Made by a program: the position numbers and the translations under genes
Shown: one piece after another, positions 1 through 64,000 of the stretch
Position numbering within the stretch: the stretch's first letter is position 1
Layout of the letters: every line of letters begins with the position of its first letter
Notes under the pieces: generated by a model
Databases searched by the model: none
The model's input: only the letters and a program-made list of their open reading frames with translations
What the model was told of the DNA's origin: nothing
NCBI GenBank assembly: GCA_046565645.1
Contig: JBKHYD010000015.1
Span: forward strand, 114,268 to 178,267
DNA from: Acidimicrobiia bacterium
GTDB taxonomy: Bacteria > Actinomycetota > Acidimicrobiia > Acidimicrobiales > VFJN01
Direction: 5' to 3'
Length of the DNA: 64,000 nt

Positions 1-231
1 TTCCACGGCGCCTGGTCGATGTTCCAGAGCCTCGGGCTCAACAACCCCCGGTGGAACTCCTGGCGCCGGAGCTTCGCCGTGGGCTTCGCCGCCCTCGTGA
101 CCGGCGTGAACATCATGTTCCCGATCTCGGTCATGACCGGCCTGGTGAGCGCCGACGACAACCCCGACTGCCGGGTCTCCGGTGACGTCATCGAGACCTG
201 CGAGCTGTACGAGGAGGGCCACGACGGATGA
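1..231 (+). CDS. sdhC: Succinate dehydrogenase cytochrome b subunit, 3' part (start lies before the window)
   Basis: Frame 1 reads [12 protein letters not shown]..., followed by a hydrophobic helix; directly upstream of sdhA/sdhB. Confidence 0.8.
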
Positions 232-322
232 GCGAGCGGAGCGAGCGAACCATGTCACAGCGGCTGTGCCCGGCACCCGGTGCCGACCGATCGCTGCCCG
301 CGACTCCGCCGGAGGAGCACCG

Positions 323-326
<4 letters not shown>
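228..326 (+). other. 32-aa mini-ORF / inserted element ([32 protein letters not shown]) between sdhC and sdhA
   Basis: ATG 228-230 overlaps the sdhC TGA (ATGA); its TGA 324-326 overlaps the sdhA GTG (GTGA); contains a GAGCGAGC repeat and the hairpin CGGCAC-CCG-GTGCCG. Confidence 0.45.
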
Positions 327-2242
<1,916 letters not shown>

Positions 2243-2256
2243 AGGAACGGCAACCG

Positions 2257-3018
2257 ATGCACGTGAAGCTCCACGTCTGGCGCCAGGCCGGCCCCGAGGC
2301 CCCCGGCGCCATGGAGACCTACGAGGCCACCGACATCTCCGAGGAGATGAGCTTCCTCGAGATGCTCGACGTCGTGAACGAGCGGCTCGTCAGCGAGGGC
2401 AAGGAGCCGATCGCCTTCGAGCACGACTGCCGCGAGGGCATCTGCGGCTCGTGCGGGATGATGATCAACGGCCAGGCCCACGGCCCCCAGAAGGGCACCG
2501 CCACCTGCCAGCTGCACATGCGGAAGTTCGCCGACGGGGACGAGATCCACATCGAGCCCTGGCGGGCCAAGGCCTTCCCGGTCCTGAAGGACCTCATCGT
2601 CGACCGCTCCCCCCTCGACGAGATCATCGAGGCGGGCGGGTTCATCAGCGCCCCCACCGGCGCCGCGCCCGACGCCAACCTCATCCCGGTCCCGAAGGAG
2701 GCGGCTGACGCGGCGATGGACGCCGCCGCCTGCATCGGCTGCGGGGCCTGCGTGGCCGCCTGCCCGAACTCGGCCGGTCAGCTCTTCACCGCGGCCAAGG
2801 CGCAGCACCTCAACCTGCTCCCCCAGGGCCAGGCCGAGCGCTACCAGCGGGTCGCGGCCATGGTCGACGCGATGGAGTCCTTCTTCGGCTCCTGCACCAA
2901 CCACGGCGAGTGCCAGGAGGCGTGCCCGAAGGAGATCTCGATCGACTTCATCGCCTACCTGAACCGCGACTACGTGAAGGCGCAGATCAAGAACCGCAAG
3001 CTGGCGGGCCAGCGCTGA
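2257..3018 (+). CDS. sdhB: Succinate dehydrogenase/fumarate reductase iron-sulfur subunit
   Basis: [34 protein letters not shown] Fe-S motifs; ATG 2257 after AGAGGA; 3' end of track ORF 280..3018. Confidence 0.95.
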
Positions 3019-3677
3019 TCGGGCTGGCCGCCGCCGCGGCGGAGGAGGACCTGGGCGGCCTGGCCGGCTGGGTCGTCGACGTCATCGAGCGCATCGGGGC
3101 CGTGGGCGTCGGCGCGCTCGTCGCCCTCGAGACGGTGTTCCCGCCCATCCCCTCCGAGGTCATCCTGCCCTTCGCCGGGTTCAGCGCCGCGCAGGGGGAC
3201 GTCAACCTCGTGGCGGCCTGGGTGGCGGCCACCGTCGGCGCGCTCGTCGGGGCCTGGCTGCTGTACGGGATCGGGGCGATGGTCGGGATCGAGCGGATCG
3301 CCGTGCTGGCATCGAAGCGGTGGTTCCCGCTGTTCAGCTCCACCGACCTCGATCGGGGCGACAGGTTCTTCCGCCGCCACGGGGACAAGGTGGTGCTCCT
3401 CGGCCGCTGCATCCCCCTCGTCCGGAGCATCGTGTCGGTCCCCGCCGGCATCGACCGGATGCCGCTCGGACGGTTCACGATGCTCACCGCCCTCGGGAGC
3501 GGCGTGTGGAACGCCCTCTTCATCGGCGCCGGCTACCAGCTGGGCAACCGATGGGACACCGTCGAGAGCTGGATCAAGCCGCTCAGCTACTCCGTGGTGG
3601 CGCTGCTCGGCCTCGGCGTGCTCGTGCTCGTCTGGCGGAAGCGGGAGGCCGTGAAGGCCGGCCGGGTCAGCGGCTGA
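3015..3677 (+). CDS. DedA family membrane protein
   Basis: [18 protein letters not shown] and [16 protein letters not shown] motifs; start uncertain (in-frame CTG at 3015 overlapping the sdhB stop). Confidence 0.85.
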
Positions 3678-3683
3678 GCGACC

Positions 3684-4616
3684 TCACGGGCGGGGCTGGT
3701 TCCACTCGGTCCAGCCCACGCCGCGGCGACCGTCGGCGGCCTCGAAGCGGCACAGTGCCCTGGGGAAGCGGGCCACGCGCGGACCGGACCCGTCGTCGTC
3801 GACGAGGTTGACGGGCGAGAAGGCCACCGGCTCGACGGCGAGGTCGAGGTCGCCGCAGCGGAGCCGGGCGGAGGTCGGGAAGCCGTCGGCGTCGAGCTCC
3901 TCCTCGGCGGTGCAGAGGTCGATCTGCTGCACCGGGCCCCCAGGCGCCATCGTGTAGCCGGGTGCGAACGCCTCCAGACCGGGGATGCGGACCCGGGTGG
4001 TGTGGAAGCGGGTGCCGTCGTCCATCCAGCCCGCCGTCCACACCCAGCCCACGGTCCACCAGTCCCGCACGCCCCACGAGTGGTCGCGCTGGCCGACGCC
4101 GTCGAAGGCGATCGTCTCGTCGCCGACCAGGATCTCGCCGTGGACCATGCAGGACACCTCGTAGCGGGTGGTAGCCGGCCACGGGTAGACGCCGGACCCG
4201 TCGGTCTCCCACTCGAGGTCGAGCCCGAAGGGCACCCGATCGCCTCGAAGGTCGCCGTAGACCTCCTTGGGGTCGTCCACGGCGACGGCGAACGCCTCGC
4301 ACCCGAGCGTCAGGTGCTCGAACGGGGTCTCCACGGTGTGGTCGGCCCAGAGGCCCTCCGCCCGCACCTCGAGCGACGGGGCGGTGGGCAGCGGGACCTC
4401 GTGGTCGATGACGGTCACGAGCGGTCGCCCCTCCCCGACCAGGCAAGCCCAGTACCAGGCCACGCCCAGGTTGGGGTAGAGGCCGAGCCGCACGTAGCCG
4501 CCGAGCGTGCCGTCACGGTTCGCGAAGTCGAAGTACCAGGACTCCCCCCACAGCCGCTCTTCGCCCCACGGGTGGGCCAGCTCGTCGCTCTGTGCCAGGC
4601 CGTCGACGTCCATCAC
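3684..4616 (-). CDS. Uncharacterised CrtC/AttH(lipocalin)-like beta-barrel protein
   Basis: WGESWYFDF and GQRDHSWGVRDW motifs; GTG start overlaps the upstream stop (GTGA); 3' part of track ORF 3684..5351. Confidence 0.7.
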   Translation of the reverse strand: MMDVDGLAQSDELAHPWGEERLWGESWYFDFANRDGTLGGYVRLGLYPNLGVAWYWACLVGEGRPLVTVIDHEVPLPTAPSLEVRAEGLWADHTVETPFEHLTLGCEAFAVAVDDPKEVYGDLRGDRVPFGLDLEWETDGSGVYPWPATTRYEVSCMVHGEILVGDETIAFDGVGQRDHSWGVRDWWTVGWVWTAGWMDDGTRFHTTRVRIPGLEAFAPGYTMAPGGPVQQIDLCTAEEELDADGFPTSARLRCGDLDLAVEPVAFSPVNLVDDDGSGPRVARFPRALCRFEAADGRRGVGWTEWNQPRP

Positions 4617-5755
4617 GCTCCCTCGCTGTCGGGGTACCGCTCGTAGTAGGGGCCTTCGTCGGGGACGCCCGCGTTGTCGCCCTGGATGGCCGAGAACAGC
4701 TCGTAGGCCGGGCCCGGCAGGTCTCGGGGAACGGTCCAGTCCAGCTCGTCGGCCACCCCGGCCTCGACGGCGAAGGGGCGCAGGAACGTGAAGTACACGT
4801 AGGCGCCGGCCCGGATCTTCTCGTCCCGGCTCATGGCGGCGATGTTCCGGTAGTGCTGGGACTGCGCCTCGCGGACGGCGGCCACGATGCCGTCGTACTC
4901 CTCCGCTGGGACGAGCCGGAGCTCGCCGGGCGGCAGCCCGTCGGTGGTGTAGAGGGCGAAGCCGACCAGGTGGTCGAGGTAGCCCTCGGGGTCGTGGTTG
5001 CTGGTGCCGAAGTCCGTGAAGCGGCTCTCGACCCCCTCCAGCACGAGGGCCGCCGTCAGGTGGTGGTACGGCACGTCGGCGGCCACGTCGGACCACGGGA
5101 AGTCGCTCTCGGACAGGCGGTAGAAGTCGCGCACCAGCAGCGTCCGTCCGGGCTGGCCGGGGACGGGGTAGGGCCCGCTGTCGGCGTAGCCGGCCCGGGT
5201 GTCGAAGTAGAGCAGGAAGAGGTGGTTGACGAGCGTGGCGCTGAAGCGCTTCACCTGGGTGCGGCGCTCGTCGTCCTCGATGGGCTCCAGCGAGGCCAGC
5301 AGGGCCGCCACGGTGGCCTCGTCGTACGGGGTGTTCGTGCCGGTGTCCCACGTCTGCCGGGTGCCGTCGCCGCCCCGGTAGGCCATCGCCGCCCGCTCCC
5401 AGAAGTCGAGCACGGTGGCGGTGCGCTCCGGGTCGTCGACCGAGGGGTCGACCACCGCCATGATCTTGCGGCCCAGCAGGAAGAAGTTGGCGATCGACCA
5501 GAGGTAGCAGGCGTCGACCTGGCAGCCCGGGCGACGGGCCCGCCGCCCGATCTCCTCGGCTGGCATGGCCTCGTCGATCCGCTGCACCATGTCGGGGTAG
5601 CGCAGGAAGGCCTCGGCGCAGGCCACCACGATGTACGCGGTGACCGGGATCAGCGCGCTCTCCAGGGAGGTCCGCTCCTCGGTGAGGGCCTTCGAAATCG
5701 GCGCGTGGTAGTCGATGAGGCGGTTGGCGCGCGCCCGGGCCGGCTCCTCACCCAC
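4613..5755 (-). CDS. Hypothetical protein (380 aa) coupled to the phospho-His domain gene
   Basis: Protein-like composition, host-like codon pattern, overlaps both neighbours; no family recognised. Confidence 0.75.
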   Translation of the reverse strand: MGEEPARARANRLIDYHAPISKALTEERTSLESALIPVTAYIVVACAEAFLRYPDMVQRIDEAMPAEEIGRRARRPGCQVDACYLWSIANFFLLGRKIMAVVDPSVDDPERTATVLDFWERAAMAYRGGDGTRQTWDTGTNTPYDEATVAALLASLEPIEDDERRTQVKRFSATLVNHLFLLYFDTRAGYADSGPYPVPGQPGRTLLVRDFYRLSESDFPWSDVAADVPYHHLTAALVLEGVESRFTDFGTSNHDPEGYLDHLVGFALYTTDGLPPGELRLVPAEEYDGIVAAVREAQSQHYRNIAAMSRDEKIRAGAYVYFTFLRPFAVEAGVADELDWTVPRDLPGPAYELFSAIQGDNAGVPDEGPYYERYPDSEGA

Positions 5756-6092
5756 GGACGATCCCCTCGGGGCCGGAGCAGTCGAGCTCCACCTCGGTTC
5801 CGGCTGCTGGCTCGCCGCCGGGGAACTGGCAGCCCATCACGCAGGGGACCTGGAACTCCCGGCTCACGATGCCGATGTGGCTGCGCAGCGTCCCGCTGGT
5901 GCAGACGATGCCCGTCAGCTCGTGGTAGATCGGGGCCAGGAAGGTGGCCCCGGCGTCGCGCACGAGCGCCACCACCCCGTCGGCACCGGTGTCCATCAGG
6001 GCCAGCACGTCGTCCGGGCCCTCCATCGGTGTGAACCGGCCCCGCACGGGCGCGTGGTCGAACACCTTGGCCCCCCGTCCCAGGTCTCGCAT
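5748..6092 (-). CDS. Stand-alone PEP-utilising enzyme mobile (phospho-His swivel) domain protein
   Basis: SGTLRSHIGIVSREFQVPCVMG matches the GGxTSHAAIVAR..IP.V.G motif of PPDK/PEP synthase/Enzyme I; His codon at 5877-5879. Confidence 0.85.
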   Translation of the reverse strand: MRDLGRGAKVFDHAPVRGRFTPMEGPDDVLALMDTGADGVVALVRDAGATFLAPIYHELTGIVCTSGTLRSHIGIVSREFQVPCVMGCQFPGGEPAAGTEVELDCSGPEGIVRG

Positions 6093-6156
6093 GGCGAGGG
6101 ACCCTACTGGTCGTCGAGCCGGCCGCCACTGCTCGCCGGGTGGGTAGCGTCGGGCC

Positions 6157-6549
6157 GTGGCCGACTTCCTGAGCGACCCCTGGTTCGACGAGCTGGCGGC
6201 CGCCGCGGCACAGGCCCGGCCCCCGGAGGGCGTCCGCGTCGTGCTGCAGCAGGTGGTCAGCGACGACGCGTCAGCGGGTGCCCGCCCGCTCGAGGTGGCC
6301 TATGCCCTGCGGGTGGGCGACGGTCGGGTTGAGGTGGTCCGGGGCACGGTCCCCGACGCGGACGTGACCTTTCGCCTGGACCGGGCCACGGCCGCCGCGA
6401 TCGCACGGGGCGAGCTGAGCGCCCAGGCCGCGTTCCTGGCCGGGCGCCTGCGCATCGGTGGGGACGTGCACCGGTTCGGGGGCGCGGCGGAGGCCCTCGC
6501 CGACCTCGCCGACGTGTTCGGACAGGTGCGGGCCTCGACCCGCTGGTGA
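6157..6549 (+). CDS. SCP2 sterol/lipid-binding domain protein
   Basis: FLSDPWF start, PDADVTF..., LSAQAAFLAGRLRIGGD SCP2-type pattern; TAGCGT 6 nt upstream of the GTG. Confidence 0.75.
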   Translation: MADFLSDPWFDELAAAAAQARPPEGVRVVLQQVVSDDASAGARPLEVAYALRVGDGRVEVVRGTVPDADVTFRLDRATAAAIARGELSAQAAFLAGRLRIGGDVHRFGGAAEALADLADVFGQVRASTRW

Positions 6550-6717
6550 GCGCGACCGCCAGACAGACCCGGCTTGGACCAGGTGCGCGCTCAGCACCGG
6601 CCTGGCGGACACCTGCGAGCACCGCATGCTCGTCCCGCGCGTTCTCGGCGGCCTCACCCAGATCGCCCGGGGCGAACAGGGTCGAAGGTCCCTCTGGCCC
6701 TTGTAGGTTGGGGCGCC

Positions 6718-7554
6718 GTGCCGGAGCTCCCCGAGATCCAAGCGCACGCCGAGCGCCTCCACCGAGCCTTCGCGGGGGCCCGGTTGGAGCGCTTCGCCCC
6801 CCTCGCCTTCACCGTGCTCAAGACCGCCACGCCCCCGGCGGACGTCACCCACGGCCACGAGGTGGTCTTCGTCGGGCACCGGGGCAAGCACCTGCTCATC
6901 GACGTCGGGATGGCCACGTTCGTGATCCACCTGATGCAGGGCGGGCGCCTCGTCGTGGACGAGAAGCAGGCGGCCCGGCCCCGCAACGGTCAGGCCCGGT
7001 GGCTCTTCGACGACGGGCGGGCGCTGCTCCTCACCGAGGCCGGCACCGAGCGCAAGGCTGGCGTGTGGGTCGTGGCCGACGACCCGGAGGACCAGCCCCC
7101 CTTGGACGGCCTCGGCCCCGACGCCGGGTCGGTCGACCTGGACGAGCTGCAGGCCCTGCTCCAGGCGCACCCGATGCGGCTGCACGGGTTCCTGCGGGAC
7201 CAGCGGATCCTGGCCGGTCTGGGCCGGCGCCTGGCCAACGAGGTCTGCCACCGGGCGCAGCTCTCGCCGTTCGCCAACACCGCCAAGCTCGACCGCGACG
7301 ACGTGAAGCGCCTCCGGGAGGCGGTCGCCGTGTGCGTCAACGAGGGGCTGGCCTACGAGCGGGGCCTCGAGCAGATGAGCGCCTCCGCCGACCGCCCGGG
7401 CCACGTGCACCACCGGGTGGGCGAGCCGTGCCCCGCCTGCGGAGACACCATCCGATCGGTCGAGTACAGCGCCTACACGGTCGCCTACTGCCCCACCTGC
7501 CAGACCGGCGGCAGGGTCCTGGCCGACAACACGACCAGCCGCTTCTTGAAGTAG
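6718..7554 (+). CDS. Fpg/Nei family DNA glycosylase/AP lyase
   Basis: N-terminal PELPE, H2TH region LAGLGRRLANEV, C-terminal zinc finger CPACG...CPTCQ. Confidence 0.9.
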   Translation: MPELPEIQAHAERLHRAFAGARLERFAPLAFTVLKTATPPADVTHGHEVVFVGHRGKHLLIDVGMATFVIHLMQGGRLVVDEKQAARPRNGQARWLFDDGRALLLTEAGTERKAGVWVVADDPEDQPPLDGLGPDAGSVDLDELQALLQAHPMRLHGFLRDQRILAGLGRRLANEVCHRAQLSPFANTAKLDRDDVKRLREAVAVCVNEGLAYERGLEQMSASADRPGHVHHRVGEPCPACGDTIRSVEYSAYTVAYCPTCQTGGRVLADNTTSRFLK

Positions 7555-7573
7555 CGGGCGGGGGCGCTGCGGG

Positions 7574-8572
7574 CTAGATGAGCCCGAGGTCCTTCACGGC
7601 GTCGCGCTCCTCCACGAGCTCCCCGGCGCTCTTGTCGATGCCGGCTCGGCTGAAGTCGTCGATGTCGAGGCCCTGGACGACCTCGTAGCGCCCGTCGCGG
7701 CAGGTCACCGGGAACGAGGAGATGATCCCCTCGGGGACCCCGTAGGAGCCGTCGCTCGGGATCGCCATCGAGACCCAGTCGCCCTCGGGCGTGCCGAGGG
7801 ACCAGCTCCGGATGTGGTCGACCGCGGCGTTGGCGGCCGAGGCCGCCGACGAGAGGCCCCGGGCCTTGATGATGGCGGCACCCCGCTGCTGCACCGTGGG
7901 GATGAACTCGTCCTCCAGCCACGCCTGGTCGCGGCCGACGGCGTCGAACGCCGGTCGGCCGGCCACCTCGGCGTGGAACACGTCGGGGTACTGGGTGGCC
8001 GAGTGGTTGCCCCAGATCGTCATCTTGGTGACGTCGGTGCTGTGGGCGCCGGCCTTGGCGGCCAGCTGCGCAACAGCCCGGTTGTGGTCCAGGCGGGTCA
8101 TGGCGGTGAAGCGGTGGGGGTCGAGGTCTTTGGCGTTCTGCTGGGCGATCAGGGCGTTCGTGTTGGCCGGGTTCCCGACCACCAGCACCTTCACGTCTCG
8201 CTTCGCGCTTCGGGAGAGCGCCTCGCCCTGGGGCTTGAAGATGCCGCCGTTGGCGCCGAGGAGGTCGGCCCGCTCCATCCCGTCCTTGCGGGGCATGGCC
8301 CCCACGAGCAGCGCGACTTCGGCATCACCGAAGGCGACATCCGGGTCGTCGGTCTTCACCATGCCGGCGAGGAGCGGGAAGGCGCAGTCCTCGAGCTCCA
8401 TGGCCACCCCGTCCAGCGCTCCGAGGGCCGGCGTGATCTCGAGCATCTGGAGGACCACCGGCTGGTCGGGGCCGAGCATCGAACCCGACGCGATCCGGAA
8501 CAGGAGGCTGTAGCCGATCTGGCCAGCAGCCCCGGTGACAGCGACGCGGACGGGAGCCTCAGCAGATGCCAT
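7574..8572 (-). CDS. mdh: Malate dehydrogenase
   Basis: [43 protein letters not shown]. Confidence 0.97.
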
Positions 8573-8632
8573 GCGCCGAACCTAGTTGCCCTCCTCGAGG
8601 CCGCTCACATCGCTGCCCGCCTTCGGGGAGCA

Positions 8633-8664
8633 CGAGGGGGGCTGCCTCCCGGCACCCCCCCTCG
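8633..8664. terminator. GC-rich imperfect hairpin between the aldehyde dehydrogenase gene and mdh
   Basis: CGAGGGGGG-C-TGCC...GGCA-C-CCCCCCTCG; no U-tract, function inferred. Confidence 0.3.
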
Positions 8665-8698
8665 CCTGCGAACGACCCGGCTCCGGTCCGAGCTCGAC

Positions 8699-10126
8699 CT
8701 AGAGCTGCATCGACTTGACCTCGAGGAACTCCTCGAAGCCGAAGGTGCCGTACTCGCGGCCGTAGCCGGACTGCTTGTAGCCGCCGAAGGGTGCGTTGGG
8801 GTTGAACGAGCCGCCGTTCACCTCGATCTGCCCGGTGCGGATCTGGCGGGCGATCGCCTTGGCCCGCTCGGGGTCCGCCGACCACACGCCGCCCGACAGC
8901 CCGTAGGGCGAGTCGTTCGCGATCTCGACCGCCTCGTCCACCGACTCGTACGGCAGGATCGACAGCACCGGGCCGAAGATCTCCTCCTGGGCGATCGTCA
9001 TGTCGTTGCGGACCTCGGAGAACACGGTGGGCCGCACGTAGAAGCCCTGCTCGAAGCCCTCGGGCCGCTCCGGGCCGCCGGTGACCAGCTTGGCGCCCTC
9101 GTCGATGCCCTTCTGGATGTAGCTGGTGACCCGGTCCACCTGGGCCTGGCTGGCCAGCGGTCCGAGGCGGGCGCCGTCGGCGAAGGGGTCCATCGGCTGG
9201 TAGTTGGTCTCGACCTCGTCGGCCGCGATGCGCTCGGCGTCGGCCAGGCGGCTGGCGGGCACCAGCATCCGGGTGAGCGCGGTGCAGGTCTGGCCCTGGT
9301 TGATGTAGCACTTGCCGATGCCGTCGCGGACGGCCTTCTCGAAGCCGGCGTCGTCGAGGTCGTCGAGGAGGATGTTGGCGGACTTGCCGCCCAGCTCGAG
9401 CGCCACCCGCTTCAGGGTCTCGGACGCGGCGGCGGCCACGGCCTTGCCGGCCCGGGTGGAGCCGGTGAAGGACACCATGTCGACCTTCGGGTGGCGGGAG
9501 ATGGCCTCGCCGACCACGGGACCGGTGCCGGTCACGAGGTTGAAGACGCCGGCGGGGAGGCCGGCGTCGTGGATGACCTCGGCGAGGATGTAGGCGTCGA
9601 GCGGGGCGATCTCGCTCGGCTTCAGCACCACCGTGCAGCCGGCCGCCATGGCGTAGGCCACCTTGGCCGCGATCTGGTGGAGGGGGTAGTTCCAGGGGGT
9701 GATGGCGCCGACCACGCCGACGGGCTCGCGCACGACCAGGCTGTTGCCGACGGTGGTCTCGTACTCGTAGCTCTCGGCGATCTGGGCTGCGGTGCTGAAC
9801 GAGTTGATGGGGAGGCCGGCCTGGACGAGCAGGCTCAGCCACTTGGGCATGCCGGCTTCGCGCGTGACGACGGTGGCGATCTCGTCCATGCGGGCGCCGA
9901 GGCCCTCGGCGATGCGGGTGCAGAACTTGGCCCGCTCCTCGGGGCTCTTGGCCGCCCACTCGGGGAACGCCCTGGCAGCCGCCTCGACGGCCTTGTCCAC
10001 GTCGGCTGCGCTGCCGTTCGGGATGGACCCGATGACCTCACCGTTGGTGGAGTCGTAGACGTCGATCGTGCCCGAGCCCTCGGACGGGATCCAGGCGCCG
10101 TCGATGTAGATCTTGTCGTGCTGCAC
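8699..10126 (-). CDS. Aldehyde dehydrogenase family protein
   Basis: [22 protein letters not shown], catalytic GQTC, EEIFGPV; GTG 10126 with AGGGGG upstream. Confidence 0.93.
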
Positions 10127-10287
10127 AGGCACTTCCCCCTTTGCGGCGGCATCGGTGCCGCGGCGTCGTCGCTTCGATAACTGACGATATCGCTGGTCCG
10201 CTACCTTCCGCACATGCCCGGACACAACGTCGACCTACCGTCGGCCGGCTGCCCGCAGCCGGCGAGAGCGCCCGGCCAGGAGGGCTG

Positions 10288-10767
10288 ATGGCGGAGGACC
10301 TGCACCCGAACGTGGCCCGCGTGGTGGACGCGGCTGCCGATCTGGGGCTCGCGCTCGAGCCCCGTCGCTTCCCCGCTGGCACGCGCACCGCGCTCGACGC
10401 TGCGGAGGCCATCGGCGTGGAGGTCGGACAGATCGTGAAGAGCCTGATCTTCGCGGTGGACGGCGAGCTGGTCCTCGCCTACGTGAGCGGCGCCAACCAG
10501 CTCGACGAGGCGAAGCTGGCCGAAGCGGCCGGCGGAGAGCACTGCCAGCGGGTCGACGCCGACCTGGTCCGAACCTCGACGGGCTTCCCCATCGGCGGGG
10601 TCCCGCCCTTCGGCCACCGCACGCCGCTGCGGATCTTCGTCGACCGGCACCTCCTCGACCACGACGAGGTGTGGGCGGCGGCGGGGACGCCGCAGGACGT
10701 GTTCCCGATCGCCCCCTCAGAGCTGGTCCGGGTCAGCGGCGGCACCGTCTGCGACCTCGCCCGCTGA
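10288..10767 (+). CDS. YbaK/EbsC family aminoacyl-tRNA deacylase-like protein
   Basis: GQIVKSLIF, TGFPIGGVPPFGH, VWAAAGTP; ATG 10288 after AGGAGG. Confidence 0.9.
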   Translation: MAEDLHPNVARVVDAAADLGLALEPRRFPAGTRTALDAAEAIGVEVGQIVKSLIFAVDGELVLAYVSGANQLDEAKLAEAAGGEHCQRVDADLVRTSTGFPIGGVPPFGHRTPLRIFVDRHLLDHDEVWAAAGTPQDVFPIAPSELVRVSGGTVCDLAR

Positions 10768-10795
10768 GCGCCGGGTCGCCCACCGCGGTCGCCGG

Positions 10796-12498
10796 TCAGG
10801 TCTCGGTGGCGTCGAGGATCTCGTCGAGGCGGACGACGTCCTCCTCGGTGATCACCCCGACGTAGCGCTCCCCGTCGCAGACCGCGAGCCGGTCCACGTC
10901 GTGCTCGGCCATGGCCTGCACCGCCCGGGCGACCGTCCACCCTGGCTCGGCCACCGGCAGGTCCGTGCGCATCCGCTCGGCCACCGCGGTGGCGGCCCAG
11001 TCGGCCCGCTCGACCCCGGACAGCTCGTCCAGCCCCACCGTGCCGAGGTACCGGCTCCCGTCGACCACCACCGCGGCGCGCTGCCGGGCGCCCACGAGGT
11101 GGTGCCAGAAGAGCTCGTCGAGGGTGGCGTCGGGCGGGACGGTGCGCGCCTCCGTGTCCACGGCGCTGGCCACCGAGAGCGTCAGCCGGTGCTCGAGGTG
11201 GCCCACCCGACGGCTGGCCTGGTACGGCGTGACCGAGCGGCGGCCCATCACGAGCTGGGCCACCACCGCCGCGATCAGGCCCGGCACCACGAACCCCGGA
11301 CGGCCGGTCGCCTCGGCCACGAACACCACCGCGGCGAGCGGCACGCCGTAGCCGGCGCCGAGGAAGGCGGCGATGCCCACCACCGGGAACAGCGTGGCGT
11401 TGTCGGCGTCGAAGAGCCCGCTGGCCGCCTGTCCGACGAGGAAGCCCTGGAGCACCAGGGGGATGAACAGCCCGCCGACGCCCCCTCCCGCCACGGTGGC
11501 TGCGGTGGCCGCCACCCGCAGCGTGGCCGCCCCGGCGAGGAGCAGGACGCTGTTGTCGCCCTGGGCTGCCCAGCGCATCGTGTCGTAGCCCGCCCCGAGG
11601 GTGAGGTTCGTACCGGCCAGGAGGCGGCCCAGGCCGAAGAGCCCGGCCAGCACGACGCCGGCCACCACCGCCCGCCACCACGGCCCGAGGCGCCCGGCCG
11701 CGCTCTTCGCTGCGGTGATCACCACGGCGAAGAGCCGGGCGAAGCCCCCGGCGAGGAGGCCCACGGCGGCGGCCGCCGCGAGGTCGGGGAGATCGAGCGG
11801 CGGATGGCCCGCCACCGGGAAGAGGGGTTCGGTGCCGATGAGGGCGACGAAGGTGACGTAGCTGGTGGCGGACGCGACGGCGGCCGGGAGGACCATGCGC
11901 CGCGCGAGGTCGTCGTGGTAGGCACCTCGAGCGCGAACACGAGCCCGGTGACGGGGGCCTTGAAGATCGCGGCCACGCCGGCGGCGGCGCCCGCCACGAG
12001 CAGGAGCTTGGCGTCCTCGGTGGTGAAGAACCGGGGCAGTCGCCGCTGGAGCCACGAGCCGATCGAGGAGCCGGCGTAGATCGCAGGACCCTCGTAGCCC
12101 ATCGACCCGCCGAAGCCGAGGGTGGCCACCGCCGCCGCCATGCGCCCCGGCGCGGGCCGGGTGTCGAGGGGGCGACCCTGCTCGTGGAAGCTGCGGACGT
12201 ACTCGTCCGAGGTGGCCGGCGTGGCGCCGCCCGCCAGCCACCGAAGGGCGACACGGGTCAGCAGGAGACCCAGCAGGGGCATGAGCGCGAGGGCCGCCAA
12301 CGGGAGCTCCACCACCTCGGCGAAGATGATCTCGGCGGTGAGCCGCTCGAAGGCGGCCACGACGAGACCGGTGGCAGCGCCGGTGGCGCTGGCCAGGACG
12401 AGCACCTGCTGGGAGCGGCGCCCCGCGACGGCCAGCCGGTGACGGTCGATCGACCATCCTCGGTGCAGTGCCCGTCGGATCGGATCGAGAACGGCCAC
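10796..12498 (-). pseudogene. ClC-family chloride channel/antiporter with C-terminal CBS pair, split by a 1-nt frameshift near 11921
   Basis: N-half (GSMGYEGP, AAIFKAPVTGLVFALEVP) is in ORF 11719..12498; C-half (YHDDL..., GGLFIP, CBS domains) is in ORF 10796..12616; the junction reads GAG GTG CC TAC CAC. Confidence 0.85.
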
Positions 12499-12500
12499 AG

Positions 12501-13496
12501 TCAGATGGTGACGTAGCCGGGGACGCGGTGGTGCGGGGTGTCGAGATGCACCTTCGCCTCAGGGGGGCTCTTGAACTTCCCATGCGACCACCGCACCTCG
12601 ACGTGTCCCGAGACACGACGGTTCACCCCACTCCTCAGCTCCTCGACCTGAGCGCTCCAGGTGACGACGGGCTGGTCGCTGGCCTGGGTACCCACCTGGA
12701 AGCCCGTGAGGCGATAGCGCTGTCGCCAATCCCATGGCGTCTCCACTCTGAGACGAAGCGTGTGGGCCTTGTCTGTACCGAGCACGAAGTAGGGGGCACT
12801 ACCGATTCGGAGTAGCCGCCAAAGCAGCTGCTCCGGCGTCCGGGCACTGGCGAGCGCGTCCTGCCATCGCTGGGCGGTCCTCGACGCCACTACCGAGGCG
12901 AAGCGACGGGCGTCGGACCGGAGCTCATCCGGCCATCGCTTGGCCAATGCCAGGGCAAGCGCTCTGCGATCGTCCGATGTCAGCCGATCGAACCCCGAGA
13001 ACGGAAGACCCACGTGGCGACAGGCGGCGCCGCAGAGCTCGTCCAGCTCGTCGCCGGCGACCGTTCGGTACCAGTCGACTCCTCGAAGGCCCTGGCCACC
13101 TGCCAGCAGGCGGTCGAACAAGTAGTGCGGTGAGGCGTTCAAGACGATTCTCGACAGGTACTTGCAGGAGACCAAGTAGACGTGGTCAACCCGAAGGTCG
13201 GCGGGCACCGCCTCATCACCAGGTGACCGCGTTGCCCCCTTCCACTCGACGATGCGCGGCACACGACCTCGTAGACCGTCGTCCGCCTCGAGGAATGCTC
13301 GGCCGTTGGTCCACGCCGCTAGGAACTCGGCGCGCATAGCGCCCCCGACATAGAGGGACCGAAGCAGACCCCACAACTCCGGGGACACGCTCACCATCTC
13401 CCGTGGTTCGCGGTGGATGGCTTCCTCAGGCGAGTCATCCCCGAGCATCCCCAGCCCGGTCATCAGTTCAGTGACGATGGTCTTCCTGGAGGCCAG
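12501..13496 (-). CDS. Putative PD-(D/E)XK-like restriction endonuclease
   Basis: VPADLRVDHVYLVSCK resembles a D...SxK nuclease core; same operon as a DNA methyltransferase; start either CTG 13496 after GAGGAG or ATG 13463. Confidence 0.6.
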   Translation of the reverse strand: MASRKTIVTELMTGLGMLGDDSPEEAIHREPREMVSVSPELWGLLRSLYVGGAMRAEFLAAWTNGRAFLEADDGLRGRVPRIVEWKGATRSPGDEAVPADLRVDHVYLVSCKYLSRIVLNASPHYLFDRLLAGGQGLRGVDWYRTVAGDELDELCGAACRHVGLPFSGFDRLTSDDRRALALALAKRWPDELRSDARRFASVVASRTAQRWQDALASARTPEQLLWRLLRIGSAPYFVLGTDKAHTLRLRVETPWDWRQRYRLTGFQVGTQASDQPVVTWSAQVEELRSGVNRRVSGHVEVRWSHGKFKSPPEAKVHLDTPHHRVPGYVTI

Positions 13497-13499
13497 CTG

Positions 13500-13820
13500 T
13501 TACTCCTCGTCGTCGAACAGTGGCGAGAACTGGAGCTCGGTGGCTGCGAACTCGACATCGCGAGCCGTGAAGAGATCCTCGGAGGCGTAGACGTCGACCT
13601 CAACCTCCATGGCATCCATCCATGCATAGACCGCGTCCGCCCAACGCTCCTCCAGGAGGGCAGCACGAAGCTCGTCTCGCAGCGCCGGTTCGAGCTGCGC
13701 TGCCGGAGTTCGGGCGACCAGACGGAGGGCAAGGACCCAGTTCATGATGTCCATGTCCTCGGCGATGAAGACCGACGGCGGGTCATCCCGGACTACAGCC
13801 ACCGATACGATGCGCGGCAC
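13500..13820 (-). CDS. Small acidic hypothetical protein (~106 aa)
   Basis: GTG 13820 lies 1 nt after the MTase stop; fills the gap between MTase and nuclease-like genes. Confidence 0.65.
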   Translation of the reverse strand: MPRIVSVAVVRDDPPSVFIAEDMDIMNWVLALRLVARTPAAQLEPALRDELRAALLEERWADAVYAWMDAMEVEVDVYASEDLFTARDVEFAATELQFSPLFDDEE

Positions 13821-13821
13821 T

Positions 13822-15384
13822 TCAGGATGTCCTCCGCAGGTCCTTTTCTCGCCAGAACCCGAGCAAGGGCAAGCCATCCGCACTGAAGCCGCCAGCGGCG
13901 TAGTGGCGAAGTCGATTGAAGTCCTCGCGACTCTCCATCTCGATCACGTCGAACACGGAGCTTTGCCCGACTGCACGTAGTGCCACATCCCCCTCGCTCC
14001 CAGGCCGTGGCAGGTGTGACGACATCAGCACATACGGCACCCCGGCCAGCTCTTTCGCCGAGTGGCGGTTCGAGGCCACCACGTGAGCACGGCCCAGTGC
14101 CTTCCACACAGTGTCGGTCCGCAGCAGACCCCCGCGCGTGGTGGTGTAGGCGCCCGATACGTCGAAGTACCAGGGCGTTCCTGATGCGTCCCTGGCAATG
14201 ATGTTCACAACCACTCCGAGGCCGCGCAGCCGAGTGTTGCGCTTGGCGATCTCGAAGCCAGCGGCCTCCAGCAGTTCAGCCGCATACTGCTGCGCCGCGA
14301 GGCCCTCTTTCGATGCTCGAGCCTGGAAATCGTCCTCCACGGAAGGTGCCGGTGCGGAGGGAACGGCAGTTCCCGTCTTCGGGCTGACCATCTCGCCCAA
14401 CGGCCGTTCCGCAACAACGGCCTCAACGCGACCTCGTGCGATGGCGACGTACTCCGGGTCTAGGTCATAACCGACGTACCGCCGGCGCCACTTGGCAGCT
14501 GCAGCGAGGCTCGTTCCTGAACCCATGAACGGGTCGAGAACGAGGTCGTCTTCATACGTGTAGAGGTGGATCAGCCGCTCGGGCAGCTCGATGGGGAATG
14601 GCGCAGGGTGACCAACCCGCTTCGCCTGTTCGGGCTGGATCTTCCACACGTCGAGCGTGGCTTCCATGAACTCGTCGGTGTTGAGCGTGTTCCGGTGGGG
14701 AAGCGGTGGTTCATGCCGCTCCCGATCCTTCACTGGGATGGCTCGGTCAAATCGGCCCTTGCTTGCGATCAAGACCCTCTCGGTCAGATCCCGGAGCACC
14801 GGGTTAGCCGCGCTTCGAAACGATCCCCAGGCGCAGGACCCAGCAGCTCCCTCTCCCTTCTGCCAGATGACCTCCCCTCGCATGAGCATGCGCAGGTCGT
14901 CTTGAAGGATCGTGATGACGTCGGCAGAGAGAGACCGGTAAGGCTTCCTACCGAGGTTCGCGACATTGATCGCCATTCGACCGCCGGGCTCGAGCACTCG
15001 GTAGCACTCCTCGAGGACGCCCCGCAGCATGTCGATGTACTCGGCATACGTCGTCGGAACACCCTCGCGGTCGAGCTCCTCCTCGTACTGCTTGCCGACG
15101 AAGTAGGGGGGGGATGTGACGACGAGAGCCACCGAAGCGTCGGGGAGGGGGTTGGGGTCGGACCTGATGTCATGGTTGCGGAAGGGCTCCTCGACGACGA
15201 AAGGCCCGTGGATCTCCGACGACCGATCAATCAGCGGTGCCGTGAAGCGGCCGTAGAAGCCGCTGGCGTCGTGGTTCTCGCGCCGGGACACGCCGAAGCT
15301 CGACGTGGTGGTGCCCCGTCTGCGCTGCGCGCTCGGCTCCGCGCCTCCGGCCACTGCTGCCAACCCTCTCGTCGATCGCGCCAC
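13822..15384 (-). CDS. Amino-DNA methyltransferase (beta class, N4-C/N6-A type) with C-terminal degenerate YraN/PD-(D/E)XK-like domain
   Basis: VVTSPPY (motif IV), HPAPFP, LDPFMGSGTS (motif I) in beta order; 3' part of track ORF 13822..17346; TAGGGT 7 nt upstream of the GTG. Confidence 0.9.
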   Translation of the reverse strand: MARSTRGLAAVAGGAEPSAQRRRGTTTSSFGVSRRENHDASGFYGRFTAPLIDRSSEIHGPFVVEEPFRNHDIRSDPNPLPDASVALVVTSPPYFVGKQYEEELDREGVPTTYAEYIDMLRGVLEECYRVLEPGGRMAINVANLGRKPYRSLSADVITILQDDLRMLMRGEVIWQKGEGAAGSCAWGSFRSAANPVLRDLTERVLIASKGRFDRAIPVKDRERHEPPLPHRNTLNTDEFMEATLDVWKIQPEQAKRVGHPAPFPIELPERLIHLYTYEDDLVLDPFMGSGTSLAAAAKWRRRYVGYDLDPEYVAIARGRVEAVVAERPLGEMVSPKTGTAVPSAPAPSVEDDFQARASKEGLAAQQYAAELLEAAGFEIAKRNTRLRGLGVVVNIIARDASGTPWYFDVSGAYTTTRGGLLRTDTVWKALGRAHVVASNRHSAKELAGVPYVLMSSHLPRPGSEGDVALRAVGQSSVFDVIEMESREDFNRLRHYAAGGFSADGLPLLGFWREKDLRRTS

Positions 15385-15492
15385 ACCGTGGACCCTACGC
15401 AGGGGGTGTGACGGCCAGCGCCACGCTACCGACCGGCGCGCGCGGCCGCGAGCACCCGGTCGCCGTCGATGGGCCCAGGGGGCGCCCGGTAG

Positions 15493-17721
<2,229 letters not shown>

Positions 17722-17732
17722 CCGCTTCCTTC

Positions 17733-17864
17733 GCGTGCGCTGACCGACCCATCCGGTCGATCCGCGCACGCGTGTCGGTCCGCGCACGCCACGCCTCCGA
17801 GAGCGGTGCGTGCACTCGTCGACCTCGGCGGTCGATCTGCGCACGCGTGTCGGTCTGCGCACGC
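17733..17864. repeat. REP/BIME-like mosaic of direct and inverted repeats between convergent icd and metF
   Basis: 35-bp direct repeat GGTCGATCyGCGCACGCGTGTCGGTCyGCGCACGC at 17755-17789 and 17830-17864; inverted partial copy at 17733-17748. Confidence 0.75.
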
Positions 17865-17885
17865 GACCCCGCACCGGGCCGTCGG

Positions 17886-18740
17886 CTATCGATCGAGGGC
17901 GGCGACGACCTCGCGGACGCTCTCGCTGCGGTTGAGGGCGTAGAGGTGGAGGCCCGGGGCCCCGGCCGACAGCAGCGCCCGGCTGAGCTCGATGGCGACT
18001 TCGACGCCGATCTTGCGGACCTCCTCCGGCTGGCCGTCGGCCGCGTCGAGGCGGGCCTGCAGGGCGTCGGGGATGGCGGTGCCGTTCATGGCCGCCATGC
18101 GGCGCACGCCGGCGACGCTGGCGATGGGCATGACCCCGGGGATCACGGGCTTGTGGCTGCCGAGGGCGGCCAGCTCCTCAACCAGGCGCTCGTACACCTC
18201 GACGGTGAAGAAGAACTGGGTCATGGCGAAGTCGGCCAGCTCGAGCTTGGCGACCAGGTGGCGCCGGTCGCTCTCGCGGTCGGGCGAGCGGGGGTGGACC
18301 TCGGGGTGGGCGGCCACGCCGACCGAGAAGCCGGCATCGTGGGCCCGGACCTGCTCGACCAGCTGGACGGCGTGGTCGTAGTCCCCGGTCACCGGCGAGC
18401 CGTCGGCGGGCGGATCCCCGCCGAGGGCGAGGATGTTCTCGACGCCGCGGGCGCCGTAGTGGTCGATCAGCTCGGCGATGTCAGCCCGGGTGTGGCCCAC
18501 GCAGGTGAGGTGCGGCATGGCCGGGAACGGCTGCTCGGCCTCGATGCGGGTGACGACGTCGCGCGTGCGCTCCCGCGTGCTGCCGAGCGCCCCGTAGGTG
18601 ACCGACACGAACGACGGCTCCAGCTCGGCCAGCTCCACGACGCACTTCTCGAGCTGCCGCTCGGCCTCGTCCGTCTTGGGCGGGAACAGCTCGAAGGAGA
18701 GCGTCCGCCCGGCGGCGAGGAGGTCGGCGATCCGCGTCAT
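17886..18740 (-). CDS. metF: 5,10-methylenetetrahydrofolate reductase
   Basis: SFELFPPKT, FVSVTYGA, HLTCV, ILALGGDPP, TQFFF, GLHLYALN. Confidence 0.92.
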   Translation of the reverse strand: MTRIADLLAAGRTLSFELFPPKTDEAERQLEKCVVELAELEPSFVSVTYGALGSTRERTRDVVTRIEAEQPFPAMPHLTCVGHTRADIAELIDHYGARGVENILALGGDPPADGSPVTGDYDHAVQLVEQVRAHDAGFSVGVAAHPEVHPRSPDRESDRRHLVAKLELADFAMTQFFFTVEVYERLVEELAALGSHKPVIPGVMPIASVAGVRRMAAMNGTAIPDALQARLDAADGQPEEVRKIGVEVAIELSRALLSAGAPGLHLYALNRSESVREVVAALDR

Positions 18741-18789
18741 GGCCGGACCACGCTACGGCTCAGGTGCCCATTGCAGCCAGGACGGGCGT

Positions 18790-19656
18790 TCAGGCGGCCA
18801 CCGCGGCACGGCGCTCGGCCGCCTCGACGAGGTTGCGGAACAGCATGGCGATCGTGGTGGGACCGACCCCGCCCACGCGGGGGGTGATCCAGCCGGCCAC
18901 CTCCTCGCAGGCCTCGTCGACGTCGGGCAGCAGCTTCGTGCCCTCGTAGCGGACGCCGGCGCCGACCACGACGCCGCCGGGGCGGATGTGCTCGGGCTGG
19001 ATCATGCCTGGCACGCCGGCGGCGGCCACGAGGATGTCGGCCTCCCGGGTGTAGGCGGCCCAGTCCGGCACCCCGGTGTGGACCATCGTCACCGCCGCGT
19101 TGGCGGTGGGGCGCTTCTGCGACAGCAGGATGCTGAGCGGCCGGCCGATGGTGACGCCCCGCCCCACGACGACGACGTGCCGCCCGGCCACCGGGATCTC
19201 GTAGTGGGTGAGGATGGCCTCGATCCCGGCCGGGGTGCACGACACCGGCCCGGGGATCCCGAGCGCAAGGCGCCCGACGTTGGTGGGGTGCAGCCCGTCG
19301 ACGTCCTTGTCGGGGTCGACGGCCATGAGCACGGCGTCGAAGTCCACCTGCGGCGGCGCCGGGTACTGCACGAGCATGGCGTCGACGGCCGGATCCTCGT
19401 TGAGGGCGTGGACGGCCTCGATGGCCTGCTCGGTGGTGCAGTCGGCCGGCAGGTGCACGTGCGGGCTGTTGCACCCGAGCTCCTCGGCCTTGCGCATCTT
19501 CATGCCGACGTACCGGGCCGAGGGCCCGTCGTCGCCGATCAGCACCGTGGCCAGCCCGGGCGTGTGCCCCGCTGCCCGCAGCTTCTCGATCCGCGGCCCC
19601 AGGTCGGCGAACACGGCCTCGGCCACGGGACCACCCGGCATCATCACAGCGCTCAT
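18790..19656 (-). CDS. folD: Methylenetetrahydrofolate dehydrogenase/cyclohydrolase
   Basis: PDKDVDGLHP, SCTPAGI, VVVGRG..IGRP, ITPRVGGVGPTT; ATG 19656 with TAGAGT 8 nt upstream. Confidence 0.95.
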   Translation of the reverse strand: MSAVMMPGGPVAEAVFADLGPRIEKLRAAGHTPGLATVLIGDDGPSARYVGMKMRKAEELGCNSPHVHLPADCTTEQAIEAVHALNEDPAVDAMLVQYPAPPQVDFDAVLMAVDPDKDVDGLHPTNVGRLALGIPGPVSCTPAGIEAILTHYEIPVAGRHVVVVGRGVTIGRPLSILLSQKRPTANAAVTMVHTGVPDWAAYTREADILVAAAGVPGMIQPEHIRPGGVVVGAGVRYEGTKLLPDVDEACEEVAGWITPRVGGVGPTTIAMLFRNLVEAAERRAAVAA

Positions 19657-19782
19657 CGAAGCCGACTCTAGGGCGGAGGCTCGACCGGCCCGCCATGCTG
19701 CCGACCGCCCCCGGGCCGTGGAGCTGCATCGCTCGGCCCGCCGCACAGCGCCTGAACACCATCGACGCCAACACGTTCGCGA

Positions 19783-19932
19783 CAGCGTTCTGCGAAAGCG
19801 AGACACGCCGAGCCCACTCCGACACCAGGAATCGGGCAGTGTTCTGCGAAACGGGAGGCCAGCCTGTTAGGGGCACCAGTTCCCCCCGCATCAAGGCTCG
19901 CCGCAGTGGCGACGATTTCGCAGAACACTGCC
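19783..19932. repeat. Dispersed CAGYGTTCTGCGAAA repeats, including a perfect 17-bp inverted pair
   Basis: GGCAGTGTTCTGCGAAA at 19835-19851 and its reverse complement at 19916-19932; one-mismatch direct copy at 19783-19797. Confidence 0.7.
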
Positions 19933-20176
19933 GGGATCGGGAGGGTTCGGCTCCCCCCGCCTGCTCGAGCACCCGTTGCTCGGACGGCGGGGCTGGACGG
20001 TGACCCGGTCACCGCTGGCGGCGCCATGACGATCTGACCCATCGATCGTCGCATGGTTGAGCACGAGCCCGTCGTGCCATGGGTACGCGAGCTGTCGCAC
20101 GCTCTGGGTGTCGATCACCTCGAGCGGGCGACGATCGCAGGATGCCGCACCGCCTCGTGGAACCATCGCGGTCGGA

Positions 20177-20473
20177 TCAACGGAGGGCAGCGATGTCGCC
20201 GGCGACCTGGGCTCGCATCCAGCGCAGGGTGGACCGGGCGAGGCCGCGTGACCGGTAGCTACCTCGGCGGACCCGGACGGCGCGACCCCGGTGCAGCTCC
20301 CAGCGGAGCGCATCCGAGATGGCCTTGCGGGCGTCGCCGCTCGTGCTGTGACCGCGCCGAGCGAGCGCGGCCGCGAGCTCGTCGAGGGCCATCGTCCGTT
20401 GCGCCTCGTGCAGCAGGACCGCCGCCGCGTACCGCAGCCGCCGGCCCGTGAGCACCGTCGGTTCCGTCGCCAT
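20177..20473 (-). CDS. Small basic hypothetical protein, possible winged-helix DNA-binding protein
   Basis: LDELAAAL...KAISDALRWE..RGRAVRVRRGSY helix-helix-wing pattern; similar to small actinobacterial proteins I recall (not searched). Confidence 0.55.
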   Translation of the reverse strand: MATEPTVLTGRRLRYAAAVLLHEAQRTMALDELAAALARRGHSTSGDARKAISDALRWELHRGRAVRVRRGSYRSRGLARSTLRWMRAQVAGDIAALR

Positions 20474-20538
20474 CGGCCCATGGTGTCGAGCGCCTACGAC
20501 AGCGGCCGTTCGTCACCGCGGGCGGCGTCGTGGCGCCC

Positions 20539-20883
20539 TCAGGTGGGGAGGTCGAGGATGAGGGCGATCGTCTCCCGGATCTGGGCGAGCGCCACCTGAC
20601 CGGCGTTGCCGCGCACGCCCACGATCCGCTGCGGCGACACCGCCCGGAGGTGCTGGCACTGGGCCGCCGAGACCGCCTCGAGCCCGTTCGACGCCTCGGG
20701 CTCGATGACGACCTCGGAGTGGAACGGGCGGATGGTGCTGGTCAGCGGGACGACGTGGACGACCGTGGGCGAGGCCTCGAGGATGCGCTGGGCGGTGACC
20801 AGGACTGCCGGGTGGCGGAAGCCCGCCTCCCGTCCCTCGGGAACGCCCAGCTCGAGGTCGACGACGTCACCCGAGGTCAGCAT
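20539..20883 (-). CDS. PemK/MazF family toxin (endoribonuclease)
   Basis: GDVVDLELG.PEGREAGFRHPAVLVT, VVPLTST, QCQHLRAVS. Confidence 0.9.
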   Translation of the reverse strand: MLTSGDVVDLELGVPEGREAGFRHPAVLVTAQRILEASPTVVHVVPLTSTIRPFHSEVVIEPEASNGLEAVSAAQCQHLRAVSPQRIVGVRGNAGQVALAQIRETIALILDLPT

Positions 20884-21061
20884 CCAGCCACGCGGTCTCG
20901 TCGCGGCGCAGAGGTGTGGCCAGGTCGGACCCGACGCGGTCCTGGCGCAGAGCGCGGACGGCGAGGGTCACGGTGTTGCCGACCGTCGTGTGCAGCTCGG
21001 CCGCCAGGCGCTTCAGCTCCTCGTGGGTGGCGGTGTCGATCCTCACGCTCGTGCTCTGCAT
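20867..21061 (-). CDS. Ribbon-helix-helix type antitoxin (64 aa)
   Basis: MQSTSVRIDTATHEELKRLAA; overlaps the toxin start; TATGCT 7 nt upstream of the ATG. Confidence 0.8.
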   Translation of the reverse strand: MQSTSVRIDTATHEELKRLAAELHTTVGNTVTLAVRALRQDRVGSDLATPLRRDETAWLDADLG

Positions 21062-21093
21062 GCAGATCAGCATACAGGGGCGACGACCGCCGA

Positions 21094-22632
21094 TCAGTGC
21101 AGGAAGTGGCGCTCTCCGGTGAAGACCATGGCGAGGCCGAGCTCGTCGGCCTTGGCGGTGTTCTCGTCGTCTCGCATGGCTCCGCCCGGTTGGATGACAA
21201 CGGCCACGCCGGCCTCGGCGGCGGCCTCGATGCCGTCCGGGAAGGGGTAGAAGGCGTCGCTGGCGCAGGCGCCGCCGGCCGCCCGGCCGGCCGCCTTGGC
21301 CGCCGCGATCTGGCCCGCCTCGACCCGGTTCTGCTGACCGGCTCCGATGCCCCAGGCCACGCCGTCCTTCACCAGCACGATGGAGTTCGACTTCACCCAC
21401 CCGACCAGGCGCCAGGCCAGCTCGGCGTCGGCCCACTCGGCCTCGGTGGGCTGGCGCTTCGTCACGACCCGCCAGTCGGGCCGGGAGGCGGCGAAGTGGT
21501 GGGCGTCCTGGACCAGCCAGGAGCCGGTGAGCTGGCGAACCTGGAGCTTGTCGGGGGTTGGTGGTGTGGCGGTGAGGAGGCGGGTGTTCTTGCGCTTGGC
21601 GGCCAGGGCCTCGATGACGCCGTCGGCGTAGCCAGGCGCGATGACGACGTCGGCCTGGGCGGCGGCCACCATGCGCTCGACGGTGGCCTCGTCCACCTCG
21701 TGGGAGAGGGCCACGATGCCGCCGAAGGCGCTGCGCTCGTCGCACTCGAAGGCCCGCTGGTAGGCGTCGGCCAGGTCGTTGGCGACCGCGGCGCCGCAGG
21801 GGTTGGCGTGCTTGATGATCGCCACCGCCGGCCTCCCGGTGGTCTGGGTCAGGTCGTTGGCCAGGCCCCAGGCGGCGTCGGCGTCGAAGAGGTTGAGGTA
21901 GCTGAGGGCCATGCCGCCGTGCTGCTCGACCTCGTCCCACCAAGAGGTGGAGCCGATCTCGCGGTAGCGGGCGCCGGTCTGGTGCGGGTTCTCGCCGTAG
22001 CGGAGGTCGTGCACCCGCTCGAGGGAGAGGTGGAGCGTGGGCGGCAGCGTCTCGCCGGCCACGTCGTCGAACCAGCGCACGACCGACGCGTCGTAGGCAG
22101 CGGTGTGGGCGAAGGCGGCGCGGGCCAGGGACCGCTTGGTGGCGTCGGAGAGCACCCCGCCGGCCTTCAGCTCGTCGACGACGGTGGCGTACTGCGACGG
22201 GTGGGTGACGACGCCGACGTCCTTGAAGTTCTTGGCCGCGGCCCGGATCATGGCCGGCCCGCCGATGTCGATGAGCTCCTCGGCCCGGCTGGCCCCGTGC
22301 TCGAAGTCGGAGAGGTCGGAGCCGAAGGGGTAGAGGTTGGTGACCACGAGGTCGATCGGCTCGATGCCGTACTCGGCCATCTCCCGCTGGTGGTCGTGGT
22401 TGTGGCGGTCGGCCAGGATGCCGCCGTGCACCTTCGGGTGCAGCGTCACCACCCGGTGGCTGAGGATGGCGGGGAAGCCCGTGAGCTCGGCCACATCGGT
22501 GACAGCCAGCCCGGCCTCCCGCAGCGCGCCGGCGGTGCCGCCGCTCGAGATCAGGTCCCAGCCCATGCTCCGCAGCTCGCGGGCGAGCTCGACGACGCCG
22601 GACTTGTCGTAGACGGACAGCAGTGCCCTCAT
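21094..22632 (-). CDS. purH: Bifunctional AICAR transformylase/IMP cyclohydrolase
   Basis: MRALLSVYDKSG, IDIGGPAMIRAAAKN, LRYGENPHQ, IKHANPCG, FTGERHFLH; ATGA overlap with purN. Confidence 0.95.
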   Translation of the reverse strand: MRALLSVYDKSGVVELARELRSMGWDLISSGGTAGALREAGLAVTDVAELTGFPAILSHRVVTLHPKVHGGILADRHNHDHQREMAEYGIEPIDLVVTNLYPFGSDLSDFEHGASRAEELIDIGGPAMIRAAAKNFKDVGVVTHPSQYATVVDELKAGGVLSDATKRSLARAAFAHTAAYDASVVRWFDDVAGETLPPTLHLSLERVHDLRYGENPHQTGARYREIGSTSWWDEVEQHGGMALSYLNLFDADAAWGLANDLTQTTGRPAVAIIKHANPCGAAVANDLADAYQRAFECDERSAFGGIVALSHEVDEATVERMVAAAQADVVIAPGYADGVIEALAAKRKNTRLLTATPPTPDKLQVRQLTGSWLVQDAHHFAASRPDWRVVTKRQPTEAEWADAELAWRLVGWVKSNSIVLVKDGVAWGIGAGQQNRVEAGQIAAAKAAGRAAGGACASDAFYPFPDGIEAAAEAGVAVVIQPGGAMRDDENTAKADELGLAMVFTGERHFLH

Positions 22633-23213
22633 GTGCTGGTGGGGTCCCTCTCGAGGATCGACGGGTCGGCGAGCACCGCCCGGATGGTCTGCGGGTAGAG
22701 GCGGCGCTCGACCGCCTTGATGCGCTCGTGGAGCGAGGCCTCGTCGTCCCCCTCGAGGACCGGGACGGCCTCCTGGGCGAGGATGGGGCCGTCGTCCACC
22801 TCGACGGTGGCCACGTGGATGGTGCAGCCGGTGACCTTCACGCCGGCCTCCAGGGCCGCCCGCACGGCGTGCCAGCCCTTGAAGGCGGGCAGGAGCGCCG
22901 GGTGGGTGTTGAGGACACGCGAGCCGAAGGCCTCGTAGAGGGGCTCGGCGAAGACGGTGCCGAAGCCGGCCATCACGACGAGGTCGGTCTCCGCCTCCTG
23001 GAGGACGGCGACGACGTCCTTCGTGTACGCGACCCGGTCGAAGTCGGGTCCGAAGGTGGTCCGCTGGACGAGGGCGGCGGGCACCCCGTGGGCCTCGGCC
23101 ACCTCCAGCGCGCGCGACGGGCGGTCGGCGACGACGAGCGACACCGGGATGCCGTCGGCGAGGATGGCCTCGAGCAGGGTGCCGCTGCCCGATGCGAGGA
23201 CGGCGATGCGCAC
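22629..23213 (-). CDS. purN: Phosphoribosylglycinamide formyltransferase
   Basis: IAVLASGSGT, LNTHPALLPAFKG, GCTIH...VDDGPIL. Confidence 0.95.
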   Translation of the reverse strand: MRIAVLASGSGTLLEAILADGIPVSLVVADRPSRALEVAEAHGVPAALVQRTTFGPDFDRVAYTKDVVAVLQEAETDLVVMAGFGTVFAEPLYEAFGSRVLNTHPALLPAFKGWHAVRAALEAGVKVTGCTIHVATVEVDDGPILAQEAVPVLEGDDEASLHERIKAVERRLYPQTIRAVLADPSILERDPTST

Positions 23214-23313
23214 TGCGTGGAAGGTACCAGTCGCCGCGCGACGGTCCGTCCCCGGTCAGACGGCCTGCGTTAGCGTGACCCGCGGTCCCACACATCAGCT
23301 CAGGAGGCGGTAC

Positions 23314-23769
23314 GTGGATCTCAACAAGCTCACGACAGCGGACAAGGTGATCGCCGGCTCCGGCATCGTCTTGTTCATCGCCTACTTCCTGCCTTGGTTC
23401 AAGGCGGACGCCTTCGGGTTCACGGCCACGGCCAGCGGCGGCGACGTCGGGTTCCTCTGGGCCACGCTGCCGATGCTCCTCGGGCTGATCGCCGCCGGCG
23501 TGATCATCGCCACCAAGCTCTTCGACGCCAAGCTCCCCGACCTCCCGGCCCCGCTGGGCCAGATCATGCTGGGCATCGGCGCCGTGGCCGCCGTGCTCGT
23601 GATCCTCAAGCTCATCATCGGCGAGGACCCCACCGAGATCATCGACCGTGCCTACGGCATCTTCATCGCCGCCCTGGCCGCCATCGGCCTCGCCGTCGGG
23701 GGGTACCTCAAGATGCAGGAGGGCGACTCGACCCCGAGCTCCGGCTCCTCCGGCTCCGCCCCCTTCTGA
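23314..23769 (+). CDS. Four-helix membrane protein, unknown function
   Basis: GTG 23314 after AGGAGG; FLPW motif and four hydrophobic segments. Confidence 0.75.
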   Translation: MDLNKLTTADKVIAGSGIVLFIAYFLPWFKADAFGFTATASGGDVGFLWATLPMLLGLIAAGVIIATKLFDAKLPDLPAPLGQIMLGIGAVAAVLVILKLIIGEDPTEIIDRAYGIFIAALAAIGLAVGGYLKMQEGDSTPSSGSSGSAPF

Positions 23770-23805
23770 CCCACCGCCGGCAGCCCCTGGCTGTGCGGGT
23801 CCGCT

Positions 23806-23837
23806 GACGGTGCCCCGGCCCCGGCCGGGGCACCGTC
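23806..23837. terminator. Perfect 15-bp inverted repeat hairpin
   Basis: GACGGTGCCCCGGCC-CC-GGCCGGGGCACCGTC between two co-oriented membrane protein genes. Confidence 0.55.
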
Positions 23838-23886
23838 GCGTCCGGGGTGCACCATCCGCGGCGTTCGCGGCCGTACCGTCTCCGCC

Positions 23887-25155
23887 ATGACGGAACCCAC
23901 GTCAGCACCTCGTCCCCTCCTCCAGCAGCTCGGGCCCCGGGCGCTCCGCCGGGCCGAGCCCCGGGCGTCGATCGCGGTGGCCGGCGCCGGCTGCGCCCTC
24001 GCCGTGCTCGGCGTGCTCATCATCTCGGGCGACACCGGCCTCGGTGACAGCGGGGAGCTGAACCGCTGGCCCGGGGTGATCCTCTCGGCGGCGGTCGTCG
24101 TGGCCGGGTACGTGGTCATGTCACAGGTGGATCGGGGCGCGATCGCCACCGGCGGGGCGGTGGCAGCCGCGCTCGGGGTGCCCCCGCTCATGTTCTTCCT
24201 GACCTTCGACCAGGAGGGGCTGCCCCCGTACTCGACCGAGGGGATCCTCGGGGTCTCCACCCTCGCCTGGCTCGGCACCTACGTGCTCGGACCGGCCAAG
24301 GGCCGGCCGTTCTTCCTCGGGGCGGGGCTCATCGGGCTGTGGGCCACCGTGCTGCAGGTCACCGAAGACCTCTTCGACCTGCCCTGGACGTTCTTCGGTG
24401 GGTGGTTCTCCTACACCCCCACCTACGACGAGGACGGCTTCCCCATCGACCCGTCCTCCACCTTCGACGCCCCCGACCCGACCACCCTCGGGATGCTCAC
24501 CCTCGTCCTCGGCGTCGCCTACCTCGTCATCGCACGGGTGCTCGACGGCTCAGGCCGCCACGGCACCGCCACCCCGTTCGCCATGGCCACCATCCCGCTG
24601 TTCATCGCCGCGCCGATCTTCCTGGCCGACGAGCTCCAAGAGGCGGGGACCGGCCTCCTGCTCATCGCACTCGGCCTGGCCTTGGCGGTGAGCGGTGCCG
24701 CCTCAGGGCGGCGGGCCACCACCTGGCTGGGCGGGGCGGCGGTGGGGCTCGGCGCCGCCGTGTTCCTGACCGACATGACCGAGGACCCCACCGTCGGCGG
24801 CATGCTCTTCCTTGCCGCCGGCATCGGCCTCGTCTTCGCCGCCCACGGCTACGCCGCCGCCCGCGATGAGCCCGACGAGATGCTCGTCACTGGCGCCCCC
24901 ATGGCCGGCATCGGCGGGCTCACCCCCGCCTGGACCGCCGCCCCGGTGGCCCCGGTGGCCGAGGCCGGCCTCGGTGGGGCGGCTGGGGTCGCCACCTCTG
25001 CCCCGCCGCCCCCTGACGCAAGTGGCGACGATGCCGCTGACCGGTCGACCGAGCCGCCCACCGCGTCGCCCCCGGCCGATGACGAGCAGTGGGCCCCGCC
25101 CGCCAGCGACGACGACGAGCCACCGCTCCCTCCGCCGCCCGCACCCCCGTTCTGA
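23887..25155 (+). CDS. Multi-pass membrane protein with Pro/Ala/Asp-rich C-terminal tail
   Basis: About 10 hydrophobic segments followed by a low-complexity tail; host-like codon pattern. Confidence 0.75.
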   Translation: MTEPTSAPRPLLQQLGPRALRRAEPRASIAVAGAGCALAVLGVLIISGDTGLGDSGELNRWPGVILSAAVVVAGYVVMSQVDRGAIATGGAVAAALGVPPLMFFLTFDQEGLPPYSTEGILGVSTLAWLGTYVLGPAKGRPFFLGAGLIGLWATVLQVTEDLFDLPWTFFGGWFSYTPTYDEDGFPIDPSSTFDAPDPTTLGMLTLVLGVAYLVIARVLDGSGRHGTATPFAMATIPLFIAAPIFLADELQEAGTGLLLIALGLALAVSGAASGRRATTWLGGAAVGLGAAVFLTDMTEDPTVGGMLFLAAGIGLVFAAHGYAAARDEPDEMLVTGAPMAGIGGLTPAWTAAPVAPVAEAGLGGAAGVATSAPPPPDASGDDAADRSTEPPTASPPADDEQWAPPASDDDEPPLPPPPAPPF

Positions 25156-25161
25156 CGAGCG

Positions 25162-26220
25162 CTACTGGAGGGGCGGGTCCTCGCAGCCCGACGCGCCACC
25201 ACCGGGTCCGGCGGGCTCGGTGCGGGGGTAGGGCTCGACGAAGCCGCTCCCGGGGTCGTCGGTGGTGGCGAAGCGCACCACCGCCCGGGCGATGGCAGCC
25301 GCCTCGACCTGCTGGAAGGCCGGGTCGGCCAGCAGCGCCTCCTCCTCCGGGTTGGAGATGAACGCCGCCTCCGACAGCACGGCCGGGATGCCGGCGGTGC
25401 GCTTCAAGATCCCGTAGTAGTCGCCCCCGCTGCTGTTGGGCCGGTACTTCGCGCCCGCGTCGAGGTCGGCCGCCCAGGTGATCTCGTAGGCCGAGAAGGC
25501 GGCGATGAGCTCCTCGTAGAGCAGACCGGCCAGCCGCTTCGACTCGGCCGACGCGATCTGGAAGTAGGTCTCCGAGCCGGGCGTCGGACGGGTCTCGTCG
25601 GGCGCTGCGTTGTGGTGGATCGACACGAACGCCACCGGCTGCAGCGCCTGGGCGATGGCCCCGCGTGCGGCCAGCGTGATCCGGTAGTCCCCGGTCCGGG
25701 TGAGCACCACGTCCGCCCCCTCGGCCTCGAGCAGCCGCTCGGCCTCCTGGGCGATGGCCAGGTTCACGTCCTTCTCCCGCAGGCCCCCCGGTCCGACGGC
25801 GCCCGGCTCCTCCCCGCCGTGGCCCGGATCCAGCACGACCGTGGCCCCGAGCAGCGGCTGGCCGGCGACGGTCACCTCCCGCCCGCAGGGGGACACGGCC
25901 ACGAACCGCCCGTCCTCCACCGCCGACGAGACGGCGAGCACCACCCCGGTGGGGGTGACCACCGCCCGGGGTGACCCGTCGCGAGGCGCCTCCGGCCAGA
26001 CGACGGGCGGAGCCGTCGTGGTCGTCGGTACCGCCGTGGTCTTCGCCGGGACGGAGGTGGTCGGCTCAGGCGCGGCCGTGGTGGAGCTGCCGGCCTGCGG
26101 CTCGCGTCCGTCCTCGCCCGACGCGGCGACCGCCACCAGGCCGGCGAGCAGCACAGCGACGAGCAGCCCGAGGAGCACCCCGGTCCGGTGGCGGGTGAGC
26201 ATGACGGCCCAGGGTGGCAT
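25162..26220 (-). CDS. N-acetylmuramoyl-L-alanine amidase (Amidase_3 type), membrane-anchored
   Basis: VVLDPGHGG, EKDVNL, VLTR, FVSIHHNA, AVLSEAAFISN; N-terminal hydrophobic helix; alternative start ATG 26202. Confidence 0.9.
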   Translation of the reverse strand: MPPWAVMLTRHRTGVLLGLLVAVLLAGLVAVAASGEDGREPQAGSSTTAAPEPTTSVPAKTTAVPTTTTAPPVVWPEAPRDGSPRAVVTPTGVVLAVSSAVEDGRFVAVSPCGREVTVAGQPLLGATVVLDPGHGGEEPGAVGPGGLREKDVNLAIAQEAERLLEAEGADVVLTRTGDYRITLAARGAIAQALQPVAFVSIHHNAAPDETRPTPGSETYFQIASAESKRLAGLLYEELIAAFSAYEITWAADLDAGAKYRPNSSGGDYYGILKRTAGIPAVLSEAAFISNPEEEALLADPAFQQVEAAAIARAVVRFATTDDPGSGFVEPYPRTEPAGPGGGASGCEDPPLQ

Positions 26221-26320
26221 CTGACGGCGGGCTCGTCACCTCCCGCCCCCCCGGCTGGGCGGCCCCAGCGGGGGAAACGGGTGGACGGCGGGGCCGTCGA
26301 CGATGCTGCCCGGGGAGAGA

Positions 26321-28756
26321 TCAGCGACCGAACAACCCGAAGTCCGGTGTCGACGGGTGGTAGGCCAACGCCGTCGACGCGAAGGTCGTCGGGTCCAGCG
26401 CCTCCAGCGTCTGGTCGGTGAGCAGGATCGGTCTGGCGGACACCACGAGGACGCGAGCGACCGAGGGGTGGGGCGCCGGCGCGCAGTGGAAGAAGGCCGC
26501 GTCGCGCTGGTCCTCCGGGACGTACCACCCGATGACGGCGTCGTCCACCCGCGAGCACGAGTAGCGGGGCCAGTCGACGTGCTCGGTCCCCGGATCCTCG
26601 CATCGCAGCACCACACCGCCCGGCCCGACCATCTGTCGGACGTCGGGGTCGGTCACCTCCACCGTCGGACAGGGGGCCGGCGCCTCGGCCGGCTTGTTGG
26701 CCACCGGTGCGGCGACCTCACCGAGACCGCCGTCGGCGCTGAGGACGACGGCGTGGTGGGGTCCGGGCTCTCGGCCCCGCTCCCATCGGACATCCTGCAC
26801 CCCCCACATCGCCAGCTGGCGCTCGGGCCACCAGGTGAACGCGTGGTGGTCCACACCGACGGAGTCGGCCGACCACGGCCGCTCCCACGTGGCCAGCACC
26901 TGCGGGGCGTCGGCGTCCTGGACGTCGATGAGGTGGACCTGCACCCAGGGGCGGGTGGTGCGGTCGTCGCCCGTCCCGACCTCGTCGTGGCGGGACCCGA
27001 CCACGAGGGCGCGCCCGTCGGGCAGCGGGTGGAAGTAGCCGATGTCACCCGGCATCGGCACGGCTCCGGCCCGCCGGGGCTGGGCGGGGTCGGTGACGTC
27101 GATGACGTGCACGGTGCGCCCGAAGGCACCGGTGGACACGAGCACCCGCCCCTCGAGGAAGCGCACGGCGGTGACCGCCCCGTCGCCGCCGGCCAGGTCC
27201 TCGACCTGGGCTGTCTCCGCCAGCCGGCCTGCACCGTCGGGGGTCAGCACGGTGAGGTCCACAGCGACCTGTGGGTCCTGCTTCCAGGGGGTGCCCTCGG
27301 TGGTGACCACCGCCAGGGCGTCGCCGATCTCCCCGAAGGCGAACTGGCCCACGGTCGATCCGTCGACGATCCCCGAGCCCTGGTAGGCCGGCGGCGCGCC
27401 GGCCGCGAAGCCGAACTCGTGGATGGCGGTCTGCCAGTCCTCGAAGCTGAGCTGCTCTCGGTCGACCGGGTCGACCCAGACCTCGGAGCTGATCGCAACC
27501 CGGTCCAGGCCGGCGTAGAGCGTGGCCCCAGGGGCGAGGATGGAGGTCCCAGCCGGCTCGAACCGGCCCGAGCCGAGCGGGAAGGTCACCATCGAGGTCA
27601 TCGCAACGCCCGAGAAGGTGTCGGGCACGTGCACCCGATCGCACGGCACCAGCGGCTCCGGAGCCGCTCCCGCTCGCTCCCAGTCGGGGATCCAGTCGGC
27701 CACCGACGAGGCGGCGACGGAGGCGCGGTTCTGCGCGAGCGCCTTGGCCACCGAGCTCGGCGTGGTGGGCATGACGAAGCCGAGGTCGGCCATGTGCGAT
27801 GTGGCCACCAGCCGCACCTCGCCATCCACGAGCCGGGCGGAAACCAGGGCACCCTCGACCCTCACGCGGTCGGTGATCGACGGGACCGCCGGATCGCGGG
27901 CGTCCACGAAGGTCAGGGTGAGGTAGCTGGTGGCGGCCCGGGTGGCCGACGGGTCGCCGTCCACGGGATCGGACACCTCGACCTCGGAGCCGAAGACCAC
28001 CACCCGGTCTCCGTCGACCAGGAGGTCGCTCACCAGCACCTGCCGTTCCGCCTCGTCGTCCGAGCCCGGGGTCACGTCGAGCGTCGACAGGACCCGGAGA
28101 TCACTGGCGTCGGTGACGCGGAGGTTGCCCCGACCGTCGAGGTCGAAGATCAGGTCCCCGACCGCCTTCACGTGGTCGAGCTCGTCGACACCCGCCACCT
28201 GCACGTTGGTACCGAGCGTCTCGCCCCCCGTCCCCGTGGCTGAGGGCGCCGCCACGGCCGACTCGTCAGCGGTCTGGTTGACCCGGCCGGCCTGCTCCAG
28301 GAGACCGGAGTACGGCGAGAGGCCACCGAACCCGCCGAAGCCCCGGCTTCCCACGTGCGCGGCACCGACCCGCCTCAGGTCTGCGACGAGCGCATCGCAG
28401 TCGGGGAAGGTCGACACCGTGCTGACCAGCCGCACCGTGGTGGGGTCGACGGGCTCGGGATCGAGGGACGCCAGCAGGTCGGCCCCCTCGTCGTCGAGGT
28501 CAGCTGCGGCGGGGCCTACGTGCTCCGACGCGTCCCCGCCATCGGAGGCCTGCACGACCAGGGTCCCGGCGAGGAGAGCGCTGACGGCGAGGGCGCCACC
28601 CGCCACGAGGCCGAGGCGACGGCTGCGACGGCGTAGGACGGAGGCCTCGACCGCCACCGGTGAGATGCCCTTGGAGGCGGCACGGAGGCGGGCTCCGGCG
28701 CTGTCGAGCACCGGATCCCTCTCGGAGGACGGGCCGGGATCAACGGGATCGTTCAT
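26321..28756 (-). CDS. Membrane-anchored secreted beta-propeller domain protein, putative anti-sigma factor
   Basis: Short N-terminus ending RRRSRR plus TM helix; [23 protein letters not shown] motifs; 13 nt after the ECF sigma stop. Confidence 0.8.
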   Translation of the reverse strand: MNDPVDPGPSSERDPVLDSAGARLRAASKGISPVAVEASVLRRRSRRLGLVAGGALAVSALLAGTLVVQASDGGDASEHVGPAAADLDDEGADLLASLDPEPVDPTTVRLVSTVSTFPDCDALVADLRRVGAAHVGSRGFGGFGGLSPYSGLLEQAGRVNQTADESAVAAPSATGTGGETLGTNVQVAGVDELDHVKAVGDLIFDLDGRGNLRVTDASDLRVLSTLDVTPGSDDEAERQVLVSDLLVDGDRVVVFGSEVEVSDPVDGDPSATRAATSYLTLTFVDARDPAVPSITDRVRVEGALVSARLVDGEVRLVATSHMADLGFVMPTTPSSVAKALAQNRASVAASSVADWIPDWERAGAAPEPLVPCDRVHVPDTFSGVAMTSMVTFPLGSGRFEPAGTSILAPGATLYAGLDRVAISSEVWVDPVDREQLSFEDWQTAIHEFGFAAGAPPAYQGSGIVDGSTVGQFAFGEIGDALAVVTTEGTPWKQDPQVAVDLTVLTPDGAGRLAETAQVEDLAGGDGAVTAVRFLEGRVLVSTGAFGRTVHVIDVTDPAQPRRAGAVPMPGDIGYFHPLPDGRALVVGSRHDEVGTGDDRTTRPWVQVHLIDVQDADAPQVLATWERPWSADSVGVDHHAFTWWPERQLAMWGVQDVRWERGREPGPHHAVVLSADGGLGEVAAPVANKPAEAPAPCPTVEVTDPDVRQMVGPGGVVLRCEDPGTEHVDWPRYSCSRVDDAVIGWYVPEDQRDAAFFHCAPAPHPSVARVLVVSARPILLTDQTLEALDPTTFASTALAYHPSTPDFGLFGR

Positions 28757-28769
28757 CGGATGCCTGCTT

Positions 28770-29270
28770 TCATTCCACGTACGACCGGAGCTCGACGGAG
28801 GAGCGGAGGGTTCCTCGCCCCCGATGGAGCAGCGACTTCACCGCAGAGGAGGTGGTCTGCATCGTCTCGGCGATCTCCTCGACGCTGAGGTCGGCTCCGT
28901 AGCGCAGCGCGATGGCCGCGGCCTGGTCGGCCGGCAGCGCTCTCACCGCGGCCCACACGCCCTCGTCGTCGAGCGCGGCGAGCGGATCTCGTTCCGCATC
29001 CCTGCGGAGACCGTGCAGCGCACCCAGTCGAGCCACCGCACGGCCCTCGCTCGACGAACGGCGCGCCACCGAGATGGCTTCGTTGATGGCGACGCGGCGG
29101 GCCCAGGCACCGGGTCGGTCGAGGCGCGACACCCTCCGCCAGCGCACGAAGCACCGCTCGAACGCGTCTTGGACGATCTCCTCGGCTCGGTGCCGGTCGC
29201 CCACGATCGCCGTCGTCGCGGCCACCAGACCCCGGCTCTCGGCTTCAACCAGCTCCGCGAACTCGACCAT
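28770..29270 (-). CDS. ECF (sigma-70 group 4) RNA polymerase sigma factor
   Basis: AEEIVQDAF...W, region 4 LPADQAAAIALRY..LSVEEIAETM..VKSLLHRGR. Confidence 0.9.
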   Translation of the reverse strand: MVEFAELVEAESRGLVAATTAIVGDRHRAEEIVQDAFERCFVRWRRVSRLDRPGAWARRVAINEAISVARRSSSEGRAVARLGALHGLRRDAERDPLAALDDEGVWAAVRALPADQAAAIALRYGADLSVEEIAETMQTTSSAVKSLLHRGRGTLRSSVELRSYVE

Positions 29271-29375
29271 CCACCATCCTCGCCTCACACACGCACGAGC
29301 CCCACGGCCGGTCGCGCTCATCTTGCCCGGCACCAGGCGGGAGGGTCGGGCCCGGTGACGACCTGGGCCCGGGCG

Positions 29376-29411
29376 CGACGAGGGCCGGAGATCGCTCCCC
29401 GGCCCTCGTCG
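29376..29411 (-). terminator. 13-bp stem hairpin downstream of sucD
   Basis: CGACGAGGGCCGG...CCGGCCCTCGTCG, 24 nt past the sucD stop. Confidence 0.5.
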
Positions 29412-29435
29412 GTCGTGCTGGCGGGTCCCGAGGGA

Positions 29436-30338
29436 TCAGCCGGCGAGCTCCTCGACCACCTGGACCATGAGCTGGCTGGCCTCGGTGGGGTTGTTGCCGA
29501 CCCGGACGCCGGCCGCCTGGAGGGCGTCCATCTTGGCTGCCGCCGTGCCCTTGCCGCCCGACACGATGGCGCCGGCGTGGCCCATCTTCTTGCCGGCCGG
29601 GGCGGTGACGCCGGCGATGTAGGACACGACCGGCTTGCTCATCTTCTCGGCGATGTAGGCCGCGGCCTCCTCCTCGGCCGAGCCGCCGATCTCACCGAAC
29701 ATCATCACGGCGTCGGTGGCCGGGTCCGCCTCGAAGGCCTCGAGGCAGTCGATGAACGACGTGCCCGGGACCGGGTCGCCGCCGATGCCGACGCAGGTGG
29801 TGACACCGATGTCGTTGAGCTTCAGCTCGTAGAGGGCCTGGTAGGTGAGGGTGCCCGAGCGGCTCACGATGCCGACGTTGGGCCGGCCCTCCACCGGGCG
29901 CTTGGCGATGTGCCCGGCGGTGATGCCGATGTTGGCCTTGCCGGGGCTGATGATGCCGGGGCAGTTGGGGCCGAGGAGCCGCACGTCGGGGAAGTCCCGC
30001 TTCAGCTTGTTGAAGAACCAGGCCTCGTCGTGGGCGGGGACGCCCTCGGTGATGGCCACGATGAACTTCACGCCGCCTTCGGCGGCCTCCATGACGGCGT
30101 CCTTCACCCCGGGCGCCGGGATGAAGATGCACGACGCCGTGGCGCCGGTGGCCTCCACGGCCTCGCCCACCGATGCGTAGACGGGGATGCCGTCCACGTC
30201 GGTGCCGGCCTTCTTGGGGTTCGTGCCGGCCACCACCTGGGTGCCGTAGTCACGGTTCAGGAGGCCGTAGAACCGGCCTTGCGAGCCGGTGAGCCCCTGG
30301 TAGACGACCTTGGTGGTCTCGTCGACGAAGATTGCCAC
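29436..30338 (-). CDS. sucD: Succinyl-CoA ligase alpha subunit
   Basis: LLGPNCPG, SRSGTLTY, GIGGDP, KMGHAGA (phospho-His). Confidence 0.97.
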   Translation of the reverse strand: MAIFVDETTKVVYQGLTGSQGRFYGLLNRDYGTQVVAGTNPKKAGTDVDGIPVYASVGEAVEATGATASCIFIPAPGVKDAVMEAAEGGVKFIVAITEGVPAHDEAWFFNKLKRDFPDVRLLGPNCPGIISPGKANIGITAGHIAKRPVEGRPNVGIVSRSGTLTYQALYELKLNDIGVTTCVGIGGDPVPGTSFIDCLEAFEADPATDAVMMFGEIGGSAEEEAAAYIAEKMSKPVVSYIAGVTAPAGKKMGHAGAIVSGGKGTAAAKMDALQAAGVRVGNNPTEASQLMVQVVEELAG

Positions 30339-30352
30339 GTCGCTGCTCTCCT

Positions 30353-31495
30353 CTACTTGGTGGCCAGCGCCACGGCGGTCTCCGCGGCCTCGACCATCGT
30401 CGAAGCCATCCGGAGGGTGTCGGACAGGTGGGGCTGGAGCAGGGCCCGGCCCTCGTCGGCGTTGGTCCCGTCCAGGCGGATCACGATCGGCACGTCGATC
30501 TGGACCCGCTCCATGGCGCTGATGATCCCGTTGGCGACCTCGTCGCCCTTGGTGATGCCGCCGAAGATGTTGATGAAGATCGCCTTGACCTCGGGATCGT
30601 TGTTGATGACCTCGAGGGCTCCGGCCATCACGTCGGCGTTGGCGCCGCCGCCGATGTCGAGGAAGTTGGCCGGCTTGCCGCCCACCTGGTTCACGATGTC
30701 GACGGTGGACATGGCCAGGCCGGCCCCGTTGGCGATCACGCCGACCGAGCCCTCCAACCCGACGTACTGGAGGCCCTTGTCGTGGGCGGCCTGCTCGCGC
30801 TCGTCGCGGACCTGGGTGGCCTCGTACTGCTCGTAGTCCGGGTGCCGGAACACCGAGTTGGCATCCAGCGTCACCTTGGCGTCGAGGGCGTGGACCTCCC
30901 CGGTGGGCTTCAGGATGAGCGGGTTGATCTCGGTGAGGTCGGCGTCGCCCTCGGTGTAGGCCCGGTAGAGCTTCACCAGGATGTCGACCGCGCCGTCGGT
31001 GGCGTCGGGGTTGAGCTTGGCGTCCTGCACCCAGGCACGGGCGGCGTCCTCGGTCAGGCCGTCGACGGGGTCGATCCAGATCTTGGCGATGGCGTCGGGG
31101 TCGCTCTCGGCCACGGCCTTGATCTCGACGCCGCCCTGGGCGGAGAGCATCCCGAGGTGCTTCTTGGCGGAGCGGTCGAGGGTGAACGACGCGTAGTACT
31201 CCTCCGCGATGTCGGACGCCAGCTCGATCCAGAGCGTCTCGACCGTGTGCCCCTTGATGTCCATCCCGAGGATGTTCGAGGCGTGGGTGCGGACCTCGTC
31301 GGCGCTCTCGGCCAGCTTGATGCCGCCGGCCTTACCGCGGCCGCCCACCTGGACCTGGGCCTTCACGACCACCGGGTAGCCGATCCGCTCGGCGGCGGCG
31401 ACGGCGTCGTCCACCGTGGTGACGGCCTCGCCGGGCGACACCGGGATGCCGTAGCTCGCGAAGAACTGCTTGCCCTGGTACTCGTACAGGTCCAT
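30353..31495 (-). CDS. sucC: Succinyl-CoA ligase beta subunit
   Basis: MDLYEYQGK, KAQVQVGGRGKAGG, NGAGLAMST, NIFGGI. Confidence 0.97.
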   Translation of the reverse strand: MDLYEYQGKQFFASYGIPVSPGEAVTTVDDAVAAAERIGYPVVVKAQVQVGGRGKAGGIKLAESADEVRTHASNILGMDIKGHTVETLWIELASDIAEEYYASFTLDRSAKKHLGMLSAQGGVEIKAVAESDPDAIAKIWIDPVDGLTEDAARAWVQDAKLNPDATDGAVDILVKLYRAYTEGDADLTEINPLILKPTGEVHALDAKVTLDANSVFRHPDYEQYEATQVRDEREQAAHDKGLQYVGLEGSVGVIANGAGLAMSTVDIVNQVGGKPANFLDIGGGANADVMAGALEVINNDPEVKAIFINIFGGITKGDEVANGIISAMERVQIDVPIVIRLDGTNADEGRALLQPHLSDTLRMASTMVEAAETAVALATK

Positions 31496-31627
31496 GCGCT
31501 CTCTCTCCCGACCCCGGGGGGCCCTCGGTTTCCGACGGTGCGACGGGTCGGCCGATACTAGGGGCGTGCCCGAGACCCCTCGCCAGTCGAGCCCAGCGTC
31601 GCTCCGGCCTCCGTCGGCGGCCCGCTG

Positions 31628-32110
31628 ATGCCCGTCGCCCAGAGCCGCGGGCACGCCGGCAAGGCCCTCCTGGTGGCCGGGGTGGGCGTGGTGGTGGCGC
31701 TCGGCATCGCGTGGTTCGTGGCCCAGGCGGCCAGCCGGGGCGACGTCGAGATCCGCCTCGGCGACGACCGCTTCGACGCGGGGCAGGTCGAGAGCATCGC
31801 CGAGGCCATCGACGACGAGGACGGGCTCCCGGTGCTCGTGCCGGACCTGGTGGGCGGTCAGCGGAACCTGTTCGTCCAGCACCTCTCGGAAGATGCGGAC
31901 GAGGGGTGGGTGGCCTTCGGGGCCTTCGACCCCGACGACCCGTCGTGTGCGGTGCAGATCGACCGGGACGCCAAGGTGCTCGTGAACGCCTGCGACGAGT
32001 CGGTCACCTACCCGCTCGACGGCGCCGGGCTGCGCTACTACCCGACCTCCGTGGAGGACGGGCGCATCTACGTGGACATCAACGAGCTGTCGACCACCAC
32101 CACCCGCTGA
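31628..32110 (+). CDS. Membrane-anchored hypothetical protein with a Rieske-like C-terminal pattern but no Fe-S ligands
   Basis: N-terminal TM helix; SC...NACD...YPLDG..L..YP..VEDGRIYVD. Confidence 0.65.
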   Translation: MPVAQSRGHAGKALLVAGVGVVVALGIAWFVAQAASRGDVEIRLGDDRFDAGQVESIAEAIDDEDGLPVLVPDLVGGQRNLFVQHLSEDADEGWVAFGAFDPDDPSCAVQIDRDAKVLVNACDESVTYPLDGAGLRYYPTSVEDGRIYVDINELSTTTTR

Positions 32111-32119
32111 ACGCCGGGA

Positions 32120-32584
32120 TCAGCGCCCGGTCTCGAGCAGGCGGGTCATCTCGTCGAGGACTCGCCGGGTGATGCGGGCGACGTCGCGCTCGTCGGCCTG
32201 GGTGACGGTGAGGTCGGCGAGCACCTCGGTGACGCCGCTCCGGCCGCCTCTGACCGCGAGGAACGACACCGCCCCGCGACCGGTCACCGCCCGCCGGGGG
32301 CCGGTCACCGTCCAGGACACGGGGAAGTGCACGTGGGTGCCCGACTCCCAGACCGGGACGCCTGTCTCGAAGGCGGTGCTCAGCTCCGGGTGCGGGAGCC
32401 CGACCGCGGCCCGGGTGAGGAGCGCGTCGAGCTCGAGCTCGCCGAGGCGCTCGAAGACGAGCTGGAGCGGGAGGTCGACGTAGGCGCTGAGGCGCACCAG
32501 GTGCGCTTGCTCGTCCGATGCGCCTTCCGCCTGGGGACCGGCTGGGCTGTCGACGGCCATGAGGGGCCTCCTCGTTCCGTCCAC
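32120..32584 (-). CDS. Hypothetical protein
   Basis: Fills the gap with a protein-like sequence; start may be ATG 32560; no family recognised. Confidence 0.55.
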   Translation of the reverse strand: MDGTRRPLMAVDSPAGPQAEGASDEQAHLVRLSAYVDLPLQLVFERLGELELDALLTRAAVGLPHPELSTAFETGVPVWESGTHVHFPVSWTVTGPRRAVTGRGAVSFLAVRGGRSGVTEVLADLTVTQADERDVARITRRVLDEMTRLLETGR

Positions 32585-32625
32585 CCTGCCCGAGCCCGAG
32601 GCCCATCGAACAGAGGCGAACGTCC

Positions 32626-34152
32626 CTAGGTCGGGGCCGCTGCGCCGGGGTCGAAGAGCGAGAGCAGCGCCGCCTTCTGCACCTTGTTCGTGCCGGTGCG
32701 AGGCAGCTCGTCGACCACCACGACCCGCTTCGGGACCTTGTAGTCGGCGAGGTGCTCATCGACGAACCCGATGATCGCCGCCTCATCCCCCGTCGCGCCC
32801 GCCCGGAGCCGCACCACCGCCACGGGCAGCTCTCCGAGCCGGTCGTCGGGCAGCCCGACGACGGCCGCCTCGACGACGTCGGGGTGCTGCTCCAAGCACT
32901 GCTCGACCTCGAGGGCGTAGACGGAGTAGCCGCCGTGCTTGATGACGTGCTTGGCCCGACCCTCGAACACCAGCAACCCGAGCGGACCCTGGCGGGCGAG
33001 GTCCCCCGTGCGCAGCCAGCCGTCCTCGGTGATGACCGCGGCGGTGGCGGCGTCGTCGCCCCGGTAGCCCCTGAGGACCCCGGGCCCCTTGACCTGGAGC
33101 TCGCCGACCGACCCGGCGGGGAGCGGCTGGCCGTGCTCGTCGACCACCCGCAGGTCGTAGCCGGGGAGGGCGATCCCGAGGGCCTCGCCGAAGGGCCCCG
33201 AGGACGTCGACAGGAACGGCGGCGAGAGCTTGGCCGCCACCCCGCCGCCCACCTCGACCATCCCGTAGGCCTCGGCGAACGCCGCCTCGCCGAACCCGCC
33301 GAGCAGGGGGAGGCTGACGGTGGCCCCCATCTCCTTGAACCGCTGAGCCAGATCAGGGGGCATGGCGTCGGCGCCCGAGGCCCAGAGCCGGATCGAGGTC
33401 AGGTCCCGGTCGGCGGCGCCGGCCTCCTCGAGCATGCGGTACATGGCCGGCACGCCGATGAACACCGTGGCGCGGCGCGACTCGATGGCGTCGAGGACGG
33501 CCACCGGGTTGAAGCGCGGCAGCAGGTAGGCGGGGATCCCCGCCGCTCCGAGGCCGAGGAGCACCACGAAGCCCATGATGTGGGCGACGGGCAGGGAGAT
33601 GACCGCCTCGTCGCGCCGCAGCGCCGCCGGCCAGGCCACCGCGCTGAGAACCTGGCCCACCAGGGCCCGGTGGGTGAGCTCGACGCCCTTGGGCGAACCG
33701 GTGGTGCCCGACGTGTAGAAGAGCGCGGCCACGTCGTCGGGGGCGGCCGGATGGGCGTCCGCCAGCGGCGGGTCCCCGTCGACCTCGCTGGCGCTGCGGA
33801 GCACGAGCGTGGCACCCGAGTCGGCGACGACGTGCGCGATCTCCTCCCGACGCATCCGGTCGTTGACCGGCGCCGGCAGGCACCCGGCCCTCGAGGCGGC
33901 CAGGCAGAGGAGCAGCTGCTCGTAGCCGTTGCGGGCGTTCACCACCACGACATCGCCCGGCGTCGTGCGGGCGGCGATGCCTCCGGCCCAGCGCCGGACC
34001 CGCTTGGCCGCCTGCCGGTGCGTGAGGGTCAGGCCGTCGGGCTCCTCCACGAGCCGACGGGTGCCGTGGACGCGCTCGAGGCGGTCCATCCAGGTCCCGA
34101 GCGTGGCGTCCCGCCGCACGAGGAGTGCGGCGCGCTCGAAGGTCCGCACCAT
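32626..34152 (-). CDS. AMP-dependent acyl-CoA synthetase/ligase
   Basis: YTSGTTGSPKG, AYGMVE, WLRTGDL, IKHGGYSVYALEVE, LPRTGTNKVQK. Confidence 0.93.
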   Translation of the reverse strand: MVRTFERAALLVRRDATLGTWMDRLERVHGTRRLVEEPDGLTLTHRQAAKRVRRWAGGIAARTTPGDVVVVNARNGYEQLLLCLAASRAGCLPAPVNDRMRREEIAHVVADSGATLVLRSASEVDGDPPLADAHPAAPDDVAALFYTSGTTGSPKGVELTHRALVGQVLSAVAWPAALRRDEAVISLPVAHIMGFVVLLGLGAAGIPAYLLPRFNPVAVLDAIESRRATVFIGVPAMYRMLEEAGAADRDLTSIRLWASGADAMPPDLAQRFKEMGATVSLPLLGGFGEAAFAEAYGMVEVGGGVAAKLSPPFLSTSSGPFGEALGIALPGYDLRVVDEHGQPLPAGSVGELQVKGPGVLRGYRGDDAATAAVITEDGWLRTGDLARQGPLGLLVFEGRAKHVIKHGGYSVYALEVEQCLEQHPDVVEAAVVGLPDDRLGELPVAVVRLRAGATGDEAAIIGFVDEHLADYKVPKRVVVVDELPRTGTNKVQKAALLSLFDPGAAAPT

Positions 34153-34209
34153 GACACCGGTCTATCTGCCCGCCTCGGGCGTCGCCAGACAGCGGCCCCG
34201 GGATGGCGC

Positions 34210-36486
34210 TCAGAGCTTCTTGAGCGGGGCCCAGGAGAGGAGGAGGCGCTTCTCCCCCACGGTGGGGAAGCGGATGACGATCTCGGCCTTGTCGCCCTCG
34301 CCGTCGAGGTGGAGCACGACGCCCTCCCCGAAGGAGGCATGGACGACGTCGTCGCCCACCTTGATGCCGAGCGCCTCGGCACCGTGCTTGGCCGGCCCGG
34401 TGCTGGTGCCGCCCTGGCTGGTGGGCCGCTGCCCGGCCCGCAGGGCGGCTTCCACCATCCGCTCCCGGTTCGCGCTGCTCCCCCGGCCCTGCGACCCGTA
34501 CCCGGACCCGCCGCCCGAGCCGTACCCGCCGGCGCCGTAGGTGCGGCCGCCCCGGCTGGCCCGGCGCTGCTCGACGGCCTTCACGAGGTGCTCGGGGATC
34601 TCGTCGAGGAAGCGGCTGGGCGGGTTGTACTGGGTGCCACCGTAGAGGGTGCGGCTCCAGGCGTGGCTCAGGTAGAGGCGCTCCTGGGCCCGGGTGAGGG
34701 CCACGTAGGCGAGGCGCCGCTCCTCCTCGAGCTCGTCGGGCTCGCCGATGGAGCGCAGGTGCGGGAACACGCCGTCCTCCAGCCCGATGATGAACACGGC
34801 CGGGAACTCGAGGCCCTTGGCGGCGTGGATGGTCATGAGCACGACCTGGCTGTCGTCGCCGTCGATCTCGTCGGCGTCGGCCACCAGGCTGACCTGCTCC
34901 AGGAACGTCTCGGTCGACTCGGCGTCCTGGGCCGAGCCGACCAGCTCGGCCAGGTTCTCGAGCCGGCCCTCGGCCTCGATCGTGCGCTCGGTCCGGAGCT
35001 CGTCGAGGTAGCCGCTGCGCTCCAGCAGCGCCTCGAGGAGCGGGGCCGGCCTGTCGTCGTGGGCCAGCTCGTCGACGCTGTCGAGCAGGAAGAGGAACTG
35101 CAGGATCCCCTTGGCCGCCTTGCCGCCCACGCCGGCGTCGTCGGCCCTCCGCAGGGCCTCCATGAACGAGAGGCCCCGGGCCGAGGCGTAGGCGTCGAGC
35201 TTGCCGACGCTGCTGTCGCCCACGCCCCGCTTCGGGGTGTTCAGCACGCGCTTCACGGACACCTCGTCGGCCGGGTTGACGACCGCCTTCAGGTAGGCGA
35301 GGGCGTCCTTCACCTCCCGCCGGTCGTAGAAGCGGGTGCCGCCGATGACCTTGTACGGCACGCCGTGGCGGGCCAGCGCCTCCTCCAGCACCCGGCTCTG
35401 GGCGTTAGTCCGGTAGAAGACGGCGATGTCGCCCCAGCGGTGCTCGCCGCCGTCGTGCAGGCGCGCGATCTCCCGGGTGACCCACTGGGCCTCGTCCACC
35501 TCGTCGTCCCCGTGGTACCGCACGATCGGGTGGCCGTCCCCCCGATCGGTCCAGAGCTCCTTGGGCTTGCGGGACAGGTTGTTGGCGATGACGGCGTTGG
35601 CGGCGTCGAGGATCGTCTGCGTGGACCGGTAGTTCTGCTCCAGCACGACGACGGTGACCTCGGGGAACGCATCCTCGAACTCGAGGATGTTCCGCATGTC
35701 CGCTCCCCGGAAGCGATAGATCGACTGGTCTCCGTCGCCGACGACGCAGACGTTGCGGTGGGCCTGGGTGAGGAGGAGGACGAGCTCGTTCTGGACGGGG
35801 TTGGTGTCCTGGTACTCGTCGACGAGGACGTGCTTGAAGCGGCGCTGGTAGTGCTCGAGCAGGTCGGGGTTGCGCTTGAACAGCTGGACGGCGTTGCCGA
35901 GCAGGTCGTCGAAGTCCATGGCGCCGGCTCGGTGGAGGCGGGCCTGGTACTCGGTGAAGACGTCGGCGATCTTGCGCTCGTAGATGACCTGGGCCCGCTC
36001 GGCGAACTCGGTGGCGCTGAGGCCGTCGTTCTTGGCCGCGCTGATGGTGGCGTGGACCGAGCGGGGCGGGAAGCGCTTCGGGTCGAGCCCGAGGTCCCGG
36101 ATGACGTAGCCAGTGAGCCGGTTGGCGTCGGCCTGGTCGTAGATCGTGAACGCCTTGGGGAAGCCGAGCCGGTCGGCATCGCGCCGCAGGATCCGCACGC
36201 AGGCCGAGTGGAACGTGGAGACCCACATCTTCTCCGCCACCGGGCCCACGAGCGCCGCCACCCGCTGCTTCATCTCGTCGGCCGCCTTGTTGGTGAAGGT
36301 GATGGCCAGGATCTCGAACGGGCTGACCCCGTGCTCGCGGATGAGGTGGGCGATGCGGTGGGTGAGGACGCGGGTCTTGCCGGAGCCGGCGCCGGCCACG
36401 ATGAGGAGCGGGCCTTCGGTGTGGGTGACCGCCTCCCACTGCACGGGGTTGAGGCCCTGGGCGAGGGGATCGGCCGCGTCGCTCAT
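34210..36486 (-). CDS. pcrA: ATP-dependent DNA helicase PcrA/UvrD
   Basis: AGAGSGKT, VDEYQDTN, GDGDQSIY, EQNYRS, TIHAAKGLEF, EERRLAYVA; C-terminal Tudor-like domain. Confidence 0.97.
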   Translation of the reverse strand: MSDAADPLAQGLNPVQWEAVTHTEGPLLIVAGAGSGKTRVLTHRIAHLIREHGVSPFEILAITFTNKAADEMKQRVAALVGPVAEKMWVSTFHSACVRILRRDADRLGFPKAFTIYDQADANRLTGYVIRDLGLDPKRFPPRSVHATISAAKNDGLSATEFAERAQVIYERKIADVFTEYQARLHRAGAMDFDDLLGNAVQLFKRNPDLLEHYQRRFKHVLVDEYQDTNPVQNELVLLLTQAHRNVCVVGDGDQSIYRFRGADMRNILEFEDAFPEVTVVVLEQNYRSTQTILDAANAVIANNLSRKPKELWTDRGDGHPIVRYHGDDEVDEAQWVTREIARLHDGGEHRWGDIAVFYRTNAQSRVLEEALARHGVPYKVIGGTRFYDRREVKDALAYLKAVVNPADEVSVKRVLNTPKRGVGDSSVGKLDAYASARGLSFMEALRRADDAGVGGKAAKGILQFLFLLDSVDELAHDDRPAPLLEALLERSGYLDELRTERTIEAEGRLENLAELVGSAQDAESTETFLEQVSLVADADEIDGDDSQVVLMTIHAAKGLEFPAVFIIGLEDGVFPHLRSIGEPDELEEERRLAYVALTRAQERLYLSHAWSRTLYGGTQYNPPSRFLDEIPEHLVKAVEQRRASRGGRTYGAGGYGSGGGSGYGSQGRGSSANRERMVEAALRAGQRPTSQGGTSTGPAKHGAEALGIKVGDDVVHASFGEGVVLHLDGEGDKAEIVIRFPTVGEKRLLLSWAPLKKL

Positions 36487-36543
36487 GAGGAGGCAAGCCT
36501 ACCGGTGGGGTCCGACAGCCCGAGGCGGCTAGAACCGTGCCTG

Positions 36544-37407
36544 ATGCAGCTCCACAAGCTCACCTCCACCGACGGGTTCATCGTGTTCGACCTCGACGAT
36601 GCCCCCGCCGTCGGCATCGTGCGACTCGCCCCCAAGGTGCTGCGGGACGGAGCCGAGCTGCTGGCCCGGTCCACCACCTATGCGGCCGCCAGCTTCGGGC
36701 TGCAGCTGCGGGGCGCCAGCGGGGCCATCAACGCCAAGCCCGACGACCGGGACGCCGCCGTGGCCGCCTTCCTGGCCGAGGTGACCGAGCTGGTGGAGAC
36801 GGACCGCTGGCTGCCCGGCCCCGGCCTTGGGGTGACGCCCGACGACCTGGCTCCGCTGCCCAGGGCCGAGCAGCGGGCCGTCGCCTTCGACCAGACGGCC
36901 ACGGGCGAGAGCGCCGTGGCCGCCGCCGCCGGAGCGCTCGGATCGCTGGGCGGCGCCCGGGTGGCCATCGTCGGCAGCGGCCCGGTGGCCGAGGCCGCCG
37001 CCGCCGCGGCCGCCGCCCGGGGCGCCACTGCCGAGCCCGATGCGGGCATGGACGCCGACTGCGACGTGCTGCTGGTGGCCGGCAAGGCCGGCGCGCTGGA
37101 GCACGACCTGGCCGCCACGGTGAAGGCTCGGGTGGTGGTGCCGCTCACACCGGTGCCGGTGACGGCGCGTGCGCTGGCCGTGCTGGGACGGGGCGGCACG
37201 GTCGTGGTGCCCGACTTCCTGTCCACCGCGGCGCCGCTCCTCGCCGCCTTCGCCCCCGACGGCGGCGAACCTCTCGAGCGCGTCGAGACCTCGGTGGCGG
37301 AGCTGGCCGGCGAGGGAACCGGTCTGTGGATGGCCGCCTGCCTGCGGGCTGAGGGCTTCCTGCGCACCTGGCAGAGCGAGCTCCCCTTCGGCCGCCCCCT
37401 GGCCTGA
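36544..37407 (+). CDS. Glu/Leu/Phe/Val dehydrogenase-like protein, catalytically degenerate
   Basis: LARSTTYAAA / RGASGAI align with LARGMTYK / GGGK but lack both Lys; Rossmann-like VAIVGSGPVA and VVPDF; 3' part of track ORF 32752..37407. Confidence 0.75.
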   Translation: MQLHKLTSTDGFIVFDLDDAPAVGIVRLAPKVLRDGAELLARSTTYAAASFGLQLRGASGAINAKPDDRDAAVAAFLAEVTELVETDRWLPGPGLGVTPDDLAPLPRAEQRAVAFDQTATGESAVAAAAGALGSLGGARVAIVGSGPVAEAAAAAAAARGATAEPDAGMDADCDVLLVAGKAGALEHDLAATVKARVVVPLTPVPVTARALAVLGRGGTVVVPDFLSTAAPLLAAFAPDGGEPLERVETSVAELAGEGTGLWMAACLRAEGFLRTWQSELPFGRPLA

Positions 37408-37467
37408 CCGTCGGCCCCGAGCGCCTGACCGGCCGACCGTCGCTCGGCCGAGCGCCAGCGCAGCCGA

Positions 37468-38268
37468 TCAGGAGGCGGGGTCGAGGAGGCGGGTGCGGAG
37501 GAGGTCGAGGACCTGCTGGAGGGCGTCGTGGGTGGGCTGGCCTGGTTCGTCGATCAGGTGCTCGGTGAGCACGGAGTGGGCCATGCGGGGGTGGCCCCAC
37601 GGGTTGCCCTTGGACGAGTCGATCTCGACGGCGACGAACCGGTCGCCGAGCGCCTCTCGGAGGTGGGTGAAGCGCTCCCGAGGCACGAGCGGGTCGTGGC
37701 TGAAGCGCAGTCCCAGCACGCAGAGATCGGGCTCCTCGGCCATCCGAGCCTGGACGGCGGCGAGGTCGTCGTCGCTCAGGTAGAGCGCCCGCCTGGCCTT
37801 GGCGGTCACGCCGAGCGGGAGTGAGGGCTGGCTCATGACCGGAGCCGCCACCGCAGGGTCGGGGGCCATCGCCAGCGCGAAGTTCCCGGTGAAGCACATG
37901 CCGACCACCCCGACCCCGGGGCCCCCGCAGCGCTCGTGCTCGTGACGGGCGAGGGCCTTGCACCACTCCACCACGGGGCTGGTTCGGTTGGTGGCCCAGG
38001 CCGAGAACTCCCGTGACACGCAGGCCGGCCCGATCGAGCGGACCATGGCCACCGGGGAGGGCTCGCCGCCGGGCTCCCCGAAGAGGTGAGGGAGCACGGC
38101 CGTGCAGCCGAGGTCGACGACCCGGTCGGCGAAGTCGATCACCTTCGGGGTGATCCCGGGGATCTCGGCGAGGACGATGACCGCCGGACCGGTCCCCCGT
38201 CGGTAGACGGCGCGCTGCTTGCCGCCGTGCGTGAAGGTGTCCTGGTCGTAGCGCTCGAGCGTCCCCAT
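37468..38268 (-). CDS. Dienelactone hydrolase family protein
   Basis: EIPGITP, GVVGMCFTG (Cys nucleophile), D..VP, HSVLT. Confidence 0.88.
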   Translation of the reverse strand: MGTLERYDQDTFTHGGKQRAVYRRGTGPAVIVLAEIPGITPKVIDFADRVVDLGCTAVLPHLFGEPGGEPSPVAMVRSIGPACVSREFSAWATNRTSPVVEWCKALARHEHERCGGPGVGVVGMCFTGNFALAMAPDPAVAAPVMSQPSLPLGVTAKARRALYLSDDDLAAVQARMAEEPDLCVLGLRFSHDPLVPRERFTHLREALGDRFVAVEIDSSKGNPWGHPRMAHSVLTEHLIDEPGQPTHDALQQVLDLLRTRLLDPAS

Positions 38269-38385
38269 CGGGCCGGCACCGTACCGCCCCGCGGCCCCTC
38301 CCAGCCGTCCCGGACGGCGGCCGGACCCGGGAGCTGGCGCGCCCCCGGGCGTGAGGGGCGTGCGGGCACCGGCCAGACTCGGCGG

Positions 38386-39315
38386 ATGCGCCCGTTCCGG
38401 TTCGGCATCCAGTGCAAGGGCCCGGCTGACGCGGCCGGGTGGGCGGAGCTGGCCCGCAAGGTCGAGGACCTCGGCTGGTCGACGCTGACGGTGGCCGACC
38501 ACCTCGGCGAGCCCCTGGCCCCGATGCCCGCCCTCGTCGCGGCCGCCGATGCGACGACGTCGCTGCGGGTGGGGACGATGGTCCTGGCCAACGACTACCG
38601 GCACCCGGTGGTGCTGGCCAAGGAGGCGGCGACGCTCGACGTGCTGACCGGCGGCCGCTTCGAGCTCGGGATCGGCGCGGGCTGGATGACGGCGGACTAC
38701 GAGCCGGCGGGCATCCCGTTCGACCGGCCCGGGGTGCGGATCGCCCGCCTGGGCGAGGCCCTCACCGTGCTGCGGGGGGCCTGGGCGGGCGGGCCCTTCT
38801 CGTTCCACGGCGACCACTACCGCGTGACCGACCTCGAGCTCCCGCCCGTCCCGGTCACGCCGGGCGGGCCGCCGATCGTCATCGGAGGCGGCGGCGAGCG
38901 GGTGCTCCGCCTGGCCGCCGAGCAGGCCGACGTCGTGGCCCTCAACGTGAACCTGAGGGCCGGCGTGATCGACGAGCGGGCCTTCCCCGACGGCACCCCG
39001 GAGTCGACCGACCGCAAGGTGGGCTGGATCCGCGACGCCGCCGGCGACCGGTTCGGCGACGTCGAGCTCCAGGTCCGCGTGCACCTGGCGATGGTCACGA
39101 ACGACCGGGCGGGCGTGATCGAGCAGCTGGCCCCGGCGTTCGGGCTCACCCCGGAGGAGGCGGCGGCCACCCCGCACGCGCTCATCGGCTCGGTGGAGGA
39201 GATCTGCGACCAGCTGCTCGAGCGCCGCGACCGCTGGGGGATCAGCTACCTCGGCCTCTCCCACGACCAGCTCGACGCCTTCGCTCCCGTCGTCGCCCGC
39301 CTGGCCGGCACCTGA
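38386..39315 (+). CDS. LLM-class F420-dependent oxidoreductase
   Basis: MRPFRFG, TVADHL, NDYRHPVVLAKEAATLDVLTGGRFELGIGAGW. Confidence 0.9.
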   Translation: MRPFRFGIQCKGPADAAGWAELARKVEDLGWSTLTVADHLGEPLAPMPALVAAADATTSLRVGTMVLANDYRHPVVLAKEAATLDVLTGGRFELGIGAGWMTADYEPAGIPFDRPGVRIARLGEALTVLRGAWAGGPFSFHGDHYRVTDLELPPVPVTPGGPPIVIGGGGERVLRLAAEQADVVALNVNLRAGVIDERAFPDGTPESTDRKVGWIRDAAGDRFGDVELQVRVHLAMVTNDRAGVIEQLAPAFGLTPEEAAATPHALIGSVEEICDQLLERRDRWGISYLGLSHDQLDAFAPVVARLAGT

Positions 39316-39329
39316 CCGGGCCCGACCGG

Positions 39330-39905
39330 TCAGGGACAGGTGGCGTCGAGGGCGAGGCCGACGACGCCCTCGTCGTCGGCGTCGTCGCCGGGGGCGCCGG
39401 CCAGGCCGGCTCCGGAGACGCCGTCCGCTCGCGGCCGCAGCAGCGCGGTGCTGGCCGAGGGGTCGCGCAGGTCGGTGACCTGGCCACCGACCTCGATGCG
39501 CTGGGCCTGGAGGATCCGCGCCGGGTCCTCGTAGGTGATCGTGTCGGTGAAGGTGGTGACCTCGCCCAGGGTGGTGGCGAAGCGCTGCACCTCGACGGTG
39601 AAGGCGTCGCCTCGGGGGGTGGTGCCGGCTCCGCTCACGATCAGCAGGGCCCGGGCCGCCTCCGGCTCGGTGGGATCGGGCTCGAGGCGGCAGCCGGTCA
39701 CCTCGAACGGGTGCGCGGTGCTGCCGACCACGACGCTGCCGGTGCCGGGCTCGCCCGGCGCCGGCGGCTCGGGCGCCGAGGCCGGGGCCAGGTCCGAGGT
39801 GGCGGTGCCGTCGACGGGAGCGGCGTCGTCCGAGGCGCAGCCGGTGAGCAGCACCAGCACGCCCACGACCGCCCATGCCACGACCGCCCACGGGCACACC
39901 CCCAT
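39330..39905 (-). CDS. Putative lipoprotein
   Basis: Hydrophobic leader ending in lipobox LLTGC; start uncertain. Confidence 0.65.
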   Translation of the reverse strand: MGVCPWAVVAWAVVGVLVLLTGCASDDAAPVDGTATSDLAPASAPEPPAPGEPGTGSVVVGSTAHPFEVTGCRLEPDPTEPEAARALLIVSGAGTTPRGDAFTVEVQRFATTLGEVTTFTDTITYEDPARILQAQRIEVGGQVTDLRDPSASTALLRPRADGVSGAGLAGAPGDDADDEGVVGLALDATCP

Positions 39906-39981
39906 GACCGGCACCTCGCGACTCGCACCGCGACGGGCAGCGGCCACTGACGAGCCGAGCTCGGCCGCCATGGGGTCGCGC

Positions 39982-40269
39982 TCAGCCACCAGCGCGGCGG
40001 CGCTTGCGGTCCGCCTTGGTCTGCTTCCAGCGCTGGGCTCGGGCCTCGTACTGGCGGTGCAGCACCCGACCCGGCTGCCAGAGGTACCAGCGGAGCGCGC
40101 CGTAGACGAGGGCGTAGGCGACGAGGAGCAGCGGGTGGACCTCGAAGAGGAGCCAGGCGACCGCCCCGACGAAGAGGCCGACGACGACGTTGTACGGGAA
40201 GGGATGGGCGGCCTGGAGGTCGTCGAGCTTCTCCAGGTTGCTGCGCTCGTCGGGAGCGGGATCGGGCAC
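39982..40269 (-). CDS. Small two-helix membrane protein
   Basis: GTG 5 nt after the guaA stop; two hydrophobic helices and a basic tail. Confidence 0.6.
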   Translation of the reverse strand: MPDPAPDERSNLEKLDDLQAAHPFPYNVVVGLFVGAVAWLLFEVHPLLLVAYALVYGALRWYLWQPGRVLHRQYEARAQRWKQTKADRKRRRAGG

Positions 40270-40274
40270 CGGGC

Positions 40275-41848
<1,574 letters not shown>

Positions 41849-41852
<4 letters not shown>

Positions 41853-42955
41853 CGCAGCGCCACGACCTCTGCCTTCTGGAACTCCTTCACCGTCTCGTAG
41901 CCGCACAGCGCCATGGCGCGGCGGAGGGCGCCGAGGAGGTTGCGGCGGCCGTCGGCCTCGTGGGCCGGGCCGACCAACACCTCTTCGAAGGTGCCCCTCG
42001 GCTCCACGGCCACCCGGTTCCCCCGCGGGAGCGTGGGGTGGACGGCCGTGGTGCCCCAGTGGAAGCCCCGGCCGGGGGCGTCGGACGCGGAGGCGAGCGG
42101 GGTGCCGATCATGACGGCGTCGGCGCCGCAGGCGATGGCCTTGGCGATGTCGCCGCCCGTGCTCATGCCCCCGTCCGCGATCACGTGGACGTAGACGCCG
42201 GTCTCGTCCAGGTGGCGCATGCGGGCCGAGCGGGCATCGGCGATGGCGGTGGCCATCGGGGCTCCGACGCCGAGGACGTGGCGCGTGGTGCCGGCCGCGC
42301 CGGAGCCGGCCCCGACGAGCACGCCGGCGGCGCCGGTGCGCATGAGGTGGAGCGCGGCCTGGTACGAGGTGCACCCGCCGACGATCACGGGGATCTCGTA
42401 GTGGCGGATGAAGTCCTTGAGGTTGAGCGGCTCGGTGCCCCGGGAGACGTGCTCGGCCGACACCACCGTGCCCTGGATGACGAGCAGGTCGGGCTCGGCC
42501 TTCAGGATGTGCGGGGCGAGGGCAAGCGTGTGCTGCGGGCTGACCGCCACCGCCACGGTGACCCCGGCGGCCCGGAGGTCCGCGATGCGCTGCTCCACCA
42601 GCTCGGGCTGGACGGGGGCGGCGTAGACCTCCTGCATCCGGCCGGTGGCCTTCTCGGCCGGGAGGCCGGCGATCTCCTCGAGGATCGGCCCGGCGTCCTC
42701 ATAGCGGGTCCAGAGCCCCTCGAGGTGGAGGACGGCCATGGCTCCGAGCCGGTCGAGCTCGATCGCAGACGCAGGTGACACGACGCTGTCGGCCGGCGAC
42801 GCCATGATCGGCAGGTCGAAGCGGAAGGCGTCGATCTCCCAGGAGATGTCCACGTCTTCCGGATCGCGGGTGCGCCGGCTGGGCACGATCGCGATCTCGT
42901 CGAAGCCGTACGCGCGGCGCCCGGCCTTGCCGATGCCGATCTCCACGTCAGCCAT
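41849..42955 (-). CDS. guaB3: GuaB3-family IMP dehydrogenase-related protein
   Basis: [47 protein letters not shown]; no CBS domains. Confidence 0.88.
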
Positions 42956-43081
42956 GGCTGGGCGCCTCCGAGCCGGTTGGGGGAAGGATCCATCGTAGCC
43001 TGCGGCCCCGGCGGTCCCGGGACTGCGACCCGTCCAGGGACGGCGCTCCCTGCCCCGGGAGGGGCCTCGATCGAGCCCGGC

Positions 43082-44044
43082 TCAGCCGGGGCCGAGCAGG
43101 TCAGCGCAGAACCGGCTGACGTGCTCGACGAGGGCGTCGGGGCGCTCCCAGGGCACGAAGTGTCCGCAGCGCTCGAGGCGGTGGGGACCGTCGTGGTCGG
43201 GGAAGACCACCGCCGCCATCGCCCCGAAGTCCGGGTAGATGACGTGGTCGGAGGGGCCGTGGAGGATGAGCGCCCGCACGTCCGGGTTCCGTCGCAGGCT
43301 CGGCGGCTCGGACTGCTGGGCCAGGTCGAAGGCGCTCTCGTAGGCCTTGAACGAGGCCCGCAGCGAGGCGGGGTCGCCGAAGGGCTCGGTGTGGAAGTCG
43401 ACCTGGTCCGTGCCGCCGAAGGGACTGGCCGGTGCCGGGGCGTCACCCATGAAGGCGCCGGGGTGGGCCCAGAACCGGGACGTGTAGAAGGTGGCCACGT
43501 ACCGGCGGCGCTGGGCGGGGGTGGCGAGGTCGGCAGCCAGCCCGTCGGCGTCGAGGCCCTGGCGGACGAAGTAGTCCGACGCCTCCCGTGCGGGCCGGGT
43601 GGCCAGGCCGGCCATGCGCTCCTTGTCGTAGGGCAGCGGTGAGTTGAAGAGCACGAGTCGGTCGACGAGGCCGGGGAACCGCAGGGCCAGGTCCTGCACG
43701 ATCGGGCCCCCCAGGTCCCCGCCGCAGAGGACCACCCGGTCGTGGCCCAGGCCGTCGGTGAGGAGGGAGTGGAGGTCCCGGCTGTGGGAGGGGACGTCGC
43801 CGAACCCGTCGGGCGCGACGTCGCTGTCCCCGAAGCCGCGGAGGTCCGGGACGATCACCTCGAAGCCGGCGGCGGCCAGCGGCTCGACGACCCGCCACCA
43901 GATGCGCTTGGTCTCGGGCCAGCCGTGGACGCAGAGCAGGGGCACCCCGCCGGGGTTCTCCCGCACGTAGCTCTGTCCGAAGCCCCGGCCCTCGAAGCGG
44001 TGGGTCGCGAAGCGCGTCGGGTCGAGGTCCGGGTCGACGGTCAC
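43082..44044 (-). CDS. Alpha/beta hydrolase (epoxide hydrolase/dehalogenase-like)
   Basis: HGWPE oxyanion motif, GGDLGG (Asp nucleophile), CGHF. Confidence 0.88.
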   Translation of the reverse strand: MTVDPDLDPTRFATHRFEGRGFGQSYVRENPGGVPLLCVHGWPETKRIWWRVVEPLAAAGFEVIVPDLRGFGDSDVAPDGFGDVPSHSRDLHSLLTDGLGHDRVVLCGGDLGGPIVQDLALRFPGLVDRLVLFNSPLPYDKERMAGLATRPAREASDYFVRQGLDADGLAADLATPAQRRRYVATFYTSRFWAHPGAFMGDAPAPASPFGGTDQVDFHTEPFGDPASLRASFKAYESAFDLAQQSEPPSLRRNPDVRALILHGPSDHVIYPDFGAMAAVVFPDHDGPHRLERCGHFVPWERPDALVEHVSRFCADLLGPG

Positions 44045-44141
44045 GAGCCGGAACCTACGCCGACGACCACCTCAGGAGGTGCCGAGCCGATCCGAGCCTG
44101 CAGCGCGCGGCCCGACCCGAAGCCGAAGGAGCCGGGCACCT

Positions 44142-44191
44142 CGGGCTCGGGTCCCCGGGCGCTCCGGGCTCGGGTCCCCCGACGCTCCGGG
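44142..44191. repeat. Short tandem repeat with a ~23-bp period
   Basis: CGGGCTCGGGTCCCC at 44142-44156 and 44165-44179, with CGCTCCGGG recurring. Confidence 0.55.
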
Positions 44192-44203
44192 CGCTCGGGC
44201 GCG

Positions 44204-45616
44204 TCAGGCCATCTGCTCGATCAGGGCCCAGAGCCCGTCCACGTGACGGGCCTCGGTGGCCTGGGTGCCGACGGAGGCCCGGACCACGAACCGGCCGTCG
44301 AGCCGGGTGTGGGTGAGGAAGACCCGGCCGGTGGCGTTGAGCCGGGTGAGGAGCGCCTCGGAGGCGTCGTCGCCGTCCACGTGGTGGAAGCACACCAGGT
44401 CGAGGGGGTGCGGGGCGCTCAGCTCGAGCCGGGGGTGGGCGGCGATCCGGGCCGCGAGGTCCTGGGCCAGGGCGGTCTGGTGGCGGACGTGGCGGCGGAG
44501 GCCCTCGGCCCCGTAGGCCCGGATCACGAACCACAGCTTGAGGGCCCGGAAGCGACGGCCCAGCGGGATCTGCCAGTCCCGGTAGTCGATGACGGCGCCG
44601 CTCTCGGAGGCGGCGTTGCGGAGGTACTCGGGCAGCACCGACAGCGCCGCGACGAGCGGCTGGCGGTCGGCCACCCAGAAGCAGTCGCAGTCGAAGTTGG
44701 TGAGCAGCCGCTTGTGGGGGTTCATGCAGAAGCTGTCGGCCCGCTCCAGCCCGTCCGCGATCCAGCGCAGCTCTGGGAGCACCAGGTGGGCGCCGGCGTG
44801 GGCGCCGTCGACGTGCAGCCAGGCGCCGTGGTCGGCGGCCACGCCGGCCAGCTCGGCCACCGGGTCGAGGGCGGTGGAGGACGTCGTGCCCAGGTTGGCG
44901 ACCACGAAGCAGGGCACCAACCCGGCCTCGCGGTCCTCGGCCATGAGCTGCGCCAGGTGGTCGGGGCGGGCGGCCTGGTCGGCGTCGACCTCGATCGTGC
45001 GCAGCTGGGCGGGGTGGAGGCCGGCCACCCGCACCGCCTTCTCGATCGAGCTGTGGGCCTGGCTCGACGTGTAGACCCGGAGCCGGTCGAAGGGCCCGTC
45101 GCCGGCGGCCCGCCAGCGGGCGGCCAGCAGGGCGCACAGGGTGGCGCTGGAGGCCGAGTCCTCGATCACGCCGCCGCCGGCGCCCGTCGAGCGGAACCGC
45201 TCGGGGAGGCCGAGCAGCTCGGCCATCCAGTCGAGGACGTGGGTCTCCAGCTCGGTGACGGCCGGAGACGTCGACCAGAGCATCCCCTGCACGCCGAGCC
45301 CCGACGACACGAGGTCGGCCAGCACCGACGGCCCGGAGGCGCCGGTCGGGAAGAACGCGAACCAGCCCGGGTGCTGCCAGTGGCTGAGGGCCGGGGTGAC
45401 GACCCGGTCCAGGTCGGCCAGGACCGCGCCGAAGTCCTCGGCCTGCTCCGGCGGCGAGGCCGGCAGCTGGGTCCGGACCCAGCCGGGCTCCACGTCGCCC
45501 ACCACCGGGCGCTCGTCGAGCGTCTCGAGGTAGTGCGCCACCCACTCGACGACCTCGTGCCCGTGGCGGCGGAACTCGTCGGGTGTCCAGTGCCGCGCGG
45601 GCTGGGTGCCGTCCAT
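44204..45616 (-). CDS. PLP-dependent aromatic-L-amino-acid decarboxylase (group II)
   Basis: SHWQHPGWFAFFP, QAHSSIEKA, WLHVDGAHAG, NPHK (PLP Lys), DYRDWQIPLGRRFRALKLW. Confidence 0.92.
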   Translation of the reverse strand: MDGTQPARHWTPDEFRRHGHEVVEWVAHYLETLDERPVVGDVEPGWVRTQLPASPPEQAEDFGAVLADLDRVVTPALSHWQHPGWFAFFPTGASGPSVLADLVSSGLGVQGMLWSTSPAVTELETHVLDWMAELLGLPERFRSTGAGGGVIEDSASSATLCALLAARWRAAGDGPFDRLRVYTSSQAHSSIEKAVRVAGLHPAQLRTIEVDADQAARPDHLAQLMAEDREAGLVPCFVVANLGTTSSTALDPVAELAGVAADHGAWLHVDGAHAGAHLVLPELRWIADGLERADSFCMNPHKRLLTNFDCDCFWVADRQPLVAALSVLPEYLRNAASESGAVIDYRDWQIPLGRRFRALKLWFVIRAYGAEGLRRHVRHQTALAQDLAARIAAHPRLELSAPHPLDLVCFHHVDGDDASEALLTRLNATGRVFLTHTRLDGRFVVRASVGTQATEARHVDGLWALIEQMA

Positions 45617-45624
45617 GGGCTCGG

Positions 45625-47192
<1,568 letters not shown>

Positions 47193-47257
47193 CCCCGCGA
47201 CGTCTGTGTGGGGTTCTGCGCCGTAGCGGCCTGAGATCACACACAGACGACCCGGCG

Positions 47258-47788
47258 ATGACCGTGGACCGCCACGTGGTGCTGCTCGGGCTGATGGGCG
47301 GCGGCAAGACCTCGGTGGGGCGCCGGGTGGCGGCCCGTCTGGGGCGACCGCTGATCGACGGCGACGAGATCCTCCAGGAGCGCTTCGGGCAGACGGCGGC
47401 CCTGATCGCCGACGCCGAGGGCATCGAGCGCCTGCACGAGCTGGAGGCGGAGATCGCCCTCGAGGCTCTGTCGTCCAGGGATCCGGCCGTGATCGGGCCG
47501 GCCGCGTCCGTCGTCGAGCTCGACGCCGCCCGGCAGGCGCTCGCCGCTCACCTGGTGGTGTGGCTGGCCGGCTCAGCCGCCTACCACGCCCGCAAGGCGG
47601 TCAAGAAGGACCACCGCCCGCTCCTCGACGACGGGGACCCGCTCGTCCTGTTCGAGCACCAGCTGGCGGTGCGCGGCCCGCTCATCCGGGCGGTGGCCGA
47701 CCTCGTGATCGACGTCGAGGCCACGTCCAAGGACGAGCAGGCCGACGCCGTCGTCGCCCTCGTGCACCGCGCCACCCCCGCGCCGTGA
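47258..47788 (+). CDS. Shikimate kinase-like (AroK family) P-loop kinase
   Basis: VLLGLMGGGKTSVG, LIDGD, DHRPLL lid; 3' part of track ORF 43742..47788. Confidence 0.8.
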   Translation: MTVDRHVVLLGLMGGGKTSVGRRVAARLGRPLIDGDEILQERFGQTAALIADAEGIERLHELEAEIALEALSSRDPAVIGPAASVVELDAARQALAAHLVVWLAGSAAYHARKAVKKDHRPLLDDGDPLVLFEHQLAVRGPLIRAVADLVIDVEATSKDEQADAVVALVHRATPAP

Positions 47789-47858
47789 CCACGCCGACCG
47801 GTTCCTGGGGGGTTCCGTCGCGAAGACCGCGACGGGACCACGCAGGAAGCCAGCGGGG

Positions 47859-48740
47859 TCACCCGTGGTCGAGCTGGCCGCGGGCGAGGGTGCCGGTGAC
47901 CAGGCCGAGGAGCTGGCGGAGCATCGCCGCGGTGGCGCCCCAGAGCGTGTCGCCCACCAGCTCGAAGAAGAAGATGGGCCGGTCCTCGGCCCACGGGAGG
48001 TGCCAGCGCTCCTCCCGGTAGATGGACGGGTCGAGCAGCTCGGCCACCGGGACGTGCAGGACGGCGGACACCTCGTCTGGGTTCGGGGTGGTGTCGGGCC
48101 GGCCCGGCAGCGCACCGACGTACGGGACGATGAACGATCGGCTGGTGACGGTGGCCAGGTGGTCGAGCTCGCCGATGGGCTCGACCGAGCTCGGGTCCAG
48201 GGCGATCTCCTCGCGGGCCTCGCGCAGAGCGGTCTGCCAGAGGTCCTCGCCGTCGTCCTGGCCCCCGCCGGGAAAGCTCACCTCGCCGGAGTGGGACCGC
48301 AGGTTCCAGGTGCGCCGGGTGAGCACGACGTGGAGCTCGCCGCCGTCCTCGTAGAGCGGGGCCAGCACGGCCGAGGCGCGGTCGATGTCGGGTGAGAGCT
48401 CCCGCTCGGAGCGCATGGCCGGCCCAGCCGCGGCCAGGGCCCGGCGCACGTCGTGGAGCCGGGGACGGCGGGCCCCGGGAGCGAGGTCGGCCCAGGGGGC
48501 CGGGCGGCCGGCTCGGGCGGTCAGGGGCCGGGGGATGATCTGGTCGCCGCCCCGCCCTGCCGGCACCGGGACGGGCGGCGGCGGGAAGCCCTCCCCGGGC
48601 CGGGGGAAGCCGGCCATCCCCCGCCGGGCTGCCTCCCGGGCCGAGATGACCGGCGGGTCGTAGCCGTCGATCGGGTCGGTGACGGCCTCCTCGAGGTCCT
48701 CCACCTGGGGCTGGCCGGTGGGCCGGTCAGGCTCCGGCAT
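47859..48740 (-). CDS. Nudix hydrolase, CoA pyrophosphatase type
   Basis: LTRR..LRSHSGEVSFPGG and Nudix box GG.DDGE..W.TALREAREEI; LWGATA. Confidence 0.88.
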   Translation of the reverse strand: MPEPDRPTGQPQVEDLEEAVTDPIDGYDPPVISAREAARRGMAGFPRPGEGFPPPPVPVPAGRGGDQIIPRPLTARAGRPAPWADLAPGARRPRLHDVRRALAAAGPAMRSERELSPDIDRASAVLAPLYEDGGELHVVLTRRTWNLRSHSGEVSFPGGGQDDGEDLWQTALREAREEIALDPSSVEPIGELDHLATVTSRSFIVPYVGALPGRPDTTPNPDEVSAVLHVPVAELLDPSIYREERWHLPWAEDRPIFFFELVGDTLWGATAAMLRQLLGLVTGTLARGQLDHG

Positions 48741-48891
48741 CGGCGGTCTGCGCCGCGGCGAGCGTCTCCAGCAGGTCGCGCAGGCCATGGGTCTTCAGGT
48801 TGCTGATGACCTTGCCGGGCGGCGTCTCGCCCTTCTCCCACTCCATCCAGTCGGCCAGGAGCTTGCTCGGGTCAGGGGGCGGTCGGTCCAT
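48727..48891 (-). CDS. Small hypothetical protein (54 aa)
   Basis: MDRPPPDPSKLLADWMEWEKGETPPGKVISNLKTHGLRDLLE; TAGCCT 7 nt upstream; overlaps the Nudix start. Confidence 0.65.
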   Translation of the reverse strand: MDRPPPDPSKLLADWMEWEKGETPPGKVISNLKTHGLRDLLETLAAAQTADAGA

Positions 48892-48963
48892 GCCTCGGAG
48901 GCTACCGGCGCCGCTCCCTCCCCCGACTCGCCGGTTCCGGCGTCGGTCCGGCACCCTGGTGGG

Positions 48964-49563
48964 GTGACCCGTCGACTCGTGCTCGCCTCCGCGTCCCCGG
49001 CCCGCCGCCGCGTGCTGGAGGACGGCGGCTTCGCGCCCGAGGTCGTGGTCAGCGGCGTCCCGGAGGACGACGTGGTCGGTGCCACCGGTGACGTGGCGCT
49101 GGCGCTGGCCGAGCGCAAGGCGAGCGCCGTGGCCGACGAGCTGAGCGGCGAGCCGGCCATCGTCGTGGGCTGCGACACCGTGCTCGACGTCGACGGGGAG
49201 ACGCGCGGCAAGCCGGCCTCGGTCGAACAGGCCCGGGCCTGGTGGTCCACGGTGGCCGGCCGTTCGGCCGTGCTGCACTCGGGACACTGCGTGATCGACA
49301 CGGCCACCGGACGCCGAGCCCGCGGCGTGGCCAACACCACCGTCCACTACGGCATCCCCACCGCGGCCGAGATCGACGCCTACCTGGCCACCGACGAGCC
49401 CATGGCGGTGGCGGGGGCCTTCACGATCGACGGCTACGCAGCGCCCTTCGTGACCGGCATCGAGGGCGACCACGGGAACGTCCTCGGCCTGTCGCTGCCG
49501 CTCCTGCGCACGCTCCTGGCCGAGCTCGGCATCCCCATCACCGACCTCTGGGTACGACGATGA
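48964..49563 (+). CDS. maf: Maf family nucleotide pyrophosphatase
   Basis: LVLASASPARR, GCDTV, RGKP, AGAFTIDG, NVLGLSL. Confidence 0.92.
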   Translation: MTRRLVLASASPARRRVLEDGGFAPEVVVSGVPEDDVVGATGDVALALAERKASAVADELSGEPAIVVGCDTVLDVDGETRGKPASVEQARAWWSTVAGRSAVLHSGHCVIDTATGRRARGVANTTVHYGIPTAAEIDAYLATDEPMAVAGAFTIDGYAAPFVTGIEGDHGNVLGLSLPLLRTLLAELGIPITDLWVRR

Positions 49564-50777
49564 CTCGGGTCGACCTGCCCACGGACGCCCCGCCCGCAAC
49601 CCACGCCCGTGACGGGTCCCCGCCCGGCGCGGGAACGCCGTCCGCTCCGGCGAGCTCCGCCGGTCCCCTGCGGATCGGCCCGCTGACCGTCGATCCGCCC
49701 GTCGTGCTGGCGCCGATGGCCGGGGTGACCGACGGGCCGTTCCGGGGGCTGTGCTCCCGCTTCGGGGCCGGGCTCTACGTGTCGGAGATGATCACGGCCC
49801 GGGCCCTCGTCGAGCGCAACGCCAAGACGCTCGGGATGCTCCGCTTCGACGGCTCGGAGACGACCCGCAGCGTGCAGCTCTACGGGACCGACCCGCGCAC
49901 CCTCGGCGAGGCGGTCCGCTACCTGGTGGGCGAGGTCGGCGTGGACCACGTCGACATGAACTTCGGCTGCCCGGTCCCCAAGGTCACCCGCAAGGGCGGC
50001 GGGTCGGCCCTGCCGGTGCGCCGGGTCCTGCTCCGCCACATCGTGCGGGCCGCGGTGGAGGCGGCCGGTCCGGTGCCCGTCACGATCAAGTTCCGGATCG
50101 GCGTCGACGACACCGTCCTCACGTACCTCGAGACCGGGCGGATCGCCGAGGAGGAGGGCGTGGCCGCCATCGCCCTCCACGCCCGCACCGCCGAGGCGCT
50201 CTACAGCGGCCAGGCCCGTTGGGACGCCATCGCGGCGCTGAAGGCGCACGTGACGACCATCCCCGTGCTCGGCAACGGCGACATCTGGGAGGCCTCCGAC
50301 GCCCTGGCGATGATGGCCGTCACCGGCTGCGACGGCGTGGTCATCGGCCGCGGCTGCCTCGGTCGACCGTGGCTGTTCCGGGACCTCGCCGACGCCTTCG
50401 AGGGCCGGCCGGTCCAGCCGCCGCCGCTCCTCGGCGAAGTCGCCTCGGTCATGCACGAGCACGCCGAGCGCCTCGTCGACTGGTACGGCGAGGCCAGCGG
50501 CATGACCGGGTTCCGCAAGCACGCGGGCTGGTACTTCACCGGCTACCCGGTGGGCAGCGAGCTCCGTCGGCGGGGCTCGATGGTGGCCACCCTGGCCGAG
50601 CTCGACGCCATCCTGGCCGAGCTCGACCCGGAGGCCACGATCCGCGACAACGCCCTCAGGGCCCCCCGGGGCCACACCAACGGCCCCCGCCCCGTGCACC
50701 TCCCCGAGGGCTGGCTCGCCCTCCGGGACGACCCCACGCCGCCGCAGGGTGCCGAGCTGCTCGCCAGCGGCGGCTGA
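49560..50777 (+). CDS. dusB: tRNA-dihydrouridine synthase
   Basis: VLAPMAGVTD, DMNFGCP, TIKFRIG, LHART, GNGDIW, GRGCLGRPW; ATGA overlap with maf. Confidence 0.92.
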   Translation: MTRVDLPTDAPPATHARDGSPPGAGTPSAPASSAGPLRIGPLTVDPPVVLAPMAGVTDGPFRGLCSRFGAGLYVSEMITARALVERNAKTLGMLRFDGSETTRSVQLYGTDPRTLGEAVRYLVGEVGVDHVDMNFGCPVPKVTRKGGGSALPVRRVLLRHIVRAAVEAAGPVPVTIKFRIGVDDTVLTYLETGRIAEEEGVAAIALHARTAEALYSGQARWDAIAALKAHVTTIPVLGNGDIWEASDALAMMAVTGCDGVVIGRGCLGRPWLFRDLADAFEGRPVQPPPLLGEVASVMHEHAERLVDWYGEASGMTGFRKHAGWYFTGYPVGSELRRRGSMVATLAELDAILAELDPEATIRDNALRAPRGHTNGPRPVHLPEGWLALRDDPTPPQGAELLASGG

Positions 50778-50839
50778 CCCGCCGACAGCCGGCCAAGGTT
50801 GGAGGCACCACGGCACCGGAACGGACCACCAAACGGCGA

Positions 50840-50866
50840 CGGCCCGCCCCGGAAAGGGGCGGGCCG
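50840..50866. terminator. 11-bp stem hairpin between convergent dusB and groL
   Basis: CGGCCCGCCCC-GGAAA-GGGGCGGGCCG. Confidence 0.6.
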
Positions 50867-50907
50867 CGCGTTCGCCGCAGGAGGACGAAGCCCTCCGAGG
50901 ACGAGAT

Positions 50908-52853
<1,946 letters not shown>

Positions 52854-52885
52854 GTTCGGCGCCTCCATGACGCGTTGCGATGCGG

Positions 52886-52912
52886 TTAGCACTCGGTATG
52901 AGCGAGTGCTAA
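52886..52912. promoter_or_regulatory. CIRCE element (HrcA operator), perfect
   Basis: TTAGCACTC-N9-GAGTGCTAA. Confidence 0.95.
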
Positions 52913-52927
52913 CAGTACGCGCCCGGA

Positions 52928-52954
52928 TCAGCACTCGCAACTGCCGAGTGCTAA
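52928..52954. promoter_or_regulatory. Second CIRCE element, one mismatch
   Basis: TCAGCACTC-N9-GAGTGCTAA. Confidence 0.9.
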
Positions 52955-53029
52955 TCCTCTCCGGGGCGGGAACCACCGGCCCCCCGGGGGACGTCGGATG
53001 GGCGTCCGCCTGCCGAAAGGGCCGCAGCG

Positions 53030-55243
53030 ATGTCGAACCCCGAGGACCGCCTCCCCTCCCCCGGCCTCCGGGTGCTGGCCGCCGCCGGCGCCGTGGTGCT
53101 CCTGGCCGGGGCCATCGTGCTGAGCCACAGCGACGAGGCCTCGGCGGCCGGGCTCGAGGCCTTCGCCAGCTGCGCCGAGCTCGAGCAGCACCTGAGCGAC
53201 GCGGCTGCCACCGCGTTCGCCAGCGGGGGCGCCCGCGGCTTCGCGGTCGAGGACACGGCCGAAGCCTTCGACGCAGCGTCGGGCGCGCCCACCACCGCGG
53301 GTTCGGCCGGGCGCCTGGAGGCCGGCGCCGGGGACGACGGGACCAACGTGCAGGTGGCGGGCGTCGACGAGCTCGACATCGTGGAGCTGCTGGCGGACGG
53401 GCGCAGCCTCGTCGCCCGCGAGGACCACATCCTCCTCATGTCGGTCGACGGCCGCTCGGTGCTGGACCGCCTCCCCACCCCGGCCGGGCCGCGCCTGTCC
53501 TTCGACGAGGAGCGCGGCGTGCTGTGGGTGGTCGGCGCCGACGACTGGCAGACCACGACGCTCCTGCGGGCGGTGCTGGCCGGTGACCGGTTCGGCGCCG
53601 CCGCCACCTGGAGCGTGGCTGGGCGGCTCGTCGACCTGCGTCGAGCCGGCGGCACCGTGCACCTGGTGGCGGTGGACGACGAGGTGGTGCCCGTCGAGCC
53701 GATGCCCATCGAGCCCGGAGCGGCGTCGCCAGGTGCGGCCGAGGAGCGAGCGACGGCCGACTCGGCGCTCCCCTTCGCCGGCACCTCTCCCGTGCCCTGC
53801 GAGGAGGTCCTCCACTCGCCGCTGCCGGGAGGCCCGGCCACCACGCTGGTGACCCGCTTCTCGGTCGACGGCGACCTCGCGCCCACGGCGGCCACCGAGA
53901 TCGTGGGGGCGGGCGACAACGTGCTCGTCACCGACGGTGCCGTCTACGTGAGCACGCCCGTGCTCGACGGCGACCGCTCGCTGACCGGGATCCACCGCTT
54001 CGACGCCGACGACCTCGCGCTCACCGGCTCGGGGTCGGTGGAGGGCCGGCTGCTGAACCAGTTCTCGCTCGACGAGCACGACGGGCACCTGCGGGCCGCG
54101 GTGACCGTCGGCGACGGGTTCTTCGTGGGTCGCCCGATGCCGGTCGACGACGTGGTCGACGTGGCCGAGGTGCCCGCCGGGGAGGCTGGCACGACGGGCG
54201 GGGACGAGGTCGAGGCCCAGGCCGCCACCGCGGCGGTGGCGATGGCGTCGCCCGCCCAGGACCCGACCACCGACACGACCGAGCCGACCACCAGGACGAC
54301 TGAGGTCACCCCCACCACGGAGGATCCCGCGACCTCGACCACCGAGGCGACGACCACGACCACCGAGGCCACCACCACCACGACCGAGGCCACCACCACG
54401 ACGGAGGCCCCGGCCACCACGGTGCCGCCCGCGCCTGGCGACGCGCTGAACGAGATCGTCGTCCTCGACCTCGAGGGCAGCCTCGACGTCGTCGGCCGCA
54501 GCCCCCGCTTCGGGCACCCCGGCGAGACCCTCCACGGGATCCGCTTCGCCGGCGAGGTGGCCTACGCGGTCACGTTCCTCCAGACCGACCCCTTCTACGT
54601 GGTCGATCTCTCCGAGCCGAGCGCACCCCGGGTCATGGGCGAGCTGGAGATCCCGGGCTTCTCGGCCTACCTCCACCCGATCAGCGCCACCGAGGTGGTC
54701 GGGTTCGGGCCCGGGCCCGAGGGCGGCGTGCTGGCCCGGCTCTTCGACGTCAGCGACCCAGCGGCGCCACGCCTGCTCGACACCGTCCGCGTCGCCGACG
54801 ACAGCCCGGTCGTCTACGACCACCATGCGCTGCGCACCGACGGCGGCCGGCTGCTCCTCGCCGCCAACGACTGGGTGAGCGAGCCGCCGGCGCGCTGCGC
54901 GGACGTCGAGGTGACCGAAGCCGACCTCGAGGCGCTGTGGCTCGAGCTCGACACCGCCTACGCACAGCTCGAGCGCGAAGGCACTGGCGTCATCCCGCCG
55001 GACCTCGCCGCGCTCGAGCGCGAGGTCTCCGAGCTGAGCGAGTGCCTGTACCCGGGCGGTTCGCCCCGGGCCCGGATCGTCACCCTCGAGCCGGGGGACG
55101 GCCGCCTCGGGGTCTCCGGCACCCGCACCGAAGCCGGCGAAGCCCATCGGGTCCTGCCCCTCCGAGACGGCGCCTACCTCGTCGTGGGCGCCGAGGTCAC
55201 GCGGGTCGGCCCGACCGGCACCCGCGAGGCCACCCCGAGCTGA
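53030..55243 (+). CDS. Secreted/membrane-anchored beta-propeller domain protein (paralog of 26321..28756)
   Basis: [59 protein letters not shown]. Confidence 0.85.
54338..54420 (+). repeat. In-frame Thr-rich tandem repeat (TTEAT..)n
   Basis: Repeated ACCGAGGC(C/G)AC.ACCAC units encoding [28 protein letters not shown]. Confidence 0.8.
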
Positions 55244-55300
55244 GCCCGCACGTTCGGCCCGTCGACGCCGGCCGAGCGATGGGCCGCTCCGACCTGGCGG

Positions 55301-56359
55301 TCAGCCCAGCCCGAGGTTGGGGACGGCGCCGGTGTCGAGGCCGTCGGGGCCGGACAGGCGCCAGCGGTGCCATGCCGCGCTGGCCACCATGGCGGCGTTG
55401 TCGGTGCACATGGCCCGGCTGGGCACGAACGCCTGCAGGCCGTCCTCTGCGCAGACCTCGACGAGCCGCTCCCGGAGCCGCGAGTTGGCGGCCACCCCGC
55501 CCCCGAGGGCGAGGGCGGTGGCGCCCACCTCGCGGGCGGCGACCCGCCCCTTGGCCAGCAGGGTGTCGACGACCGCCTCCTGGAACGACGCAGCCACGTC
55601 CGCCGTGGACACCTCGGGGTGCTTGCGGACGTGGTTCACCACGGCGGTCTTGAGGCCGCTGAAGCTCACGTCGAAGGTGCCGTCGCCGACCATCGGGCGC
55701 GGGAACCGGATGGCCTCCCGGTCCCCCTGCACCGCCAGCTTGTCGATGGCGGGACCGCCGGGGTACCCGAGGCCCAGGTAACGAGCCACCTTGTCGTAGG
55801 CCTCGCCGGCGGCGTCGTCGATGGTGGAGCCGAGGACCTGGTAGCGACCGTGGTCCTCCATCAGCACGAACAGGGTGTGCCCGCCCGAGACGATCATGAC
55901 CACGATCGGGAGCTCGAGGTCGGGGGCCTCGAGGAGCGTGGCGTAGAGATGGGCCTCGAGGTGGTTCACGGCGATGAACGGCACGCCCCAGGACAGCGCC
56001 AGGGCCTTGGCGGTGGAGACCCCGACGAGCAGGGCGCCCACGAGCCCGGGCCCGTAGGTGGCGGCCACCGCGTCGACGTCGGGGGGACGGTGGTCGCCGG
56101 CCACGTCGGAGAGCCCGGCCTCGACGAAGGCCTGGGCGATGACCGGCACCATCAGCTCCACGTGGGCGCGGCTGGCGATCTCCGGGACCACGCCCCCGTA
56201 GCGGGCGTGCAGGTCGACCTGGCTGCTGACCACCGACGAGAGGATCCTCGTGCCGCCCTCGACGATGGCGGCCGCCGTCTCGTCGCAGGACGTCTCGATC
56301 CCGAGGATCCGGGCCCGTCCGAGGTCGACCGGCTGCGACATGGGCTCGACGGTGGTCAT
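55301..56359 (-). CDS. tsaD: tRNA t6A synthesis protein TsaD
   Basis: ILGIETSCDETAAA, GPGLVGAL, VNHLEAH, SGGHT, DDAAGEAYDK, CTDNAAM. Confidence 0.96.
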   Translation of the reverse strand: MTTVEPMSQPVDLGRARILGIETSCDETAAAIVEGGTRILSSVVSSQVDLHARYGGVVPEIASRAHVELMVPVIAQAFVEAGLSDVAGDHRPPDVDAVAATYGPGLVGALLVGVSTAKALALSWGVPFIAVNHLEAHLYATLLEAPDLELPIVVMIVSGGHTLFVLMEDHGRYQVLGSTIDDAAGEAYDKVARYLGLGYPGGPAIDKLAVQGDREAIRFPRPMVGDGTFDVSFSGLKTAVVNHVRKHPEVSTADVAASFQEAVVDTLLAKGRVAAREVGATALALGGGVAANSRLRERLVEVCAEDGLQAFVPSRAMCTDNAAMVASAAWHRWRLSGPDGLDTGAVPNLGLG

Positions 56360-56937
56360 CGGGGGTCCTCCACGACCGTCGAGCCGGGGACGGCAGCCGC
56401 CAGGGCGGCCAGGCGTGCCGCGTGCTCGGGGGTGTCGATGTCGGTGGCCCACATGATGACGGCGTCCTCGTTGGTCTCGGCGTAGTAGCCCTTGCGGATG
56501 CCGGCCGGGGCGAACCCGAAGGACTGGTAGAGGCGCTGGGCGGCGACGTTGCCGACCCGCACCTCGAGGGTCAGGTTCCTAGCCCCCCGCTCCCGCGCCG
56601 CCACGGCCAGCGCATGCAGCAGACGGGTGCCGATGCGGTGCCGCTGCCAGGCCGGCGAGACGGCCACGTTGGTGACGTGGCCGTCCTCCTCCACCAGCAT
56701 GAGCCCGGCGTAGCCGACCACCGCGGAGCCGACCTTGGCCACGTACCAGACCCGGCTGGGGCCGTAGGCGAGCTCGCTCAGGAAGAGGCCCATCGACCAG
56801 GGGCGGGGGTGGACCGCCTCCTCGATGCGCAGGACCGCGCGGAGGTGCCGTCGGCGCATGGGGGTGAGGACGACCTCCAGCGCGTCGTCGGGGACGGCTG
56901 GGCCAGGGCCGGCGGTGACGGGCGGGCGCAGGCTCAC
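56356..56937 (-). CDS. rimI: Ribosomal protein alanine N-acetyltransferase
   Basis: PWS..LF..EL, HVTNVAV, LTLEVRVGNVAAQRLYQSFGF..AGIRKGYY. Confidence 0.92.
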   Translation of the reverse strand: MSLRPPVTAGPGPAVPDDALEVVLTPMRRRHLRAVLRIEEAVHPRPWSMGLFLSELAYGPSRVWYVAKVGSAVVGYAGLMLVEEDGHVTNVAVSPAWQRHRIGTRLLHALAVAARERGARNLTLEVRVGNVAAQRLYQSFGFAPAGIRKGYYAETNEDAVIMWATDIDTPEHAARLAALAAAVPGSTVVEDPR

Positions 56938-57635
56938 GCGGCTCCGTCCCGGGTCTGCCAGTTGATCTCGGCGTCGGGCTTGCGCAGGTACAGCGGGCTG
57001 ACCTCGCCGGGGCCGGAGAACTGCTCGCGCAGCGCCCGGGCGTGGGCGAGCTGCACGAGCGAGCCGGCGTTGGGGAAGGCCATGCCCTGGTCGGCCAGCT
57101 CGACCCGGCCGAGGTCGGCGAACGCGTCGCGGTGCCGGAGCGCACCGTCGCCCACGAGGAGGACCTCCTCGGTGGTGGCCACCAGGTCGGAGGCGAGGTC
57201 GGCCGGGGTGGCCACCTCGGGCTCCGTGAGCCGCTGGATGCCGCCGGGCACCTGCCGGTAGCTGGCGTGGAAGATCTCGCCCCGCCCGGCGTCCACGGCG
57301 CACACGATGCGCCGGTGCGAGTGGCGCAGCGGGAAGGCGATGAGGTCGAGGCTGGGCACCCCGATCATGGGGAGCCGCCGGGCGTGCGACAGCGCCTTGG
57401 CCGCCGCCACCCCGACCCGCAGCCCGGTGAACATGCCCGGCCCGACGTCGACGGCGATGGCGCCGATCTCGGCGATGTCCACGCGAGCCTGCCGGCACAC
57501 GAAGTCGATGGCCGGGGTGAGCGTCTCGGCGTGCCGGCGCCCTCGGGTGGAGTGGGCAGAGCCGAGGACGCCCTCGTGGCCGCCGATGGAGCAGCCCACC
57601 TGTGCGGTGGAGGTGGTGATGCCGAGGATCAGCAC
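56934..57635 (-). CDS. tsaB: tRNA t6A synthesis protein TsaB
   Basis: ILGITTST, HAETL, GPGMFTGLRVG, DAGRGE, PLYLRKPDA; 3' end of track ORF 56934..59483. Confidence 0.93.
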   Translation of the reverse strand: MLILGITTSTAQVGCSIGGHEGVLGSAHSTRGRRHAETLTPAIDFVCRQARVDIAEIGAIAVDVGPGMFTGLRVGVAAAKALSHARRLPMIGVPSLDLIAFPLRHSHRRIVCAVDAGRGEIFHASYRQVPGGIQRLTEPEVATPADLASDLVATTEEVLLVGDGALRHRDAFADLGRVELADQGMAFPNAGSLVQLAHARALREQFSGPGEVSPLYLRKPDAEINWQTRDGAA

Positions 57636-58120
57636 GGCCCGATCCAGCGGTCCAGGGCCAGCTCGAGCTGGGGGAGGCGGTCGTGCCAGGCGGAGCCGAC
57701 GGCCCGGAAGGCGAGCGTGCGGTCGTCGTCGCCCTCGCCGAAGGTCAGCCGGACCTCGAGGAGCTGGTGCGGGAGGACCGGGGTGATGGCGTCGCCCCAC
57801 TCGACGAGCACGACACCACCGTCGTCGAGCATCTCGGCGAGGCCGAGGTCGAGCGCCTCGCTCAGCTGGTCGAGCCGGTACACGTCGAGGTGGTGCACCG
57901 GGAGCCTTCCCCCCTCGTAGACGTGCACCAGGGTGAACGTGGGGCTGGTGACGCGGCCCGTGATCCCCAGGCCGCGGCTGAACCCCTGCACGAAGGCGGT
58001 CTTGCCGGCCCCGAGGTCTCCCGCCAGCACGAGAACGTCGCCGGGTCGCGCGAGGTCGGCGACGGCGGCGCCCAGCTGGCGCGTGTCGTCGACCGAGCGG
58101 GTGCAGGCCTGGACGGTCAC
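57629..58120 (-). CDS. tsaE: tRNA t6A synthesis ATPase TsaE
   Basis: GDLGAGKT, TSPTFTL, HHLDVYRL, VEWG. Confidence 0.95.
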   Translation of the reverse strand: MTVQACTRSVDDTRQLGAAVADLARPGDVLVLAGDLGAGKTAFVQGFSRGLGITGRVTSPTFTLVHVYEGGRLPVHHLDVYRLDQLSEALDLGLAEMLDDGGVVLVEWGDAITPVLPHQLLEVRLTFGEGDDDRTLAFRAVGSAWHDRLPQLELALDRWIGPC

Positions 58121-58129
58121 GGGGCGAGC

Positions 58130-59248
58130 CTACGGGGACGGGTAGCGCCGTTCGACCCGGGCGCCGATGGCGCAGACGACCTCGTAGGAGATCGTGCCGA
58201 GACGCTCGGCCCACTCGTCCGGGGTGATGTGCTCGTCGCCCTGGGTGCCGAGCAGGACGGCCTCGTCGCCGGGGGCGACCGCGCTGCCCGGTCCGACGTC
58301 GACCATGAGCTGGTCCATGGTGACCACCCCGACGATCGGGTGGCGGGTGCCGCCGATCAGCACCTCTTGGCCGAGGAGGCCGAGGCGGCGAGGGACGCCG
58401 TCGGCGTAGCCGATCGGGAGCGTGGCGATGGTGGTGTCCCGCACCGTCCGGTAGCGCAGCCCGTAGGAGACGCCCTCCCCCGCGGGCACCGGCTTCACGA
58501 ACCCGACCTCGGTGGCGAGGCGCACGACCTGGCACAGGTCGGCCCGGCCCGCGAGCGCGGGCGCCGGCGGGATCCCGTAGGTGCTGATGCCGCAGCGCAC
58601 GAGGTCGTAGCGAGCGGCCGGGTGGGCGATCGCTCCGGCCGAGTTGGCGGCGTGGCGCATGGGGACGTCGATGCCGGCGGTGGCCAGCTCGGCCAGCACG
58701 GCGTCGTAGCGCCGGAGCTGCTCGGCGGTGAAGGGATCCTCCGGCTCGTCGGCCACCGCGCAGTGGGTCCAGACCGAACCGAGCCCGAGCCAGCGCTCCC
58801 CGTGGATCGCCTGGGCCAGGTCGAGCGCCTCGCCCGGCTCCACGCCGACCCGCCGCATCCCGGTGTCGACCTTCAGGTGCACCCGAGCCGCCGCCTTGCG
58901 CCGCCGGGCGGCGGCGGCGAGCCGCCGGACCATGCCGGGCGTGTACACGGTGATGTCGAGGTCCAGGTCCAGCGCGTCGTCGATCTCGTCCGGGCGGGGC
59001 TGGGACAGCAGCAGCACCGGCGCCTCGATCCCGTGGTCGCGCAGAGGCGCCGCCTCCGGCACCTGGGCCACGGCCAGCCACGTGGCGCCGGCGTCGAGCG
59101 CGGCCTGGGCAACGGGGGCGGCGCCATGGCCGTAGCCGTCGGCCTTCACGACCGCGCACACCTGGGCGGGCGCCGCGATGCGTCGCAGCTCCTCGACGTT
59201 GCGGCCGATGGCGTCGAGATCGACCTCGGCCCACGCCCGGGCCATCAC
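58130..59248 (-). CDS. alr: Alanine racemase
   Basis: AVVKADGYGHG (PLP Lys), HLKVDTGMRRVG, HAANSAG, VSYG, IGYADG, TISYE. Confidence 0.96.
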   Translation of the reverse strand: MMARAWAEVDLDAIGRNVEELRRIAAPAQVCAVVKADGYGHGAAPVAQAALDAGATWLAVAQVPEAAPLRDHGIEAPVLLLSQPRPDEIDDALDLDLDITVYTPGMVRRLAAAARRRKAAARVHLKVDTGMRRVGVEPGEALDLAQAIHGERWLGLGSVWTHCAVADEPEDPFTAEQLRRYDAVLAELATAGIDVPMRHAANSAGAIAHPAARYDLVRCGISTYGIPPAPALAGRADLCQVVRLATEVGFVKPVPAGEGVSYGLRYRTVRDTTIATLPIGYADGVPRRLGLLGQEVLIGGTRHPIVGVVTMDQLMVDVGPGSAVAPGDEAVLLGTQGDEHITPDEWAERLGTISYEVVCAIGARVERRYPSP

Positions 59249-60657
59249 GGGCCGGCCTCACCACGGCGGACGCCCAGCCAGCGCTCGACCGGGCGGGCGC
59301 GGGGGGCCACGCTGGCCTCGTCGAGCACGGTGGGCAGGAGGCCGAGGAGGTCGCTCGCCACCAGGCCCTGGCGCGGGCCCTGCGCCGCCGCTCGGCCGTG
59401 GAGCCAGGCCCCAGCTGCTGCCGCGTCGAGCGGGGCCACGCCGCGGGCGAGGAGGGCCCCGATGACCCCGGAGAGCACGTCACCGGTGCCGGCGGTGGCG
59501 AGGCGGGCGTCGCCGGCGGTGGCGAGGCGCACGACCCCCGAGGGATCGGCGACCACGGTGGTGGCGCCCTTCAGCAGCACCACCGCTCCGGTCTCGGCGG
59601 CGAGGGCCCGGGCGGCGCCCAACCGGTCCCGGCCCGGGGCGGCGCCCATGAGGCGCTCGTACTCGGCGTCGTGGGGGGTGAGGACGGTGGCGGCCACCCG
59701 GTCGCGGACGACAGCGTGGTCCCGACCCACGGCGGTGAGGGCGTCGCCGTCGACGACCGCCGGCACCGGAGCCGAGCCGAGCAGGAGCCGGACGCCGCCC
59801 TGGGTGGCCATCGAGGTGCCGAGGCCCGGCCCGACGACGAGCGCCCGGAACCGGTGCAGCTCCCGGCTGACCGCCTCGGCCCAGCCGTCGTCGGGGAGGC
59901 GCAGGCCGACCGCCTCGGTGGGACGGCTCGGGTCGTCGGCGAGGCCGGGCGTGGCCAGCCGGACCATCCCCGCCCCCGCTCGCTGGGCCGCGGCGGCCAC
60001 GAGGTGGGCGGCGCCGGTCATGCCGGGGGAGCCGGCCACCACCATGACCGCGGTGGTCCACTTGTGCGCGTCGGGCGCCCGGGCGGGGAGGAGCGCGGCG
60101 ACGTCCGCCTCCTCCACCACGTGAGCGGTGGCGGAGGAGACATCCAGGCCGATGTCGGCCACGACGACCGCACCGGCCAGCGCCCGTCCCGGCTCGAGCA
60201 GGAGGCCGGGCTTCAGGGCGGCGAACGTCACGGTGCGGGCAGCAGCCAGCACCGTTCCGGCGGCCTGGCCGGTGAGGCCGCAGACGCCGCTCGGGATGTC
60301 GACGGCCAGCACGGGCGCGTCGCCGGCTTCAGGGGCATCCCACCCCCCGCGGAAGCCGGTGCCGAAGGCGGCGTCCACGACGAGGTCGGCGATGGGGAGC
60401 CGGGCCGGAGCGTCGTGGGCGTCGACCACGTCGACCCGAACCCCTCGGCGGGCCAGCCGACGGGCGGCCGACCGTCCGTCGGCCCCGTTGTTCCCCTTGC
60501 CGGCCAGCACGACCACCCGCCGGCCGTAGCCGCCGCCCAGCATCTGCAGCGCTTCCCGGGCCACCGCCGCCCCCGCCCGCTCGATCAGCTCCTCGACCGG
60601 CTCCGGTGCGGCGGCGTCGACGGCCGCCATCTCCTCGGGGGTCAGGACCGGGATCAC
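59245..60657 (-). CDS. nnr: Bifunctional NAD(P)H-hydrate epimerase/dehydratase
   Basis: AGKGNNGADG, DAAFGTG, VDIPSG, HKW, LTPHDAE, LLKGA, LATAGTGDVLSG. Confidence 0.93.
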   Translation of the reverse strand: MIPVLTPEEMAAVDAAAPEPVEELIERAGAAVAREALQMLGGGYGRRVVVLAGKGNNGADGRSAARRLARRGVRVDVVDAHDAPARLPIADLVVDAAFGTGFRGGWDAPEAGDAPVLAVDIPSGVCGLTGQAAGTVLAAARTVTFAALKPGLLLEPGRALAGAVVVADIGLDVSSATAHVVEEADVAALLPARAPDAHKWTTAVMVVAGSPGMTGAAHLVAAAAQRAGAGMVRLATPGLADDPSRPTEAVGLRLPDDGWAEAVSRELHRFRALVVGPGLGTSMATQGGVRLLLGSAPVPAVVDGDALTAVGRDHAVVRDRVAATVLTPHDAEYERLMGAAPGRDRLGAARALAAETGAVVLLKGATTVVADPSGVVRLATAGDARLATAGTGDVLSGVIGALLARGVAPLDAAAAGAWLHGRAAAQGPRQGLVASDLLGLLPTVLDEASVAPRARPVERWLGVRRGEAGP

Positions 60658-60906
60658 CGGCCCAGCGTAGGACCCCTCTGGTCGGCAAGCCCCGACGGAG
60701 GGGCTCCGCTGGACGGATCGGTGCTCCCCGGCCCCCGACCGGCCGGCGCAGCCGCCGGTCGGCGAGGCGGTGCCCCGTCAGGGACCGAGGGCCTCCAGGC
60801 GGTACTGCCACGGGCGGTGGGCGTCGGGGCTGCAGGTGAGGGCGACCCTCTATGGCCCAGGACCGGGGTTGGAGCTCGGCCAGCCGGCGCTCGGCCAGCT
60901 CACGAC

Positions 60907-61026
60907 GGGGAAGAGGTAGGCGTTGGCCTGGACGGGGTGGCCGATCTCACCCTTGAGCTCGGCGCAGAAGACGCCCAGCGGGGGCCGGCACCGGTGCAGC
61001 GAGCTCAGGACGATCGTGGCCCCGTC
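60907..61026 (-). pseudogene. Remnant of a JmjC/Cupin_4 (ROX/YcfD-like) 2-oxoglutarate oxygenase gene
   Basis: Start-less frame reads DGATIVLSSLHRCRPPLGVFCAELKGEIGHPVQANAYLFP, which matches the pre-catalytic segment of this family; the HxD motif is absent. Confidence 0.7.
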
Positions 61027-61105
61027 GGTGCGTGGAGCGAACCTGCCCCGGGAGCCCTCGGTCTACACGAAGCTGCCGGCGACCGCTGGTCACGACCGAC
61101 CTCGG

Positions 61106-61471
61106 TCAGAGCGCGACGGCGATCGCCTCGGCCAGGTCGCTGGTGTGGGTGAGGGTGAGGAGCCACCGCTCGATCCCCCGCTCGGCGGCGGCGACGGCGG
61201 CGGCGCCGCCGAGCTGCAGCGACGGCGCGCCGCTGTCGGCCCGCACCACCTCGATGTCGTGCCAGCGGCAGGCACCGAGCCCGAGCCCCATGGCCTTGAG
61301 GACGGCCTCCTTGGCCGCGAAGCGGGCGGCGTAGCGCTCGGCCGGGTCGCGCCGCTGCTCGCAGTAGGCCCGTTCGGCGGGGGTGAAGAGCCGCTCGGCC
61401 AGGGTGGGGGTGCGTGCGAGCGAGGTGCGCATGCGCCCGACGTCGCACAGGTCCACCCCGATCCCGATCAC
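61106..61471 (-). CDS. acpS: Holo-[acyl-carrier-protein] synthase
   Basis: GIGVDLCDVGR, FT..E, AARFAAKEA..KA, LTLTH. Confidence 0.93.
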   Translation of the reverse strand: MIGIGVDLCDVGRMRTSLARTPTLAERLFTPAERAYCEQRRDPAERYAARFAAKEAVLKAMGLGLGACRWHDIEVVRADSGAPSLQLGGAAAVAAAERGIERWLLTLTHTSDLAEAIAVAL

Positions 61472-61478
61472 GGACCGA

Positions 61479-64000
61479 TCAGCGATCGTTGGTGCGCCAG
61501 CGGTCGGCGAGCTCGCGGATGGGCTCGACGAGGAGGTCCACCACCGGCACCTCGGCGAGGAGGTCGTCCCGGAAGGTGGGCTCGGTCTCGAGCACGGCGT
61601 CGCGCAGGGCCGACCAGCGGTTCCGGTACCCCTGGAGAGCGCCCCGGGCGGCGGAGACCGGCAACCGGTCCTCGAACCGGACGTGGAGGAGCGTGATCCC
61701 CGTGGCTCGGTCGTCCTTGGTCTCGGGGACGATGACGACGGTGCGGCCGTCCACCCGCCCCCGGGTGACGAACACCTGCCGCTCGACGGCCACCGTGTGC
61801 TTCGTGCCCCGCAGCACGCCGGCCCGCTCGGCCCGGGACGGGATGTCGAGCGCGATGCCGCCCCGGTCCACCACGGTCACGGGGACCTCCCCCTCGGCTG
61901 GCTCGCCGTCGATCTCGTAGCGGATCCAGCCGGTGACCTCGGCCACGGCCGGGTCAAGGTCGGCCAGGGTGCGCAGCACCTTGTAGGAGAGGCGGTCCCG
62001 GGCCGTCCCCGCCGCCAGCACGGCCTGGACGAGCGCCGGCTGGAGCAGGGTCTCGTCGCTGCGCGAGATGCCGACGGTGACGGTCTTGGCCTGGTGCTTG
62101 ATGGCGTCGACGGGACGGGTGAGCTGCTCGATGCCCTGGGTGAGGGCGGCGGTGAGGTCGTCCACGACCACCGCCGGGGTGCCGATGCGGCCCATCTCGG
62201 CCTGGTAGGCGTCGAGCGGGGCGACGCCGAGCGCGTAGCGGAAGGCACCGGCGAGGCGCACCGCGGTGCTCGCCTCGAGGTTGCCGTCGTAGGCGCCGCT
62301 GCGCAGCCCGTCGAAGAACCGGGTGGCCGCCGCGCTAAGCGCAGGACGGAGGGACCGCAGGAGGTCGTCGCCGTCTGCGGTGGCCGACTCCCCCACGGCA
62401 TCCTCGATGGCGGCCCGGGCCTCCCGCAGCGGGAGGGCCTGCGCGTCGATGGCGAGAGCCGCCTCGTAGCCGAAGAGGTGACCGGCCACCGTGGCGAGCA
62501 CGAACCCGAGCTGGGGGTGGCACTCCGGCACCGAGATGACCTGCAGCGCCGCCGCGAAGCGCGCCTGGCCGTCGCTGGCGATCACGATCGGGGTGGCCTT
62601 GTGGGCTCGGTAGATCGCCACCTCCTTGGCCACGTCGTCGGCGGTGGAGCCCTCGAGGCCCGCCGCGCAGACGAGGATCAGCGGCTCGCAGGACAGGTCG
62701 ATGTGCTTCTTGTCCTCGGTGGCGTCGCAGGCGATCGAGCGGTAGCAGAGCTCGCTCAGCTTGATCCGGAGCTCTTCGGCCGCCACCCGGTTCACACCGT
62801 TGCCGACCAGCGCCCAGTAGCGCTTGCTCGGCGCGAGCTGCTGGGCTGCGGCTGCCACGGCGGGGCGCCGCCGGAGCGTCTCCTCCATCAGGGCAGGCAG
62901 GTCGCGCAGCGCGGTGAGCAGCCGCTGGTCCACGGTGCCGCCCACCTCCTCGGCGATCGCCCAGGCCAGGAGCAGGCCGGCCGCGATCTGCGAGTAGAAG
63001 GCCTTGGTCGAGGCGACGCTCATCTCCACGTCACGGCCGTCGGAGGTGTAGAGGACGCCGTCGGCCTTGTCGGTGAGGTCGGAGCCGCGGCGGTTCACGA
63101 TCGCCACGACGGTGGCGCCTCGGGCCCGGACGAGGTCCACGGTGCGGTTGGTGTCGGTGGTGGTGCCGGACTGGCTGATGGCCACGATCAGCGTGTCCGA
63201 CATGTCGGCCCGGAGCCCGAACCCGGAGAGCTCGGTGGCCGGGAGGGCCTCGACGTGCAGGCAGCCGTCCGGGGCTGCCGCCGAGAGCGCAGAGGCGAGG
63301 CTCTGGCCGGCGACGTGCGCCGTGCCCTGCCCGATGACGAGCACGCGGCCGATGCGGCCGTCCCGGAGGCCGGCACGGACCTCGGGGCTCAGGACGTCGG
63401 GCCCGAGCGCCACCGCCAGCCCGGCCTCCCGCTCCACCAGCTTCCCCCGCAGCGTCTTGCGGAAGCTCACGGGGGCCTCCGAGATCTCCTTCAGCAGGTA
63501 GTGGGGATGGTCGCCGCGGTCGATGTCACGGGTGGTGACCTGGGCCCGCTGGAGGTCCTCCTGGCTCACCGGCAGCGGCGTGCCGTCGTAGGCGAGGCGG
63601 GCGATGCCCTCGAGGGTGCCCGCCCGGGTGCCGTCCAGGACCACGATCTGGCCGCGGCTGGCGCTGGGGTTGTCGGGGTTGGCCGGCGTCTCGCCGTCCA
63701 TCCGCAGGTAGGCGTCGGTGAGCTCCACCACGCCGTAGGGCTCGGAGGCCACCACGTAGCAGCCGTCGGCCAACCCCACGTAGAGCGCCTGGCCGCTGCC
63801 CCGCAGGGCCAGGAGGAGGTGGTCGGGGTGGCTGGCGGCGAGCGCCCCGATGGCCACCGAGCCCTCGAAGCCGGCCACCGTGTCGCGGAAGGCGTCGGCG
63901 AGCGCGGCGCCGTCGGCGAGGCGGCGGGACACGAGGGTGGGGATGACCTTGGCGTCGGTGGTGATCTCGGCCGCCACCCGCAGCCCGTCGGCCGCCTTCA
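61479..64000 (-). CDS. glmS: Glutamine--fructose-6-phosphate aminotransferase-like protein with extra insertion and C-terminal domain; 5' end outside the window
   Basis: TDAKVIP, LLKEISEAP, ISQSGTTTDT, VASTKAFYSQ, LKLSE-like IKLSELCY, HQAKTVTV. Confidence 0.85.
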   Translation of the reverse strand, partial: KAADGLRVAAEITTDAKVIPTLVSRRLADGAALADAFRDTVAGFEGSVAIGALAASHPDHLLLALRGSGQALYVGLADGCYVVASEPYGVVELTDAYLRMDGETPANPDNPSASRGQIVVLDGTRAGTLEGIARLAYDGTPLPVSQEDLQRAQVTTRDIDRGDHPHYLLKEISEAPVSFRKTLRGKLVEREAGLAVALGPDVLSPEVRAGLRDGRIGRVLVIGQGTAHVAGQSLASALSAAAPDGCLHVEALPATELSGFGLRADMSDTLIVAISQSGTTTDTNRTVDLVRARGATVVAIVNRRGSDLTDKADGVLYTSDGRDVEMSVASTKAFYSQIAAGLLLAWAIAEEVGGTVDQRLLTALRDLPALMEETLRRRPAVAAAAQQLAPSKRYWALVGNGVNRVAAEELRIKLSELCYRSIACDATEDKKHIDLSCEPLILVCAAGLEGSTADDVAKEVAIYRAHKATPIVIASDGQARFAAALQVISVPECHPQLGFVLATVAGHLFGYEAALAIDAQALPLREARAAIEDAVGESATADGDDLLRSLRPALSAAATRFFDGLRSGAYDGNLEASTAVRLAGAFRYALGVAPLDAYQAEMGRIGTPAVVVDDLTAALTQGIEQLTRPVDAIKHQAKTVTVGISRSDETLLQPALVQAVLAAGTARDRLSYKVLRTLADLDPAVAEVTGWIRYEIDGEPAEGEVPVTVVDRGGIALDIPSRAERAGVLRGTKHTVAVERQVFVTRGRVDGRTVVIVPETKDDRATGITLLHVRFEDRLPVSAARGALQGYRNRWSALRDAVLETEPTFRDDLLAEVPVVDLLVEPIRELADRWRTNDR

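Follow-up and report, generated by a model that had tools for sequence, protein, structure and literature searches.

Analysis of a 64,000-nucleotide stretch of an Acidimicrobiia genome (the window) uncovered an operon in which a stand-alone PEP-utiliser mobile (swivel) phosphohistidine domain, here called HisDom, is encoded with a 380-aa protein of an uncurated family (P380) and a DUF7065/DUF7064 double β-barrel protein. Genomic linkage, natural fusions and the conservation of their parts support HisDom and P380 as functional partners, and the predicted structure of P380 has a fold that is new relative to the PDB. The best reading of the three genes is as one system that would dehydrate an unactivated alcohol via a phosphoester, a reading that we advance tentatively and judge slightly more apt to fail than to hold. 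Within it, lyase activity, the class of substrate and the way in which the phosphoryl group moves are inferred, and there are no biochemical or expression data.

Linkage of a free swivel domain to P380

The three genes overlap on the minus strand. HisDom (114 aa; 5748–6092, minus strand) and P380 (4613–5755, minus strand), its probable catalytic partner, share 8 nt at 5755–5748 (GTGGGTGA), and P380 shares 4 nt (GTGA, 4616–4613) with the gene of the double-barrel protein (310 aa; 3684–4616, minus strand), both junctions being read directly from the sequence. An SCP2-like gene (130 aa; 6157–6549, plus strand) diverges from HisDom, and the 64 nt separating the two starts at 6092 and 6157 form an intergenic region (6093–6156, no strand) where promoters are presumed to lie. 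A scan of positions 3500–6700 returned no sigma-70 consensus or terminator, which is uninformative at 72% GC in an actinobacterium. In a search of sequencing runs, the sequence was present only in soil metagenome DNA runs, and there is no transcription evidence for co-transcription. The original prediction, made from sequence alone, had described three overlapping genes with 8-nt and 4-nt overlaps, the first encoding only the swivel His domain (SHIGIVSRE), an SCP2 gene 64 nt away on the opposite strand, and no ATP-grasp or PEP-binding domain in the window. All of this held in every detail.

HisDom matches PF00391 over profile positions 3–70 of 72 (E = 6.5e-10), scoring 38.9 bits where the cut-off is 23.1. 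Its sequence RSHIGIVSRE includes the catalytic His72 (codon at 5877–5879, minus strand). Both the curated score threshold and the presence of the catalytic His in a conserved T/S-x-H loop are satisfied for family membership. When HisDom sequences are aligned, His72 is identical in 82/82, and the surrounding motif C-T-x-G-T-x-R-S-H-I-G-I-V-S-R-E is invariant or nearly so.

P380 adjoins HisDom in 81/81 Acidimicrobiia loci, with a DUF7065-family gene nearby in 75/81. The arrangement was found again in 80 other genomes, which is far beyond chance, and P380 itself occurs in 283 species-level genomes. The HisDom–P380 linkage survives rearrangement and is kept at 28–36% identity in unrelated contexts, and three natural swivel–P380 fusions were recovered (P0122, P0200 and P0223). 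It is the adjacency in every Acidimicrobiia locus, the 8-nt overlap, these fusions and the invariant His72 that support the partnership. An explanation without joint function, in which the swivel gene is a decaying dikinase fragment and adjacency is inherited synteny, could draw on the restriction of all 80 close loci to one class, Acidimicrobiia, and on the flanking genes sdh, fpg and mdh, which are also syntenic there. The fusions, the persistence of linkage through rearrangement and divergence, and the invariance of His72 and its motif effectively refute this explanation, and we regard it as all but excluded.

The SCP2-like protein meets the requirement for membership of PF02036 (E = 2e-9; 38.1 bits against a cut-off of 21.3). 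Its gene was detected by tblastn in 56 of the 81 Acidimicrobiia loci; most of seven further loci inspected have divergent SCP2-like ORFs in the same gap, two of the four scanned being above the Pfam cut-off. It is always accompanied by fpg, and is missing from six rearranged loci and from all distant loci. In related Microthrixaceae loci, a zf-CGNR regulator gene that is missing from the window lies between the HisDom and SCP2 positions. The SCP2 gene had been taken from the outset as a pointer to a hydrophobic substrate, a signal that proved inseparable from lineage-wide synteny with fpg. The protein might deliver a lipid substrate or might be a mere syntenic neighbour, and its functional connection with the operon is unproven.

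P380 and the source of the phosphoryl group

P380 has no match in Pfam or NCBIfam, and none among PDB sequences, whether searched as a single sequence or as a 39-sequence profile. Its AF2 model (pLDDT 95.2, pTM 0.93) found no fold match in the PDB by Foldseek (best E 0.48, TM 0.12). Weak Foldseek matches to a START/helix-grip-like fold (probability ≤0.09) were not counted as evidence. More than 1600 homologues remain at 90% clustering and 463 clusters at 50%, and identity across genera is ~80%. Conserved residues in the alignment are G95-R96, [D/E]-x-R187, D-[S/T]-G194-P195-Y196 and R209, the invariant set being three arginines and the D-S/T-G-P-Y loop; no nucleotide-binding motif was found in the conserved columns. 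The C-terminal extension of longer homologues yielded nothing in Pfam, even at E 1. Failure of the genes to co-occur, loss of the His from orthologs, or placement of P380 in an unrelated characterised family would each have refuted the original prediction, and none of these was observed.

A dikinase would be expected to carry PPDK_N in the same protein or operon, which is not the case in the window or in the 80 related loci, and no ATP-grasp was found within 8 kb of P380 in 80 Acidimicrobiia loci. Nor does P380 qualify as a known dikinase acceptor, that is, a PEP/pyruvate TIM barrel or a rifampin-binding domain, by Pfam, NCBIfam or Foldseek. In the 3.25-Mb genome, PPDK_N is confined to a single canonical PPDK of 950 aa, encoded on another contig, and PEP-utilizers_C occurs only in that PPDK and in one weak match on contig 45. 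Because no ATP-grasp lies near P380 and the genome has only this PPDK, the donor step is unexplained in Acidimicrobiia: His72 could be phosphorylated in trans by the housekeeping PPDK, or at a donor site inside P380, and we treat both as possibilities. A PPDK_N gene is present in 49/50 P380 genomes, so an absence of PPDK cannot be used to rule out a trans-acting donor.

Distant P380 homologues (28–36% identity) do show an ATP-grasp association, with a PPDK_N gene in the cluster in four of eight informative contexts. It directly follows P380 in three of them, as a stand-alone PPDK_N (L087) or as PPDK_N-swivel (L090/91 and L105), and a partial PPDK_N lies two genes downstream in the fourth (L103). 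A check for PPDK_N fusion or co-occurrence had been proposed along with the original prediction, and in distant relatives its outcome was positive, with the three swivel–P380 fusions and these PPDK_N genes. Since PPDK_N genes adjoin distant P380 genes and P380 lacks a nucleotide-binding motif, we lean towards a split dikinase in which P380 is the catalytic module on the acceptor side rather than the donor, an inference from gene context. The earlier proposal that P380 is an unrecognised donor or acceptor is therefore supported and refined.

The opposite assignment, a three-part kinase, remains possible. Here P380 would be a new nucleotide- or PEP-binding donor that charges His72, the barrel would be the acceptor site and the product a stable phosphoester, mirroring the three domains of PPDK or rifampin phosphotransferase. 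In its favour are the lack of ATP-grasp in the 80 Acidimicrobiia loci, and in the genome beyond PPDK, the fit of three components to a donor/carrier/acceptor scheme, and the fact that, of the three proteins, only the barrel has a fold recognisable as one for hydrophobic ligands. Against it, the PPDK_N genes beside distant P380 genes would be redundant, HisDom–P380 pairs persist with a degraded barrel or none, barrel paralogues pair with complete APH kinases, the nearest solved relative of the barrel is a lyase and not a kinase domain, and the expected nucleotide-binding motif is missing from P380.

A signalling device was also considered, with P380 as a ligand sensor and the swivel His in a phosphorelay controlling a transcription factor rather than in a metabolic enzyme. 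Regulator genes do recur by the module: zf-CGNR upstream in Microthrixaceae and, in L057 and L066, a MarR gene directly after P380. In addition, a 207-aa protein whose N-terminus may be a winged helix (judged from its sequence by eye; no Pfam match) is fused to P380 in P0200, P0214 and P0226 and is free nearby in L103 and L104. We nevertheless find this reading very unlikely, as PF00391 domains are not known to occur outside enzymes and the PTS, the operon in the window has no regulator, the high P380 identity across genera is typical of enzymes, and the steady association with ATP-grasp genes and with a barrel of enzyme fold speaks for catalysis.

The double β-barrel protein and its substrate

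The third protein matches DUF7064 (E = 1.7e-25; 90.2 bits) and DUF7065 (E = 1.6e-10; 41.8 bits), and its AF2 model (pLDDT 94.5) has 23 strands; since both Pfam domains exceed their thresholds and the model is all-β with two barrels, it meets the requirements for the AttH/CrtC-like tandem-barrel superfamily. The best Foldseek match of the model is 9g4c_B (E 1.3e-11, TM 0.68, probability 1.00), from a phosphate and product complex of the 25-phosphosteroid lyase 25-PSL. Two further 25-PSL structures, 9fzn and 9g2i, align with TM 0.62–0.66, followed by pericyclases, AttH (2ich, TM 0.64) and kievitone hydratase (TM 0.60). The predicted structure thus shares the 25-PSL fold. Sequence similarity is faint: the family profile reaches 9fzn at E 0.003 and the single sequence at E 0.063, with ~15% identity, and two co-linear motifs, YPNLGV and G-x-R-D-x-S-W-G-x-R, are common to both proteins. 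AttH also matches the region of the second motif (E 0.32). The protein did not meet the cut-off for the Rv3169 family NF053593 (37.6 bits against 150), only its N-terminal half aligning. On fold and motifs we infer a probable phosphoester lyase, but phosphate-eliminating activity is not established, because AttH and kievitone hydratase come close to 25-PSL in TM, identity is so low and the profile match is only marginal, and there are no activity data.

The barrel gene is still linked to HisDom/P380 in rearranged loci (L068, L071, L076, L079, L081) and in very distant ones (L088, L090, L092, L096, L105). In Ilumatobacter-type loci the third gene is reduced to its DUF7065 half with a degraded R-D-x-S-W-G motif, L074 and L078 have no third gene, and one distant lineage has P380 and the barrel without a swivel gene within 7 kb. 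In at least nine Actinomycetota genomes from three families, an APH kinase lies within 1 kb of a DUF7065 gene (about 0.5 expected by chance), and the genome of the window itself has APH genes elsewhere, one of them in a paralogous operon of PhyH hydroxylase, DUF7065/64 and APH. These gene contexts make it likely, by inference, that pairing of a kinase with a barrel is a general theme.

All characterised members of the barrel superfamily have a steroid, a polyketide, an isoflavonoid or a carotenoid as their substrate. The neighbours of distant P380 genes include acyl-CoA dehydrogenase, enoyl-CoA hydratase, short-chain dehydrogenase, acyl-CoA synthetase and CoA-transferase genes, a P450 with ferredoxin, and polyketide/fatty-acid synthase genes. 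From these superfamily substrates and lipid and polyketide neighbours, we infer a hydrophobic substrate, probably lipid- or acyl-CoA-like. The initial suggestion that the barrel points to a hydrophobic substrate and to small-molecule phosphorylation or dephosphorylation is supported, and is refined to probable phosphorylation followed by elimination.

In a reversed order of events, the barrel would hydrate an alkene, as CrtC and kievitone hydratase do, and HisDom–P380 would phosphorylate the new alcohol to give a phosphorylated lipid or terpenoid. In support, the fold matches to kievitone hydratase and AttH fall only slightly short of that to 25-PSL, and in L096 a prenyltransferase/terpene-cyclase-like gene precedes P380. 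However, a lyase is the best match of the barrel in both sequence and fold, and the HisDom–P380–barrel order and nearby hydroxylases (PhyH, P450) better suit hydroxylation, phosphorylation and elimination. We consider hydration first unlikely.

Proposed mechanism, related systems and significance

In the preferred reading, dehydration via a phosphoester, His72 of the free swivel domain would be phosphorylated and the domain would then dock on P380, a catalytic domain of new fold predicted to bind a hydrophobic hydroxylated substrate, where the phosphoryl group would move from His72 onto the substrate hydroxyl. The DUF7065/DUF7064 barrel would finally eliminate phosphate to give an alkene, or the phosphate may serve as the leaving group for carbocation chemistry. 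A bolder reading, which is no more than possible, makes P380 the founder of a new phosphotransferase domain class that works solely via the swivel phosphohistidine. It would be self-sufficient in Acidimicrobiia, loading His72 from a nucleotide or PEP and passing the phosphate to a lipid alcohol, and with the 25-PSL-like barrel would make up an energy-driven dehydratase that serves Microthrix-like bacteria as a housekeeping enzyme of lipid metabolism.

PEP synthase, PPDK and rifampin phosphotransferase (structure in PMC4844700) share with the module the PF00391 swivel domain, its conserved catalytic His and a scheme in which a mobile His links a donor and an acceptor domain, and in distant relatives PPDK_N stands alongside the module. 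Unlike in those enzymes, HisDom is a separate protein, P380 resembles neither the TIM barrel nor the rifampin-binding domain, and the Acidimicrobiia module has no ATP-grasp in or near the operon. Phenylphosphate synthase PpsABC of Thauera aromatica is a split PEP-synthase-like enzyme with its ATP-binding and His-carrying parts on separate proteins; like the proposed module it phosphorylates a hydrophobic hydroxyl, that of phenol. The substrate domain of PpsA, however, is still PEP-synthase-like, PpsB is an ATP-grasp, P380 is similar to neither of them, and the next step there is carboxylation rather than elimination.

25-HSK and 25-PSL of Sterolibacterium denitrificans (PMC8449060; 9fzn, 9g2i, 9g4c) carry out the chemistry proposed here, in which an unreactive alcohol is first phosphorylated and its phosphate is eliminated afterwards. 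Their substrates are hydrophobic, as is inferred for the module, and 25-PSL resembles the barrel protein in fold and in the two motifs. The Sterolibacterium kinase and lyase genes are unlinked, unlike the genes of the operon, and the low identity to 25-PSL sets the barrel protein apart. 25-HSK is an APH-type kinase that forms a ternary complex with ATP (PMC8449060) and is unrelated to HisDom and P380, neither of which matches the APH profile (PF01636); homology of either to the 25-hydroxysteroid kinase was rejected on these grounds. In lipid catabolism, ACAD10/ACAD11 phosphorylate a non-activated hydroxyl and then eliminate the phosphate (PMC11342911). LvaA/LvaC are likewise a kinase-plus-eliminase module for hydroxyacyl-CoAs. 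Acyl-CoA dehydrogenase, acyl-CoA synthetase and enoyl-CoA hydratase genes flanking distant P380 genes recall these systems, but their APH-type kinase and acyl-CoA-dehydrogenase-fold eliminase are both missing from the operon. AttH, CrtC, kievitone hydratase and the fungal decalin-forming pericyclases (2ich, 7a0t, 7e5t, 6kaw) share the tandem β-barrel fold (TM 0.5–0.64) and hold hydrophobic substrates in the barrel; unlike the proposed lyase they act as hydratases or cyclases and have no phosphate substrate, and to our knowledge none partners with a kinase or phosphohistidine domain. The literature searched for stand-alone swivel domains, 25-PSL, DUF7064/DUF7065 and Rv3169 contains no description of the module, as the original prediction of a possibly undescribed system had it.

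Swivel-histidine enzymes are so far a small group (PPDK, PEP synthase, PTS enzyme I, rifampin phosphotransferase, phenylphosphate synthase and PigC/RedH), all with recognisable partner domains. The module would enlarge this group by a partner protein whose fold is unknown and which is under very strong selection, as the identity across genera indicates. HisDom, P380 and the barrel protein are small and soluble, with confident models, so the hypothesis is directly testable. If the kinase-plus-lyase reading is true, dehydration by phosphorylation would extend past anaerobic sterol degradation, 4-hydroxyacyl-CoA catabolism and lanthipeptide maturation to actinobacteria that are abundant in soil and activated sludge and known to use lipids, and would provide a function for the DUF7065/DUF7064 family, which has mycobacterial relatives (the NCBIfam Rv3169 family).

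A conserved three-gene operon

The operon occupies the minus strand of a window with a GC content of ~72% and comprises three overlapping open reading frames: a free-standing phosphohistidine swivel domain of 114 aa (HisDom; 5748-6092), a 380-aa protein (P380; 4613-5755), and a 310-aa third protein whose frame ends at 3684 and has an in-frame start at 4616. When the junctions were read directly, the P380 start and HisDom stop overlapped by 8 nt (GTGGGTGA) and P380 overlapped the third gene by 4 nt (GTGA), while the divergent SCP2-like gene begins 64 nt from the HisDom start, at 6157. Pfam matches assign the PEP-utilizers mobile domain (PF00391) and no other domain to HisDom, DUF7065 and DUF7064 to the third protein, and SCP2 to the divergent gene product. 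Across the 3.25-Mb genome (96% complete), one canonical 950-aa PPDK is the sole carrier of PPDK_N, the ATP-grasp domain of that enzyme, and also the only other carrier of PF00391. The open reading frames, junctions, Pfam matches, and genome-wide domain tally therefore confirm the layout, and the original prediction's account of gene order, overlaps, domains, and the 64-nt gap to SCP2 held in every detail. The closest relatives of the window are metagenome-assembled genomes of the Acidimicrobiales/Microthrixaceae, and its own sequence is present in soil metagenomes. In about 11 related loci (L001:7364-7636 and 10 other Microthrixaceae loci), a gene for a 90-aa zf-CGNR regulator lies upstream of the swivel gene; the window lacks this gene and has just 64 nt (6093-6156) between the swivel and SCP2-like genes.

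Homologues of P380 number more than 1600 at 90% clustering, the best 120 being 78-90% identical, and form 463 clusters at 50% identity. When one genome per species was scanned, 283 genomes proved to encode a P380 relative, and the best 80 of them are all Acidimicrobiia-type actinobacteria. In tblastn searches of loci from these 80 genomes plus one metagenome locus, the swivel gene directly adjoins P380 in 81/81 loci and a DUF7065-family gene lies nearby in 75; for four of the remaining six, the contig ends within ~0.5 kb downstream of P380. In six loci, P380 and the swivel gene point away from each other. Five of these (L068, L071, L076, L079, and L081) place the third gene, hereafter the barrel gene, behind the swivel gene on one strand and P380 on the other, so the three genes remain together although the SCP2-like gene and the flanking syntenic gene fpg are lost; tblastn detected no barrel gene in the sixth (L074). 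All 82 sequences compared share His72 of HisDom and most of the motif around it. Among the 50% representatives, three (P0122, P0200, and P0223) carry a PF00391 domain naturally fused to the N-terminal end of P380, which is classical evidence of physical partnership. Lack of co-occurrence, an unconserved histidine, or membership of P380 in an unrelated characterised family would have refuted the proposed module, and none of these was found. The module is real and conserved; the three proteins very likely act together, and HisDom and P380 likely exchange a phosphoryl group.

Gene content around this core varies. In some close relatives, a spacer of ~0.9 kb sets P380 apart from the barrel coding region (L001:9143-10120, L004, L009, L011, L036, and L042); in L001 the gene caller merged this spacer with the barrel into a 629-aa protein, and its N-terminal 326 aa match nothing in Pfam, and in L036 the spacer carries a SIMPL/DUF541 gene on the opposite strand. 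Some Acidimicrobiia loci have a MarR regulator inserted directly after P380 (L057:9129-9629, L066:9133-9600) and a D-2-hydroxyacid dehydrogenase gene immediately upstream of the barrel gene (L057:12010-13014, L062:11779-12714).

Most Acidimicrobiia loci carry an SCP2-like gene transcribed away from the operon; it is always accompanied by fpg. It was missed by tblastn in some loci; most of the seven such loci inspected contain a high-GC3 SCP2-like open reading frame in the same gap, and 2 of the 4 scanned exceed the Pfam SCP2 cut-off. Neither the six rearranged loci nor any of the distant contexts contains the gene. Its product may deliver a lipid substrate, on evidence no stronger than synteny.

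P380 and its association with ATP-grasp domains

P380 has no match in Pfam, NCBIfam, or PDB sequences. An alignment of 39 sequences with identity down to 23%, none with a meaningful Pfam family match, contains no P-loop or other nucleotide motif; conserved features are G95-R96, an acidic-x-R187 motif, a D-S/T-G194-P195-Y196 loop, and R209. The AlphaFold2 model built on this alignment is very confident (pLDDT 95.2, pTM 0.93) and predicts that the N-terminal half is helical and that a six-stranded sheet comes after it, with long helices packed against the sheet. A Foldseek search of 350,542 PDB chains returned no match (best E 0.48, TM 0.12). Given the absence of both family and structural matches, P380 represents an uncurated family whose fold is unrepresented among solved structures. 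The C-termini of three homologues (P0200, P0214, and P0226) carry a ~200-aa domain with a possible winged-helix N-terminus, ending S-Y-H-D-V-W-M-E-L-H-E-D-L; it also occurs as a free 207-aa protein after P380 (L103:2823-3446, L104:4431-5054), and a Pfam search of it gave nothing even at E 1.

Co-occurrence with PPDK_N, put forward in the original prediction as a check on P380, was negative in Acidimicrobiia and positive in distant P380 relatives. In none of 80 Acidimicrobiia loci does a PPDK_N homologue occur within 8 kb of P380, and P380-bearing genomes encode PPDK_N only in housekeeping PPDK/PEPS-like genes far from P380. Among distant homologues (28-36% identity), PPDK_N is adjacent in 4/8 informative contexts. 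In L087, the gene for a stand-alone 370-aa PPDK_N protein (E 2e-43) comes directly after a swivel-P380 fusion, its start overlapping the stop of the fusion gene; genes for a short-chain dehydrogenase, an enoyl-CoA hydratase, and an acyl-CoA dehydrogenase flank it. L090/L091 encode DUF7065, swivel, P380, PPDK_N-swivel, and a ketoreductase-type short-chain dehydrogenase in order, within a KAS III/ACP/polyketide synthase cluster. L105 has the order swivel, P380, PPDK_N-swivel, a 382-aa DUF7065-like protein, SurE, and short-chain dehydrogenase, and L103 the order swivel, P380, 207-aa protein, short-chain dehydrogenase, and a PPDK_N cut by the contig end.

With a dedicated ATP-grasp domain beside swivel-P380, the layout matches the donor/carrier/acceptor scheme found in PPDK and rifampin phosphotransferase, P380 taking the acceptor position. 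This arrangement therefore favours P380 as an acceptor-side catalytic module, and we lean towards that assignment over a donor role. In the window's lineage, His72 might be charged by PPDK in trans or by a second site on P380; comparative genomics could not separate the two, because PPDK_N is nearly universal (49/50 genomes).

Distant contexts without PPDK_N reinforce a metabolic theme. L104 encodes swivel, P380, P450, ferredoxin, the 207-aa protein, acyl-CoA dehydrogenase, and acyl-CoA synthetase. The metagenome contig L088 carries three swivel/P380 pairs in series, one of them fused (1106-8939), along with a DUF7065-like 382-aa gene, a LuxR-type regulator, and an acyl-CoA synthetase; the triplication may reflect paralogue expansion for different substrates. 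Other contexts combine P380 with an APH/EcKL kinase fragment, luciferase-like oxygenase, and swivel gene (L093), a CoA-transferase (L092), or an AMP-binding enzyme (L095).

The barrel protein and neighbouring kinase genes

The best PDB-sequence match of the third protein is 25-phosphosteroid lyase (25-PSL; E 0.063 from the single sequence, 0.003 from a profile), with two co-linear motifs in common, YPNLGV and G-x-R-D-x-S-W-G-x-R; AttH is a weaker match. The AlphaFold2 model (pLDDT 94.5) contains two beta-barrels. Its top Foldseek match is 25-PSL with phosphate and product (9g4c_B; E 1.3e-11, TM 0.68), alongside fungal pericyclases (7e22, Fsa2, Phm7, CghA; E 7e-11 to 7e-8, TM 0.51-0.60), AttH (2ich; E 1.5e-10, TM 0.64), and kievitone hydratase (7a0t, 7a0q; E 1.7e-7, TM 0.58-0.60), so its earlier description as a CrtC/AttH-like barrel held. 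All characterised relatives act on hydrophobic molecules. Since the TM-scores are close, structure alone cannot settle whether the protein is a lyase; genomic context adds weight to that reading, although the activity is inferred.

DUF7065 was found in 43/251 Actinomycetota genomes. At least nine of the 43, in three families, encode an APH-type small-molecule kinase less than 1 kb from the barrel gene, and three further genomes do so within 5 kb; assuming about 10-20 APH genes per 3-Mb genome, chance predicts ~0.5 adjacencies among ~56 barrel genes. The window's own genome contains a paralogous minus-strand operon (L099, contig 42; 2974-6647) encoding a PhyH-type dioxygenase (5757-6647), a DUF7065/DUF7064 protein (from an open reading frame at 4855-6168 that begins upstream of the real start), and a kinase of the APH type (2974-4152). 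An acyl-CoA dehydrogenase is encoded divergently at 1173-2963. The operon resembles a hydroxylase-kinase-lyase set with a conventional kinase. The logic is the same as in Sterolibacterium, whose steroid C25 dehydrogenase, 25-hydroxysteroid kinase (25-HSK), and 25-PSL include an APH-type kinase that phosphorylates a tertiary alcohol before phosphate elimination (PMC8449060). In the window's operon, HisDom-P380 sits where the paralogous operon has APH, which we read as non-homologous kinase replacement. A third DUF7065/DUF7064 paralogue in the genome (5285-6289 within L098:5285-8941, contig 19) neighbours an F420H2-quinone-reductase-like gene, a TetR regulator, and a luciferase-like monooxygenase, with no adjacent kinase.

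The invariable core and the proposed mechanism

In Ilumatobacter-type loci (L031:9084-9779, L055:9130-9819, and similar), the third gene encodes ~230 aa homologous to the DUF7065 half only (hhalign probability 99%), its R-D-x-S-W-G motif is degraded, and HisDom and P380 are intact; the third step may have been lost or changed there. The barrel gene is absent within the available locus sequence of L074 and L078. As HisDom and P380 persist while the barrel is shortened or absent, these two proteins form the invariable core in actinobacteria, and the barrel represents a frequent, not obligatory, third step. In a very distant lineage, beside cdhD (L096/L097; L096:5797-9549), P380 and DUF7065/64 occur with a weakly matching prenyltransferase/terpene-cyclase-like gene and a dual-specificity phosphatase, and no swivel gene was found within 7 kb.

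The full mechanism, in which the substrate would be phosphorylated and the phosphate then eliminated, is the favoured reading but a tentative one, somewhat less likely than not. No description of the module was found in the literature searched. For a system of this kind, coupling swivel-histidine phosphotransfer to a phosphate lyase, the individual parts have precedents; what is new is the partner domain and the way the parts are combined.

Follow-up and report, generated by a model that had tools for sequence, protein, structure and literature searches.

A foreign replacement allele at the locus of a near-core predicted DNA methyltransferase in the Acidimicrobiia

CcrM of the Alphaproteobacteria and Dam of the Gammaproteobacteria are the textbook methylases that have become fixed in a whole bacterial class. 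MutH, which depends on the Dam mark, occurs together with MutS and MutL across genomes, and its gene does not adjoin dam. The classical Type II restriction-modification (R-M) operons (PvuII, BamHI and SmaI/Cfr9I types) pair a methyltransferase with a restriction gene and may also carry a helix-turn-helix (HTH) controller; SPPY is the form of the catalytic motif typical of N4-cytosine beta-class methyltransferases (e.g., PvuII, BamHI, SmaI), and loss or decay of the gene beside a retained methylase is the usual fate of restriction genes. Among the endonucleases, the Cfr10I type has as its hallmark an SxK together with a compensating Glu ~14 residues downstream. The Acidimicrobiia, the subject of this study, form a large group, most of it uncultured, to which the wastewater organism Microthrix belongs.

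Here we describe a module from this class that shares features with several of these systems. It lies in the window (the whole 64,000-nt stretch of DNA that was analysed) and consists of M, a predicted methyltransferase; a small acidic protein; and X, a putative nuclease partner. As in the classical Type II operons, an SPPY beta-class methyltransferase stands directly upstream of a basic protein of ~330 aa with a PD...xK-like pattern, the partner never occurs without the methyltransferase, and the partner gene has often been lost or has decayed while the methyltransferase stayed. Unlike those operons, M is near-core and vertically inherited class-wide, the locus is syntenic across the genus, X falls outside any known endonuclease family and the extra gene encodes an acidic protein instead of an HTH controller. 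The reading that we favor, which we regard as evenly balanced between right and wrong, is that an ancient methylase-partner module, fixed in the chromosome of the Acidimicrobiia, is represented here by a replacement allele of horizontal origin, with M likely the writer of an m4C mark at CGCG and X likely an endonuclease: in short, an ancient restriction-modification-like module whose methylase has been domesticated.

Layout of the module and features of M

The original prediction of three packed, AT-rich genes was borne out in its main lines: there are three co-directional open reading frames on the minus strand (Table 1), with a GC content of 64.8% compared with 72.8% and 71.7% in the flanks, and all three are conserved across many genomes, so that they are not chance open reading frames. 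The gaps of 1–3 nt that it gave hold between M and the small gene (1 nt; TGA a GTG). The small gene and X are 3 nt apart only when X is taken to begin at CTG 13496, a choice that would retain the conserved N-terminus TIVTELMTGLG; with ATG 13463, the earliest canonical start codon of X, the distance from the TAA of the small gene grows to 36 nt. The expected third protein of ~330 aa is indeed a conserved open reading frame, with a size that depends on the same choice of start. Since the ClC channel gene begins 2 nt past the X stop, the tight packing extends beyond the three genes. A consensus scan for promoters and terminators was empty, with no sigma-70-like consensus in the divergent intergenic region between icd and M.

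Table 1. Features of the module and its borders (positions in the window)
Feature	Position	Strand	Remarks
M, predicted beta-class amino-methyltransferase	13822..15384	minus	520 aa, GTG start
M catalytic domain	14437..15132	minus	motif IV TSPPYF, then motif I DPFMGSG
M C-terminal domain	13825..14367	minus	~180 aa, pI 9.0
Small acidic protein	13500..13820	minus	106 aa, pI 4.05
X	12501..13496	minus	320 aa (ATG 13463) or ~331 aa (CTG 13496)
Approximate right-hand recombination boundary	12465..12560		3' end of X / ClC start
icd-M divergent intergenic region, resident type	15385..15501		presumed promoters

M matches PF01555 over residues 85–316 (E 8e-41; 140.8 bits, cut-off 26.7) and the PADLOC Type II methyltransferase model (MTase_II; 1e-84), in agreement with its original identification as a methyltransferase with SPPY ahead of DPFMGSG: TSPPYF (motif IV) at about residue 90 precedes DPFMGSG (motif I) at about residue 283, the order of the beta class. 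By its SPPY motif, M is predicted to be a beta-class DNA methyltransferase of the N4-cytosine type. Its relatives in the PDB include the PvuII methyltransferase and TTHA0409 of Thermus thermophilus HB8 (PDB 2ZIE; E 1.5e-31); among solved structures, the latter is closest to the catalytic domain but, at 297 aa, is without the C-terminal domain of M.

That C-terminal domain, 33–61% identical between lineages in the alignment, had been proposed to be a second, dead nuclease fold. A YraN-like reading of this kind is based on a single weak match to UPF0102/YraN (PF02021; E 0.11, 13.3 bits against a cut-off of 23.6), which appears in 1 of 23 M homologues and is missing from the other 22. When the domain was aligned with genuine YraN proteins of the lineage, hhalign gave a probability of 10% over 29 columns, and the position of the catalytic ExK reads D-V-S/T; on these grounds, neither the YraN-like reading nor the dead-nuclease claim is supported.

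Distribution of M and X and the CGCG target

Across the class Acidimicrobiia, M is near-core and single copy: an orthologue was found in 265 of 301 genomes and 142 of 151 genera, nearly always in one copy, and in 39 of 41 relatives. Within the genus, its identity (87–93%) exceeds that of isocitrate dehydrogenase (IDH; 75–85%), and X (75–86%) is on par with IDH. X itself is present in 55 of the 301 genomes (40 of the 151 genera) and absent from 210 of the 265 that carry M. This near-universal, mostly partnerless pattern of M is that of the clade-wide solitary (“orphan”) methyltransferases. CcrM and Dam are likewise single copy, near-universal in a large clade, above ordinary housekeeping enzymes in conservation and without a nuclease partner in most genomes, and CcrM shares with M both the beta class and a C-terminal extension; M differs from them in carrying the N4-cytosine-type SPPY instead of DPPY, in that about one-fifth of genomes keep a dedicated downstream partner, and in that a regulatory role for M is hypothetical. 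The M family would thus be the cytosine-N4 counterpart of CcrM and Dam in the Acidimicrobiia.

The sporadic, mobile distribution typical of Type II R-M was not found here, given the spread of M over the genera, the genus-wide synteny and the failure to detect X on phages or plasmids. Near-core status, synteny across the genus and conservation at a housekeeping level are unusual for a restriction system, and count against one.

M and X are supported as a functionally linked methylase-partner pair. Co-occurrence across genomes had been suggested as a check, and each of the 55 X-positive genomes proved to carry M as well. In ~62 of 84 loci, M is the gene immediately upstream of X, and of the 15 genomes in which X has no adjacent M, 14 carry M elsewhere. 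Damaged copies of X occur in three genomes (G212, G338 and G263), and in G366, which lies outside the class, a remnant of X adjoins M; in G028 and G035, the stretch downstream of M contained nothing nuclease-like.

One metaepigenomic survey reports CGCG as methylated in all of its Acidimicrobiia MAGs (PMC8919816). In the genome of the window the CGCG O/E is 0.68, and it averages 0.71 in genomes with M (n = 16) compared with 0.92 in genomes without M (n = 7); contrasts within the family and within the genus run in the same direction, and the O/E of GCGC and CCGG did not differ between genomes with and without M. CGCG depletion therefore tracks M. It is no stronger where X is present (0.72) than with M alone (0.71), and so cannot be credited to restriction by X. 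Together, the SPPY motif, the survey of other genomes and the depletion correlation suggest that the target of M is probably CGCG (m4C). M becomes a candidate enzyme for the CGCG mark of the survey, with the depletion that tracks M as an independent genomic signature, and would most likely write that mark class-wide.

These data also bear on an alternative, in which M is a housekeeping epigenetic methylase (CcrM/Dam-like) and X a reader or effector, e.g., a MutH-like methyl-directed nickase or a factor that, like SeqA, would act on hemimethylated CGCG. It would agree well with a near-core M that exceeds IDH in conservation, with an X as conserved as IDH at a fixed locus in the genus and always dependent on M, with a CGCG depletion that tracks M rather than X, and with the lack of any X copy on mobile elements in tblastn against phage and plasmid collections and in other searches. 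The pair would then resemble Dam-MutH and Dam-SeqA, a housekeeping methylase with an accessory PD-(D/E)xK-type protein (in X, putatively a nuclease) that is useless without the mark; unlike MutH, X adjoins its methylase and is patchy. For a core repair factor, however, such patchiness, with X repeatedly lost or decayed while M stays, would be odd; no partner repair genes were seen beside X, and neither role is backed by fold evidence. We consider this alternative unlikely.

X and the small acidic protein

X has more than 3576 homologues (647 clusters at 50% identity) and falls into two subfamilies that are 35% identical. Invariant in both are E73, P87-x-D89, K101, N109, E289, RWSHG and PE302-x-K304. 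In the AF2 model (pLDDT 86, pTM 0.79), E73, PxD89 and (S/Q)xK101, kept in both subfamilies, map to a beta-strand meander after a helix, and this putative catalytic stretch is the part of lowest model confidence (pLDDT 57–77). The E...PxD...(S/Q)xK pattern makes it plausible that X is a PD-(D/E)xK-type nuclease. A PD...SxK-like motif had been predicted, in the form PADL-x7-SCK; such a pattern is indeed kept, with the real spacing being PADL-x8-SCK and the serine (S99) being variable (SCK in one subfamily, QAK in its sister).

From the same motif, the original prediction had drawn a likeness to Cfr10I/NgoMIV/Bse634I (PD...SxK...E). X does resemble these enzymes, and HinP1I/MspI (D...Q/NxK), in that the acid of (D/E)xK is replaced by S, Q or N, but its spacing from D to K is 12 residues instead of ~20–55, and D/E117 (+16, a helix acid) is not invariant, since 2 of 39 members have G or Q there. 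No similarity to the Cfr10I group emerged from PDB sequence, profile or Foldseek searches, and with S99 replaced by Q in the sister subfamily that assignment is not supported. Nor is the HinP1I/MspI family: none of 39 X proteins matched PF11463 at E<=10, and the family was absent from the Foldseek top 50. A PF11463 search of the source genome and 400 other Actinomycetota also gave no match, and neither did the control genomes.

Wider searches gave similar results. X matched no family in Pfam, NCBIfam, PADLOC or PHROGs; 39 X proteins scanned one by one at E<=10 shared no consistent family; phmmer and a profile hmmsearch against PDB sequences returned nothing relevant and no nuclease; and Foldseek against the PDB gave no match at E<=0.001 (best E 0.018, all spurious), with no restriction enzyme in the top 50. 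A second homology search, with the divergent subfamily, returned only further hypothetical Acidimicrobiales proteins. When viral predicted structures (BFVD) were searched with Foldseek, three uncharacterised proteins that share the fold of X were found (A0A8D9C8Y9, A0A7D7JQW9 and A0A1J0F9H5). As a whole, no sequence or structure search tied X to any nuclease, which counts against the reading that we favor.

It could also be that X does not act on DNA at all and is an unrelated enzyme or structural protein merely co-transcribed with M, as might be expected of a protein in which neither a DNA-binding nor a nuclease domain can be recognised and whose fold is unmatched among solved structures. Yet X strictly co-occurs with M even where the two are unlinked, the two genes have stayed side by side in both of its deeply diverged subfamilies, it is basic (pI 9.2), and its invariant acidic, Lys and His residues are typical of a metal-dependent enzyme; we hold this explanation to be very unlikely. 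In the R-M-like module that we favor, X would most likely be a divergent PD-(D/E)xK-type endonuclease cutting unmethylated target DNA, and wherever X occurs, it and M would together act as a Type II restriction-modification system.

The small protein is acidic, as had been noted (24 D+E against 8 K+R), and its homologues form 59 clusters, every one of them hypothetical. It matched nothing among Pfam, NCBIfam, PHROG and PADLOC families, and the proposed PADLOC check, by which neither it nor X was recognised, picked out the methyltransferase alone. Its AF2 model, folded alone (pLDDT 90.8), has the order beta-beta-alpha-alpha-alpha-beta and found no fold match in the PDB with Foldseek (best E 0.69). 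Thirty alignment members scanned at E<=10 gave no consistent family and no HTH family, and with its pI and a fold that does not match, an R-M controller (C) protein was rejected. The “extra small subunit” of the original prediction does belong to one version of the cassette, but the gene is an optional component, present in ~14 of 84 loci. Possibly, its role is to modulate one of two basic partners, X or the C-terminal domain of M. X and the acidic protein each define a protein family whose fold is predicted with confidence and for which no relatives were found among known families.

A more far-reaching reading, and in our view a distinctly unlikely one, would place here a class-wide, CcrM/Dam-like m4C CGCG epigenetic system common to the Acidimicrobiia and a second Actinomycetota lineage; X would have an unseen nuclease or reader fold common to a few phage proteins and act on this mark in restriction or methyl-directed repair, and the acidic protein would serve, in the manner of a DNA mimic, as a safety catch on X or on the C-terminal domain of M, enabling exchange of the cassette between lineages.

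A replaced allele at a conserved locus

In 7 of 7 same-genus loci, the gene order is FolD-MetF-IDH, then M-X, then (ClC, YbaK) ALDH. The module of the window is a divergent foreign allele brought into this setting by homologous recombination: its X and M are only 50–54% and 64–69% identical to the genus copies, which are 75–93% identical among themselves, and the resident modules have a GC content of 72–76% compared with 64.8% here. In the tree, the X of the window falls in a clade of metagenome proteins (100/98 support), apart from the genus clade. The three genes travel together in one clade, and the small protein is 73–81% identical on contigs where the identity of X is only 61–67%.

M is itself a chimera, with codons 1–54 of the resident genus type, the remainder foreign and the crossover at about codon 54. 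Residues 1–54 (15384–15223) are 85–87% identical to same-genus M compared with 57–65% to M of the three-gene type; over residues 55–330 the order is reversed (62–64% compared with 70–73%), and nucleotide identity to relatives falls at ~15222.

The locus had been taken for an unusual three-gene defense or epigenetic system, a view that is supported in part, in the linkage of M and X and in a small gene that belongs to one version of the cassette. In its strongest form, this would be a self-contained mobile three-component system of new architecture: a methyltransferase bearing a dead nuclease domain, together with a small subunit and a nuclease of the Cfr10I kind. A cassette that is foreign and AT-richer in this genome, and whose three genes co-travel in one clade, is what such a system would leave; but it entered by allelic replacement at a locus already holding M-X, most loci are without the small gene, PADLOC recognises the methyltransferase only, the dead-nuclease domain is unsupported, and X has neither Cfr10I-type similarity nor a conserved SxK. 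We accord the mobile system little probability. With M near-core and single copy, and with M-X syntenic throughout the genus, the module is not a novel mobile three-gene island.

In this genome, the resident M-X gave way through homologous recombination to a three-gene version of lower GC content that came from a distant lineage; one crossover falls within the conserved 5' part of M and the second where X meets ClC. The locus offers a clear-cut example of the in situ replacement of a methylase-partner module by a distant allele, through recombination within the methylase gene, and bears on both the domestication of R-M systems and the turnover of their alleles. At the right boundary, sliding-window identity to a same-genus locus (L091) is back to 65–86% from 12465..12560, and the GC profile agrees. 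On the other side, nucleotide identity to same-genus loci is 66–73% toward icd (15508–15422) and 86–94% around the start of M (15421–15323).

Layout of the module

The three genes of the module all run in the same direction on the minus strand: a beta-class SPPY DNA methyltransferase (M), a small acidic protein and a candidate nuclease partner of M, which we call X. They are closely packed: the small gene begins one base past the TGA of M, X and the TAA of the small gene share one common frame with that single TAA between them, and the ClC-type channel gene, which is next after X, begins 2 nt past the X stop. The GC content of the module is 64.8%, compared with 72.8% and 71.7% in its flanks and 72.8% genome-wide.

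Two of the gene starts deserve comment. The codons between the small-gene TAA and X (…ASRKTIVTEL-M-TGLGMLG) match the N-terminus conserved among X homologues (MADLRTTVTELVTGLGMLG), with 12 codons past the TAA encoding this stretch without an ATG, GTG or TTG; judged from the reading frame, X may start at CTG 13496, three bases past the TAA, or its start codon may have been lost recently. The M frame also stays open for ~650 more codons upstream, antisense to the isocitrate dehydrogenase gene (icd), an artefact of high GC by which ORF callers would be misled on the start of M.

Table. Coordinates of the module and adjoining features in the window
Feature	Coordinates	Strand	Start	Product or state
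Whole module	12501-15384	-		three genes
M	15384 to 13822	-	GTG	520 aa
Small protein	13820 to 13500	-	GTG	106 aa, pI 4.05
X	13463 to 12501	-	ATG	320 aa, pI 9.2
Conserved X N-terminal codons	13463-13502	-
ClC-type chloride channel gene	10796-12498	-		split over two frames, change at ~11920
Open frame of M with upstream extension	13822-17346	-

A class-wide methyltransferase and its probable target

M matches PF01555 (E 8e-41) and the PADLOC Type II MTase model (1e-84), and its solved relatives are beta-class (TTHA0409 at 1.5e-31, N4-cytosine MTases and M.PvuII). Motif IV (TSPPYF) comes before motif I (DPFMGSG); N4-cytosine enzymes show the SPPY form. The protein carries an extra basic domain (residues ~340-520, pI 9.0), which may have an alpha-beta-beta-beta core. 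The original prediction saw a second, dead nuclease fold on M. Three tests gave no support to reading this C-terminal domain as a dead nuclease of YraN type: the match to YraN (NCBIfam, Pfam) reached E 0.11 at best over ~33-45 residues, in the window's M alone among 23 homologues; a genuine YraN gene sits elsewhere in the genomes; and profile-profile comparison of the domain with these YraN proteins gave a probability of 10% over 29 columns.

In ~62 of 84 related loci the gene immediately upstream of X is M, the small gene is found in ~14, and X has no adjacent M in ~16; an orthologous M (55-65% identity) is present elsewhere in 14 of 15 genomes of this last kind. Among 41 relatives, M is a single gene in 39 (57-67% identity), with two matches solely where a copy is split, and X occurs in 28. 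Of 301 evenly sampled Acidimicrobiia genomes from 151 genera, 265 genomes and 142 genera had M, including streamlined genomes of roughly 1 Mb, and 55 genomes and 40 genera had X, with M present in all 55. Decayed copies of X stand beside an intact M in three genomes (truncated in G212, split in G338, with an in-frame TGA stop in G263). A second lineage of Actinomycetota, sampled with 22 genomes, also has M, and there X amounted to nothing but a 105-residue remnant directly after M (L181, G366:C65:18361-18672); the DNA after M in two M-only genomes held nothing nuclease-like. Most simply, M and X form an old pair in which M was kept and X suffered repeated losses. Two contigs labelled “uncultured Burkholderiales bacterium” (L018 and L026) carry typical Acidimicrobiia M-X modules, and in the X tree they nest within clades of Acidimicrobiia; both contigs have probably been mis-binned.

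A metaepigenomic survey found methylated CGCG and BAAAA in every Acidimicrobiia genome that it recovered and in no other actinobacterial class, and assigned the BAAAA methylases by experiment (PMC8919816). CGCG (m4C) would fit as the target of the class-wide SPPY enzyme. Of the 4-bp palindromes in the window's genome, CTAG alone is more depleted than CGCG (O/E 0.68). In samples of ~30-100 kb per genome (mostly 80 kb), mean CGCG O/E was 0.71 in 16 genomes with M vs 0.92 in seven without (one-sided Mann-Whitney p 1.2e-4, not corrected for phylogeny). The same difference appears within family f19 (0.59 and 0.61 with M vs 0.98 and 0.93 without) and genus g24 (0.65 and 0.74 vs 0.90), while GCGC and CCGG showed no difference between genomes with and without M. 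CGCG O/E did not differ between genomes with X (0.72) and without it (0.71), so the depletion tracks the methylase and not the candidate nuclease. Over the window's genome (G000) and 22 other Acidimicrobiia, CGCG is near expectation where M is absent and specifically depleted where M is present, X or no X.

We give an even chance to the reading that this is an ancient restriction-modification-like module, in which M would have become a housekeeping methylase of the class, probably making m4C at CGCG, with X as a facultative nuclease partner and the acidic protein as an optional modulator. In the main alternative, which we consider unlikely, the methylase would likewise be housekeeping and X would be a reader or effector of its mark, like MutH with Dam. 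The fixed M-X locus, the conservation at housekeeping level and the X-independent CGCG depletion favor this alternative, and the patchiness and decay of X favor restriction. Because X needs M in both cases, presence-absence data do not separate the nuclease and reader readings. Methylase-plus-partner systems and class-wide solitary methylases are already known kinds; what stands out here is that an N4-type methylase is near-core and has a facultative, uncharacterised partner, that X and the small protein both have orphan folds, that a CGCG genomic signature is linked to the M gene, and that an allele was exchanged in place, at mapped crossovers, leaving M a chimera.

The partner protein and the small acidic protein

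Public libraries place neither X nor the small protein in a family. X has >3576 homologues, every one unnamed and without Pfam domains; at a 50% identity cut-off they make up 647 clusters within a library of 1.84 billion representatives. Its AlphaFold2 model is confident (pLDDT 86, pTM 0.79, 39 homologues in the alignment) and runs from N-terminal helices through a short beta meander (72-110) and a helical middle to a C-terminal antiparallel sheet. Foldseek found no solved structure at E<=0.001, and the X profile matched nothing among PDB sequences; the whole fold is common to three uncharacterised viral proteins (BFVD A0A8D9C8Y9, A0A7D7JQW9 and A0A1J0F9H5; 331-571 aa, 10-13% identity, E 8e-7 to 6e-4, probability 0.99-1.00).

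Conservation was judged with a sister subfamily added, which likewise lies downstream of M and shares only 35-40% identity with the window's X. Invariant across both are the polar residues E73, P87-x-D89, K101, N109, R216, R219 and E289, as well as R-W-S-H-G (291-295) and P-E302-x-K304; D83/E84, D93/H94, D245, H287 and D308 drop out of the set, and the “SCK” of X reads “QAK” in the sister subfamily. The likeness to Cfr10I originally proposed for X is not supported: no similarity was found, the serine is unconserved and the putative helix acid D/E117 is not invariant. Searches for a HinP1I/MspI-like fold in X also came back negative. An E…PxD…(S/Q)xK series on a post-helix beta meander is what would be expected of a PD-(D/E)xK nuclease and is the one tie of X to nucleases, in the least confident part of the model (pLDDT 57-77).

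The small protein has 59 homologous clusters and a confident model (pLDDT 90.8; beta-beta-alpha-alpha-alpha-beta), which matched no structure or family. A helix-turn-helix controller protein was ruled out. It is acidic between two basic neighbors, is conserved above X on the same contigs and is scattered across the X tree, features from which we infer a role as modulator.

Allele exchange at the resident locus

Both M and X are present in 24 of 24 same-genus genomes, and in seven of these the gene order is that of the window (FolD-MetF-IDH, M-X, then ClC and YbaK in some, and ALDH), with flanking proteins 72-93% identical to the window's. The genus copies are 87-93% identical to each other in M and 75-86% in X, vs 64-69% and 50-54% to the window's, while for isocitrate dehydrogenase the two ranges are 75-82% and 74-85%. 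Since the resident modules are GC-rich (72.5-76%), the gene family as such does not account for the low GC seen in the window's module. A maximum-likelihood tree places the window's X in a clade of 15 metagenome proteins (support 100/98), ten of them with the small gene known on the same contig, far from the genus clade (100/99).

At nucleotide level the window and its relatives are 78-94% identical from the M start to ~15223; identity falls to 40-73% past that point and is back up near 12560-12465. Over residues 1-54, M is 85-87% identical to the genus copies vs 57-65% to copies from modules of the three-gene type, and residues 55-330 and the C-terminal domain are closer to the three-gene type; this switch makes M a chimera, with one crossover in its conserved 5' block (ending …ENHDASGFYGRFTAP) and a second where X meets ClC. 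The window's cassette is thus an allele swapped in at the resident locus.

Within the genus (L091-L097), different genes lie between X and the aldehyde dehydrogenase: one locus has ClC and YbaK (L091), one ClC alone (L095), one YbaK alone (L092) and four neither (L093, L094, L096, L097), so that the right flank of the module is a variable spot. In the window's ClC gene, residues 1-193 are in one frame and 194-570 in another, with the change between …GAGGTGCC and TACCAC…, at a place where relatives have ALEVPY; the sequence appears to lack one base, through either recent pseudogenisation or a fault in the assembly.
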